A stretch of 31,917 nucleotides of DNA from a virus (lineage: Duplodnaviria; Heunggongvirae; Uroviricota; Caudoviricetes; Herelleviridae): IMG/VR virus record IMGVR_UViG_2595698877_000001, positions 132,381 through 164,297 of that record; one strand, written 5' to 3'. Positions 1 to 31,917 of the stretch are shown one piece after another. A program made the translations under genes and the position numbers. The notes under the pieces were generated by a model. That model did no database searches. It had not been told where the DNA came from and saw only the letters and a list, made by a program, of their open reading frames with translations. The first letter of the stretch is position 1. The number at the start of each line of letters is the position of its first letter.

Positions 1-45
1 GAAATATTCAACCCGGTTTTGTTTAAAGTAGGGGCGCAAGTTATT

Positions 46-267
46 ATGCAAATATACACAAGCGATTGGGAGAAGATGTATTGGAGAGAAGAGTACGGGA
101 TTGTAAATAAGTATGATGATACATGTTTGCAAGTTCTTACTATACCACGAGATAACGGAGAACCAGAATATAAAACGGTACTACTTCGTCACTTAGACGA
201 AAGGTTCAATATAGTGCCTGTGAAACAACTAATCGAGGAACTACAGGAGGAATTAAATGCAAAGTAA
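46..267 (+). CDS. hypothetical protein
   Basis: ORF track 19..267; ATG at 46 preceded by AGGGG. Confidence 0.7.
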   Translation: MQIYTSDWEKMYWREEYGIVNKYDDTCLQVLTIPRDNGEPEYKTVLLRHLDERFNIVPVKQLIEELQEELNAK

Positions 268-1456
268 ATTATTTATGCCAAAAACATTAAATGTAGGTTA
301 TCAAAATAGACAGGGGACTTACACTGGTAGCCTAGCTTACGTCATTTATTATGATGAAACTGGTAAACTACGAAAAGAAACATCATGGGAAAGCTGGAGA
401 GACAAGAAGATTCCTAACCAAGAATTTGAAAACGTGCCGACAGAAGGATTCGTATTCAACAAGACAGGTGGAGGGCGACCATCATGGAGTGACCGTAAAG
501 CATTCTGTCGTGTATACGACCCACGAGGATTCGAATTTGAGATTGATATGGCTAATCTAATGCATATTCTAGAGTGCTGCGATGTAATGAAAGGTAAAGG
601 TATCGTAGGAGAACTAGTATACGCATGGGAAGGTACAGAGCTTGTTTTAGTGCCTGTAAACTCCGCAACATATGAAGAGTCTAAGAGATATACAGATATC
701 TTAATGAATAAGGAACAAATTAAAGCCAAAGACTTAAAGGTTGGTTATACATACATCGATAAAGATGAATCGAAGTACATTTACTTAGGTAAGTTCCATG
801 AGTATGATTATCGAATAGATTATAACGATTCGAACCGAAGACAAAAGGTTACGAAGTCTAAAGCTAAGAAATTCTTCTTCGCAGAGGAGTGTCGCTGGTC
901 TAGTAATAAGGACTTCCCGTGGATGATTAAAACAGTTAGCTCTTTAGGTAAGAAATTCATTAAAGAGTTAGAGGTAGGGTGCGTACAAGACTTCACACCA
1001 TTCCAAAACATGTTAGAACATTCTCAATACTACTCACCAGTTGATGAGAGTAAAGATGAGTTATATCCAATCGACCCGGAGTTCATTATCGAAAGAGTCC
1101 TAGACAAAGATAAGCACGAATGGGATAGACGAGTAGGGTTCTACACAAGAACTTACGGTGATACTCGTAAATACGATATCGTAATGGAGAACAAATACGA
1201 CAGACCGTATAGCTGGAGCGGCAACAGAGATAGAAAAGTTATTGGTGTTGAAGCTGTAGTTACATTTAAGTACGGAGATTACGGGTACAGAGAAGATGAG
1301 GTGTATCGCGGTTCATTAGAAGGATTCTTTACACGATTCACTGGAGACATGGAGCCTTGCTTCATTAAGAGATACCTAGAGAACGATAAGTTTTATTCGT
1401 TTAAAGGTTCAGTACCAGAACACCAAATAAATAAAGATGATAAGGAGCAAAAATAA
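257..1456 (+). CDS. conserved phage hypothetical protein (TYTGxLAYVIYYD..GKLRKETSWESWRD type)
   Basis: 399 aa ORF with SD GGAGG; N-terminal motif recalled from other large phages; function unknown. Confidence 0.8.
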   Translation: MQSKLFMPKTLNVGYQNRQGTYTGSLAYVIYYDETGKLRKETSWESWRDKKIPNQEFENVPTEGFVFNKTGGGRPSWSDRKAFCRVYDPRGFEFEIDMANLMHILECCDVMKGKGIVGELVYAWEGTELVLVPVNSATYEESKRYTDILMNKEQIKAKDLKVGYTYIDKDESKYIYLGKFHEYDYRIDYNDSNRRQKVTKSKAKKFFFAEECRWSSNKDFPWMIKTVSSLGKKFIKELEVGCVQDFTPFQNMLEHSQYYSPVDESKDELYPIDPEFIIERVLDKDKHEWDRRVGFYTRTYGDTRKYDIVMENKYDRPYSWSGNRDRKVIGVEAVVTFKYGDYGYREDEVYRGSLEGFFTRFTGDMEPCFIKRYLENDKFYSFKGSVPEHQINKDDKEQK

Positions 1457-1878
1457 TGACAAACTCAAATGATGCAGTAGTATTACAATTACAAGGTAAG
1501 GTAGAAGAAAAGAAAAAGAAATTATCAGCTTTAAAGAAGAACCGTCACACATCTACAACAAAGTGTATTCTTGAATGGGAAGGTAAAAACATTAACTTTA
1601 ACGTAGCTGGGAAGGACGAGCTTACACTCTTATTAGTTAAAATCCATACATTGTTTGTAGCTGCGGATGACTTACTATTAGAAGATTTTGGAGATACAAA
1701 AGTACAAGGGCATACATTAGATGAGTGGATTCAAGATATCAAAGGTAAAATCAAAGAGAAAGATATTCTTAACGAAGAACAACAAGTTAAAGCGATTGAG
1801 AAGAAACTCGATACGATGCTTTCTACAGAGAAGAAAACTGAACTAGAATTAGCTAAGTTCGCAGAGCTATTAAAATAG
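1456..1878 (+). CDS. hypothetical coiled-coil protein, coupled to upstream gene
   Basis: 140 aa ORF; TAATG overlap with the upstream stop; SD AAGGAG. Confidence 0.8.
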   Translation: MTNSNDAVVLQLQGKVEEKKKKLSALKKNRHTSTTKCILEWEGKNINFNVAGKDELTLLLVKIHTLFVAADDLLLEDFGDTKVQGHTLDEWIQDIKGKIKEKDILNEEQQVKAIEKKLDTMLSTEKKTELELAKFAELLK

Positions 1879-1884
1879 TACAAC

Positions 1885-1915
1885 AGACACGTGATAACCT
1901 CTCGTGTCTTTCTTT
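1885..1915 (+). terminator. intrinsic terminator
   Basis: AGACACG/CGTGTCT stem followed by TTCTTT. Confidence 0.75.
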
Positions 1916-2028
1916 ATGTGCAAAAGTAATACTTTTTAAACTTTTTTCTAACTTTTTACGATTTTGTGGTATCAAATAGGCGAATGCTCCATATGATGTA
2001 TTAAGAAATCACAAAGGGGGAAAACAAA

Positions 2029-3120
2029 ATGACAAAGAAATGGCAAGGAACTAGCGTAGGTTTATCTGTAGGTGCAGTAGATGATGGGTTCGGAGATGTA
2101 AAATGTGACAACAACGGTCATCCATTCTTAATCCCTTCATTCGTAACGAACTTTAAAGAGAAACCATCTACAGAGTTTGTAGTAGAAGGTAAGCAATTAG
2201 AGTACATCGCTTGTGAAATTGATGGTAAGAAATATGTTGTCGGAGATTATGCTACAAAGTTAGACCCGGATATTGAATGGACTGGAGGAGAGAACAAACA
2301 TAATGATAATAAGTTTCCGATTATTATGAAAACTGTTTTAGGTCTTATGAGCAAAGGTACAAATGAAACCATCTACACACTTATGATGAACTTACCAATT
2401 AAGAACGATACACCAGAGCGTAGAGAACAACTTACACAGCTTGTAAAAGGTACACACGATATGAAAATCTCTTACGACGGTATCAATTGGATAGAAAGAA
2501 CAGTCACAGTTGAAGATGTGTGTATCAAGAAACAACCGTTCGGCTCTTTATGTGACCTAATGCTCGATAACAACGGAGAAATCGTTGACCATAATATCGC
2601 AAAAGGATTTAACGTATTAGCGGATATTGGAGCAAGAACTTTGAATGTTCTGACATTGGATTCATTAGAAGAGCAGCCGGAGCTAACAACTCATACGAAC
2701 ATGGGGATGTTTAGTAGCTACCTACAAATTGGGAAATACTTAGAGAATCAACTAGGAGCTACAATCCCGGATGGAAAGCTTCCAATGATTATCAAGAATA
2801 AAGAAATAAAAGGTATGGACATTACACCAGTCATCAATCAAGCTTACGAAAACCATGCGAATACAATCCTTAATACGCTGGACAGAATACTTATTAATAG
2901 CTGGGCTTTTGTAGATACAATCATCTTTACTGGTGGTGGCTCGGAACTACTCAAACAATACTTATCAGAAAGATTCGCTAACAGAGGGGTTAAGGTACTG
3001 TTCCTAGATAGATACGCAAATGTACGTGGTTTAAGGAAGTACGGGGCGCGTATGGCATCGAAAGCGAAGAAGAGTACAGTTACGATTAAAGTCGGCACAC
3101 AGCCGTACATCAGCAAGTGA
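2029..3120 (+). CDS. parM: actin-like ATPase, ParM/StbA (Alp) family
   Basis: Phosphate-1 AVDDGFGDVK, phosphate-2 ADIGARTLN, adenosine motif IFTGGGSELL; SD AAAGGGGG. Confidence 0.88.
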   Translation: MTKKWQGTSVGLSVGAVDDGFGDVKCDNNGHPFLIPSFVTNFKEKPSTEFVVEGKQLEYIACEIDGKKYVVGDYATKLDPDIEWTGGENKHNDNKFPIIMKTVLGLMSKGTNETIYTLMMNLPIKNDTPERREQLTQLVKGTHDMKISYDGINWIERTVTVEDVCIKKQPFGSLCDLMLDNNGEIVDHNIAKGFNVLADIGARTLNVLTLDSLEEQPELTTHTNMGMFSSYLQIGKYLENQLGATIPDGKLPMIIKNKEIKGMDITPVINQAYENHANTILNTLDRILINSWAFVDTIIFTGGGSELLKQYLSERFANRGVKVLFLDRYANVRGLRKYGARMASKAKKSTVTIKVGTQPYISK

Positions 3121-3130
3121 GGTGGCTTAA

Positions 3131-3397
3131 ATGCGAAAGTCAGTCTACCTTCGAGATAAGATGGATGATGACATACTAGAAGTCATTAAGCCATTACTAA
3201 AGAATCATAGCTTTGCACATGTAATGAGGGAACTAGCTAGAGACGGAATCAAGTATAGAAAAGGGGAAGGAGGTGTCGTGTATCCTAAAGTCATACAAAG
3301 TGTGACACCTGTAGAATCAGCTCCAATACAAGATGTAAAATTAGTAAAAAAAGAAGCATCTGACAAAGATATTGCAACCCGATTAGATAACTTCTAG
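3131..3397 (+). CDS. ribbon-helix-helix DNA-binding protein, ParR-like adaptor
   Basis: N-terminal strand RKSVYLR, then two helices (DDDILEVIK; FAHVMRELARDGI), then a low-complexity tail; directly follows parM. Confidence 0.75.
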   Translation: MRKSVYLRDKMDDDILEVIKPLLKNHSFAHVMRELARDGIKYRKGEGGVVYPKVIQSVTPVESAPIQDVKLVKKEASDKDIATRLDNF

Positions 3398-3400
3398 GAG

Positions 3401-3513
3401 CCGTTTTTCCGTAATTCCCAAAATTCCGTTTTTCCGGGAAAAACGTTAATTCCCTGCGTAATTCCCACATTTATAAGAGGGTTATAACGGTTAATTCACT
3501 ATCCCGTAATCAT
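3401..3513. repeat. candidate centromere/operator (parC-like) repeat cluster
   Basis: CCGTTTTTCCG at 3401 and 3426; CGTAATTCCC at 3410 and 3457; CGTTAATTCCC at 3444; GGTTAATTCAC at 3489; perfect inverted repeat CGTTTTTCC-G-GGAAAAACG at 3427-3445. Confidence 0.6.
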
Positions 3514-3730
3514 GCAAAACTTTTAAAATCTGCTCTAATTCTTCCATACTAATATCCACGTTTCTATCCTTGTTGATGTCGTGAAGAACTAAATGATTTA
3601 CTTTCTGCATTTGTCTCTCATACTGAGCTAAAGAATCTGTGAACCAAGACATATAATCATCGTCCTCTCTTGTTTGATATTTCTATCGTTACCAAAAATA
3701 AAAAACTTATACATGAAGGAGGAAAAAAAT

Positions 3731-3922
3731 ATGGGTATCGTAGCTGTAGGTGCTGGAATCGCGTTAGTTTGTACAACTGGAATGGCTTTATCAACGGTGT
3801 TTAAGTTTCTTCATTCATTCGAAATGGAAGTTGGGGTGAAGAAGGAGAAACGCGGAAGAGGTAGAGATGTTAATGAGGAACGTTTTGAGAACATGGCTAA
3901 TCGTGCAAGATTAAACAAATAA
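3731..3922 (+). CDS. small membrane protein (N-terminal TM helix, basic tail)
   Basis: ATG 3731 after AAGGAGG, within ORF-track 3674..3922. Confidence 0.75.
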   Translation: MGIVAVGAGIALVCTTGMALSTVFKFLHSFEMEVGVKKEKRGRGRDVNEERFENMANRARLNK

Positions 3923-3937
3923 AAGGGGATGTTAACG

Positions 3938-4465
3938 ATGATTATTAATTACGATGCGAAAAATAAAGCTGCTTGGGTTGAGTACACACCATTCACAAAA
4001 GCTCCAATGGTAGATGAGTCGGTTTTTATGTACCAAAATATAAAGGAGGAGATAATGAGCGCAAAGGGAATGCAGAAGCTCAAAAAAATAAAGCAAGCAA
4101 AAAAGATAATCAAAATGTCACTATCAATATTAGGAGCAAGCGCGGGTCTTTCGACGAGAGCATTTGCAAGTGGGGTAACAGGGAAAACACCTCTACTGGC
4201 TCCATTCACACCGAGCGTAATGGTGGAGTACGGGTTGCAAGTAGCCTTTCTAGCAGTGGGTGTAGCAGTAGCACTAAGTATCGTCCTATTAGTCATAGCG
4301 GGAACACTGAGAATGTTCAGAAAGAGCCAAGAAGCGAACGTATGGACGCAAGACATCATCAAAGGGATAACGCAAGTACTGATAAGCGTTCCGAGCATTT
4401 ACATCATCTATCGGGTAGCAAGTTACTTATTCAGAAATTTAAACTTCTTAAGTCTAGGCTTCTAA
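3938..4465 (+). CDS. membrane protein, pilin-like (TrbC/VirB2-type) topology
   Basis: ATG 3938 after AAAGGGG; second in-frame SD+ATG at 4055; signal-like segment ending STRAFA, then two hydrophobic helices. Confidence 0.65.
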   Translation: MIINYDAKNKAAWVEYTPFTKAPMVDESVFMYQNIKEEIMSAKGMQKLKKIKQAKKIIKMSLSILGASAGLSTRAFASGVTGKTPLLAPFTPSVMVEYGLQVAFLAVGVAVALSIVLLVIAGTLRMFRKSQEANVWTQDIIKGITQVLISVPSIYIIYRVASYLFRNLNFLSLGF

Positions 4466-5568
4466 AAATTGGAGCAATACCCGCAGCGACTATCTCTACA
4501 TTCTTCTTTACTTCTATAGGAGATAGAGCATACGCAGAAACAATTAGTAATGATTCGTTCTTTGATAAAGGTAAGAGTATGTTCTCCGGATTCATCAAAG
4601 ATACATTAATACCTACAGGAACACCAAACCCTATAAAAGAAGTAATGGATTGGTTCGGAGAGTTCGTTACACTTATTAAAGACTTACCACACAATGTAGC
4701 GAAGATGTCCGCAGAGTTACTGTCTTGGATATATGACTTATGCGCTGGACTTATCTTAAAGACTCCTCTGTTCTTATTCGATAATGAATGGTTTACAACA
4801 ATGAGCTTGGGATTTAGTGGAGTATCTATAGGGATTGTAGTTGTTCTCACTGTTATAGAATGCATTAAAAGAATGCTATCTGGAGCAAATAAGAAGCTAA
4901 GACCGATGGAGTTCTCTACAATCATGAAGCGCTGGTCACTTATGGCTGGTGTCACATCGGTAACGCCTTTCTTATTCAAGTCCGCATTCAAATTATTAAA
5001 TCTCATCTCTGGAAAACTTACAAGTATGGGCAGCGAAATTATGACAGCTAGTGCCTTGACTACTACATTTAGTACGATTGATGTTATCACATTGTTAGTA
5101 TTCGATGCGATACTGATTTCTACAGTCATTCCGATGTTATGGACGAATGGAAGAAGATTTTTTGACCTATTGGTATTAGGCGTAGTAGCTCCTGTCGCAT
5201 TAGTATGTTGGGTATTTGATTCACATAGACATTTCTTCCAACAGTGGTGGAGCAATGTAAAGCATTTGTCTTTAGTGCAAGTCTATCATTCTCTATTCCT
5301 ACTAATTATTGGGTTATTCATCTTCGGTATCCCGTTCCCAGCCGACTTCACGGGTACAATCGTTAAGTTGCTCGTTGTAATTGGAGGCTTTGCTCGTATG
5401 CAGAACCCACCTAAAATCATTGCAAACAAATTAGATAATGGAAAGGGATTAGACGAAGTAATGAAGAGTAATGTAAAAGAGACATCTAAAAAGTTAATTA
5501 AGAACTTTGCAATGTCAAAAGCTACAATTTTAAGTCCGTTAGCGTTATTTAAGAAAATTAAAAAATAA
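4342..5568 (+). CDS. polytopic membrane protein, VirB6/TrbL-like topology; start uncertain
   Basis: 408 aa ORF; signal-like segment ending RAYA followed by several TM helices; no good SD at ATG 4342. Confidence 0.65.
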   Translation: MDARHHQRDNASTDKRSEHLHHLSGSKLLIQKFKLLKSRLLKIGAIPAATISTFFFTSIGDRAYAETISNDSFFDKGKSMFSGFIKDTLIPTGTPNPIKEVMDWFGEFVTLIKDLPHNVAKMSAELLSWIYDLCAGLILKTPLFLFDNEWFTTMSLGFSGVSIGIVVVLTVIECIKRMLSGANKKLRPMEFSTIMKRWSLMAGVTSVTPFLFKSAFKLLNLISGKLTSMGSEIMTASALTTTFSTIDVITLLVFDAILISTVIPMLWTNGRRFFDLLVLGVVAPVALVCWVFDSHRHFFQQWWSNVKHLSLVQVYHSLFLLIIGLFIFGIPFPADFTGTIVKLLVVIGGFARMQNPPKIIANKLDNGKGLDEVMKSNVKETSKKLIKNFAMSKATILSPLALFKKIKK

Positions 5569-5580
5569 GGAGAGGTTCCT

Positions 5581-5694
5581 ATGAGTATCACAACACTGAT
5601 TTTACTGAATACAACGATGTTATTGGCGACTGCGGCTGTGAATGCTGTGCAATGTGTCATCATTATGAAGGAGTTGAAGCATCGTGAAGAGTAA
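5581..5694 (+). CDS. 37 aa single-TM peptide (absent from ORF track)
   Basis: SD AAGGAGAGGT; MSITTLILLNTTMLLATAAVNAVQCVIIMKELKHREE; overlaps the ftsK start. Confidence 0.7.
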   Translation: MSITTLILLNTTMLLATAAVNAVQCVIIMKELKHREE

Positions 5695-7939
5695 AGGATA
5701 TAAGAACATATCGAACTACTTCTCAAATGTAACAGATGTATCAGGAGCCTTTCAAACCATCTTAGAACAAGATACAGACGGTGTATTCGGTGTAGAACTG
5801 GAGATATATAAAGGGGGTAGGAATATGGTAGTGGTTACGCCCCCACATATCCGTTTTAATGAAACGAATGTTCTACCTTATCGTTTAACGTTAGTAGCGC
5901 GTCATACAGACGACTTACATGCTTATGAAGGTTATCTATCTAAACCGTCGTTCTTACCGTTGTACGAGGGAATGAGGGGCTTATTCTTACGTGAATTATT
6001 GGAAATACAAGTAGGAGAGGACGAAGCACTAGAAATCCAGTGGTTATTCAAGAGATATGTAGATAATTGGCTCCTAACTTCTATAGAAAGGTATAAGAGT
6101 TACTTGAGCGGTAATGAATATCCTGCTGGTTCCAAGATAGGAAGAACATTTCAAGATAAAATTCTACATGCTATCAATAAGTTATCATCTTTTGATATGG
6201 CTCGAACATATAGTGAGAAAGTGGAACAGAAGATTGTCGGTAAAGTATATAAATTCAAACTAGGAATCACCATTCGTTCTAAGGAGCCTACGGCGCTCGT
6301 ACAGCAGATTGAATCCATACTACGTAAATACGATTCGCATAACACGGTTAGCCTGTACAAGAGGAAGTTAAGGGGCTTAAAAGATGAATGTGAGGAAAGA
6401 TTAGTTATGAACGGGGAGAATGTGTTGAGCGATACGGAGATTGTGTCCTTATTCGGTGGAACAGTAGTAGCTCCCCAAGAAGTTGAATACGTTCAATCTG
6501 CTACTACTGAACCGAATAAAGTTAGAACACCTAGAAAGGATATCGGAGGTCTAGTCTCGTTGTTGCCTACATATCCAAGAGAAGAAGTGAAAGTGGATGA
6601 AAATATTGTGAGCTACCTAGCCGAAGCCATGAAGCGTGTAGGTCTGATTCCAACAGCGAGACTAGCGAATAGTACTGTCACAGCGGGTGCGCGGTTGACT
6701 GTTATTCAATGTGATATACCTAAGAAGAAGAACCTAAGTCATCTTATTTCAAAGGCTTCCGATATCCAAGCAGCACTAGGAGTTCCTTCGCTTAGTATAG
6801 AACAAGGTGAGGAGCCTGATACTGCCAAATTTACCCTACCAAACGAAGAAGCAGCCGTCATCAGTCTTAGAGAGCTTATAGAGAGTCCGGACTTCCAAGA
6901 GTATGCGAGTAACCATGCGTTACCATTTATAGTAGGTGTTGATGAAGTGGATACACCCATCTACCTAGACTTGACAAAGCTCGTACATCTTATGATTGCA
7001 GGTACAACGGGTTCTGGTAAATCTGTATTCATGAATACGCTAATCATTTGTCTCATGGCTACAAACTCTCCAGAGATGTTGCGGTTTGTAATGATTGACC
7101 CTAAAATAGTAGAACTGGCGCAATATGAAGGAATGTCTCACGTAGATAAGATAGTAACAGACATGGAGAAAGCAGGTTCGGCACTTAATAAACTGGTTGA
7201 GGAAATGGAAAAGAGATATGAAACGTTTAAGGATGCGGGAGTGAAAAGTATCAATATCTATAATGAAGTAGCAGACTGTAAAATGCCTTACATTGTATGT
7301 GTTATTGATGAGTACGCAGACTTGCATGATACAAACCCGCATGTAGAAGAGTATGTCACACGATTAGGACAGAAAGCTCGTGCTGCTGGAATCCATTTAG
7401 TTATTGCTACACAAAGACCGGATGCAAAGGTAATCAGTGGGCGTATCAAAGCAAATGTACAAAATGCAATCAGTTTCAATTTAAATAGTAATGTGGATTA
7501 TAAAACGGTATTCGGTAAAGGTATCGGTAATACGACTCTTCTGGGTCGTGGAGATGGTGTCATGAGAATAGTAGCGCACCCCAAAGAGTTCCAGAGGTTC
7601 CAGAGCGCTATTGTATCCCCTAACGAAGTGGAAGAGGGTAAAGTGTATCAAAAGATTAGGGATTACTTTGGTGGAGAGTTGGTCGAAGAGGAAATAGAAG
7701 AAACAGAAGAAGTTGATACAGAGGAACCATTAGTGAAGCTTAAAAAGATTATTGCTCGTACTAGGGAAACGAAGGTCGGTAGGCTTAGAGAACTTATGGG
7801 AATCAAAGCAGAAGTATTAACAGAACTCATGGGTAAGTTAGTGGAAGAAGGTTGGCTCATCAAACACGCTTCTAAGACAAAAGGCTATGAGTTAATTATT
7901 CCAGAAGAGATGTTAGTCGAATATAAAGGTGATTGGTAA
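5684..7939 (+). CDS. ftsK: FtsK/SpoIIIE-family DNA translocase ATPase
   Basis: Walker A GTTGSGKS, Walker B IVCVIDEYAD, KARAAGIHLVIATQRP motif, C-terminal winged-helix-like segment; GTG start after AAGGAG; no N-terminal TM helices. Confidence 0.92.
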   Translation: MKSKGYKNISNYFSNVTDVSGAFQTILEQDTDGVFGVELEIYKGGRNMVVVTPPHIRFNETNVLPYRLTLVARHTDDLHAYEGYLSKPSFLPLYEGMRGLFLRELLEIQVGEDEALEIQWLFKRYVDNWLLTSIERYKSYLSGNEYPAGSKIGRTFQDKILHAINKLSSFDMARTYSEKVEQKIVGKVYKFKLGITIRSKEPTALVQQIESILRKYDSHNTVSLYKRKLRGLKDECEERLVMNGENVLSDTEIVSLFGGTVVAPQEVEYVQSATTEPNKVRTPRKDIGGLVSLLPTYPREEVKVDENIVSYLAEAMKRVGLIPTARLANSTVTAGARLTVIQCDIPKKKNLSHLISKASDIQAALGVPSLSIEQGEEPDTAKFTLPNEEAAVISLRELIESPDFQEYASNHALPFIVGVDEVDTPIYLDLTKLVHLMIAGTTGSGKSVFMNTLIICLMATNSPEMLRFVMIDPKIVELAQYEGMSHVDKIVTDMEKAGSALNKLVEEMEKRYETFKDAGVKSINIYNEVADCKMPYIVCVIDEYADLHDTNPHVEEYVTRLGQKARAAGIHLVIATQRPDAKVISGRIKANVQNAISFNLNSNVDYKTVFGKGIGNTTLLGRGDGVMRIVAHPKEFQRFQSAIVSPNEVEEGKVYQKIRDYFGGELVEEEIEETEEVDTEEPLVKLKKIIARTRETKVGRLRELMGIKAEVLTELMGKLVEEGWLIKHASKTKGYELIIPEEMLVEYKGDW

Positions 7940-7969
7940 AAATATTTTTAAAAATAAGAATAAAAGTTG

Positions 7970-7998
7970 TTGACTAAAAGTAAACATAGTAGTAAGAT
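7970..7998 (+). promoter_or_regulatory. sigma-A-type early promoter
   Basis: TTGACT-17-TAAGAT. Confidence 0.8.
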
Positions 7999-8112
7999 AA
8001 GAGTAAGAAAACGAAAGGGGTGTTGCTTAACGGTTTTATAGAAAAGTAGAGTCCGAGATTGATAGTGGAGTTGGGTTAGTCAAACAAAACATAATCTGGG
8101 GAGGAACTTATA

Positions 8113-8793
8113 ATGAAAAACACAACTAAAAAATTCGCAATTGGTGGCGCTTTAGTAGCATCTTTATTAGTAGGAGCTGTAGGTGGAGCGGGCGCAAGCA
8201 GTTACTTAAATGACAATACACAGGATTTAGTTAAATTCAAAGCATGGAGCAATGAGTTAACTGATAAAGTTGTTAGCAAGACACAAGCGAATAAGGAGTT
8301 ACAGGCTTCTATCGCTAACCTAGAGAAAGCGAACCAAGAATTACAGGCTGCGAATCAACAAAAGGATGCCGAGATTGAAAAGCTAAACAATGAAATCTCT
8401 ATCTTTGTAGCTCAAACGCAAGCATTACAGAAAGAAATCGAAAATAAAAATGCTACAATTGAAGACCTTACTAAAAAGGTAACAACTTTAGAGTCGCAGG
8501 TTAAAGGTCTTCAAGATAAAATTAATGGTCTAGAGAAAACAAATGCAGAGCAACAAGCTACTATTAAAAACCTACAAGATACATTGACTGCTACACAACA
8601 AGCGCTTAAAAATACACAGGTTATCCTAGATGCAACGAAGAAAGAGCTAGATAAAGCGAACGCATCAGGTAAAGAAAAAGATAAAGAAATCGCAGAACTT
8701 AAAGCGAAGTTAAAAGAGTATCACGATGAAGTAGCTACACTTAAACCTTTACAACAACAACAAGAGAAGAAAGTTAAAGATTCTGAGAAGTAA
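8113..8793 (+). CDS. signal/TM-anchored long coiled-coil protein
   Basis: N-terminal KK then a hydrophobic Gly/Ala helix, followed by ~180 aa of heptad repeats; SD GGGGAGG. Confidence 0.8.
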   Translation: MKNTTKKFAIGGALVASLLVGAVGGAGASSYLNDNTQDLVKFKAWSNELTDKVVSKTQANKELQASIANLEKANQELQAANQQKDAEIEKLNNEISIFVAQTQALQKEIENKNATIEDLTKKVTTLESQVKGLQDKINGLEKTNAEQQATIKNLQDTLTATQQALKNTQVILDATKKELDKANASGKEKDKEIAELKAKLKEYHDEVATLKPLQQQQEKKVKDSEK

Positions 8794-8799
8794 GTTAGG

Positions 8800-8826
8800 G
8801 AGGGGAGCCTTCGGGTTCCTCTTTTA
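8800..8826 (+). terminator. intrinsic terminator
   Basis: GAGGGGAGCC-TTCG-GGTTCCTCTT followed by a T-run. Confidence 0.9.
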
Positions 8827-8839
8827 TAAAAAAAAGTTG

Positions 8840-8868
8840 TTGACTTTTAGTAAAAGATAGTATAAGAT
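8840..8868 (+). promoter_or_regulatory. sigma-A-type early promoter
   Basis: TTGACT-17-TAAGAT. Confidence 0.8.
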
Positions 8869-8887
8869 AAATAAGGAGAGGACTAAT

Positions 8888-9070
8888 ATGAAAGTTAAAA
8901 AGAAATCAGGTAAACCGTTTAAATCTGGGAACAAGGTGAATACAGTTATAGGTATTATCCACCATCCAGAGGTTAAAGGAGAGAAAGCGTACATCTTTAA
9001 AGAGGATGCTTCTTATGTGAGTGTAACAATGTGTGAAGAGGTGAAGGAGGGTGATACAGTTGAAGAATAG
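8888..9070 (+). CDS. small conserved phage protein (GKPFKSGxKVNTV type)
   Basis: 60 aa ORF; SD AAGGAGAGG. Confidence 0.8.
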   Translation: MKVKKKSGKPFKSGNKVNTVIGIIHHPEVKGEKAYIFKEDASYVSVTMCEEVKEGDTVEE

Positions 9071-9563
9071 AAAACCAGCTATCATCGGATTGGCTGTTGT
9101 GTGTCTTTTCACGGGATATCATACGTTTTTTGGGAAAGCGAAGACGGTTACAAATGTAGCTAGTCTTCCGTACACTGAGACAGATAGACGAGCAAACCAG
9201 TATCAGATTGATGAGTTGAAGTATGAAAAGAATAAAGCGGACTTTATTGAAATTTTAGACTATTTAGTATCATTTGAAAATATGGGGTACTTCAATATGA
9301 AATGGAATATCCCAGATAAGTACACTGTAACTGTCTCTTTAGACATTGACAATGCAGCTAAAGTTCATGATGCTACCGCTGTACAGGTGTATGATATCGT
9401 GAGAGCGAATAAGGATAGCTTCGGATATTATTTACAAGCTTTTAATAATACATTCCATAATGGGAAAGCTAAAGAAGGAGACTTAACTCTCATCATAACA
9501 AATAAGCAGGGTAAAGAGATTGCTCGCACACAAAAGTTATTAGAATCGAGCGCTCACCAGTAA
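9060..9563 (+). CDS. exported/membrane-anchored hypothetical protein
   Basis: TTG 9060 is correctly spaced from AAGGAGG; basic N-terminus plus hydrophobic stretch. Confidence 0.75.
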   Translation: MKNRKPAIIGLAVVCLFTGYHTFFGKAKTVTNVASLPYTETDRRANQYQIDELKYEKNKADFIEILDYLVSFENMGYFNMKWNIPDKYTVTVSLDIDNAAKVHDATAVQVYDIVRANKDSFGYYLQAFNNTFHNGKAKEGDLTLIITNKQGKEIARTQKLLESSAHQ

Positions 9564-9572
9564 GGAGACAGT

Positions 9573-9674
9573 ATGATTTTGTATATGGATTCTCACACGG
9601 GAATGATTATAACGGCGGTAGGAGTCATTGCGATGGGTTACCTTATGTTCTGGTTCTTACATAAAATGAAATAA
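9573..9674 (+). CDS. 33 aa single-TM peptide (absent from ORF track)
   Basis: SD TAAGGAGA; MILYMDSHTGMIITAVGVIAMGYLMFWFLHKMK. Confidence 0.7.
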   Translation: MILYMDSHTGMIITAVGVIAMGYLMFWFLHKMK

Positions 9675-9700
9675 CGTGTGAGATTTTTTAAAAATAGTTG

Positions 9701-9729
9701 TTGACTTTAAGTAAATAGTGTGATAAGAT
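9701..9729 (+). promoter_or_regulatory. sigma-A-type early promoter
   Basis: TTGACT-17-TAAGAT; 36 bp (9687-9722) identical to 10001-10036. Confidence 0.8.
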
Positions 9730-9754
9730 AAAGGTAACGAAAGGGATGGTGTAA

Positions 9755-9994
9755 ATGAGTAATAAAGGCGGCTTATACAAATATGAATTTTACGACCCAG
9801 AAGTAGAAATAAATGGGTTACTGTTAGCTAAAGATGATGAGGATGCACAAAAGAAAGCTAATGCGCTATTATACATCACAGACCCGGAAGGGGAAGAAAC
9901 ATTACCGATAGTAAAACATGTACTGGATATGGATAAGTTCGAGACTTTAGTTGTAACAGGTTCAGTTGAGACTTATTATGACGACTGGGATTGA
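9755..9994 (+). CDS. acidic hypothetical protein
   Basis: 79 aa ORF; SD AAAGGGATGG. Confidence 0.8.
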   Translation: MSNKGGLYKYEFYDPEVEINGLLLAKDDEDAQKKANALLYITDPEGEETLPIVKHVLDMDKFETLVVTGSVETYYDDWD

Positions 9995-10014
9995 AAAAAG
10001 TTTAAAAATAGTTG

Positions 10015-10043
10015 TTGACTTTAAGTAAATAGTGTGGTAATAT
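10015..10043 (+). promoter_or_regulatory. sigma-A-type early promoter
   Basis: TTGACT-17-TAATAT. Confidence 0.8.
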
Positions 10044-10084
10044 AAAGACAGTTAAGAAAAACAATTACTTAGGAGGAAATACAA

Positions 10085-10240
10085 ATGACTAAGAAAGTAT
10101 GTAGTGAAGTAAAAGAGTGTATCCTTTGTTTTAACACAAATAAGGATGAAATCGAGAAAGTTCCAGTATTTACAGATAGAGATGGTAATGAAGGTGAGTT
10201 TGTAGAGTGGATGTGCAAAGAAGGAAAAGGATGCTGCTAA
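10085..10240 (+). CDS. 51 aa Cys-rich protein (absent from ORF track)
   Basis: SD AGGAGG; six Cys including CILC and C-terminal CKEGKGCC. Confidence 0.75.
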   Translation: MTKKVCSEVKECILCFNTNKDEIEKVPVFTDRDGNEGEFVEWMCKEGKGCC

Positions 10241-10254
10241 AAGGAGGAGATAAC

Positions 10255-10419
10255 ATGTACGAAGTAATATGGTGGTTAGAAGAAGAGGGGTTCGCTTACA
10301 GTGAACCAGCTACAACTAGGACAGAAGCAATAGAACTAGCACAAGCGATGTATGATAAAGGAGCTGTTAAGGTACAAGTACAGGAAACAATATATACGAT
10401 AAAAAGAAAAGATGAATAA
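10255..10419 (+). CDS. hypothetical protein
   Basis: ATG 10255 after AAGGAGG, within ORF-track 10207..10419. Confidence 0.75.
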   Translation: MYEVIWWLEEEGFAYSEPATTRTEAIELAQAMYDKGAVKVQVQETIYTIKRKDE

Positions 10420-10426
10420 AAAGTTG

Positions 10427-10455
10427 TTGACTTAAAGTAAAACAGATGATAATAT
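10427..10455 (+). promoter_or_regulatory. sigma-A-type early promoter
   Basis: TTGACT-17-TAATAT. Confidence 0.8.
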
Positions 10456-10481
10456 AAAGGTAACGAAAGGAGGTGCTGTCT

Positions 10482-10667
10482 GTGGGAAGTGAAATAACAG
10501 TAGTTTTAGGTGGGTTGTCATGTTTAAGAAGACATGGTTGGTGTAGAATCCTAAAAGACCATGAATCCGAGATTAAGTTGATTACACATACTTTAGATGA
10601 ATGCAATGTTAGATACTCAAAACAAGAAGATGAAACTTGTGTAAGGATTTACGCTACTATTAAGTAA
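10482..10667 (+). CDS. hypothetical protein
   Basis: GTG 10482 correctly spaced from AAAGGAGGT. Confidence 0.7.
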   Translation: MGSEITVVLGGLSCLRRHGWCRILKDHESEIKLITHTLDECNVRYSKQEDETCVRIYATIK

Positions 10668-10682
10668 TTGGAGGAGATATCA

Positions 10683-10901
10683 ATGGAAAGAGAATTGTTC
10701 TTAAATCAAAGTTATCAAGTAGCGCCCGGTAAAACGAGTGTTACTTCCACACCACTAACATTTGTTAATTATGGTAGAGATGATGTGTTACCTCGAATTG
10801 ACAGGATTATGGAAGCTTATACAGCTAACAGTAAGTGCTTTGGTTTTACAAACATTAAGTATTGGTTAACAGATTATAATGTAACGAGAGGGGAATATTA
10901 A
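10683..10901 (+). CDS. hypothetical protein
   Basis: ATG 10683 after GGAGG. Confidence 0.72.
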   Translation: MERELFLNQSYQVAPGKTSVTSTPLTFVNYGRDDVLPRIDRIMEAYTANSKCFGFTNIKYWLTDYNVTRGEY

Positions 10902-10902
10902 A

Positions 10903-11319
10903 ATGTCAAATAATAATATAAATATCACGTATGTAATAACTGGTTATGATGAGTTAAATGGTTCTACTCCTGTATTATATGCAGGTTTCGATGAACAGTT
11001 AGCCGATGATTCTGTTAAAGATTCTATCTTATGTGACTTCGAAAAAGAAGTATGGTGCAACGGACAACGGGTACAGTTGTTTTCTAAATCACGAATCGGA
11101 GATAAGTGGGGTTTAAGAGGGGACGAGCTTAAAAAAATGTTGGATACTGCACTAAACAATTCTTGTGAGTTGGTAAAACAATTAGATAAGTTTGAAAAGG
11201 TGAAACAGTTACTAGTCAATCAAGACAACCCGAACCATACAGCAGATAAGCTAAGAGACATCGCTAACAATGTAAATACAATTAAACACATCATGGAGGA
11301 TTTATATGTGCAAGCGTGA
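10903..11319 (+). CDS. hypothetical protein
   Basis: 138 aa ORF; SD GAGGGG. Confidence 0.75.
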   Translation: MSNNNINITYVITGYDELNGSTPVLYAGFDEQLADDSVKDSILCDFEKEVWCNGQRVQLFSKSRIGDKWGLRGDELKKMLDTALNNSCELVKQLDKFEKVKQLLVNQDNPNHTADKLRDIANNVNTIKHIMEDLYVQA

Positions 11320-11647
11320 GATGGCTAATAATGGGACAGGCGGTTGTATCACTTGCCCATTCGCTTATACGGATGATTCTGAACAGGCACAGAACTATGG
11401 GTGCTTACCTACAGAGTATGACATTATTAAGATGAAAGAAGAAACTGGACATAACTGGGCTTGCCACTACGATGAGACGATTATGTGTGGTGGATTCATC
11501 ACAGAAGTTAAGCGACGTAGACCGGATTTGGACTTGACTAAAGGTGGACTAATATCGTATGATACGTGGTATAGAGAAGGACAAGATGTAGCTATTAAAG
11601 AAGCGGAGGAGAAGTTAAATGAAAAGATATCTAATATTCGGGTTTGA
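11306..11647 (+). CDS. Cys/His-rich putative metal-binding protein
   Basis: CITCPF..GCLP..WACH..CGG; SD GGAGG. Confidence 0.75.
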   Translation: MCKREMANNGTGGCITCPFAYTDDSEQAQNYGCLPTEYDIIKMKEETGHNWACHYDETIMCGGFITEVKRRRPDLDLTKGGLISYDTWYREGQDVAIKEAEEKLNEKISNIRV

Positions 11648-11885
11648 TAATTATTACCCTTGTGGCGGTTTCTATGATTTAGTAGCAGTTACGGATGATT
11701 TAACAAAAGGAATTGAATACATCAAAGAGCATCATGAAGACTTATTCGAAGGGTACGGTTCCGGTAGATTTGATAATTTCTATGTATTCGACAATGTAGA
11801 GAATCAATGGTATGTGTCTCGTGTGGAACTATCGACAGAGACAGTTTATTTAGAAGAACAAGAGTTAGACTATAAAGTACTATAG
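11619..11885 (+). CDS. acidic hypothetical protein
   Basis: 88 aa ORF; SD GGAGG. Confidence 0.75.
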   Translation: MKRYLIFGFDNYYPCGGFYDLVAVTDDLTKGIEYIKEHHEDLFEGYGSGRFDNFYVFDNVENQWYVSRVELSTETVYLEEQELDYKVL

Positions 11886-11896
11886 GAGGATTTGAT

Positions 11897-12100
11897 ATGA
11901 GCTTAATAAATAAAGGCGATTACATTATTGGCGGGTTAGGTACAGTAGGAGTGTTAGTTGGTATTGTTTCTATTAGTAATGACTACACTGTATTAGGTGT
12001 GTCACTAACTACAATGGGCGGCGTACTATTAGGTTTCGTAGGTGGGGTTAACTTAGCAGCTAAAACATACCATAGATTAGTAGAGAAAGGGGAGTTGTGA
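11897..12100 (+). CDS. two-TM membrane hairpin protein, SND family copy 1
   Basis: SD AGGAGG; motif G-x4-SND-x4-G-x6-GG-x3-G. Confidence 0.78.
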   Translation: MSLINKGDYIIGGLGTVGVLVGIVSISNDYTVLGVSLTTMGGVLLGFVGGVNLAAKTYHRLVEKGEL

Positions 12101-12101
12101 T

Positions 12102-12440
12102 ATGTTACAGTACATAAAAGATTACATCAGATTACAGTGGTACATAGGAACTTGTGAAGGTCTTAAGACTAAACAACTAAACCGAAGTATAGCGGAGTTA
12201 GCTAGGAATGCTAACCCAGACTATAGAGCTGAAAAAGGAGGCAAGTGGATGCTTCTGGTTAATGGCATGTTGTCTACTTATGGAAATCATCAATTCTGGG
12301 TACCATACGAAAGTACGAGGTGTCAGGGTGCAGAGAAAATAATAGGAAAAGAAGAATACAGAGATGGTAAGCTATATAAGCGGAGTTATTTAGTTGCTCC
12401 AGACTTGAATAATAAAATGGTTACGGAATACATTAAATAA
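12102..12440 (+). CDS. hypothetical protein
   Basis: 112 aa ORF; SD AAGGGGAG. Confidence 0.75.
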   Translation: MLQYIKDYIRLQWYIGTCEGLKTKQLNRSIAELARNANPDYRAEKGGKWMLLVNGMLSTYGNHQFWVPYESTRCQGAEKIIGKEEYRDGKLYKRSYLVAPDLNNKMVTEYIK

Positions 12441-12454
12441 TTGGGGGAATTATA

Positions 12455-12907
12455 ATGGAAACTATTACTTACGTAGGATTAATCAAAGACGAGGATTACA
12501 AGAGTCACACTAAATATATCGGTGCAGACTTCGAAAGAGCTAAAGATGTAGTTCTTGCAGCGAAGACATACAGTAATCAGTCGGCTATTGTAGAGTTATG
12601 GGTGGGAGAAGCGGTTATTCGCTCATTCCGTTACAATACTTATCATAAAGTGTGGGATGAGTCTAGTAATCTAGAAGTAGAGGCGCTTAAACAGTCTCAT
12701 GGGGTGGTGGACATACTTATAGATAGATTAGGTGAGTTAGGTATTGTCAGTGATGCTATTGGTGGGCTGGAAGACCATGATTCTATTAGTAGACTACTAG
12801 GTTCATTGAATAATATTAGAGACTTTTGTTTGGACTTAGCAGTAAAAGCAAACGGGAAAGCAGCTACAAAAGCAGAGGGAGCGATTACAGATGAGAAAAA
12901 AGATTAG
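12455..12907 (+). CDS. hypothetical protein
   Basis: 150 aa ORF; SD GGGGG. Confidence 0.75.
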   Translation: METITYVGLIKDEDYKSHTKYIGADFERAKDVVLAAKTYSNQSAIVELWVGEAVIRSFRYNTYHKVWDESSNLEVEALKQSHGVVDILIDRLGELGIVSDAIGGLEDHDSISRLLGSLNNIRDFCLDLAVKANGKAATKAEGAITDEKKD

Positions 12908-13094
12908 TAGCCCAGTAGATTTCGAGAATATGCCTACAGACCATTTACTAATGTACATTGATTTCTATAGGGACAAGATTGATGAAGGTGAGCCTATGGA
13001 TGACTACTATCGTAATATGCTTACTCTAGCCACAGCAGAATTAGAAAAGAGAAGAGAACAGTCTTTAAAAAATATTAAAAAACTTGTTGACTAA
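12891..13094 (+). CDS. hypothetical protein
   Basis: 67 aa ORF; SD GAGGGAG; its last codons overlap the next -35 element. Confidence 0.72.
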   Translation: MRKKISSPVDFENMPTDHLLMYIDFYRDKIDEGEPMDDYYRNMLTLATAELEKRREQSLKNIKKLVD

Positions 13095-13115
13095 AAGTAA
13101 AAGATAGTGTAATAT
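13087..13115 (+). promoter_or_regulatory. sigma-A-type early promoter
   Basis: TTGACT-17-TAATAT. Confidence 0.8.
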
Positions 13116-13139
13116 AAAGGTATAAGGAGGTGAGATTAC

Positions 13140-13292
13140 TTGAATAAACATGAATGGATTTACTGGACTATAGCTATGTTTTTAGTAGCTAGTGGTGCTT
13201 ACTTAGTATCGAATGACACTAAGTTGATAGGTTTAATATTAGTAGCATGTGGAGCTTACTCATTAGGTGCTAAATTTGAAAACAAAAAATAG
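13140..13292 (+). CDS. two-TM membrane hairpin protein, SND family copy 2 (absent from ORF track)
   Basis: TTG start after AAGGAGGTGA; 50 aa; motif G-x4-SND-x4-G-x6-GA-x3-G. Confidence 0.75.
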   Translation: MNKHEWIYWTIAMFLVASGAYLVSNDTKLIGLILVACGAYSLGAKFENKK

Positions 13293-13305
13293 AGGAGGAA
13301 TTATA

Positions 13306-13533
13306 ATGAATAAAGCGTTAGTAATCGGAGGTTCAGTGTTAGTTTTAGCAGGGAGTTTACTTATCAGTAATGACCACACAATGTCGGGAGGGCTTACTAT
13401 TGTTCTAGGAGCTAACATCACTGGTTGGGCTTCTGGAATTACGAATACAATTAATCACTTGGATAGAGAAGGGTACTTAAAAGACTCTTGGTATAAGAAG
13501 TATAGCAAAAATGTTAAAAAACTAAATATCTAA
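13306..13533 (+). CDS. two-TM membrane hairpin protein, SND family copy 3
   Basis: ATG 13306 after GAGGAGG; motif G-x4-SND-x4-G-x6-GA-x3-G. Confidence 0.78.
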   Translation: MNKALVIGGSVLVLAGSLLISNDHTMSGGLTIVLGANITGWASGITNTINHLDREGYLKDSWYKKYSKNVKKLNI

Positions 13534-13536
13534 CGC

Positions 13537-13565
13537 TTGTAAACCTTTAGTTAATATGATATACT
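13537..13565 (+). promoter_or_regulatory. sigma-A-type promoter (variant class)
   Basis: TTGTAA-17-TATACT with extended -10 TG. Confidence 0.6.
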
Positions 13566-13594
13566 AGACTCATATCTAATAAGGAGTTGATAGT

Positions 13595-13846
13595 ATGACT
13601 ATGGTAGTACATAAACGAAGTGGAATTAAAAGAGGTAAACCATTTCGAGGTGTTGATGTCTTAGCGGAAATGAAGTTTAAGTGGATAACAACTAGAGAAG
13701 CAGATTACGCTTACAGAATCATCAGTGGAAAGATGCTTAGAAAAGAGATTCCTGAGGATGGTATAGGGTTTGATAGAAAAGGAGCTTTCAAGGTAGATAC
13801 GCCTTTAAACTTCTTTCTAGAAAACGATTTTTATGAATATGCATAG
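13595..13846 (+). CDS. basic hypothetical protein
   Basis: 83 aa ORF; SD AAGGAG. Confidence 0.75.
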   Translation: MTMVVHKRSGIKRGKPFRGVDVLAEMKFKWITTREADYAYRIISGKMLRKEIPEDGIGFDRKGAFKVDTPLNFFLENDFYEYA

Positions 13847-13857
13847 GAGGAGAGAGG

Positions 13858-14238
13858 ATGGCTATCTACTGGATTGGGGAGAAGGTTGACACAACCGGAG
13901 CTTATAACAGTGTAATCGAACACGGAGAACTATTCAAAAGAGTTCATGATAAAATAGATACACCATTATACAGATTCGAGTCTAGGTTTGGTCAGACTGT
14001 ATATATCTCTGAACCGTACACAATAGGTACTTTAGAGCAGATAATTAATGAGTATTCTTACGCAGAGTTAACAACATTCCTATATGAAACTTTAATAATG
14101 CAAAGAGGGATGATTAGCTTCCTGCATAGTATCTCCCTACATACAGCTAGAGAACGAGATGAGGGGTACAGAGCAGGGATAGAACGAGCGCAGAAAGATA
14201 TAAGAGAAGCTTTGGGATTAGAGGAGGACAAGCTATGA
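13858..14238 (+). CDS. hypothetical protein
   Basis: 126 aa ORF; SD AGGAGG. Confidence 0.75.
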   Translation: MAIYWIGEKVDTTGAYNSVIEHGELFKRVHDKIDTPLYRFESRFGQTVYISEPYTIGTLEQIINEYSYAELTTFLYETLIMQRGMISFLHSISLHTARERDEGYRAGIERAQKDIREALGLEEDKL

Positions 14239-14633
14239 GCAATAAGAAAATTATTATAGAACTAATCAATGGCGATAGATACGTAAATGACCCAGAACTA
14301 GGGATGAACTTAGATTCACCAGAAGAAATCGCTTCTAACTTATATGAGGAAGGTAAGTACGCGTTATATAGAGAAGGTTATGGTTATTACTATATCAGTA
14401 ATCGTGACTTTGCAAGAGCTTACTATGAGGAGGATTCTAGAATCGTTACAGTAGTAGGTGGCGGTCACAAGTATGTGAAACTACAACATGTCTTTGAACT
14501 TATGAAACATGCAAAGAACATGTGGAGTCTACCCTACTATGAATTTGATGAGCTAACCAAGACCAAAAAGAAGATTGATAATACAATGGCATGGTTAGAG
14601 CGCAATGCGAAGACAAAGGAGGAACTACAATGA
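14235..14633 (+). CDS. hypothetical protein
   Basis: 132 aa ORF; ATGA overlap; SD GAGGAGG. Confidence 0.75.
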   Translation: MSNKKIIIELINGDRYVNDPELGMNLDSPEEIASNLYEEGKYALYREGYGYYYISNRDFARAYYEEDSRIVTVVGGGHKYVKLQHVFELMKHAKNMWSLPYYEFDELTKTKKKIDNTMAWLERNAKTKEELQ

Positions 14634-14803
14634 ATATTCGAATCCGTTTAAAAAGCGGCGCACACCTAGATTTTAAGTTAAAGGATTATAAAACTATGGA
14701 AGAGTTATACCAAAACTTCGATTTTAGTTTACCAGCAGCAATGTTTTGTGGTGTTATTATCTTAACAGATGATATCTCCTACATACAAGAGGTGAAACTA
14801 TGA
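14630..14803 (+). CDS. hypothetical protein
   Basis: ATG 14630 after AAAGGAGG; ATGA overlap. Confidence 0.72.
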   Translation: MNIRIRLKSGAHLDFKLKDYKTMEELYQNFDFSLPAAMFCGVIILTDDISYIQEVKL

Positions 14804-15066
14804 ACCTGTTAGTAGCAAGCTGCGATTATCATGAAGACGGGTGTGTAGTAACTCACTACGAAGAAGAGTTTAAGAGTTACAACATAGGAGGTGTTTTCCA
14901 GCTCGTATTAAAGAAAGAAGATAACGGTTTTAGTGGATATTATAAAGTACATAAGACAAACCAAACATTTGCATACGATGGTACAGGATTAAGTAAGAAA
15001 AGTATTTTAAGAGACTTTTGGGACAAGGCTAAGAGTTTAGGTGCAGTAGATTTAAGATTTAACTGA
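14800..15066 (+). CDS. hypothetical protein
   Basis: 88 aa ORF; SD GAGGTGA; ATGA overlap. Confidence 0.75.
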   Translation: MNLLVASCDYHEDGCVVTHYEEEFKSYNIGGVFQLVLKKEDNGFSGYYKVHKTNQTFAYDGTGLSKKSILRDFWDKAKSLGAVDLRFN

Positions 15067-15095
15067 TTGACAGCTCATTGAAAATTTAATATAAT
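15067..15095 (+). promoter_or_regulatory. perfect consensus sigma-A promoter
   Basis: TTGACA-17-TATAAT directly upstream of the RNA ligase gene. Confidence 0.88.
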
Positions 15096-15114
15096 AAGAG
15101 GAGAGAAAATACAT

Positions 15115-16047
15115 ATGACAAACTCATTTGAACAAAAACATTACACAAAGGTAATTCGTTATGGGAAATCAGGTACACAAGGGCTATTAAACCCGGGAGA
15201 CGAAATCGTAATCTATGAAAAAGTAGATGGTAGTAACGCATCATTTGCACAGGATACTGGAGTGGACAAGGTTAGACGATTCTCACGTAAACTAGAGCTT
15301 ACAGGAGATTGGGGATTAAACGGATTCGTAGAGTGGACAATTGACAACATCGATGGACAAGCCCTACTACCGGATGTACTATACTTTGGAGAGTGGACAG
15401 CACCACATAAAGTTAGATACGCAGAAGAATTTACACGTACATATTTCTTATTCGACTTATACGATACAAAAGCTAAGAAATACTTACCATACGAAAAAGT
15501 AGAAGAGGAAGCGAAACGATTAGGATTAAACCTAGCTCCTGTCCTCTACAAAGGCGAATACATTGACTTCGAACACTTAATGAGCTTTGTAGGTAAAACG
15601 GCTCTAGGAGGTCATGTGGGCGACAAAGAAGGTGGAGAAGGTATCGTAGTTAAGAAAGTAAATGATAAAGACCAAGTATTCTTGAAACTGGTAGACGAAG
15701 CATTCTTGGAAGTACATAACTCTAAAGGTTCTAAACAGAAAGCACCGAAAGACCCGAACAAAGCATCAGCAGAGCGAGCATTTGTCAACGCTACCGTAAC
15801 AGAGGCTCGTGTTGATAAAATATTGTACAAGCTATCTGATGAAGGAGTATTACCAGATGTACTGGTTATCCAAGACATGGGTGATATCTTAAAAGCTGCG
15901 GGTAACGTAGTATATCAAGATATCATGGAAGAAGAGGCGGACGAGCTATTACCTGCTGAACATGAGAAGAGAGAGGTTCGACGAGCTGTAGGTGGAGTAC
16001 TACCACAGATTGTAAAACAAGTGTTAAAGGCTCGCGGAACACTATGA
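15115..16047 (+). CDS. RNA ligase, T4 Rnl2-like
   Basis: Nucleotidyltransferase motifs I (EKVDGSN), III (YFGEW), IIIa (FLFDL), IV (EGIVVK), V (FLK), plus an Rnl2-type helical C-terminal domain. Confidence 0.85.
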   Translation: MTNSFEQKHYTKVIRYGKSGTQGLLNPGDEIVIYEKVDGSNASFAQDTGVDKVRRFSRKLELTGDWGLNGFVEWTIDNIDGQALLPDVLYFGEWTAPHKVRYAEEFTRTYFLFDLYDTKAKKYLPYEKVEEEAKRLGLNLAPVLYKGEYIDFEHLMSFVGKTALGGHVGDKEGGEGIVVKKVNDKDQVFLKLVDEAFLEVHNSKGSKQKAPKDPNKASAERAFVNATVTEARVDKILYKLSDEGVLPDVLVIQDMGDILKAAGNVVYQDIMEEEADELLPAEHEKREVRRAVGGVLPQIVKQVLKARGTL

Positions 16048-16145
16048 GTAAATACATAGACTTATATAATGAAGTCACCTATGAATATACATATAATAAT
16101 ACATATAACTATAAATACGATTACGACATAATTTCACTAGATTAG
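16044..16145 (+). CDS. 33 aa Tyr-rich peptide coupled to the RNA ligase gene (absent from ORF track)
   Basis: ATGA overlap with the ligase stop; MSKYIDLYNEVTYEYTYNNTYNYKYDYDIISLD; ends at the terminator. Confidence 0.5.
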   Translation: MSKYIDLYNEVTYEYTYNNTYNYKYDYDIISLD

Positions 16146-16168
16146 AGGGAATTTTCCCTCTTTTCTTT
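16144..16168 (+). terminator. intrinsic terminator
   Basis: AGAGGGA-ATTT-TCCCTCT followed by TTTCTTT. Confidence 0.8.
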
Positions 16169-16178
16169 AAAATAATTG

Positions 16179-16207
16179 TTGACTTAAAGTAAAGAGTGTA
16201 GTAATAT
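16179..16207 (+). promoter_or_regulatory. sigma-A-type early promoter
   Basis: TTGACT-17-TAATAT. Confidence 0.8.
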
Positions 16208-16229
16208 AGAATTATAAGGAGGAGATAAT

Positions 16230-16427
16230 ATGGAAGAGAAAATAACGTATAAGGATGCATGTGAGTATATAGCAAAGTACTTAAAAGAATCACAAGGTAT
16301 TGATATGACGGGTGAGCAAGTGTTCAACGCTTCACCTACAGGAGAGTTATCCCATGTGTTTTATTTATACAAACAAGCGAAAGAATACTACAAAGTAAAG
16401 GAGGAATTAGCATGTTTAAAAAGATAG
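16230..16427 (+). CDS. hypothetical protein
   Basis: 65 aa ORF; SD AAGGAGG. Confidence 0.78.
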   Translation: MEEKITYKDACEYIAKYLKESQGIDMTGEQVFNASPTGELSHVFYLYKQAKEYYKVKEELACLKR

Positions 16428-16729
16428 CTTTAGTAGTTCCCTTGCTTTTCTTAGGGGCTTGCGGAACATCGGAAAAACTAGTAACAGTAGAGAATGCAGA
16501 AGTAATAGATATAGGTGGTCTTGACTGTAAGCAAAGGTTCTGTGACTACTATCTAACAGTTAAAAAAGGAGATACAACAGTTAAGTTACGTTCATCAGAG
16601 CTTACAGCGAAAGCAGCTACGAAAGGTTCTAAAGTTAAATTTACATACGACCCTACTAGCCTAGAAATAGAGAGCCTTATGTTTACAGACTTTGACCCTA
16701 AGGAGGAGAATAAAAATGATGCGAAGTAG
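16412..16729 (+). CDS. lipoprotein
   Basis: MFKKIALVVPLLFLGA-C lipobox; SD AAGGAGG. Confidence 0.8.
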   Translation: MFKKIALVVPLLFLGACGTSEKLVTVENAEVIDIGGLDCKQRFCDYYLTVKKGDTTVKLRSSELTAKAATKGSKVKFTYDPTSLEIESLMFTDFDPKEENKNDAK

Positions 16730-16943
16730 AGGTAAAGTTAACATGCAGATGATGGAGTTTAGCAAGTACCTAAGCTGGTTTAGTGCTTATGAGCGTATGT
16801 TGCGAGGTGATGGTAGAGTTACAATTCACTGTAAGACTGATATGGAGTTTAAAATTGTAGAAGCGCTAACAAAAGATAAAGATACATATGCTTTACGAGT
16901 AGGGGATAGCTTCTCTATATTCACGAAAGGAAGGGACAAATAA
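16716..16943 (+). CDS. hypothetical protein
   Basis: ATG 16716 after AAGGAGG. Confidence 0.72.
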   Translation: MMRSRGKVNMQMMEFSKYLSWFSAYERMLRGDGRVTIHCKTDMEFKIVEALTKDKDTYALRVGDSFSIFTKGRDK

Positions 16944-17365
16944 TGAAGTATAAACAGGGTTTTGAATTTGAGATTAATGTAGTAGTAGCTTACGATGATT
17001 TTGGTTTCGACTTACACACAGGAACAACAGCATCGATTGTAGACACATCTTACAGCACAAAGAAGCCATACATTATTGAAGATGAGTGCGGTAACTTTAT
17101 TATGCCTGTGACAGAGGAAGAACTAGAAAGACTAGTAGCGCACCCCGTTTTCCCATCTAGGAAGGACAAGCTTGCACAATGGGTGGTTATATTTTCGAAC
17201 TCTCGTTATGGTGGAGAAAATCACGAAGTAATTAAGTGCATGAGTAAAGTGGAAGTTAGGAAAGCAGTAGATGAAAGAAAAGATTATTACGATGCTGATA
17301 ACATCTTAGTATTCCCGCCACTATCTAATATGATTGCGGAAGAACTTTATAAGGAGGAGAAATAA
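16943..17365 (+). CDS. hypothetical protein
   Basis: 140 aa ORF; TAATG coupling. Confidence 0.75.
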   Translation: MKYKQGFEFEINVVVAYDDFGFDLHTGTTASIVDTSYSTKKPYIIEDECGNFIMPVTEEELERLVAHPVFPSRKDKLAQWVVIFSNSRYGGENHEVIKCMSKVEVRKAVDERKDYYDADNILVFPPLSNMIAEELYKEEK

Positions 17366-17601
17366 TGAGAGCTAGGAGATTTATATATCATGTACACTAT
17401 ACAGTTCACGGGTATGACGGTACTACCGGGGATGGTGACGGTCAATTTAGCATACCTAAAAAGAAGCTAACAGAACCATCGATAGAAAGGTTAAACGATT
17501 TCCTTAAGGAACACTGGAAAGAGAAGACAGGTCGCGCAGCTCGTGTTGTTATTATAAAATCATACCAACTAATTAGAGAATCGAGGGGTAGAAAGATATG
17601 A
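17365..17601 (+). CDS. basic hypothetical protein
   Basis: 78 aa ORF; SD AAGGAGG; TAATG coupling. Confidence 0.75.
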   Translation: MRARRFIYHVHYTVHGYDGTTGDGDGQFSIPKKKLTEPSIERLNDFLKEHWKEKTGRAARVVIIKSYQLIRESRGRKI

Positions 17602-17759
17602 CAAAAGTTGAGTTGAATGGTGAGACACACTTTGTCACAGATATATGGGAGTTTATAGAGCTATTACCACCAGAGACACAAGAAGCTGTATCAGATTTAG
17701 TTCACGAGGCTCTAGATGATTATGAAGTGGTTGTAATGGGAAGTTTACATAACTTATAG
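17598..17759 (+). CDS. 53 aa acidic protein (absent from ORF track)
   Basis: ATGA overlap; SD GAGGGG; fills the gap between neighbouring genes exactly. Confidence 0.72.
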   Translation: MTKVELNGETHFVTDIWEFIELLPPETQEAVSDLVHEALDDYEVVVMGSLHNL

Positions 17760-17771
17760 GAGGAATGGAAA

Positions 17772-18425
17772 ATGATTAGAATTTTAGCGATGAGAAAAGA
17801 AAAGTATGTGGGACAAACTGTTAGTGGTCATAACTGTGACTTTGAATACACAGACGAAGTGAAAACGAGACACGTATTACTAGGCTTAAACGATAAAAAC
17901 GTGAAAGTAGCGATTACTTTGTGGGAAGAAGAGGGAGAATGCTACTCTGGATGGACTTCTGCTTCTTGGGGTCATGTGTCAATCGAAGAAATAGATAGAT
18001 TCGAAGGTTATACACATAAAGCGAAAGGAATGCTTACAATACCAGACTTTACAGTAGAAGCGGATGACGCAGCGGATATTGACAACCAAGTGTTTTATGT
18101 TACATATGATGGTGGAGACGGGTATTATCCTTGCGGGTACTATGATGTGAAAGAAGAGTTCTTCGTAGAGAATAGTAGATATGCAGAGGAACGTACTGTG
18201 TGGGTGTTTCAAGGAGAATCCGCACTAGGTAAAAGTTATCTATCAAGTAAACTAGAAGGACTAACGGTATACGAGACAGATTCCGAATACTTCCTTCCAG
18301 ATGAGATTGTACAAGACATTATTGTAGTAGGTAATAAATACGATTTCAATGTAGATGATATTCGCAATAGACTGCTAGGTAATCCGAGAGTAGTTATTGT
18401 AGAATTTACAGATGGGAGCTATTAA
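17772..18425 (+). CDS. hypothetical protein with a C-terminal P-loop motif
   Basis: VWVFQGESALGKS matches GxxxxGKS after a beta strand; SD AGGAGG. Confidence 0.7.
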   Translation: MIRILAMRKEKYVGQTVSGHNCDFEYTDEVKTRHVLLGLNDKNVKVAITLWEEEGECYSGWTSASWGHVSIEEIDRFEGYTHKAKGMLTIPDFTVEADDAADIDNQVFYVTYDGGDGYYPCGYYDVKEEFFVENSRYAEERTVWVFQGESALGKSYLSSKLEGLTVYETDSEYFLPDEIVQDIIVVGNKYDFNVDDIRNRLLGNPRVVIVEFTDGSY

Positions 18426-18426
18426 A

Positions 18427-18651
18427 ATGGGTAAATTTCCGGGTTGGGATAAAGAAACAGTATTAGAAACAGTAGTAGTGGACGACAAAAACAAGTATGA
18501 AATCGTAGAAGCGGAGCTTGGAAAGAATAAGTTCTTGCTCTACTCACCTTACTTCATGAGTAAAGAGGGCTGGAAGAAAGGTGCAGGTAAGTCACTACGA
18601 TTTGATGTACTAGAAATATTTGCAAAGGCGTATGAGAAACATGTCAAGTAA
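18427..18651 (+). CDS. hypothetical protein
   Basis: ATG 18427 after GGGAG. Confidence 0.72.
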   Translation: MGKFPGWDKETVLETVVVDDKNKYEIVEAELGKNKFLLYSPYFMSKEGWKKGAGKSLRFDVLEIFAKAYEKHVK

Positions 18652-19258
18652 TCTATCGAGGCGCGCTGTAAGTTTTCTGGATGAGTTAAACAAGTTAGGT
18701 AAACGTTTTGAGAACGTACCACAAGAGGTAAGATTGTTTGTAAGTGGGGCTAAACCAGCACTAGCCCTTACTTGCAATCATAACTATGCAAACCTTTTAA
18801 TGAAACACTATCCTAGTATCACAAGACCATTACAAGGCACAACATGTGTGTACATATTTAATGACTTTAGTAAAATGTATGCACACATGAACAATCTTAG
18901 ACTAATAGATAGTAGCGCACTAGGCGAACCTATTTTAGTACATACATTCGAAACATTAGGACTAGCATTAGGTTATCCGCCATCAGCTTGTAAGTGGTTT
19001 GAGGAGTATGGCGGGATAAGTGGTGTACCTTCAGAGGATAAGAAAAATGTATGTGTGGTTTATTATCACGGTATGCAGTTTTGTACAATGCAACACTTAT
19101 TAGAAGAAAATATCCAGTGGCTTTATGATAACATACAAGTAACAGACGAGTTTAAAACAGCAGCTTATGTGGAATATCCTTACTTTGAAGATGAAAACGG
19201 AGAGGTTATACGAGTTAGAACGAAAAAACCATTCTTGGAGGTAGAAAATGTGCAGTAA
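18641..19258 (+). CDS. hypothetical protein (LGLALGYP motif)
   Basis: ~205 aa ORF overlapping the upstream stop. Confidence 0.72.
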   Translation: MSSNLSRRAVSFLDELNKLGKRFENVPQEVRLFVSGAKPALALTCNHNYANLLMKHYPSITRPLQGTTCVYIFNDFSKMYAHMNNLRLIDSSALGEPILVHTFETLGLALGYPPSACKWFEEYGGISGVPSEDKKNVCVVYYHGMQFCTMQHLLEENIQWLYDNIQVTDEFKTAAYVEYPYFEDENGEVIRVRTKKPFLEVENVQ

Positions 19259-19340
19259 CGACCTATATAACATAGGATATGGTATTATAGTTATCATACT
19301 GGTTTCGCTGGCTGTTCATGTATTTGGAGAGAAACGTTAG
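19248..19340 (+). CDS. 30 aa single-TM peptide (absent from ORF track)
   Basis: SD GGAGGT; MCSNDLYNIGYGIIVIILVSLAVHVFGEKR. Confidence 0.65.
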   Translation: MCSNDLYNIGYGIIVIILVSLAVHVFGEKR

Positions 19341-19705
19341 TAGCAGGTTGGAAAAATCATAAAAAATAGGGGGCAATATATAATGAGTAGCGATATGGGA
19401 GTTTGTAGTTTTTGCGGAGATACTTTTTCTAGATGTGGTGACCATGAATCTTGTGATTGTGGTAAAAGCTGGTGTAGTGAGAACTGTGCAGAGGCGGACG
19501 GACTACAGGAAGAGGAGAACGGGTATATTCCTCCGGGAGAAACATGGGAGCAGGATTCTAGCTGTGACTATTGTAGAAAAGAAGATTATGAAGATAGCGA
19601 ACTATTAGAATATGTATTGACTAAACTACTTAATATGCATCGTTATGAGTTAGTAGCGCATTACAACGCGTCAAAAGAGTAGTAGCAGGTTGGAAAATCC
19701 ATAAA
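19338..19705 (+). repeat. 26 bp direct repeat pair flanking one gene
   Basis: TAGTAGCAGGTTGGAAAAATCATAAA (19338-19363) and TAGTAGCAGGTTGGAAAATCCATAAA (19680-19705), 24/26 identical. Confidence 0.85.
19383..19682 (+). CDS. Cys-rich putative zinc-binding protein
   Basis: CSFC, CDC, CSENC, CDYC; SD AGGGGG. Confidence 0.75.
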   Translation: MSSDMGVCSFCGDTFSRCGDHESCDCGKSWCSENCAEADGLQEEENGYIPPGETWEQDSSCDYCRKEDYEDSELLEYVLTKLLNMHRYELVAHYNASKE

Positions 19706-19721
19706 GGAAGGAGGGCGGTTA

Positions 19722-20192
19722 ATGGCTATAAAAAGTCACGGTATGTCAGGAACTAGGTTATACACGATATGGAAGAATATGAAACAACGTTGCTATAACC
19801 CCAAAAGAGATTTCTACTATCTATATGGAGCTAAAGGTATAAAGGTATGGGAGGAATGGCATGATTTTGTACCGTTTATGGAATGGTCTATGTCAAACGG
19901 GTATGAGGAACACTTGGTAATTGATAGGATAGATTCCGACGGAGACTATACCCCGGATAATTGTCATTGGGTTACAGAGTCATATAACTCTATAAAAGCT
20001 GTAGAGAAACGAATAGGTACTGATGTTAAAGGTAACGTAGCAGTAGAGTATAACGGAGAAACAAAGACTCTAAAAGAGTGGGCGGAAGAGTACAGTATAA
20101 CGTACAAAGTACTGTATAATAGAGTTAGACACGGTTGGGAATTTAGCAAAGCACTAAGTAAACCTATAGTTACAAGAAACAGACGTAAGTAG
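19722..20192 (+). CDS. free-standing HNH-type endonuclease with C-terminal DNA-binding domain
   Basis: HGMSGTRLYxIWxxMKQRC; IDRIDxDGxYxPxNCxW; YNGETKTLKEWAE..LYNRVRHGW. Confidence 0.8.
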   Translation: MAIKSHGMSGTRLYTIWKNMKQRCYNPKRDFYYLYGAKGIKVWEEWHDFVPFMEWSMSNGYEEHLVIDRIDSDGDYTPDNCHWVTESYNSIKAVEKRIGTDVKGNVAVEYNGETKTLKEWAEEYSITYKVLYNRVRHGWEFSKALSKPIVTRNRRK

Positions 20193-20220
20193 CCCACTAC
20201 ATTTTGTAGGGGCTTTTCTT
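20191..20220 (+). terminator. intrinsic terminator
   Basis: AGCCC(A)CTAC-ATTTT-GTAGGGGCT followed by TTTCTT. Confidence 0.8.
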
Positions 20221-20301
20221 AGTAGCGGACTACACAAACCCTTAAAACGTAAGTAGCACACCCCAAAAAGCCACGCCCGGCAAGTGCGATATAGCGATAC
20301 A

Positions 20302-20316
20302 AATATTCTGACAATT
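20302..20316. promoter_or_regulatory. CodY-box-like 15-mer (single copy)
   Basis: AATATTCTGACAATT; 13/15 match to AATTTTCWGAAAATT; identical to copies at 29855, 30102 and 30510 (reverse). Confidence 0.55.
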
Positions 20317-20426
20317 GATAAGTGTTACAAAGTGAAAAAGCTCCCTTATATAGAAGGAAAACGAAAAGCCTATTTTTTCTTTATATAGGAAGAAACACGA
20401 AAAACGAAAAATATATAAAATTATTG

Positions 20427-20455
20427 TTGTCTTTTAGTAAAATACATGATACGAT
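20427..20455 (+). promoter_or_regulatory. sigma-A-type early promoter (variant)
   Basis: TTGTCT-17-TACGAT in the same cassette context as the TTGACT family. Confidence 0.65.
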
Positions 20456-20485
20456 GGTATCAACTTAATAAGGGAGCTGGTAAAT

Positions 20486-20704
20486 ATGAGCTTAAAATTA
20501 ATGGATGCAAACATGATTATACCTATTACAGAGGGAGGCGTTACAAAACATTACATTACCGATGCGCCTCACTTCTTAGTAACAGAAATGTTTTTAAAGG
20601 TGGATAGCGTGGAAGAGCTTGCAGAGTGGTTAACGGATGGCATTAACTACAATTATCAATTTCACGAATATACTTTTTCATTAAAATTAAATTTCGATGA
20701 ATAA
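20486..20704 (+). CDS. hypothetical protein
   Basis: 72 aa ORF; RBS AAGGGAGCTG. Confidence 0.78.
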   Translation: MSLKLMDANMIIPITEGGVTKHYITDAPHFLVTEMFLKVDSVEELAEWLTDGINYNYQFHEYTFSLKLNFDE

Positions 20705-20709
20705 AGTTG

Positions 20710-20738
20710 TTGACTTTTAGTAAAATAACTATTAGAAT
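20710..20738 (+). promoter_or_regulatory. sigma-A-type early promoter
   Basis: TTGACT-17-TAGAAT. Confidence 0.8.
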
Positions 20739-20770
20739 GAAAGTAACTTAAAAAAGAGGAGCTGTTATAT

Positions 20771-20983
20771 ATGTGGAAAAAGAAAGAGATTCAAGAAATG
20801 AATGATAGTGAGTTAATAAGTGCTTTTCACTGGAATGTAGTTCGTGTAACAAATGAAACAAATTCCATGCGTGGGGTTACACAAAAGAGCCTTAAGGAAG
20901 AAAAATATATTTTAGATGAAATGATTAAACGTTTTAATCTTGACGTTACTGTTTTAAAAGAAAAACAAATTATTAACGAATAA
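20771..20983 (+). CDS. hypothetical protein
   Basis: 70 aa ORF; RBS GAGGAGCTG. Confidence 0.78.
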   Translation: MWKKKEIQEMNDSELISAFHWNVVRVTNETNSMRGVTQKSLKEEKYILDEMIKRFNLDVTVLKEKQIINE

Positions 20984-20997
20984 GGGAGCGGTTTATT

Positions 20998-21297
20998 ATG
21001 ACTAAACAATTTAAAACTTTAGGCGGTATGTTACGTAGTGTAAAAGCTACGTTAAAACGCGACGGTTACACACTAAGCCACGAAGGAAAATACCGATATG
21101 GAAGAGGATTGCTTGTTACTAGTAATGAATGGGATTTAATTACTATAGAACAAATTAATTTGCAGGGTCACCAGATAGACGTTGTTGACGTACCGGAGCT
21201 ATTAGAACTATTGAAAGAGTATAACGCATATTTAAAAATCGAAACGTTTATGCTTGGAAAGACGTTGAAAACAATTAGAATGAAATTTAATAAATAG
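20998..21297 (+). CDS. hypothetical protein
   Basis: 99 aa ORF; RBS AAGGGAG; its stop is the TAG of the next cassette's AAATAG. Confidence 0.78.
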   Translation: MTKQFKTLGGMLRSVKATLKRDGYTLSHEGKYRYGRGLLVTSNEWDLITIEQINLQGHQIDVVDVPELLELLKEYNAYLKIETFMLGKTLKTIRMKFNK

Positions 21298-21300
21298 TTG

Positions 21301-21330
21301 TTGACTTTTAGAAAATGTACGTGATACAAT
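21301..21330 (+). promoter_or_regulatory. sigma-A-type early promoter (18 bp spacer subfamily)
   Basis: TTGACT-18-TACAAT with TG. Confidence 0.75.
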
Positions 21331-21360
21331 GAGGGTAACTTAATAAGGGAGCTGGTACAT

Positions 21361-21531
21361 ATGAAAGCGATAGATAAATCACTTGCTTGTATTAACTTGA
21401 ATACAGTAGAAAGACGCTTAAAAGATTTAATCAGCATTGTTGAGAACGGTGGTACTATCAGTACAGATATAACGTTACAATACATGTTAGAAGATGTTTT
21501 AAAAGTAAAAAGAGTATTAGAGGAGGAATAA
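21361..21531 (+). CDS. 56 aa hypothetical protein (absent from ORF track)
   Basis: RBS AAGGGAGCTG, first gene after a promoter. Confidence 0.75.
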   Translation: MKAIDKSLACINLNTVERRLKDLISIVENGGTISTDITLQYMLEDVLKVKRVLEEE

Positions 21532-21536
21532 AACAT

Positions 21537-21629
21537 ATGTCATTCAGAGGCTCATTAAAAGTATTGGTTATTGTTGGTTTCTTGTTTCTGGTGGGGCGTG
21601 GGATATCATACGCAATCGTACACTTTTAA
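21537..21629 (+). CDS. 30 aa single-TM peptide (absent from ORF track)
   Basis: SD GAGGAGG; MSFRGSLKVLVIVGFLFLVGRGISYAIVHF. Confidence 0.65.
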   Translation: MSFRGSLKVLVIVGFLFLVGRGISYAIVHF

Positions 21630-21640
21630 AAAAATAGTTG

Positions 21641-21669
21641 TTGACTTTTAGCGAATAAAGGTTTAAAAT
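21641..21669 (+). promoter_or_regulatory. sigma-A-type early promoter
   Basis: TTGACT-17-TAAAAT. Confidence 0.8.
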
Positions 21670-21711
21670 GAGAATAGATAAAATAGTTATTTTATGAAGG
21701 GATTGAGAATC

Positions 21712-21882
21712 ATGAACAATAAAATATATATCGTTATGAGTGATTTCGGTTATGATACTAAAAATTTTGAAGGTGCATTCAGTACACCAGAAAAAGCACA
21801 AGAATATACCGAGTATATGGGGAAATGTAGCGGTTGTAAAAAATGTTACTGGTGGGAAGAAGAAGAAATTGACAACCCATAA
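21712..21882 (+). CDS. hypothetical protein
   Basis: ATG 21712 after AAGGGA; contains CSGCKKC. Confidence 0.7.
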   Translation: MNNKIYIVMSDFGYDTKNFEGAFSTPEKAQEYTEYMGKCSGCKKCYWWEEEEIDNP

Positions 21883-21914
21883 ATTAATAAAAAGTATACT
21901 TTATTAAATAGTTG

Positions 21915-21943
21915 TTGACTTTTAGTAAATAAAGGTTTAAAAT
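21915..21943 (+). promoter_or_regulatory. sigma-A-type early promoter (74 bp cassette family)
   Basis: TTGACT-17-TAAAAT. Confidence 0.82.
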
Positions 21944-21975
21944 GAAAGTAACTTAAATAAAGGGAGCTGTTACAT

Positions 21976-22164
21976 ATGACAGATGTTAAAAAAATTGAAA
22001 AGATTAACGCGGTTATCTTGGAATTTGCTTACAAAATAGAAAAGGCTCGTGAGGTTGGGGAACTTATCGCCTTAAAAGAACAAATGCATGTAGAAGCTGA
22101 TAAGTTAGGTGTTAGAGGGGAATACATTGAAGAACAAGCGTGTATAAAATATAACGAAATTTAA
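21976..22164 (+). CDS. hypothetical protein
   Basis: 62 aa ORF; RBS AAGGGAGCTG. Confidence 0.78.
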   Translation: MTDVKKIEKINAVILEFAYKIEKAREVGELIALKEQMHVEADKLGVRGEYIEEQACIKYNEI

Positions 22165-22178
22165 AGGAGCTGTTAATT

Positions 22179-22331
22179 ATGGAAAGATATGATGTGTATA
22201 GAACAGAATTAAAGTTTTTTCCGCTAAAATGTAAAATGTTTATGAAATATAAGATTGTAAGATTACCACCTATGACTGATAACTTTTGGTATGACTTTAT
22301 GCAACGTATTGCGGGTATGAAACAATATTAA
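22179..22331 (+). CDS. 50 aa hypothetical protein (absent from ORF track)
   Basis: RBS AAAGGAGCTG; ends just before the next promoter. Confidence 0.7.
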   Translation: MERYDVYRTELKFFPLKCKMFMKYKIVRLPPMTDNFWYDFMQRIAGMKQY

Positions 22332-22340
22332 AAATAGTTG

Positions 22341-22370
22341 TTGACTTTTAGGAAACACTCATGATATAAT
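22341..22370 (+). promoter_or_regulatory. sigma-A-type early promoter (18 bp spacer)
   Basis: TTGACT-18-TATAAT with TG. Confidence 0.78.
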
Positions 22371-22411
22371 GATTACAGAAACAAAAAACATATAAAAAGG
22401 TGGAATATAAA

Positions 22412-22729
22412 ATGGAAATCAGAAAAATTAATTGGAATGTAGAGTTTAAAAAAGAGATGTCAGAGCTTGAATTATATGGGATTGAAAGTGTAATCGATAA
22501 TTATTGGCATGACGAAACATTTGATTTCGATAGTGAAGTGTTAGGGCTTGCTTATACATCATCTAGTCAATACGCAATGTATAACGTTTGTAACGGTGAT
22601 TTCACTTATTATGATGAAGATTTAAGAGAAGATTTAACAATTAGTCATTTCGCGGTAACAAGTACAGGTCACTTAGTAATGATATGTAATGATAGAATAG
22701 AAAACGAATTTATGTTCGAACTCGTGTAA
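22412..22729 (+). CDS. acidic hypothetical protein
   Basis: ATG 22412 after AAAGGTGG. Confidence 0.78.
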   Translation: MEIRKINWNVEFKKEMSELELYGIESVIDNYWHDETFDFDSEVLGLAYTSSSQYAMYNVCNGDFTYYDEDLREDLTISHFAVTSTGHLVMICNDRIENEFMFELV

Positions 22730-22761
22730 GCGAGTATAAAAAGGCTTTAGGCTTACAGCGT

Positions 22762-22780
22762 CGCGGAGTTTATCTCCGCG
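22762..22780. other. GC-rich hairpin without a U-tract
   Basis: CGCGGAG-TTTAT-CTCCGCG in an AT-rich intergenic region. Confidence 0.65.
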
Positions 22781-22812
22781 GGTAGCAACTAAAATAAATT
22801 TTTAAATAGTTG

Positions 22813-22841
22813 TTGACTTTCTGTAAAGAAAGGTTTAAAAT
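22813..22841 (+). promoter_or_regulatory. sigma-A-type early promoter (74 bp cassette family)
   Basis: TTGACT-17-TAAAAT. Confidence 0.82.
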
Positions 22842-22874
22842 GAAATTAACTTAAATAAAGGGAGATGTTTTATA

Positions 22875-23753
22875 ATGAAACAATTAACATTAACACAATA
22901 CGATACTTTAGAGGCTTTAGACTTTGATATTGATGTATTAGAATCATTTTACGAGTATGACGGTTCAACTTATGTGTGCGACGCTATCACAGAAATTGCA
23001 GACAACTTTATACCTATCTATACAAACGAATTATGGGAAGGTGTACCAAAAATAAAGGAATACATTGAAGAGGCTATAGCACAGGGGTTATGTGAGACAC
23101 CAAGAGGACAGAAAGTAGAATTAGAAAACTTCTATAGAGCGGGGTATTACCAATACTTTACACAACTATTATATAACAATGAAACGGAATTATGTTACAA
23201 TTACATTGCTAAACTTGTTAATAAATGGATTGAAAGCCTTACTTATGACCAACGCGAAAAGTTAGATATTAACGAACTTGATGAACGTGTCGAATATGAA
23301 AGAGCTGATATTGATAATAATAGTTATATGGAAGAGCTGGAAGACATTGCAAAACGTGTTATTGCAGAGTTTAAAGGAAAAGTTAATAAAGATGCAAGTT
23401 GGACGAATTACGGCGACGTGAACGCTTTAGAGCATGGAGGCGACTTTATTAAAAAAGATAGTGATTACCCGCTTGACAAGTGTTATTACTACGTTAAAGT
23501 GATTAATATGTACAATGCATGTGGTGAAGATGGTTACAGAGTCGAAGAGGGTTACATCGATTTAAATGATAGTTGGATTGATTGGAATGCTGTTGAAACC
23601 ACTTGTGATGTATCAGACCGTGACGAAATCAAAGTCATTGACGTTGTAAGTTATTACGGAATGGAAGAGTTTAACGGAGAAACATACAATTTTGATGATG
23701 AGACAGAGGTTTTAGAGCATTTAGCAGCAAAAGGAATTTGTATCGAAAATTAA
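22875..23753 (+). CDS. highly acidic protein with an Ocr-like (T7 gp0.3-like) N-terminal domain; putative DNA mimic
   Basis: DAITEIADNFIPIYTNELW aligns with recalled Ocr DAIHMAADNAVPHYYADIF; about 66 D/E versus 25 K/R by manual count. Confidence 0.65.
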   Translation: MKQLTLTQYDTLEALDFDIDVLESFYEYDGSTYVCDAITEIADNFIPIYTNELWEGVPKIKEYIEEAIAQGLCETPRGQKVELENFYRAGYYQYFTQLLYNNETELCYNYIAKLVNKWIESLTYDQREKLDINELDERVEYERADIDNNSYMEELEDIAKRVIAEFKGKVNKDASWTNYGDVNALEHGGDFIKKDSDYPLDKCYYYVKVINMYNACGEDGYRVEEGYIDLNDSWIDWNAVETTCDVSDRDEIKVIDVVSYYGMEEFNGETYNFDDETEVLEHLAAKGICIEN

Positions 23754-23756
23754 TTG

Positions 23757-23786
23757 TTGACTTTTAGAAAACATACATGATACAAT
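23757..23786 (+). promoter_or_regulatory. sigma-A-type early promoter (18 bp spacer)
   Basis: TTGACT-18-TACAAT; 52 bp (23754-23805) identical to 26414-26465. Confidence 0.78.
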
Positions 23787-23828
23787 AAGGGTAACTTAAT
23801 AAGGGTAACTTAATAAGGGGGTTACATC

Positions 23829-24086
23829 ATGCGAGATATTGAATACATTCTAGATGACTTGGAAAAGTGGCGTGATATTCTCGAAGACCTGTCTATCATG
23901 CATAAGGTAGAAACAACTAAAGAAGGTCTTGACCACTTTGAAAACGAAATCTCTTTTGCACTTGATAAGATTGGCGACTTACAACGTGAGTTAGAAGAGG
24001 CAGAAAGAGAAGAGGCTAAACGCTTTAATACCGCAAATGAGCGCGCTATGTCAGAGGCGGGGCATAATGAAAGGGACTTCCTTTAA
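23829..24086 (+). CDS. acidic helical hypothetical protein
   Basis: 85 aa ORF; SD AAGGGGG. Confidence 0.78.
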   Translation: MRDIEYILDDLEKWRDILEDLSIMHKVETTKEGLDHFENEISFALDKIGDLQRELEEAEREEAKRFNTANERAMSEAGHNERDFL

Positions 24087-24101
24087 AAAGGAGGTTCCCT
24101 T
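24071..24101. other. hairpin spanning the stop codon
   Basis: AAGGGACTTCCTTT pairs with AAAGGAGG(T)TCCCTT. Confidence 0.55.
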
Positions 24102-24117
24102 GTTGGGAGGCTAGGAA

Positions 24118-24288
24118 ATGAATGTAAATAGGTTCTATATAATTCATGAGTTAGCGCGCGTAAAATTGCATTATGGAGGAATTAAGCAAAGACATCTAGA
24201 GAGAAGAGCGAAACAATTAGAAACAACGCCTAAAAATCTTATGATAGCTGTTAACAGGTATATAACGAAACATAACGGAGTCATTTAA
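24118..24288 (+). CDS. 56 aa basic protein (absent from ORF track)
   Basis: SD GGGAGG; stop abuts the next promoter cassette. Confidence 0.68.
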   Translation: MNVNRFYIIHELARVKLHYGGIKQRHLERRAKQLETTPKNLMIAVNRYITKHNGVI

Positions 24289-24297
24289 AAATAGTTG

Positions 24298-24326
24298 TTG
24301 ACTTTTAGTAAAATAGGGTTTAAAAT
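24298..24326 (+). promoter_or_regulatory. sigma-A-type early promoter (74 bp cassette family)
   Basis: TTGACT-17-TAAAAT. Confidence 0.82.
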
Positions 24327-24359
24327 GAAATTAACTTAAATAAAGGGAGATGTTTTATA

Positions 24360-24719
24360 ATGACAGTACAATTACACACATACGAAGATAAGGTTATTAC
24401 ATTCAATAAAGAAAGATTGACTGATTTCGTAGTCAATACATGGGGATTTTCAAGTTTAAATGACTTCTTAAGTGATTACACGTTCGATGATACGGAAGAA
24501 CTAGCAAGAAACAAATACCTATTAGTTACTGATATGAATGTATTAACATGTAAAAATGGAGAAAGTACAATACGTTTAGACATATACGAAGATGGAGAGG
24601 CATACATAGGTGTACATTGTAATGAAACAGATAGAGGTTTTACAGTGAATACCGACGAAGAAACAATGGTTAAAATTGCTGAATACATCTTATTGAAGAC
24701 AAAACGAACAATGAAATAA
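24360..24719 (+). CDS. acidic hypothetical protein
   Basis: 119 aa ORF; RBS AAAGGGAG. Confidence 0.8.
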   Translation: MTVQLHTYEDKVITFNKERLTDFVVNTWGFSSLNDFLSDYTFDDTEELARNKYLLVTDMNVLTCKNGESTIRLDIYEDGEAYIGVHCNETDRGFTVNTDEETMVKIAEYILLKTKRTMK

Positions 24720-24734
24720 ATAAAAAAATAGTTG

Positions 24735-24763
24735 TTGACTTTCAGTAAAAGATAGTTTAAAAT
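24735..24763 (+). promoter_or_regulatory. sigma-A-type early promoter (74 bp cassette family)
   Basis: TTGACT-17-TAAAAT. Confidence 0.82.
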
Positions 24764-24796
24764 GAAATTAACTTAAATAAAGGGAGATGTTTTATA

Positions 24797-25138
24797 ATGA
24801 CAAACTACAATTATTATTCACAAAATGGATTAAGAGGCGAATTACATGTAATATCAGAGGATAAACTTATTTATAAAGTTGAATCATACCGTCAATTAGA
24901 TAGTTCGGAAATAGGTTATGTATACAATCTTGAATTGGTGGCGGGATATGATTACATTGATATTGATTACAGCGACATGCAAGGCTATGTATCTAAAGAG
25001 AACTATGTGGAAGATATTCACCTTGAGCAAATCACGTTTTACCCTATGTCAGAGACATTAACAGAGGCGTTGGGGGATAACGGCTACGAAGTGATTGACA
25101 TAAATGATTACAAGATACACCAGTTTAAAGGGTGTTAG
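24797..25138 (+). CDS. acidic Tyr-rich hypothetical protein
   Basis: 113 aa ORF; RBS AAAGGGAG. Confidence 0.8.
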   Translation: MTNYNYYSQNGLRGELHVISEDKLIYKVESYRQLDSSEIGYVYNLELVAGYDYIDIDYSDMQGYVSKENYVEDIHLEQITFYPMSETLTEALGDNGYEVIDINDYKIHQFKGC

Positions 25139-25165
25139 GCGCTCATACAGAGCGTTTAACCCTTT
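25127..25165 (+). terminator. probable terminator hairpin
   Basis: AAAGGG(TG)TTAGGCGCTC-ATACA-GAGCGTTTAACCCTTT. Confidence 0.55.
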
Positions 25166-25248
25166 GTAATACAAATAGTCTAGAAATAAAGTAAGAACGT
25201 TGTAAGAGGCTGTGAAGAGCCTTAAAATAAATAATAGAGGTGTTATAA

Positions 25249-25446
25249 ATGAAAATGACAATGTTAAACAGAGATGTAAAAGCTATTGAAAATGGTATGC
25301 GTAAGTATAATACGAACGAACAAGGATTACTTGAAATTGTTAACGGTTGGATAGAAGATAATAAGCAGGATGAAGGGAAACCGCAATACAAACAATTACT
25401 ACACTTTAGAGATTGTGTTATAACTTACATCGAATGGCACAATTAA
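25249..25446 (+). CDS. hypothetical protein
   Basis: 65 aa ORF; SD AGAGGTG. Confidence 0.75.
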   Translation: MKMTMLNRDVKAIENGMRKYNTNEQGLLEIVNGWIEDNKQDEGKPQYKQLLHFRDCVITYIEWHN

Positions 25447-25455
25447 AAATAGTTG

Positions 25456-25484
25456 TTGACTTTTAGTAAAATAAGGTTTAAAAT
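25456..25484 (+). promoter_or_regulatory. sigma-A-type early promoter (74 bp cassette family)
   Basis: TTGACT-17-TAAAAT. Confidence 0.82.
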
Positions 25485-25516
25485 GAAATTAACTTAAATA
25501 AAGGGAGCTGTTAATT

Positions 25517-25771
25517 ATGGAAAGATTAACTTTTGAACAATGGAAAGATGTATTTAGAAATGTTGAAGATATCAACAATGATTTAAAGGCGGAGGGCATG
25601 GAAGAAGAGTCTTTAGAAGTTGTATGGCTAGAAAGTACTAATGAATATGTAATTGCAAGCGGTTGTGAAGTAATAGAAGATGAATTTAAAACAGAATACG
25701 ACGCACAAACGCGACTTGATGAGATGGAAAGCAAATATCATGAATATATGGAAAGTCTACCAAAAGCATAA
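25517..25771 (+). CDS. acidic hypothetical protein
   Basis: 84 aa ORF; RBS AAGGGAGCTG. Confidence 0.8.
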   Translation: MERLTFEQWKDVFRNVEDINNDLKAEGMEEESLEVVWLESTNEYVIASGCEVIEDEFKTEYDAQTRLDEMESKYHEYMESLPKA

Positions 25772-25787
25772 CACAGGGGGCGGGAAT

Positions 25788-26045
25788 ATGGACTACAAAA
25801 CAATGAACGCGGTTGAGTTATTAGAAGAGAATCTAATCACAATGGAAAGCACAAAAGAGCTATTAGAAATGCAAATGTTGAACGCACAAGAAAGATACGA
25901 ATACTATATAACAGGTCAACACAAACTGGAAATGATTGCGCTTGTTACAAAAGAAATTAAGGCTATTAAATCACATATGTTAACAGTAGAATTGCAATTA
26001 AAACAACTAAGCTCACTTATTAGAATACTAAAGGGTGAAAATTAA
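25788..26045 (+). CDS. helical hypothetical protein
   Basis: ATG 25788 after AGGGGGCGGG, within ORF-track 25680..26045. Confidence 0.72.
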   Translation: MDYKTMNAVELLEENLITMESTKELLEMQMLNAQERYEYYITGQHKLEMIALVTKEIKAIKSHMLTVELQLKQLSSLIRILKGEN

Positions 26046-26046
26046 A

Positions 26047-26238
26047 ATGAATACAACTATTATGAATGTAAAAGAGTATAATAAGGCGCGTGAACTTGTC
26101 AAACTACATAAGGAGGGTGAATATACACAACTAGCTTTTAAAATAGCTGTTATATATGATACACAAGATTTTAGATATATATCGAATGTTATGGAAATGT
26201 ATGTTAAAGAGACAGGCGGGGCGGTTAATGGATATTAA
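26047..26238 (+). CDS. hypothetical protein
   Basis: ATG 26047 after AAGGGTG. Confidence 0.72.
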   Translation: MNTTIMNVKEYNKARELVKLHKEGEYTQLAFKIAVIYDTQDFRYISNVMEMYVKETGGAVNGY

Positions 26239-26413
26239 CGAAATCATTATAACAGGCGCTATAGGGCTTACATGCGTTGTTAGTGCCTGTTATAGTACTT
26301 ACATAATAGGATACAATAAAGGCGTATCAGCGACGCAAAAAGCCGTTACAAGGCTAATAGAGGATGAAATAAAAGAAATCGATACAAAGAAGGGCGAAAT
26401 AACTTTTAAATAG
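26228..26413 (+). CDS. small single-TM protein
   Basis: ATG 26228 after GGCGGGG; IIITGAIGLTCVVSACY hydrophobic stretch; stop is the TAG of AAATAG. Confidence 0.72.
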   Translation: MDINEIIITGAIGLTCVVSACYSTYIIGYNKGVSATQKAVTRLIEDEIKEIDTKKGEITFK

Positions 26414-26416
26414 TTG

Positions 26417-26446
26417 TTGACTTTTAGAAAACATACATGATACAAT
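26417..26446 (+). promoter_or_regulatory. sigma-A-type early promoter (18 bp spacer)
   Basis: TTGACT-18-TACAAT with TG. Confidence 0.78.
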
Positions 26447-26476
26447 AAGGGTAACTTAATAAGGGAGCTGGTAAAC

Positions 26477-26656
26477 ATGATAGGCTATGTTAACTACTGT
26501 ATTTTCAAAAAGAAGTATGACTTACATGTAATTTGTTTAGGTGAAGAGGTTGAAAGCTTTAGCAACTTATCACACAAGGAAATGAAAGAGATAACAAGCA
26601 ATAAACCGCATGTTATGTGGATGTACCCAGAAGAGTTCGGAAATAGTTCATATTAA
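26477..26656 (+). CDS. 59 aa hypothetical protein (absent from ORF track)
   Basis: RBS AAGGGAGCTG, first gene after a promoter. Confidence 0.75.
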   Translation: MIGYVNYCIFKKKYDLHVICLGEEVESFSNLSHKEMKEITSNKPHVMWMYPEEFGNSSY

Positions 26657-26718
26657 AAATAGGGGCGCTCTAGTACAGGGCGCTCACTATAAAACAAATT
26701 AAAGGGAGCTGTTATACA

Positions 26719-27009
26719 ATGTCAATTAGAGGAATGGAATACTTTTTAGAAGATACTTTTCAAGAATTAGGCGCGAGCTATAATAGACTGACAATCGCAC
26801 ATAGATATAAAATAGGTCATCCAAGTAATGAAGTTATTATATCATACGGTATCAACGGAAACAATGAAGAGGAATATAAGTTATATACAGGTAATGGCAA
26901 ACATACAACCGTAACAAATAGTAAAGACGTTCTGTATTTAGCTTTAGAACATGTTTTAAAGGCTTACAGCATTGATAAAAACTATAGCGCATACTTAGAG
27001 GGGGTTTAA
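26719..27009 (+). CDS. hypothetical protein
   Basis: 96 aa ORF; RBS AAGGGAGCTG. Confidence 0.78.
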   Translation: MSIRGMEYFLEDTFQELGASYNRLTIAHRYKIGHPSNEVIISYGINGNNEEEYKLYTGNGKHTTVTNSKDVLYLALEHVLKAYSIDKNYSAYLEGV

Positions 27010-27012
27010 ATA

Positions 27013-27249
27013 ATGAAAGATGTATTTACAAGACTAAAAGAAGAGAACAAAGAGTTTATTGTACCAGAGAGCGCAATTATAAAAGGTAGTCAATTAAAAG
27101 ACTTGTCAAACAATGAATTATTACATTACTACGAAAAGTTAGAAAGATGGATTTCAAAAGGCTGGAAACATGAAGGACGTTATATATTGCAAGACTATAC
27201 ACGTTATGAAATTCTAGACAGAATGAAGGGAGCTAACAATAATGACTAA
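27013..27249 (+). CDS. hypothetical protein
   Basis: 78 aa ORF; SD GAGGGGG. Confidence 0.75.
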   Translation: MKDVFTRLKEENKEFIVPESAIIKGSQLKDLSNNELLHYYEKLERWISKGWKHEGRYILQDYTRYEILDRMKGANNND

Positions 27250-27496
27250 AATAGAAGAGATTGAAAAAGGGCGTTACATGATTGTGCTATCACAAGCGGA
27301 ATTGAATACAATTTCATTACTATTAGGTAACTACGATGGAGACGACTATATCAGAGATATTGGTGAAGAGTTCGAAGACTACCCACATGAGCCGGATAAC
27401 GCAAATAACAACTACGTGACAGGCGTTAAAGCCGATGAACTATACAATGCATTCTATAAACACAGAATGCGCACAGCAGACGGAGAGGGGCGTTAA
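27242..27496 (+). CDS. acidic hypothetical protein
   Basis: 84 aa ORF; RBS AAGGGAG. Confidence 0.75.
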   Translation: MTKIEEIEKGRYMIVLSQAELNTISLLLGNYDGDDYIRDIGEEFEDYPHEPDNANNNYVTGVKADELYNAFYKHRMRTADGEGR

Positions 27497-27497
27497 A

Positions 27498-27668
27498 ATG
27501 CAATTACAATTAAAGGTTAAAATATTATTAGAAGATGGAAGAGTTTATATAAAACCAGAGGATGTAAACGAAATGGAAAGCACACTAGAAGAAATGAATA
27601 TCAAATACTTTGTAATCCCTATTAACAGCTACATGACTATGATTGAGTTAAATATAGAGGAGATGTGA
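27498..27668 (+). CDS. hypothetical protein
   Basis: ATG 27498 after GAGGGG. Confidence 0.72.
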   Translation: MQLQLKVKILLEDGRVYIKPEDVNEMESTLEEMNIKYFVIPINSYMTMIELNIEEM

Positions 27669-27672
27669 CATA

Positions 27673-27840
27673 ATGAATAAATTCTTAAGAGCAATGGAAT
27701 TAATAGAACAAGCAAACAAACTATTAACAGAGTCAGTTATGGAAAAGGAAATAACTTATGAAGACTGGGAACAAATTCATGCTAATAGTAAAAAGAGTTT
27801 AGATGCTTGTATAAGTACATATAATAAAGGAGCTGTTAAA
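27673..27840 (+). CDS. 55 aa hypothetical protein (absent from ORF track)
   Basis: SD GAGGAG; fills the gap between neighbours. Confidence 0.68.
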
Positions 27841-27842
27841 TA

Positions 27843-28100
27843 ATGAAAACAACAATACACTATGCAAACGAATATGATATGTTTGATTGGTTTAATAATA
27901 TTGCAGAAAGAAAGATAAAAGTAGAGGATATAGACGCGGGAAGTTTAATAAACATATATAAAGCATTTATTGAAGAATACAAACATGAAAAGATTTGGAG
28001 AAAAGACGTAGAGGACATCACACCAGCATTGCAGGAGGCTATTGCAGTCGTAGAATCTTATTTCATGAAACACCTACCAAACAACAAAGGAGCTGTTTAA
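27843..28100 (+). CDS. hypothetical protein
   Basis: 85 aa ORF; RBS AAAGGAGCTG. Confidence 0.78.
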   Translation: MKTTIHYANEYDMFDWFNNIAERKIKVEDIDAGSLINIYKAFIEEYKHEKIWRKDVEDITPALQEAIAVVESYFMKHLPNNKGAV

Positions 28101-28102
28101 TA

Positions 28103-28432
28103 ATGACATTCTTATCAAGTAAAGAAATATATAAAAGAAACTGTGAACTTATCGCAAAAGAATTTACAAAAGGTACTGAGTACATTGTAGAAGAAAGAGA
28201 AATGGACATAATAGGCTCATACAGATATAGAGTGAAGTTAAAACATATTGATACGGTTATACTTGTTAGTTATAATAATGAAACATATAAGTATGAGGGA
28301 TATGTACAATGCAATCACCCAGAATTTCACCAAACCTTTGATATAGAATCAGAAATAACAATGGAAATATATGATTTCATTAAAAGTAAAGTAGAAATGA
28401 TAACAAGCATACTCATATACTATAAAGACTAA
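28103..28432 (+). CDS. hypothetical protein
   Basis: ATG 28103 after AAAGGAGCTG. Confidence 0.78.
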   Translation: MTFLSSKEIYKRNCELIAKEFTKGTEYIVEEREMDIIGSYRYRVKLKHIDTVILVSYNNETYKYEGYVQCNHPEFHQTFDIESEITMEIYDFIKSKVEMITSILIYYKD

Positions 28433-28456
28433 TATATAATAAAGGAGCTGTATATT

Positions 28457-28633
28457 ATGCGACTGACTAATGAAGAACGTATTAAAAGACTATCAGAACT
28501 AGGAAAAGAAATAAATAAAGAGTATGCACTATATAAAGAAGCTCAAGATAATAATGATAGGGAAAAAGCAGAAATACACGCGGATAAATATGATATACTT
28601 ATGAATGAGAAAAGAGAACTACTATTCGATTAA
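28457..28633 (+). CDS. 58 aa charged helical protein (absent from ORF track)
   Basis: RBS AAAGGAGCTG. Confidence 0.72.
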   Translation: MRLTNEERIKRLSELGKEINKEYALYKEAQDNNDREKAEIHADKYDILMNEKRELLFD

Positions 28634-28654
28634 CATACAAGAGGAGCGAACAAG

Positions 28655-28834
28655 ATGAACATGAAAGAGTTAGCAGGTAAGAGAGTACAACATAAGGACG
28701 GAAACATATATTATATAGATAGTGCTATGCATACAAGTAATGATGTAATACTATTCTTAAGGGCGCAACCTGATACACCTATTAAGCGTACAGTCAGTTA
28801 TTTTAGAATGGATATAGAATACATAATACTATAA
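28655..28834 (+). CDS. 59 aa hypothetical protein (absent from ORF track)
   Basis: SD GAGGAG. Confidence 0.72.
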   Translation: MNMKELAGKRVQHKDGNIYYIDSAMHTSNDVILFLRAQPDTPIKRTVSYFRMDIEYIIL

Positions 28835-28851
28835 AAGGAGCTGTATATATA

Positions 28852-29049
28852 ATGAATGGTTTCGTATTAGTTAATAGAGAAGGATTAAGAGGTTTATATG
28901 TCAGATACAATGAAGACATAGAAGATATAGATATAAGGATAACTATAGGGTGTGTTGATAACGTATCAAGTGAGTTTACAATGAGCATAGAAGACTTTAT
29001 ATTCATATACGGTCATTTAGTAGAACTAGGTCATTTAGTAGAGGTATAA
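28852..29049 (+). CDS. hypothetical protein
   Basis: 65 aa ORF; RBS AAAGGAGCTG. Confidence 0.75.
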   Translation: MNGFVLVNREGLRGLYVRYNEDIEDIDIRITIGCVDNVSSEFTMSIEDFIFIYGHLVELGHLVEV

Positions 29050-29099
29050 ACCTATTATATATAATAACAACTTAAAATAAACAGACAAAAATAATTAAT

Positions 29100-29200
29100 A
29101 GAAAAAGTTAAAGCCCCAGCTTTTGTATTTGATGTCCTGCTCACACTAGAGTATATAACTTGCATCTATAAGAGGAGGCGGGGCGCGGGGTTTAATAGAG
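29100..29200 (-). ncRNA. candidate C-rich small RNA
   Basis: Minus-strand promoter upstream; 5'/3' end pairing; CCUCCUCUU anti-SD; ends in CUUUUUC. Confidence 0.3.
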
Positions 29201-29206
29201 TCATAT

Positions 29207-29235
29207 ATTATAAGGTTGAAATATAAGCAACACAA
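29207..29235 (-). promoter_or_regulatory. candidate minus-strand sigma-A promoter
   Basis: TTGTGT-17-TATAAT read on the minus strand. Confidence 0.4.
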
Positions 29236-29265
29236 AAAGACTAGTAGCCCGCTGGATTACTAGTC
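29234..29265 (-). terminator. minus-strand intrinsic terminator
   Basis: GACTAGTAGCC-CGCT-GG(A)TTACTAGTC hairpin with AAAAA on its left side (a U-tract on the minus strand). Confidence 0.65.
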
Positions 29266-29784
29266 ATCGTTACATCTATCCTTATGACAATCTTTATATC
29301 ATGGTGTATAAGTTTTTTGACAATTGAAAACATGAAGGTTATATCCTAATAGTAAGATGTGTAAGTTGTCAGAATATTATACACAATTCCGCATGTTGTC
29401 GGAAATGATATAAAGATGTCTGTAAACAGCATACAATAGGACAAGTTGTAAAAGCAAGCGGAAATAAAAGAAAAATTGTTTTGAATTATCGAATAATAGG
29501 ACAAGTTATAGTTATCAGATAACTTTATTATATGTAATAAGAGAATGATTCTAATGTGCAGAATAGTCTGACAATTAGGACAGTTCGTGCTGCTGCAATA
29601 GACAGAATAGTCAGATAACTATAATGATTATAATTTATATAATATTCTGATAATTCTAAATACTTTACAATAGTTGTCTAAATGTTCAGATAATTTAGAA
29701 TATATAATTAACTTGACAAATGGTAATGTTTATGATTGGTGGCAGTTGTACGAATAGTCTGACAATTCTGAATACATAATTAAC

Positions 29785-29813
29785 TTGACATATATAATAG
29801 AGTGTGGTATATA
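29785..29813 (+). promoter_or_regulatory. sigma-A promoter with no adjacent ORF
   Basis: TTGACA-17-TATATA with TG. Confidence 0.65.
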
Positions 29814-30028
29814 TAGGTAGCTGTTTGAATAGTGTTAATATTCAAATTGTTTATAATATTCTGACAATTTATAAATCAGGTTAAAATACAGTGAGCCGGG
29901 AAGCCTTGATATGACTAGGTTTAAGAGTCCATTTCCTCCGTATGAGCTTCTAGCAGTCTATCTAATACACTTGTGAGGGGTATGGCTTAGAAACGCTGTG
30001 AGAGGCTGTGAGAGGCTTTAAAAAAGAT

Positions 30029-30057
30029 TTGACAAATTCATAGATATATGTTATATA
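30029..30057 (+). promoter_or_regulatory. sigma-A promoter
   Basis: TTGACA-17-TATATA with TG. Confidence 0.65.
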
Positions 30058-30153
30058 CGTATACGCTTGTACATGTGTTATATAGAGGAAATAGTTATTA
30101 CAATATTCTGACAATTCTGAATAGTTAAACTTTAATTAATCGGTAATATATTG

Positions 30154-30182
30154 TTGACTAAAAGTATATAATGTATTAATCT
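30154..30182 (+). promoter_or_regulatory. sigma-A-type early promoter
   Basis: TTGACT-17-TAATCT. Confidence 0.72.
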
Positions 30183-30212
30183 AAGGTTAATCAAATAAAG
30201 GGAGCTGTTAAT

Positions 30213-30470
30213 ATGTTCAAACTAAATAAATTATTCAAAAAGCTTGTGGAACTTGGTGTGAGTCCTTATATGGTTGATGATGAAATTCACGTCGAGGGGT
30301 GCAACTGCAATATGACAATTAAAATGGAAATCGGAAGGTTTGCCCTAGATGCTTGGATGCAGGAAAAATACTTAGATGAACACGGCGCTGCAAAACGTAT
30401 TCTACATACTGATGTTGTTAGTCGTGGAGATAAGAAAATTATAGAGTTTGTAAGTGATATGTGCTTCTAA
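30213..30470 (+). CDS. hypothetical protein
   Basis: 85 aa ORF; RBS AAGGGAGCTG. Confidence 0.8.
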   Translation: MFKLNKLFKKLVELGVSPYMVDDEIHVEGCNCNMTIKMEIGRFALDAWMQEKYLDEHGAAKRILHTDVVSRGDKKIIEFVSDMCF

Positions 30471-30499
30471 AAGGTCGGCTCAATGGAGCGGGCTTTTTT
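30471..30499 (+). terminator. intrinsic terminator
   Basis: GGTCGGCTC-AATG-GAGCGGGCT followed by TTTTT. Confidence 0.75.
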
Positions 30500-30561
30500 C
30501 ACTTGTCTTAATTGTCAGAATATTTAGAATAGTTTTATTTTAATTAATTGGAATAAAGGGC

Positions 30562-30590
30562 TTGTCAACTGCGTATAATAGTATTAAGAT
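30562..30590 (+). promoter_or_regulatory. sigma-A-type promoter (upstream member of a tandem pair)
   Basis: TTGTCA-17-TAAGAT. Confidence 0.6.
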
Positions 30591-30631
30591 AAGGGTAGTT
30601 AAACGAGAGGCAAACAACTTGAAAATAGTTG

Positions 30632-30660
30632 TTGACTTTTAGTAAAGTACATATTATAAT
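30632..30660 (+). promoter_or_regulatory. sigma-A-type early promoter
   Basis: TTGACT-17-TATAAT. Confidence 0.85.
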
Positions 30661-30693
30661 AAAATTAACTTAAGAAAAGGGAGATGTTTTATA

Positions 30694-31560
30694 ATGACAG
30701 TTGTAAACGAATATAAAAATAATATCGAGGTTATCACGGAGCTTGCTACTAATAAGGAGCTAAACAATGCAATTCGACTAACTGAATATAAAGGCTTCCT
30801 AGTTACTTTAGTGAATGCATACGAGGACGTACAAAGCGGTTACTCAATCTTATGCGCTGAAGGTGATATCACGAACGCGGTTAATGAGTTAGTAAATAGC
30901 GGTCTTGTAAAAGTTAATACAGCAGAGGAAAAATATACAATCACATTCAAACATGCAAACGGTTTGGAATGCACTCGTATTGTGATAGCGACTAGTAAAG
31001 AGCATGCAACTAAACAAGTTAATGAATCATACAATCATAACGGAATCATTTCTATTGAAAAGGAGGAAAAACAAATGTTCGAATTAAACCAAGAGGTAAA
31101 CGTAGAGATTTTCAAAGGTGCTAAATTCAGTGGTAGAATCGTAGACGTTAACGCTTATCAAACGGTTATCTGGGTAGAACGTGCAGAAGATTGCGAGTGG
31201 TTTATGGTTGATGTAATGGAAGACAAAGTTGTATTCGTAGACGAAAAGGAAGAAGAGCGCGCACCAGAGGGACTAAAGACTCTTAAGGAGCTTAAAGAGG
31301 CTATTGCAGACGAATTAAAGGGTCAATGGTATGAAGAGATTGAAAGCGTAAAGGTTGCTGTATATAATAGCGATGAGGACGGAGCAGAGGTATACGACTG
31401 TGAGGTACAAATTTTACTTGACAACGGCGAGTCCATATATCCTACATTTGGCACGTTCTATAATGAAAAGGACGCGCTTGCATACGCTCGTGATATGCGT
31501 GTCAAGTTAAATCGTTCGACATATACTATCACTGATAAGGTTTGGGTATACTCTTGCTAG
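30694..31560 (+). CDS. multidomain hypothetical protein with an internal in-frame start
   Basis: 288 aa ORF; RBS AAAGGGAG; internal AAAGGAGG with ATG at 31075. Confidence 0.8.
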   Translation: MTVVNEYKNNIEVITELATNKELNNAIRLTEYKGFLVTLVNAYEDVQSGYSILCAEGDITNAVNELVNSGLVKVNTAEEKYTITFKHANGLECTRIVIATSKEHATKQVNESYNHNGIISIEKEEKQMFELNQEVNVEIFKGAKFSGRIVDVNAYQTVIWVERAEDCEWFMVDVMEDKVVFVDEKEEERAPEGLKTLKELKEAIADELKGQWYEEIESVKVAVYNSDEDGAEVYDCEVQILLDNGESIYPTFGTFYNEKDALAYARDMRVKLNRSTYTITDKVWVYSC

Positions 31561-31613
31561 TATGCCCAGCTAGTACCATATATTAAAACTACTATATAAA
31601 GGAGCTGGTATAT

Positions 31614-31781
31614 ATGAAACGTATTCTAAAGGCTATTACAGGGCTATATAATCACTTGGTATGTAAGGAGGCTAATACTATTGATAATAAGGTAGAGCGC
31701 ATGCAGGAGGGTGTGAGAGCCTATAATACTACTATTGATAATATCATTCATAATAATGCTAGACTGTTAGAAGTAAAATGA
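31614..31781 (+). CDS. 55 aa hypothetical protein (absent from ORF track)
   Basis: RBS AAAGGAGCTG. Confidence 0.65.
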   Translation: MKRILKAITGLYNHLVCKEANTIDNKVERMQEGVRAYNTTIDNIIHNNARLLEVK

Positions 31782-31917
31782 ATATCTGCACTCATGAATA
31801 TACCAGTTTGTCAAGTATTATTTTGTCAACCCTTTTCTATATTCGATTTCATAGATATAACCCACCCCGTGCTTTATAGACCATATGTTCGGGGATGGTA
31901 CCTACCTCCCGCCTACC

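Follow-up and report, generated by a model that had tools for sequence, protein, structure and literature searches.

The gene at 22875-23753 encodes a single, strongly acidic protein in which two modules are joined. As judged from profile comparison, the protein is genuinely, though remotely, related to the T7 anti-restriction DNA mimic Ocr and is longer than Ocr itself; the Ocr-like core, residues about 13-120, is followed by a helical extension that is specific to the family, and then by an acidic alpha/beta domain that belongs to a family of its own. The reading proposed here is that of a bipartite early acidic protein, in which an Ocr-type DNA mimic directed against DNA-recognising defence is combined with a separate acidic module, and the chance that this reading is correct is put at about even. 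By analogy with Ocr, the whole protein is a plausible two-part anti-defence factor. The features on which the argument draws are as follows.

22813-22841, + strand: promoter-like site TTGACT-17 nt-TAAAAT of the sigma-A/sigma-70 type, matching 10/12 consensus positions
22857-22865, + strand: Shine-Dalgarno-like AAAGGGAGA, 10 nt before the ATG, by direct reading of the sequence
22875-23753, + strand: complete coding sequence of 292 aa with an ATG start, stop codon included, from the reading of the ORF and a full-length match to PHROG 3460 (E 2.3e-113)
22911-23234, + strand: Ocr-fold core, residues about 13-120
22980-23036, + strand: signature motif D-A-I-x3-A-D-N-x2-P-x-Y-x3-L-W, residues 36-54, reading DAITEIADNFIPIYTNELW and common to T7 Ocr residues 36-54
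23235-23390, + strand: family-specific helical extension, residues 121-172, from the model, conservation and the coverage of the PHROG 2568 profile
23391-23750, + strand: C-terminal acidic alpha/beta domain, residues 173-292, of a mobile family, from PHROGs 12969, 38432 and 17818 and the model

The signature motif had been picked out in a first-pass annotation of the same DNA, and was read again at the same residues and nucleotides. That annotation had also counted about 66 acidic and 25 basic residues by hand; the recount gave exactly these figures (29 D and 37 E against 17 K and 8 R), corresponding to a net charge of -41 and a pI of 4.11. The acidity is present in both halves of the protein, with a net charge of -20 (pI 4.25) for residues 1-172 and of -21 for residues 173-292.

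Genomic setting and promoters

The window (the whole stretch of DNA that was analysed, 31,917 nucleotides) is the last 31.9 kb, positions 132381-164297, of a complete phage genome of 164,297 bp, in which the gene is present in one copy. The DNA is 80-88% identical to that of Bacillus cereus-group Bastillevirinae myophages, e.g. B4, Troll, Juglone and BigBertha. An exact direct terminal repeat of 2,800 bp was measured in the genome (genome 1-2800 = 161498-164297; window 29118-31917). Because the repeat is exact, the last 2.8 kb of the window are a second copy of the left end.

A promoter cassette belonging to the gene itself had been proposed from the first reading, and a promoter-like TTGACT-17-TAAAAT was indeed found upstream, at 22813-22841. 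With the strict pattern TTGACT-N16-18-TAHAAT, 11 sites were counted in the window, every one of them on the + strand, where 0.18 would be expected. Across the genome, nine of the 13 plus-strand sites fall within 153.7-158.8 kb, around the Ocr-like gene, which lies within the densest cluster of consensus promoters and about 5 kb from the right 2,800-bp terminal repeat. The clustering therefore places the gene in a block of small promoter-equipped genes, and the stereotyped, host-type promoter of each gene in this block suggests early expression.

The cassettes themselves have a regular form. Eleven that are near-identical lie on the + strand at window 21301-30660, with the form TTGACTTT(T/C)AG...(GGTTTAAAAT or CATGATACAAT), and two spacer/-10 subtypes alternate among them. 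The terminal repeat contains one of the cassettes (genome positions 1515 and 163012). Between the stop codon of the upstream ORF and the promoter-like site of the Ocr-like gene (window 22762-22780, + strand) there is a GC-rich inverted repeat with perfect 7-bp arms, CGCGGAG and CTCCGCG, on either side of the loop TTTAT. It was missed by the terminator scan because a T-run does not directly follow it, but it may mark the end of the upstream transcription unit.

Four further small acidic ORFs were seen nearby, all on the + strand: 22400-22729 (105-109 aa, net -16), 23829-24086 (85 aa, net -13), 24797-25138 (113 aa, net -14) and 25517-25771 (84 aa, net -16). All four fall in PHROGs of unknown function, and the orthologue of the ORF at 23829-24086 in phage vB_BcgM is labelled 'DNA mimic domain containing protein'. 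These neighbours may form a cluster of polyanionic, host-directed proteins.

Relationship of the N-terminal module to T7 Ocr

The string attributed to T7 Ocr in the first-pass annotation was right: residues 36-54 of T7 gene 0.3 (NC_001604) read DAIHMAADNAVPHYYADIF. Direct BLASTP of the protein against T7 Ocr gave a weak match (8/21 identities, E 0.04 as a single comparison), and since this pairwise match is weak by itself, profile and fold tests were needed to exceed chance. Against PHROG 2568 ('ocr-like anti-restriction') the protein scored E 4.5e-30, with residues 2-171 aligned to positions 9-158 of the 161-position profile; for T7 Ocr the corresponding values were E 2.5e-57 and positions 1-116. 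A diverse family profile of 21 sequences was assembled from relatives that included distant stand-alone IMG/VR proteins of 150-233 aa. When this profile was compared with 177,635 PDB sequences, the top two matches were both T7 Ocr (1s7z and 2y7c, E 0.0019-0.002), and the match spanned Ocr residues 10-106 of 117. Comparison of the 21-sequence alignment with Ocr by hhalign gave a probability of 79.7% (E 1.5e-5), and the local family HMM scored T7 Ocr at E 5e-5.

The predicted structure is consistent with this relationship. The AF2 model of the N-terminal module has a pLDDT of 92.6 and is a compact all-alpha monomer, as expected of the Ocr fold, and the structure of RNAP with Ocr (6r9b) appears among its fold matches.

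Narrower searches did not recover the link. Single-sequence phmmer against the PDB returned nothing, Pfam and NCBIfam searches with the full protein gave zero matches, and a shallow profile of close relatives (A1) failed to find Ocr in the PDB and reached an hhalign probability of 8%. The same A1 profile matched designed armadillo repeats at E 0.003, and these matches were judged to be spurious. It was after the distant stand-alone IMG/VR relatives had been added to the profile that the link to Ocr emerged. The Pfam ocr family (PF08684), which had been suggested earlier as a check on the homology, matched neither the protein nor any of seven relatives at E up to 10; the gathering score of that family is 25 bits, and T7 Ocr itself scores 215 bits. 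In the curated AntiDefenseFinder survey, Ocr is confined to Teseptimavirus and Kayfunavirus (PMC11724313). This narrow range and the lack of a PF08684 match together imply that the relationship is distant, and that function may have drifted.

Column by column, 23 of the 93 positions in the profile alignment are identical to T7 Ocr, and overall identity to T7 Ocr is about 19-25%. The signature motif is closed by W54, which is aligned to F54 of T7, a residue that is required for Ocr dimerisation and full activity (PMC9122126; PMC7261183). W54 is invariant in the A1 alignment of close relatives and is not kept in the most distant of the stand-alone relatives. Of the 24 acidic positions of T7 Ocr in the alignment, only ten fall in family columns where most residues are acidic, so that the family keeps the charge as a whole and not position by position. 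The family median net charge for the N-domain is -32, against -28 for T7 Ocr, and both the net charge and the pI of residues 1-172 are those of a polyanion with a pI of about 4. One orthologue, from phage Chotacabras (61% identical), is labelled 'HU-like domain-containing DNA binding protein'. This label was supported by none of the searches and is at odds with the Ocr-like label carried by other orthologues.

The N-terminal ~110 residues had been proposed as an Ocr homologue. The homology stood, on the evidence of PHROG 2568, the family profile and hhalign; the extent did not, as the module reaches residue 172. In the model, residues 121-172 form three helices (124-129, 132-143 and 152-171) around a D147-N-N turn that hardly varies within the family. 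The extension, which the stand-alone Bacillus-phage relatives share and T7 Ocr lacks, accounts for the 161-position length of the PHROG 2568 profile, of which T7 Ocr covers only the first 116. The stand-alone relatives found in other phages (150-233 aa) finish in poly-acidic tails, as does the C-terminus of T7 Ocr.

The C-terminal domain and its association with Ocr-like genes

Residues 173-292 matched PHROG 12969 (E 6.9e-21), PHROG 38432 (E 1.7e-7) and PHROG 17818 (E 3.8e-6), all of unknown function. An exhaustive HMMER search of 1.84 billion representatives returned 146 clusters (50% identity) at E up to 0.001, and most of these are stand-alone proteins of 110-130 aa. One of the 146, P0121 (1346 aa, '11 stretches'), was rejected as a false positive with thrombospondin repeats. 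The family shares the pattern W-x-N-Y-G-D...H-G-G...Y-V-D-x2-D-x-W-I-D-W...Y-Y-G, with G8, D9, G16, G17, D57, W62 and Y89 (domain numbering) almost unchanged throughout. It is consistently acidic, with a median net charge of -15 and a pI of 4.18, and 141 of the 143 isolated-phage records that contain it are Bacillus phages; the family is widespread in Bacillus Herelleviridae and close to exclusive to large Bacillus myophages.

The AlphaFold2 model of the domain has a pLDDT of 95.0 and is predicted to consist of a beta-meander, then helices, plus one more strand. With its largely stand-alone family and its own negative charge, this confident model upholds the earlier suggestion that the C-terminal part is a separate acidic domain. 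The best match of the model in BFVD was an 'uncharacterized protein' of Bacillus phage Spock, with 100% identity over 118 aligned residues, and the BFVD matches as a whole were Bacillus-phage proteins with uninformative names. Foldseek found nothing in the PDB, the AFDB clusters yielded uncharacterised proteins only, Swiss-Prot models returned nothing and the Atlas feature search gave nothing usable. An Atlas shape search produced weak rows only, among them WGR at TM 0.45, and these were set aside. The family profile had no match among PDB sequences (best E 0.87), a Pfam search of 53 family members identified no common family, and the genomic context of two stand-alone homologues consisted of small unannotated phage ORFs only.

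The fusion of this domain to the Ocr-like module is conserved in several Bastillevirinae lineages, with orthologues down to 55-61% identity (CAM003, Chotacabras), and the junction (residues about 165-177) is free of indels in all fused forms. In the other fused forms of the C-domain, the partners are unrelated, have no similarity to the N-domain, and gave no informative Pfam or PHROG match. The two modules are also found as neighbouring genes. In BCP8-2 (Caeruleovirus), the C-domain gene 068 is two small genes upstream of the stand-alone Ocr-like gene 065, and in phiAGATE (Agatevirus) a divergent C-domain protein, gp026, is encoded one annotated gene upstream of the Ocr-like gp024; in both phages the Ocr-like gene and the best copy of the C-domain are about 0.6 kb apart. 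Four complete genomes in which the Ocr-like gene stands alone were checked: the C-domain family is present in two of them, in each case beside the Ocr-like gene, and absent from the other two. Fusion in one lineage together with adjacency in others is a classic sign of a functional link, but the evidence is weakened here because all of these genes share one crowded early block of small genes.

In phiAGATE, the gene for gp026 ends at a TGA and that for gp025 starts 9 nt further on in the same frame (positions 1775-2416 of the locus). The C-domain profile match (query positions 2-115, '1 TGA') crosses the gp026 stop, which could reflect a split gene, a pseudogene or a sequencing error. Weaker C-domain-like ORFs (E 7e-5) are present in the terminal repeats of phiAGATE at 1985-2209 and 149160-149384, and phage Thurquoise has a clear member of the family at 5308-5598, in its annotated left terminal repeat. 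These repeat copies suggest that the family has repeatedly been placed in the first-injected, early-expressed ends of phage genomes.

The fused C-domain is a concrete candidate for a new anti-defence module: it is small, its fold is predicted with confidence, no relative of it is known, and it is found repeatedly with Ocr-like genes, either fused to them or as their neighbour. It is possible, though doubtful, that residues 173-292 represent a new phage anti-defence family, with either a new acidic-inhibitor fold or a new type of DNA mimic, and that their fusion to the long-form Ocr yields one polypeptide that disarms two defence systems. If the family proves to be an anti-defence module, the finding would gain weight.

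Proposed function, alternatives and known systems

T7 Ocr is a dimer with a surface that imitates about 20 bp of bent DNA, and it occupies the DNA-binding sites of type I R-M and BREX (PMC7261183). What the analysis establishes for the present protein is its homology, fold, domain architecture, composition and family distribution, and the promoter-like site; dimerisation, DNA mimicry, the targets, early timing and any role of the C-terminal domain are inferred. On the proposed reading, this bipartite and strongly acidic protein would be produced early in infection. Residues 13-120 are predicted to take the fold of T7 Ocr, to which residues 121-172 add three helices. The N-terminal module would probably dimerise through an interface that includes W54, as the counterpart of T7 F54, and the dimer would display a DNA-like array of carboxylates. 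This surface could then fill the DNA-binding groove of DNA-recognising defence complexes in Bacillus cereus-group hosts. The most plausible targets are type I R-M (HsdM/HsdS) or BREX complexes with a PglX/BrxX-type methyltransferase, either of which would be blocked before it attacked the phage DNA; B. cereus encodes a characterised BREX system that was among the first shown to be phage-protective (PMC7261183). Residues 173-292, as a separately evolving alpha/beta module, would most likely give the polypeptide a further protein-binding specificity.

The mimic surface could instead be that of a host-takeover factor, targeting host RNA polymerase or nucleoid-associated DNA-binding proteins and contributing to early host shut-off. 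The gene lies in a stereotyped block of strong promoters with several small acidic proteins of unknown function, an arrangement known from the host-takeover modules of SPO1-type phages. T7 Ocr also binds bacterial RNA polymerase (6r9b; PMC7261183), and Ocr, ArdA and Arn interact with H-NS as well (review, PMC12707154). This explanation is nevertheless considered unlikely, as type I R-M and BREX are the only systems against which a biological role of the Ocr family has been demonstrated (PMC7261183), and no feature of the sequence points specifically to RNA polymerase. A role outside DNA mimicry altogether, with the Ocr fold retained as a scaffold for some other activity, would fit the identity of about 19-25% to T7 Ocr, the lack of a match to Pfam ocr, the retention of under half of the aligned T7 acidic positions and the extra three-helix extension. 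It is thought very unlikely: the family has kept its extreme acidity throughout, its signature motif and, in the stand-alone proteins, the poly-acidic tails, all of which would be difficult to account for if a polyanionic surface were not under selection.

The remaining alternative concerns the C-terminal domain, which might be an accessory to the Ocr-like mimic, lengthening or capping the acidic rod, setting its oligomeric state, stabilising it, or hiding the mimic from systems that sense Ocr. Such sensing exists, for example in PARIS (PMC9122126). The domain matches the mimic in acidity, and the indel-free junction in all fused forms suggests a fixed geometry. However, most members of the family stand alone or are fused to unrelated, non-Ocr partners, and complete genomes with an Ocr-like gene can be without the domain. 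Because it is mostly found apart from Ocr and can be dispensed with in genomes that have an Ocr-like gene, the domain must have a function of its own, and a purely accessory role is regarded as quite unlikely. The reading preferred here is thus the one given at the outset, of an Ocr-type DNA mimic joined to a separate acidic module.

The literature treats Ocr as a protein of the T7 group of coliphages; the profile and fold evidence presented here is for a long-form family in large Bacillus myophages. The label 'Ocr-like' is already applied automatically, in PHROG 2568, in RefSeq (BCP8-2, phiAGATE, Deep Blue and Bobb) and in GenBank (vB_BcgM, Jabberwock, Anthos and BillyBob), and a paper on a B. 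cereus phage carries it without analysis (PMC12651245). A literature search for experimental or structural studies of a Gram-positive Ocr homologue found automatic annotation only, and found no description of the extra helices, the fused domain or the C-domain family. If the protein is active, Ocr-type DNA mimicry would extend to Gram-positive hosts, and the protein would serve as a tool with which to probe the type I R-M and BREX systems of Bacillus.

ArdA, like other folded DNA mimics, is an acidic protein that blocks type I R-M by imitating DNA. Membership of the ArdA family (PF07275) was rejected for the present protein, which had no Pfam match, and ArdA and the other mimics were absent from the fold matches of either domain. 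The closest known system is T7 Ocr (gp0.3; PDB 1s7z, 2y7c, 6r9b, 8q56, 8zek and 9ex7; PF08684; PHROG 2568). T7 Ocr has a short acidic tail and comes from a T7-like podophage, whereas the protein described here has three extra helices (121-172) and a C-terminal domain of 120 residues, and belongs to a 164-kb Herelleviridae myophage of a Gram-positive host. The stand-alone Ocr-like proteins of Bacillus myophages (BCP8-2 gp065, phiAGATE gp024, Deep Blue and Bobb) are 39-52% identical to it over residues 1-172, including the extension and the D-N-N turn, but have a poly-acidic tail in place of the C-terminal domain. The proteins of PHROGs 12969, 17818 and 38432 resemble residues 173-292 in their conserved pattern and acidity; they differ in being mostly single-domain proteins of 110-130 aa, or in being fused to unrelated segments.

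Follow-up and report, generated by a model that had tools for sequence, protein, structure and literature searches.

Virulent Bacillus phages of the phi29 family carry boxes for the host regulator Spo0A together with parS sites, and in these phages the operators of host global regulators near early promoters allow host physiology to control development without a phage repressor. Host transcription factors also act on temperate phages, in these cases through single operators at single promoters: the B. thuringiensis tectivirus GIL01 is regulated by LexA, and the tox gene of corynephage beta by DtxR. Short sites in repeated copies are known from the iterons of phage and plasmid origins and from the sites recognised by terminase small subunits, such as lambda cosB and SPP1 pac. 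CodY is the main sensor of GTP as well as branched-chain amino acids in low-GC Gram-positive bacteria. A literature search that combined CodY with phage terms found no description of arrays like the one presented here, nor of phages using CodY in the way that others use Spo0A, LexA or DtxR.

The locus described below has far more sites than the phi29-family phages and has them in a terminal repeat. As with GIL01 and corynephage beta, the proposed binder is a host transcription factor, but here it would face a multi-copy array in a lytic-type myophage, and for this reason titration is raised as a possible function. Like the iteron, cosB and pac arrays, the locus repeats a short site, for the most part in a single orientation, in non-coding DNA close to an end of the genome; unlike them, its sites are palindromic and irregularly spaced, occur at internal promoters and in unrelated phages, and have no initiator gene beside them. 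The reading preferred here, with a probability of about 0.6, is that the array consists of CodY-type operators for which CodY of the host is the most likely binder.

The box array of the terminal repeat

The stretch of DNA that was analysed (the window; 31,917 bp) comes from a 164,297-bp virus record with direct terminal repeats, of which it makes up the right 31.9 kb. The nearest named kin of the phage are Bequatrovirus myophages (BigBertha, B4, Troll and others) of the subfamily Bastillevirinae of the Herelleviridae, whose hosts are B. thuringiensis or B. cereus; their nucleotide identity to the phage, 85-89% where the genomes align, points to a host in the B. cereus group, the CodY of which is covered in PMC4877379 and PMC5633148; an affinity of roughly 250 nM is given for B. 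cereus targets in PMC4877379. The genome begins and ends with the same 2,800 bases, an exact prefix and suffix, and the homologous stretch is annotated as a terminal repeat in BigBertha. Because the repeat is exact, an identical array is present at the other end of the genome. The original prediction placed the array in the largest non-coding region; the region is indeed gene-free, but it had to be redefined as the outer part (29311-30533) of the terminal repeat, in which the only sizeable orfs begin at 30213, 30694 and 31614.

The box is a 15-bp pseudo-palindrome of 7-1-7 form with the consensus AATATTCTGACAATT, present between 29311 and 30533 in nine strong and about five weaker copies (Table 1). 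Mismatches to CodY were counted against AATTTTCWGAAAATT, which is a Firmicute-wide consensus and not a matrix of the B. cereus group. CodY boxes typically have up to about five mismatches to AATTTTCWGAAAATT, and the array contains nine sites with two or three and about five with four. At least nine of the ten positions of AATNNTCNGANNATT are kept in nine sites; the five weaker sites are those at 29311, 29510, 29553, 29597 and 30519. The spacing of the boxes is irregular (9, 35, 40, 43, 72 and 102 bp). A dense array of CodY-box-like sites had been proposed at this location and is borne out, both by the presence of the sites and by an enrichment far above chance, and all four of the exact copies that had been reported (29855, 30102, 30510 in reverse, and 20302) were confirmed. 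The positions of the reported variants are also right, although the sites at 29510 and 29606 are weak, with four mismatches to CodY; likewise, the reported range of two to four mismatches to the CodY consensus holds for most sites but not for the box at 29597, which has five.

Table 1. Boxes, promoter-like sequences and other features of the window, with mismatches to the phage consensus AATATTCTGACAATT and to the CodY consensus AATTTTCWGAAAATT
Coordinates	Strand	Feature	Mismatches to phage consensus	Mismatches to CodY consensus	Remarks
20302..20316	+	exact box	0		the window's only exact box outside the terminal repeat; intergenic, early region; box and context kept in Troll
29118..31917	.	direct terminal repeat, right copy			2,800 bp; identical copy at genome 1-2800
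29118..29195	+	left-terminal sequence of the repeat, then G-rich element			kept at the left ends of Bequatro-, Bastille-, Wph-, Nituna- and Agatevirus
29311..29325	+	weak box AGTTTTTTGACAATT	3	3	
29364..29378	-	box AATATTCTGACAACT	1	3	kept in five Bequatroviruses
29510..29524	.	weak box AGTTATCAGATAACT		4	perfect 7-1-7 palindrome (AGTTATC-A-GATAACT)
29553..29576	+	overlapping pair, offset 9 bp	1 (29562)	4 (29553), 3 (29562)	weak partner 29553 and strong box 29562; invariant in five Bequatroviruses
29597..29620	+	overlapping pair 29597 and 29606, offset 9 bp	3 (29597, minus strand)	5 (29597), 4 (29606)	both boxes weak
29641..29655	+	box AATATTCTGATAATT	1	2	flipped variant at the same place in Phrodo
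29681..29695	+	box AATGTTCAGATAATT	3	2	-35-like TTGACA 17 nt downstream (29713)
29753..29767	+	box AATAGTCTGACAATT	1	3	promoter 29785 lies 17 nt downstream; 72-bp tandem duplication with the 29681 unit
29785..29813	+	promoter-like TTGACA-17-TATATA preceded by TGN			kept in five Bequatroviruses
29855..29869	+	exact box	0	2	first three bases finish a TATAAT hexamer
29880..30028	+	non-coding block running into the next promoter			kept across three genera
30029..30057	+	promoter-like TTGACA-17-TATATA			conserved
30102..30125	+	exact box, then 9-mer core	0	2	24-mer has 4 mismatches to the ideal double operator
30510..30533	-	exact box overlapping partner 30519	0 (30510)	2 (30510), 4 (30519)	-35-like TTGTCA at 30562

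Chance is excluded as the source of the array. At up to three mismatches the window contains 14 matches, whereas shuffled sequences contain 3.6 +/- 2.0 with a maximum of 9. In the 161.5-kb unique genome, 11 sites have no more than two mismatches to the CodY consensus where 1.6 +/- 1.3 would be found by chance, and the first 1.5 kb of the repeat has five such sites against 0.05. Exact AATNNTCNGANNATT occurs nine times genome-wide against an expectation of 0.49, with seven of the nine in the array. When the phage 15-mer is searched with no more than one mismatch, 14 of the 15 matches in the genome lie in the two copies of the repeat, and the reversed pattern has none. Phages T4, T5, Campylobacter NCTC12673, Staphylococcus K and Listeria A511, taken as controls, yielded one or two matches each at the same setting that yielded 14 here.

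The repeat contains two other conserved elements. The sequence at 29118..29195, which differs from the boxes, is a better candidate than they are for the signal by which the terminus is recognised. The block at 29880..30028 was ruled out as a small RNA by its single-sequence fold (z-score 0.27) and its consensus fold (-5.5 kcal/mol), and a scan of 28900-31917 with Rfam gave no match at E up to 1.

Comparison with known CodY operators

CodY is a winged-helix regulator that places its wing in the A/T minor groove of positions 1-3 (PMC10415144). In crystal structures of the S. aureus and E. faecalis proteins on a 24-nt double site, recognition is mostly by DNA shape; base-specific hydrogen bonds are made only with the T6/C7 step and the terminal A/T, and T4 and T5 have phosphate contacts only (PMC10415144). 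A matrix of 96 sites from nine phages is near-invariant at positions 1-3, 6, 7, 9, 10 and 13-15, and orthologous boxes differ at positions 4, 5, 8 and 11. The invariant and variable positions match the contacts of CodY, and therefore the phage box keeps what CodY reads and varies elsewhere. Judged by the site matrices, the orthologous substitutions and the count of AATNNTCNGANNATT in relation to PMC10415144 and PMC4608796, the boxes have the bases that CodY reads, namely A/T at positions 1-3 and 13-15 and the T6-C7 and G9-A10 steps, with positions 4, 5, 11 and 12 free.

Individual CodY sites in the literature are close to the phage box. Motif 2 of B. subtilis braB, TATTATCTGACAATT, is a proven site with C at position 11 as in the phage box (PMC4608796), and the CodY box of S. 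salivarius thrC, as listed, is the exact phage 15-mer (PMC5966866). A search for full-length box 15-mers in the text of about 8.4 million papers and preprints found matches only in papers on CodY regulons. In relatives of the phage, the position of the 30102 box is occupied by AATATTCTGAAAATT, which has a single mismatch to CodY. With two to four mismatches, the phage boxes are as good as or better than proven chromosomal CodY sites.

Overlapping 24-nt CodY sites are known at B. subtilis hutP, ureA and braB, and such chromosomal operators, with the consensus AATTTTCWGAAAATT, resemble the phage boxes in their 7-1-7 form, their invariant positions and, for part of the phage sites, their partners at an offset of 9 bp (PMC10415144, PMC4608796). 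They differ in number and setting: chromosomal regions have one to a few sites per regulated promoter, whereas the phage has 10-15 sites, which are predicted operators, in 1.2 kb at both ends, with a tighter and asymmetric consensus. Within the array, pairs of recognisable 15-mers are found at 29553/29562, at 29597/29606 (the 29597 member being weak) and at 30510/30519; the boxes at 29641, 29681, 29753 and 30102 are followed by no more than a 9-mer core, and their 24-mers have 4-6 mismatches to the ideal. When a partner half-box was called on at least four matches at six informative positions, 34% of 93 sites from nine phages had one upstream and 24% had one downstream, against 4.8% of background 9-mers. 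The T that is conserved six bases upstream of the box agrees with position 3 of a partner on that side. Clear pairs are those at 29553/29562 and 30510/30519, and the ssb promoter has a perfect 24-mer (see below), but most sites are without a good partner box. The double boxes that had been described apply to about a quarter to a third of the sites rather than to all. To our knowledge, no regulator other than CodY has such a site and such an offset.

The two halves of the phage box differ, one being AATTGTC and the other AATATTC. AATATT is a palindrome in itself, and the optimised CodY site that was crystallised has AATTTT in its place. In the three pairs of the array the partner is on the AATATT side of the box. 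A possible explanation of the asymmetry is that AATATT might be a half-site common to two overlapping dimers.

Promoters, relatives and unrelated phages

Hexamers resembling -35 elements are located 17 nt (29713, 29785) or 37 nt (30154, 30562) after boxes. The original prediction had sites just upstream of promoters at 29785, 30154 and 30562; the -35-like hexamers are there at these distances, but a good -10 hexamer was found only for 29785, that of 30154 being poor by eye and that of 30562 scoring 9/12. Since duplication (D1, D4) gave rise to each pair, the four strong boxes ahead of -35-like hexamers stand for no more than two separate events. Another box, 29855, is downstream of the 29785 promoter, about 35 nt beyond its predicted start, a position from which, as discussed in PMC4877379, CodY of B. 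subtilis acts as a roadblock. For about seven of the sites from 29311 to 29650 no convincing promoter is close by, and three boxes complete a TATAAT or TACAAT hexamer. A simple promoter scan across genera gave no consistent distance from box to promoter. In phiNIT1, one of the 13 promoters of the terminal repeat has a box, and the box is therefore not a general operator of early promoters.

The array is kept in three genera of Bastillevirinae. The first 1.2-1.5 kb of the repeat is gene-free and contains 9-15 copies in Troll, AvesoBmore and Phrodo (Bequatrovirus), Anthony and Evoli (Bastillevirus), and SalinJah, Belinda and SBP8a (Wphvirus). Among the Bequatroviruses, the boxes are fixed although some of their flanks are unalignable. 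In five relatives that were scanned whole, the box is restricted to the repeat save for one internal copy; the internal box of Wphvirus was ruled out as a homologue of the 20302 box, since it belongs to a terminator hairpin. Boxes are few in more distant Bastillevirinae. The B. subtilis phage phiNIT1 has them at 86, 868 and 5022 of its 5,103-bp repeat, and the B. pumilus phage phiAGATE has one about 80 bp from one end of the repeat and, at about 230 bp from the other, one or two. SPO1 and CP-51 are devoid of boxes, as is the repeat of Mater, and no arrays were found in K and A511, though the hosts of these phages possess CodY.

A perfect double CodY operator of 24 nt is located at genome position 108513, directly against the -35 hexamer of the ssb promoter (TTGACA-17-TATAAT). 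Troll and AvesoBmore have kept this 24-mer; it is not conserved in Bastillevirus and Wphvirus. A scan of 185,579 species genomes of bacteria and archaea found the ideal 24-mer in 14 stretches, none of them in Bacillus; given this rarity and its absence from Bacillus, the site at the ssb promoter is neither a product of chance nor a copy of host DNA.

When IMG/VR was scanned for the exact 15-mer, contigs with many copies were found outside Bastillevirinae. In a 38.5-kb fragment of an uncultured phage (G001), AATWKTCWGAMWATT is matched exactly 32 times, always within the first 12 kb, and with a CodY-seeded matrix 94 sites were detected in 13 kb, among them runs of three overlapping boxes at 9-bp steps. 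A complete 123-kb genome of another uncultured phage (G003) has boxes throughout a block of small genes of about 12 kb that spans the ends of the record; its endolysin consists of an amidase domain and three CWB2 repeats, indicating a Gram-positive host. In both phages, boxes are located between many early genes. Exact boxes number five or six in the Sextaecvirus siphophages of Mammaliicoccus and Staphylococcus (92 kb); all of them are found in a stretch of about 8 kb, the remaining 84 kb having none. When a refinement was started from the symmetric CodY consensus, it converged in all three groups on AATTGTCAGAATATT, the reverse complement of the phage 15-mer; the refinement was confined to non-coding or early regions, as a run on whole genomes had drifted to coding-sequence bias and was discarded.

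BLASTP with all orfs of at least 35 residues detected no protein common to the box regions of these phages and to the phage studied here, a search that could overlook a small and fast-evolving common regulator. DUF7448, the only small protein common to G001 and this phage (50% identity), was ruled out as a common binder because it is missing from G003 and is encoded outside the terminal repeat. Since the consensus recurs without a common protein, the best fit is a factor with an unchanging DNA-binding surface in Bacillus, Staphylococcaceae and probably other Firmicutes.

Candidate binders and their consequences

If the binder were encoded by the phage, it would be a dimeric early or middle regulator that resembles or mimics CodY and times or shuts off the promoters of the repeat. 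Several properties of the box would suit such a protein: its own consensus is very tight (mean of less than 1.2 mismatches, with A4, T8 and C11 preferred), its orientation is biased 80:16, it is almost restricted to the terminal repeat in six genomes, and the arrays are specific to certain lineages instead of universal among phages of CodY hosts. An observation that counts against CodY is that one asymmetric consensus, AATTGTC-A-GAATATT, is found with biased orientation in all three phage lineages; a symmetric CodY dimer does not obviously demand asymmetry, and so a dedicated protein could explain it more simply. However, that same asymmetric consensus is found in Sextaecvirus, G001 and G003 with no detectable common protein in the box regions, and the exact 15-mer is the same in this phage and the distant phiNIT1, which would be unusual for a protein and a site that evolve together. 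No homologue of the GAF or HTH_CodY domain of CodY is encoded by the phage, and the proteins of the repeat belong to PHROGs of unknown function, with no Pfam family and with neither a family nor a fold of DNA-binding type. The product of the first gene beyond the array is acidic (pI 4.3) and predicted to form a Tudor/SH3-like barrel, with no HTH, and the phrog_2236 protein of the repeat has a confidently predicted fold (pLDDT 89) with no match in the PDB at E up to 0.001. The lack of a CodY homologue and of an HTH in the product of the first gene weakens the idea of a phage-encoded binder, which is considered unlikely.

The array might instead serve DNA transactions of the terminal repeat, as origin iterons or as sites for packaging or generation of the termini. 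Its position in gene-free DNA inside the repeat and the single orientation of most boxes agree with such a role, and the boxes of phiNIT1 and phiAGATE, which are separated from one end by about 70-90 bp and from the other by 80-230 bp, beside G-rich and C-rich elements, give hints of a role linked to the terminus in those phages (within about 70-230 bp of the repeat ends). Yet the ends are marked by a separate and better conserved terminal sequence, and the distance from box to end ranges from 72 to more than 330 bp between genera, so that neither the fixed distance nor the confinement to the packaging region that characterises terminase or boundary sites was found; the same boxes are at ordinary promoters far from the ends (ssb, 20302) and, in G001 and G003, between many early genes. 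Nor do the irregularly spaced palindromic sites form the regular, helically phased direct repeats of an origin, with its initiator gene and unwinding element, and no initiator or DNA-binding family is present among the adjacent genes. A function of this kind is judged improbable. Even less credit is given to the idea that there is no dedicated binder and that the boxes are phased A/T-rich DNA of the UP-like or curved type, or degenerate look-alikes of -35 and -10 hexamers, spread by local duplication. It would account for the CTGACA within the box (a 5/6 match to the -35 hexamer), for the three boxes that complete TATAAT or TACAAT and for the two box-promoter pairs derived from duplication (D1, D4), but it is hard to reconcile with the invariant C7 and G9 of a palindromic site amid A/T-rich DNA, with the endurance of boxes while their flanks diverge, with the recurrence of the motif in unrelated phages, or with the lack of a consistent -10 hexamer at 17 bp after the box.

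Binding by host CodY is thus the preferred reading, and the description of the sites as CodY-box-like is well supported by their sequence, by the comparison with CodY-DNA structures and by their recurrence in unrelated phages of hosts that possess CodY. Under this reading, a partner half-box 9 bp away would allow two CodY dimers to bind cooperatively, and ten to fifteen strong sites in gene-free DNA at both ends of the genome would constitute a high-affinity platform for CodY among early promoters. CodY on the array would tie transcription of the terminal repeat to the nutritional state of the host, and as phage DNA builds up, active CodY would be drawn off its chromosomal operators. CodY is active in well-fed cells, and for that reason plain repression of early genes would appear maladaptive under good conditions, which counts against the CodY reading. 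The sites, predicted to surpass most chromosomal ones in strength, are located in gene-free DNA at both ends, and a sink for CodY fits them at least as well as control of promoters; on the sequence evidence, regulation of early promoters and titration of CodY are roughly equal in merit, and both may apply. The original prediction also connected the array to a ParM/FtsK module and a decision between lysis and spore entrapment, for which no support was found.

A broader and more tentative proposal is that unrelated lineages of lytic Firmicute phages (Bastillevirinae, Sextaecvirus and at least two uncultured lineages) might each have built, independently, an array of operators near-optimal for CodY as a DNA sponge that needs no phage protein, by which, during replication of the phage genome, active CodY would be stripped from the chromosome and the host switched to a starvation-type programme of biosynthesis and uptake that benefits the phage; on the present evidence this generalisation is more doubtful than not. 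If CodY does bind the arrays, a lytic phage would read or rewrite the nutritional state of its host by means of DNA alone, there would be an explanation for the kilobase of gene-free DNA that is conserved in the terminal repeats of B. cereus-group phages forming a large and often isolated group, and the recurrence of the boxes in staphylococcal and uncultured phages would be a pointer to a general strategy.

CodY-like sites outside the terminal repeat

Outside the window, the genome contains a perfect 24-nt sequence match to the double operator of CodY, the host nutrient-sensing regulator, consisting of two 15-bp boxes at a 9-bp offset. This candidate operator adjoins the -35 element of a TTGACA-17-TATAAT promoter that precedes the gene for a single-strand DNA-binding protein, and is kept in the Bequatrovirus relatives Troll and AvesoBmore; the Bastillevirinae genera Bastillevirus and Wphvirus lack it. 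Three more pairs of CodY-like 15-mers with the same offset, each 15-mer having 2-3 mismatches, were noted elsewhere outside the window (see the table).

The same box is present at extreme density in small-gene regions of two uncultured large phages that do not belong to the Bastillevirinae, IMGVR_UViG_3300009686_000008 (loci L051/L170) and IMGVR_UViG_3300028797_000005 (L095/L167-L176). There, boxes often form inverted pairs on either side of a GC-rich spacer (GCCGGCC-like) as well as 9-bp tandem runs.

Non-coding elements and an insertion within the terminal repeat

The array of boxes occupies the gene-free outer part of the terminal repeat, and its left part also contains a second short repeat, one copy of which directly follows the box at 29562. 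Between a box and the promoter at 30029 lie some 150 nt of non-coding DNA, the sequence of which is conserved in Bequatrovirus, Bastillevirus and Wphvirus. This block contains no ORF, matches nothing in Rfam and gives no signal of RNA structure, so it probably acts as an element at the DNA level.

An 85-aa gene (phrog_19624), equipped with a weak promoter and a terminator of its own, is an insertion that is found in this phage only. A box plus about 40 nt of promoter-upstream context is present in two copies, one on each side of the insertion, and the box 15-mer of the right copy is inverted relative to that of the left copy.

Coordinates of the features described in the text
Feature	Position	Description
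Left end of terminal repeat	window 29118-29195	conserved start, CTAGA, TTGCATCT, G-rich run, in this order
AGGACA(A)GTT repeat	window 29436-29448, 29496-29508, 29575-29586	three copies
Conserved non-coding block	window 29880-30028	
Duplicated flanks of insertion	window 30102-30143, 30510-30551	insertion region as a whole 30102-30620
phrog_19624 gene	window 30213-30470	
288-aa ORF	window 30694-31560	
Right end of terminal repeat	window 31850-31917	C-rich run and GGTACC
Double-operator match	genome 108513-108536 (L018:414-437)	
CodY-like pair	genome 27650	inside ORF
CodY-like pair	genome 31725	intergenic, strand switch
CodY-like pair	genome 48572	very start of ORF

A fused ORF and the ends of the repeat

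The 288-aa ORF consists of a 127-aa N-terminal part fused in frame to a 161-aa phrog_2236 protein, which in relatives is a separate protein of 162-203 aa. Both the 288-aa and the 161-aa forms may be made, since an ATG with a ribosome-binding site is located internally at 31075. With a pI of 4.3, the phrog_2236 part is strongly acidic; it is predicted to fold into a Tudor/SH3-like barrel and an alpha/beta domain.

At both ends of the terminal repeat are conserved sequences common to five Bastillevirinae genera, which are likely to be the signals for terminus generation.
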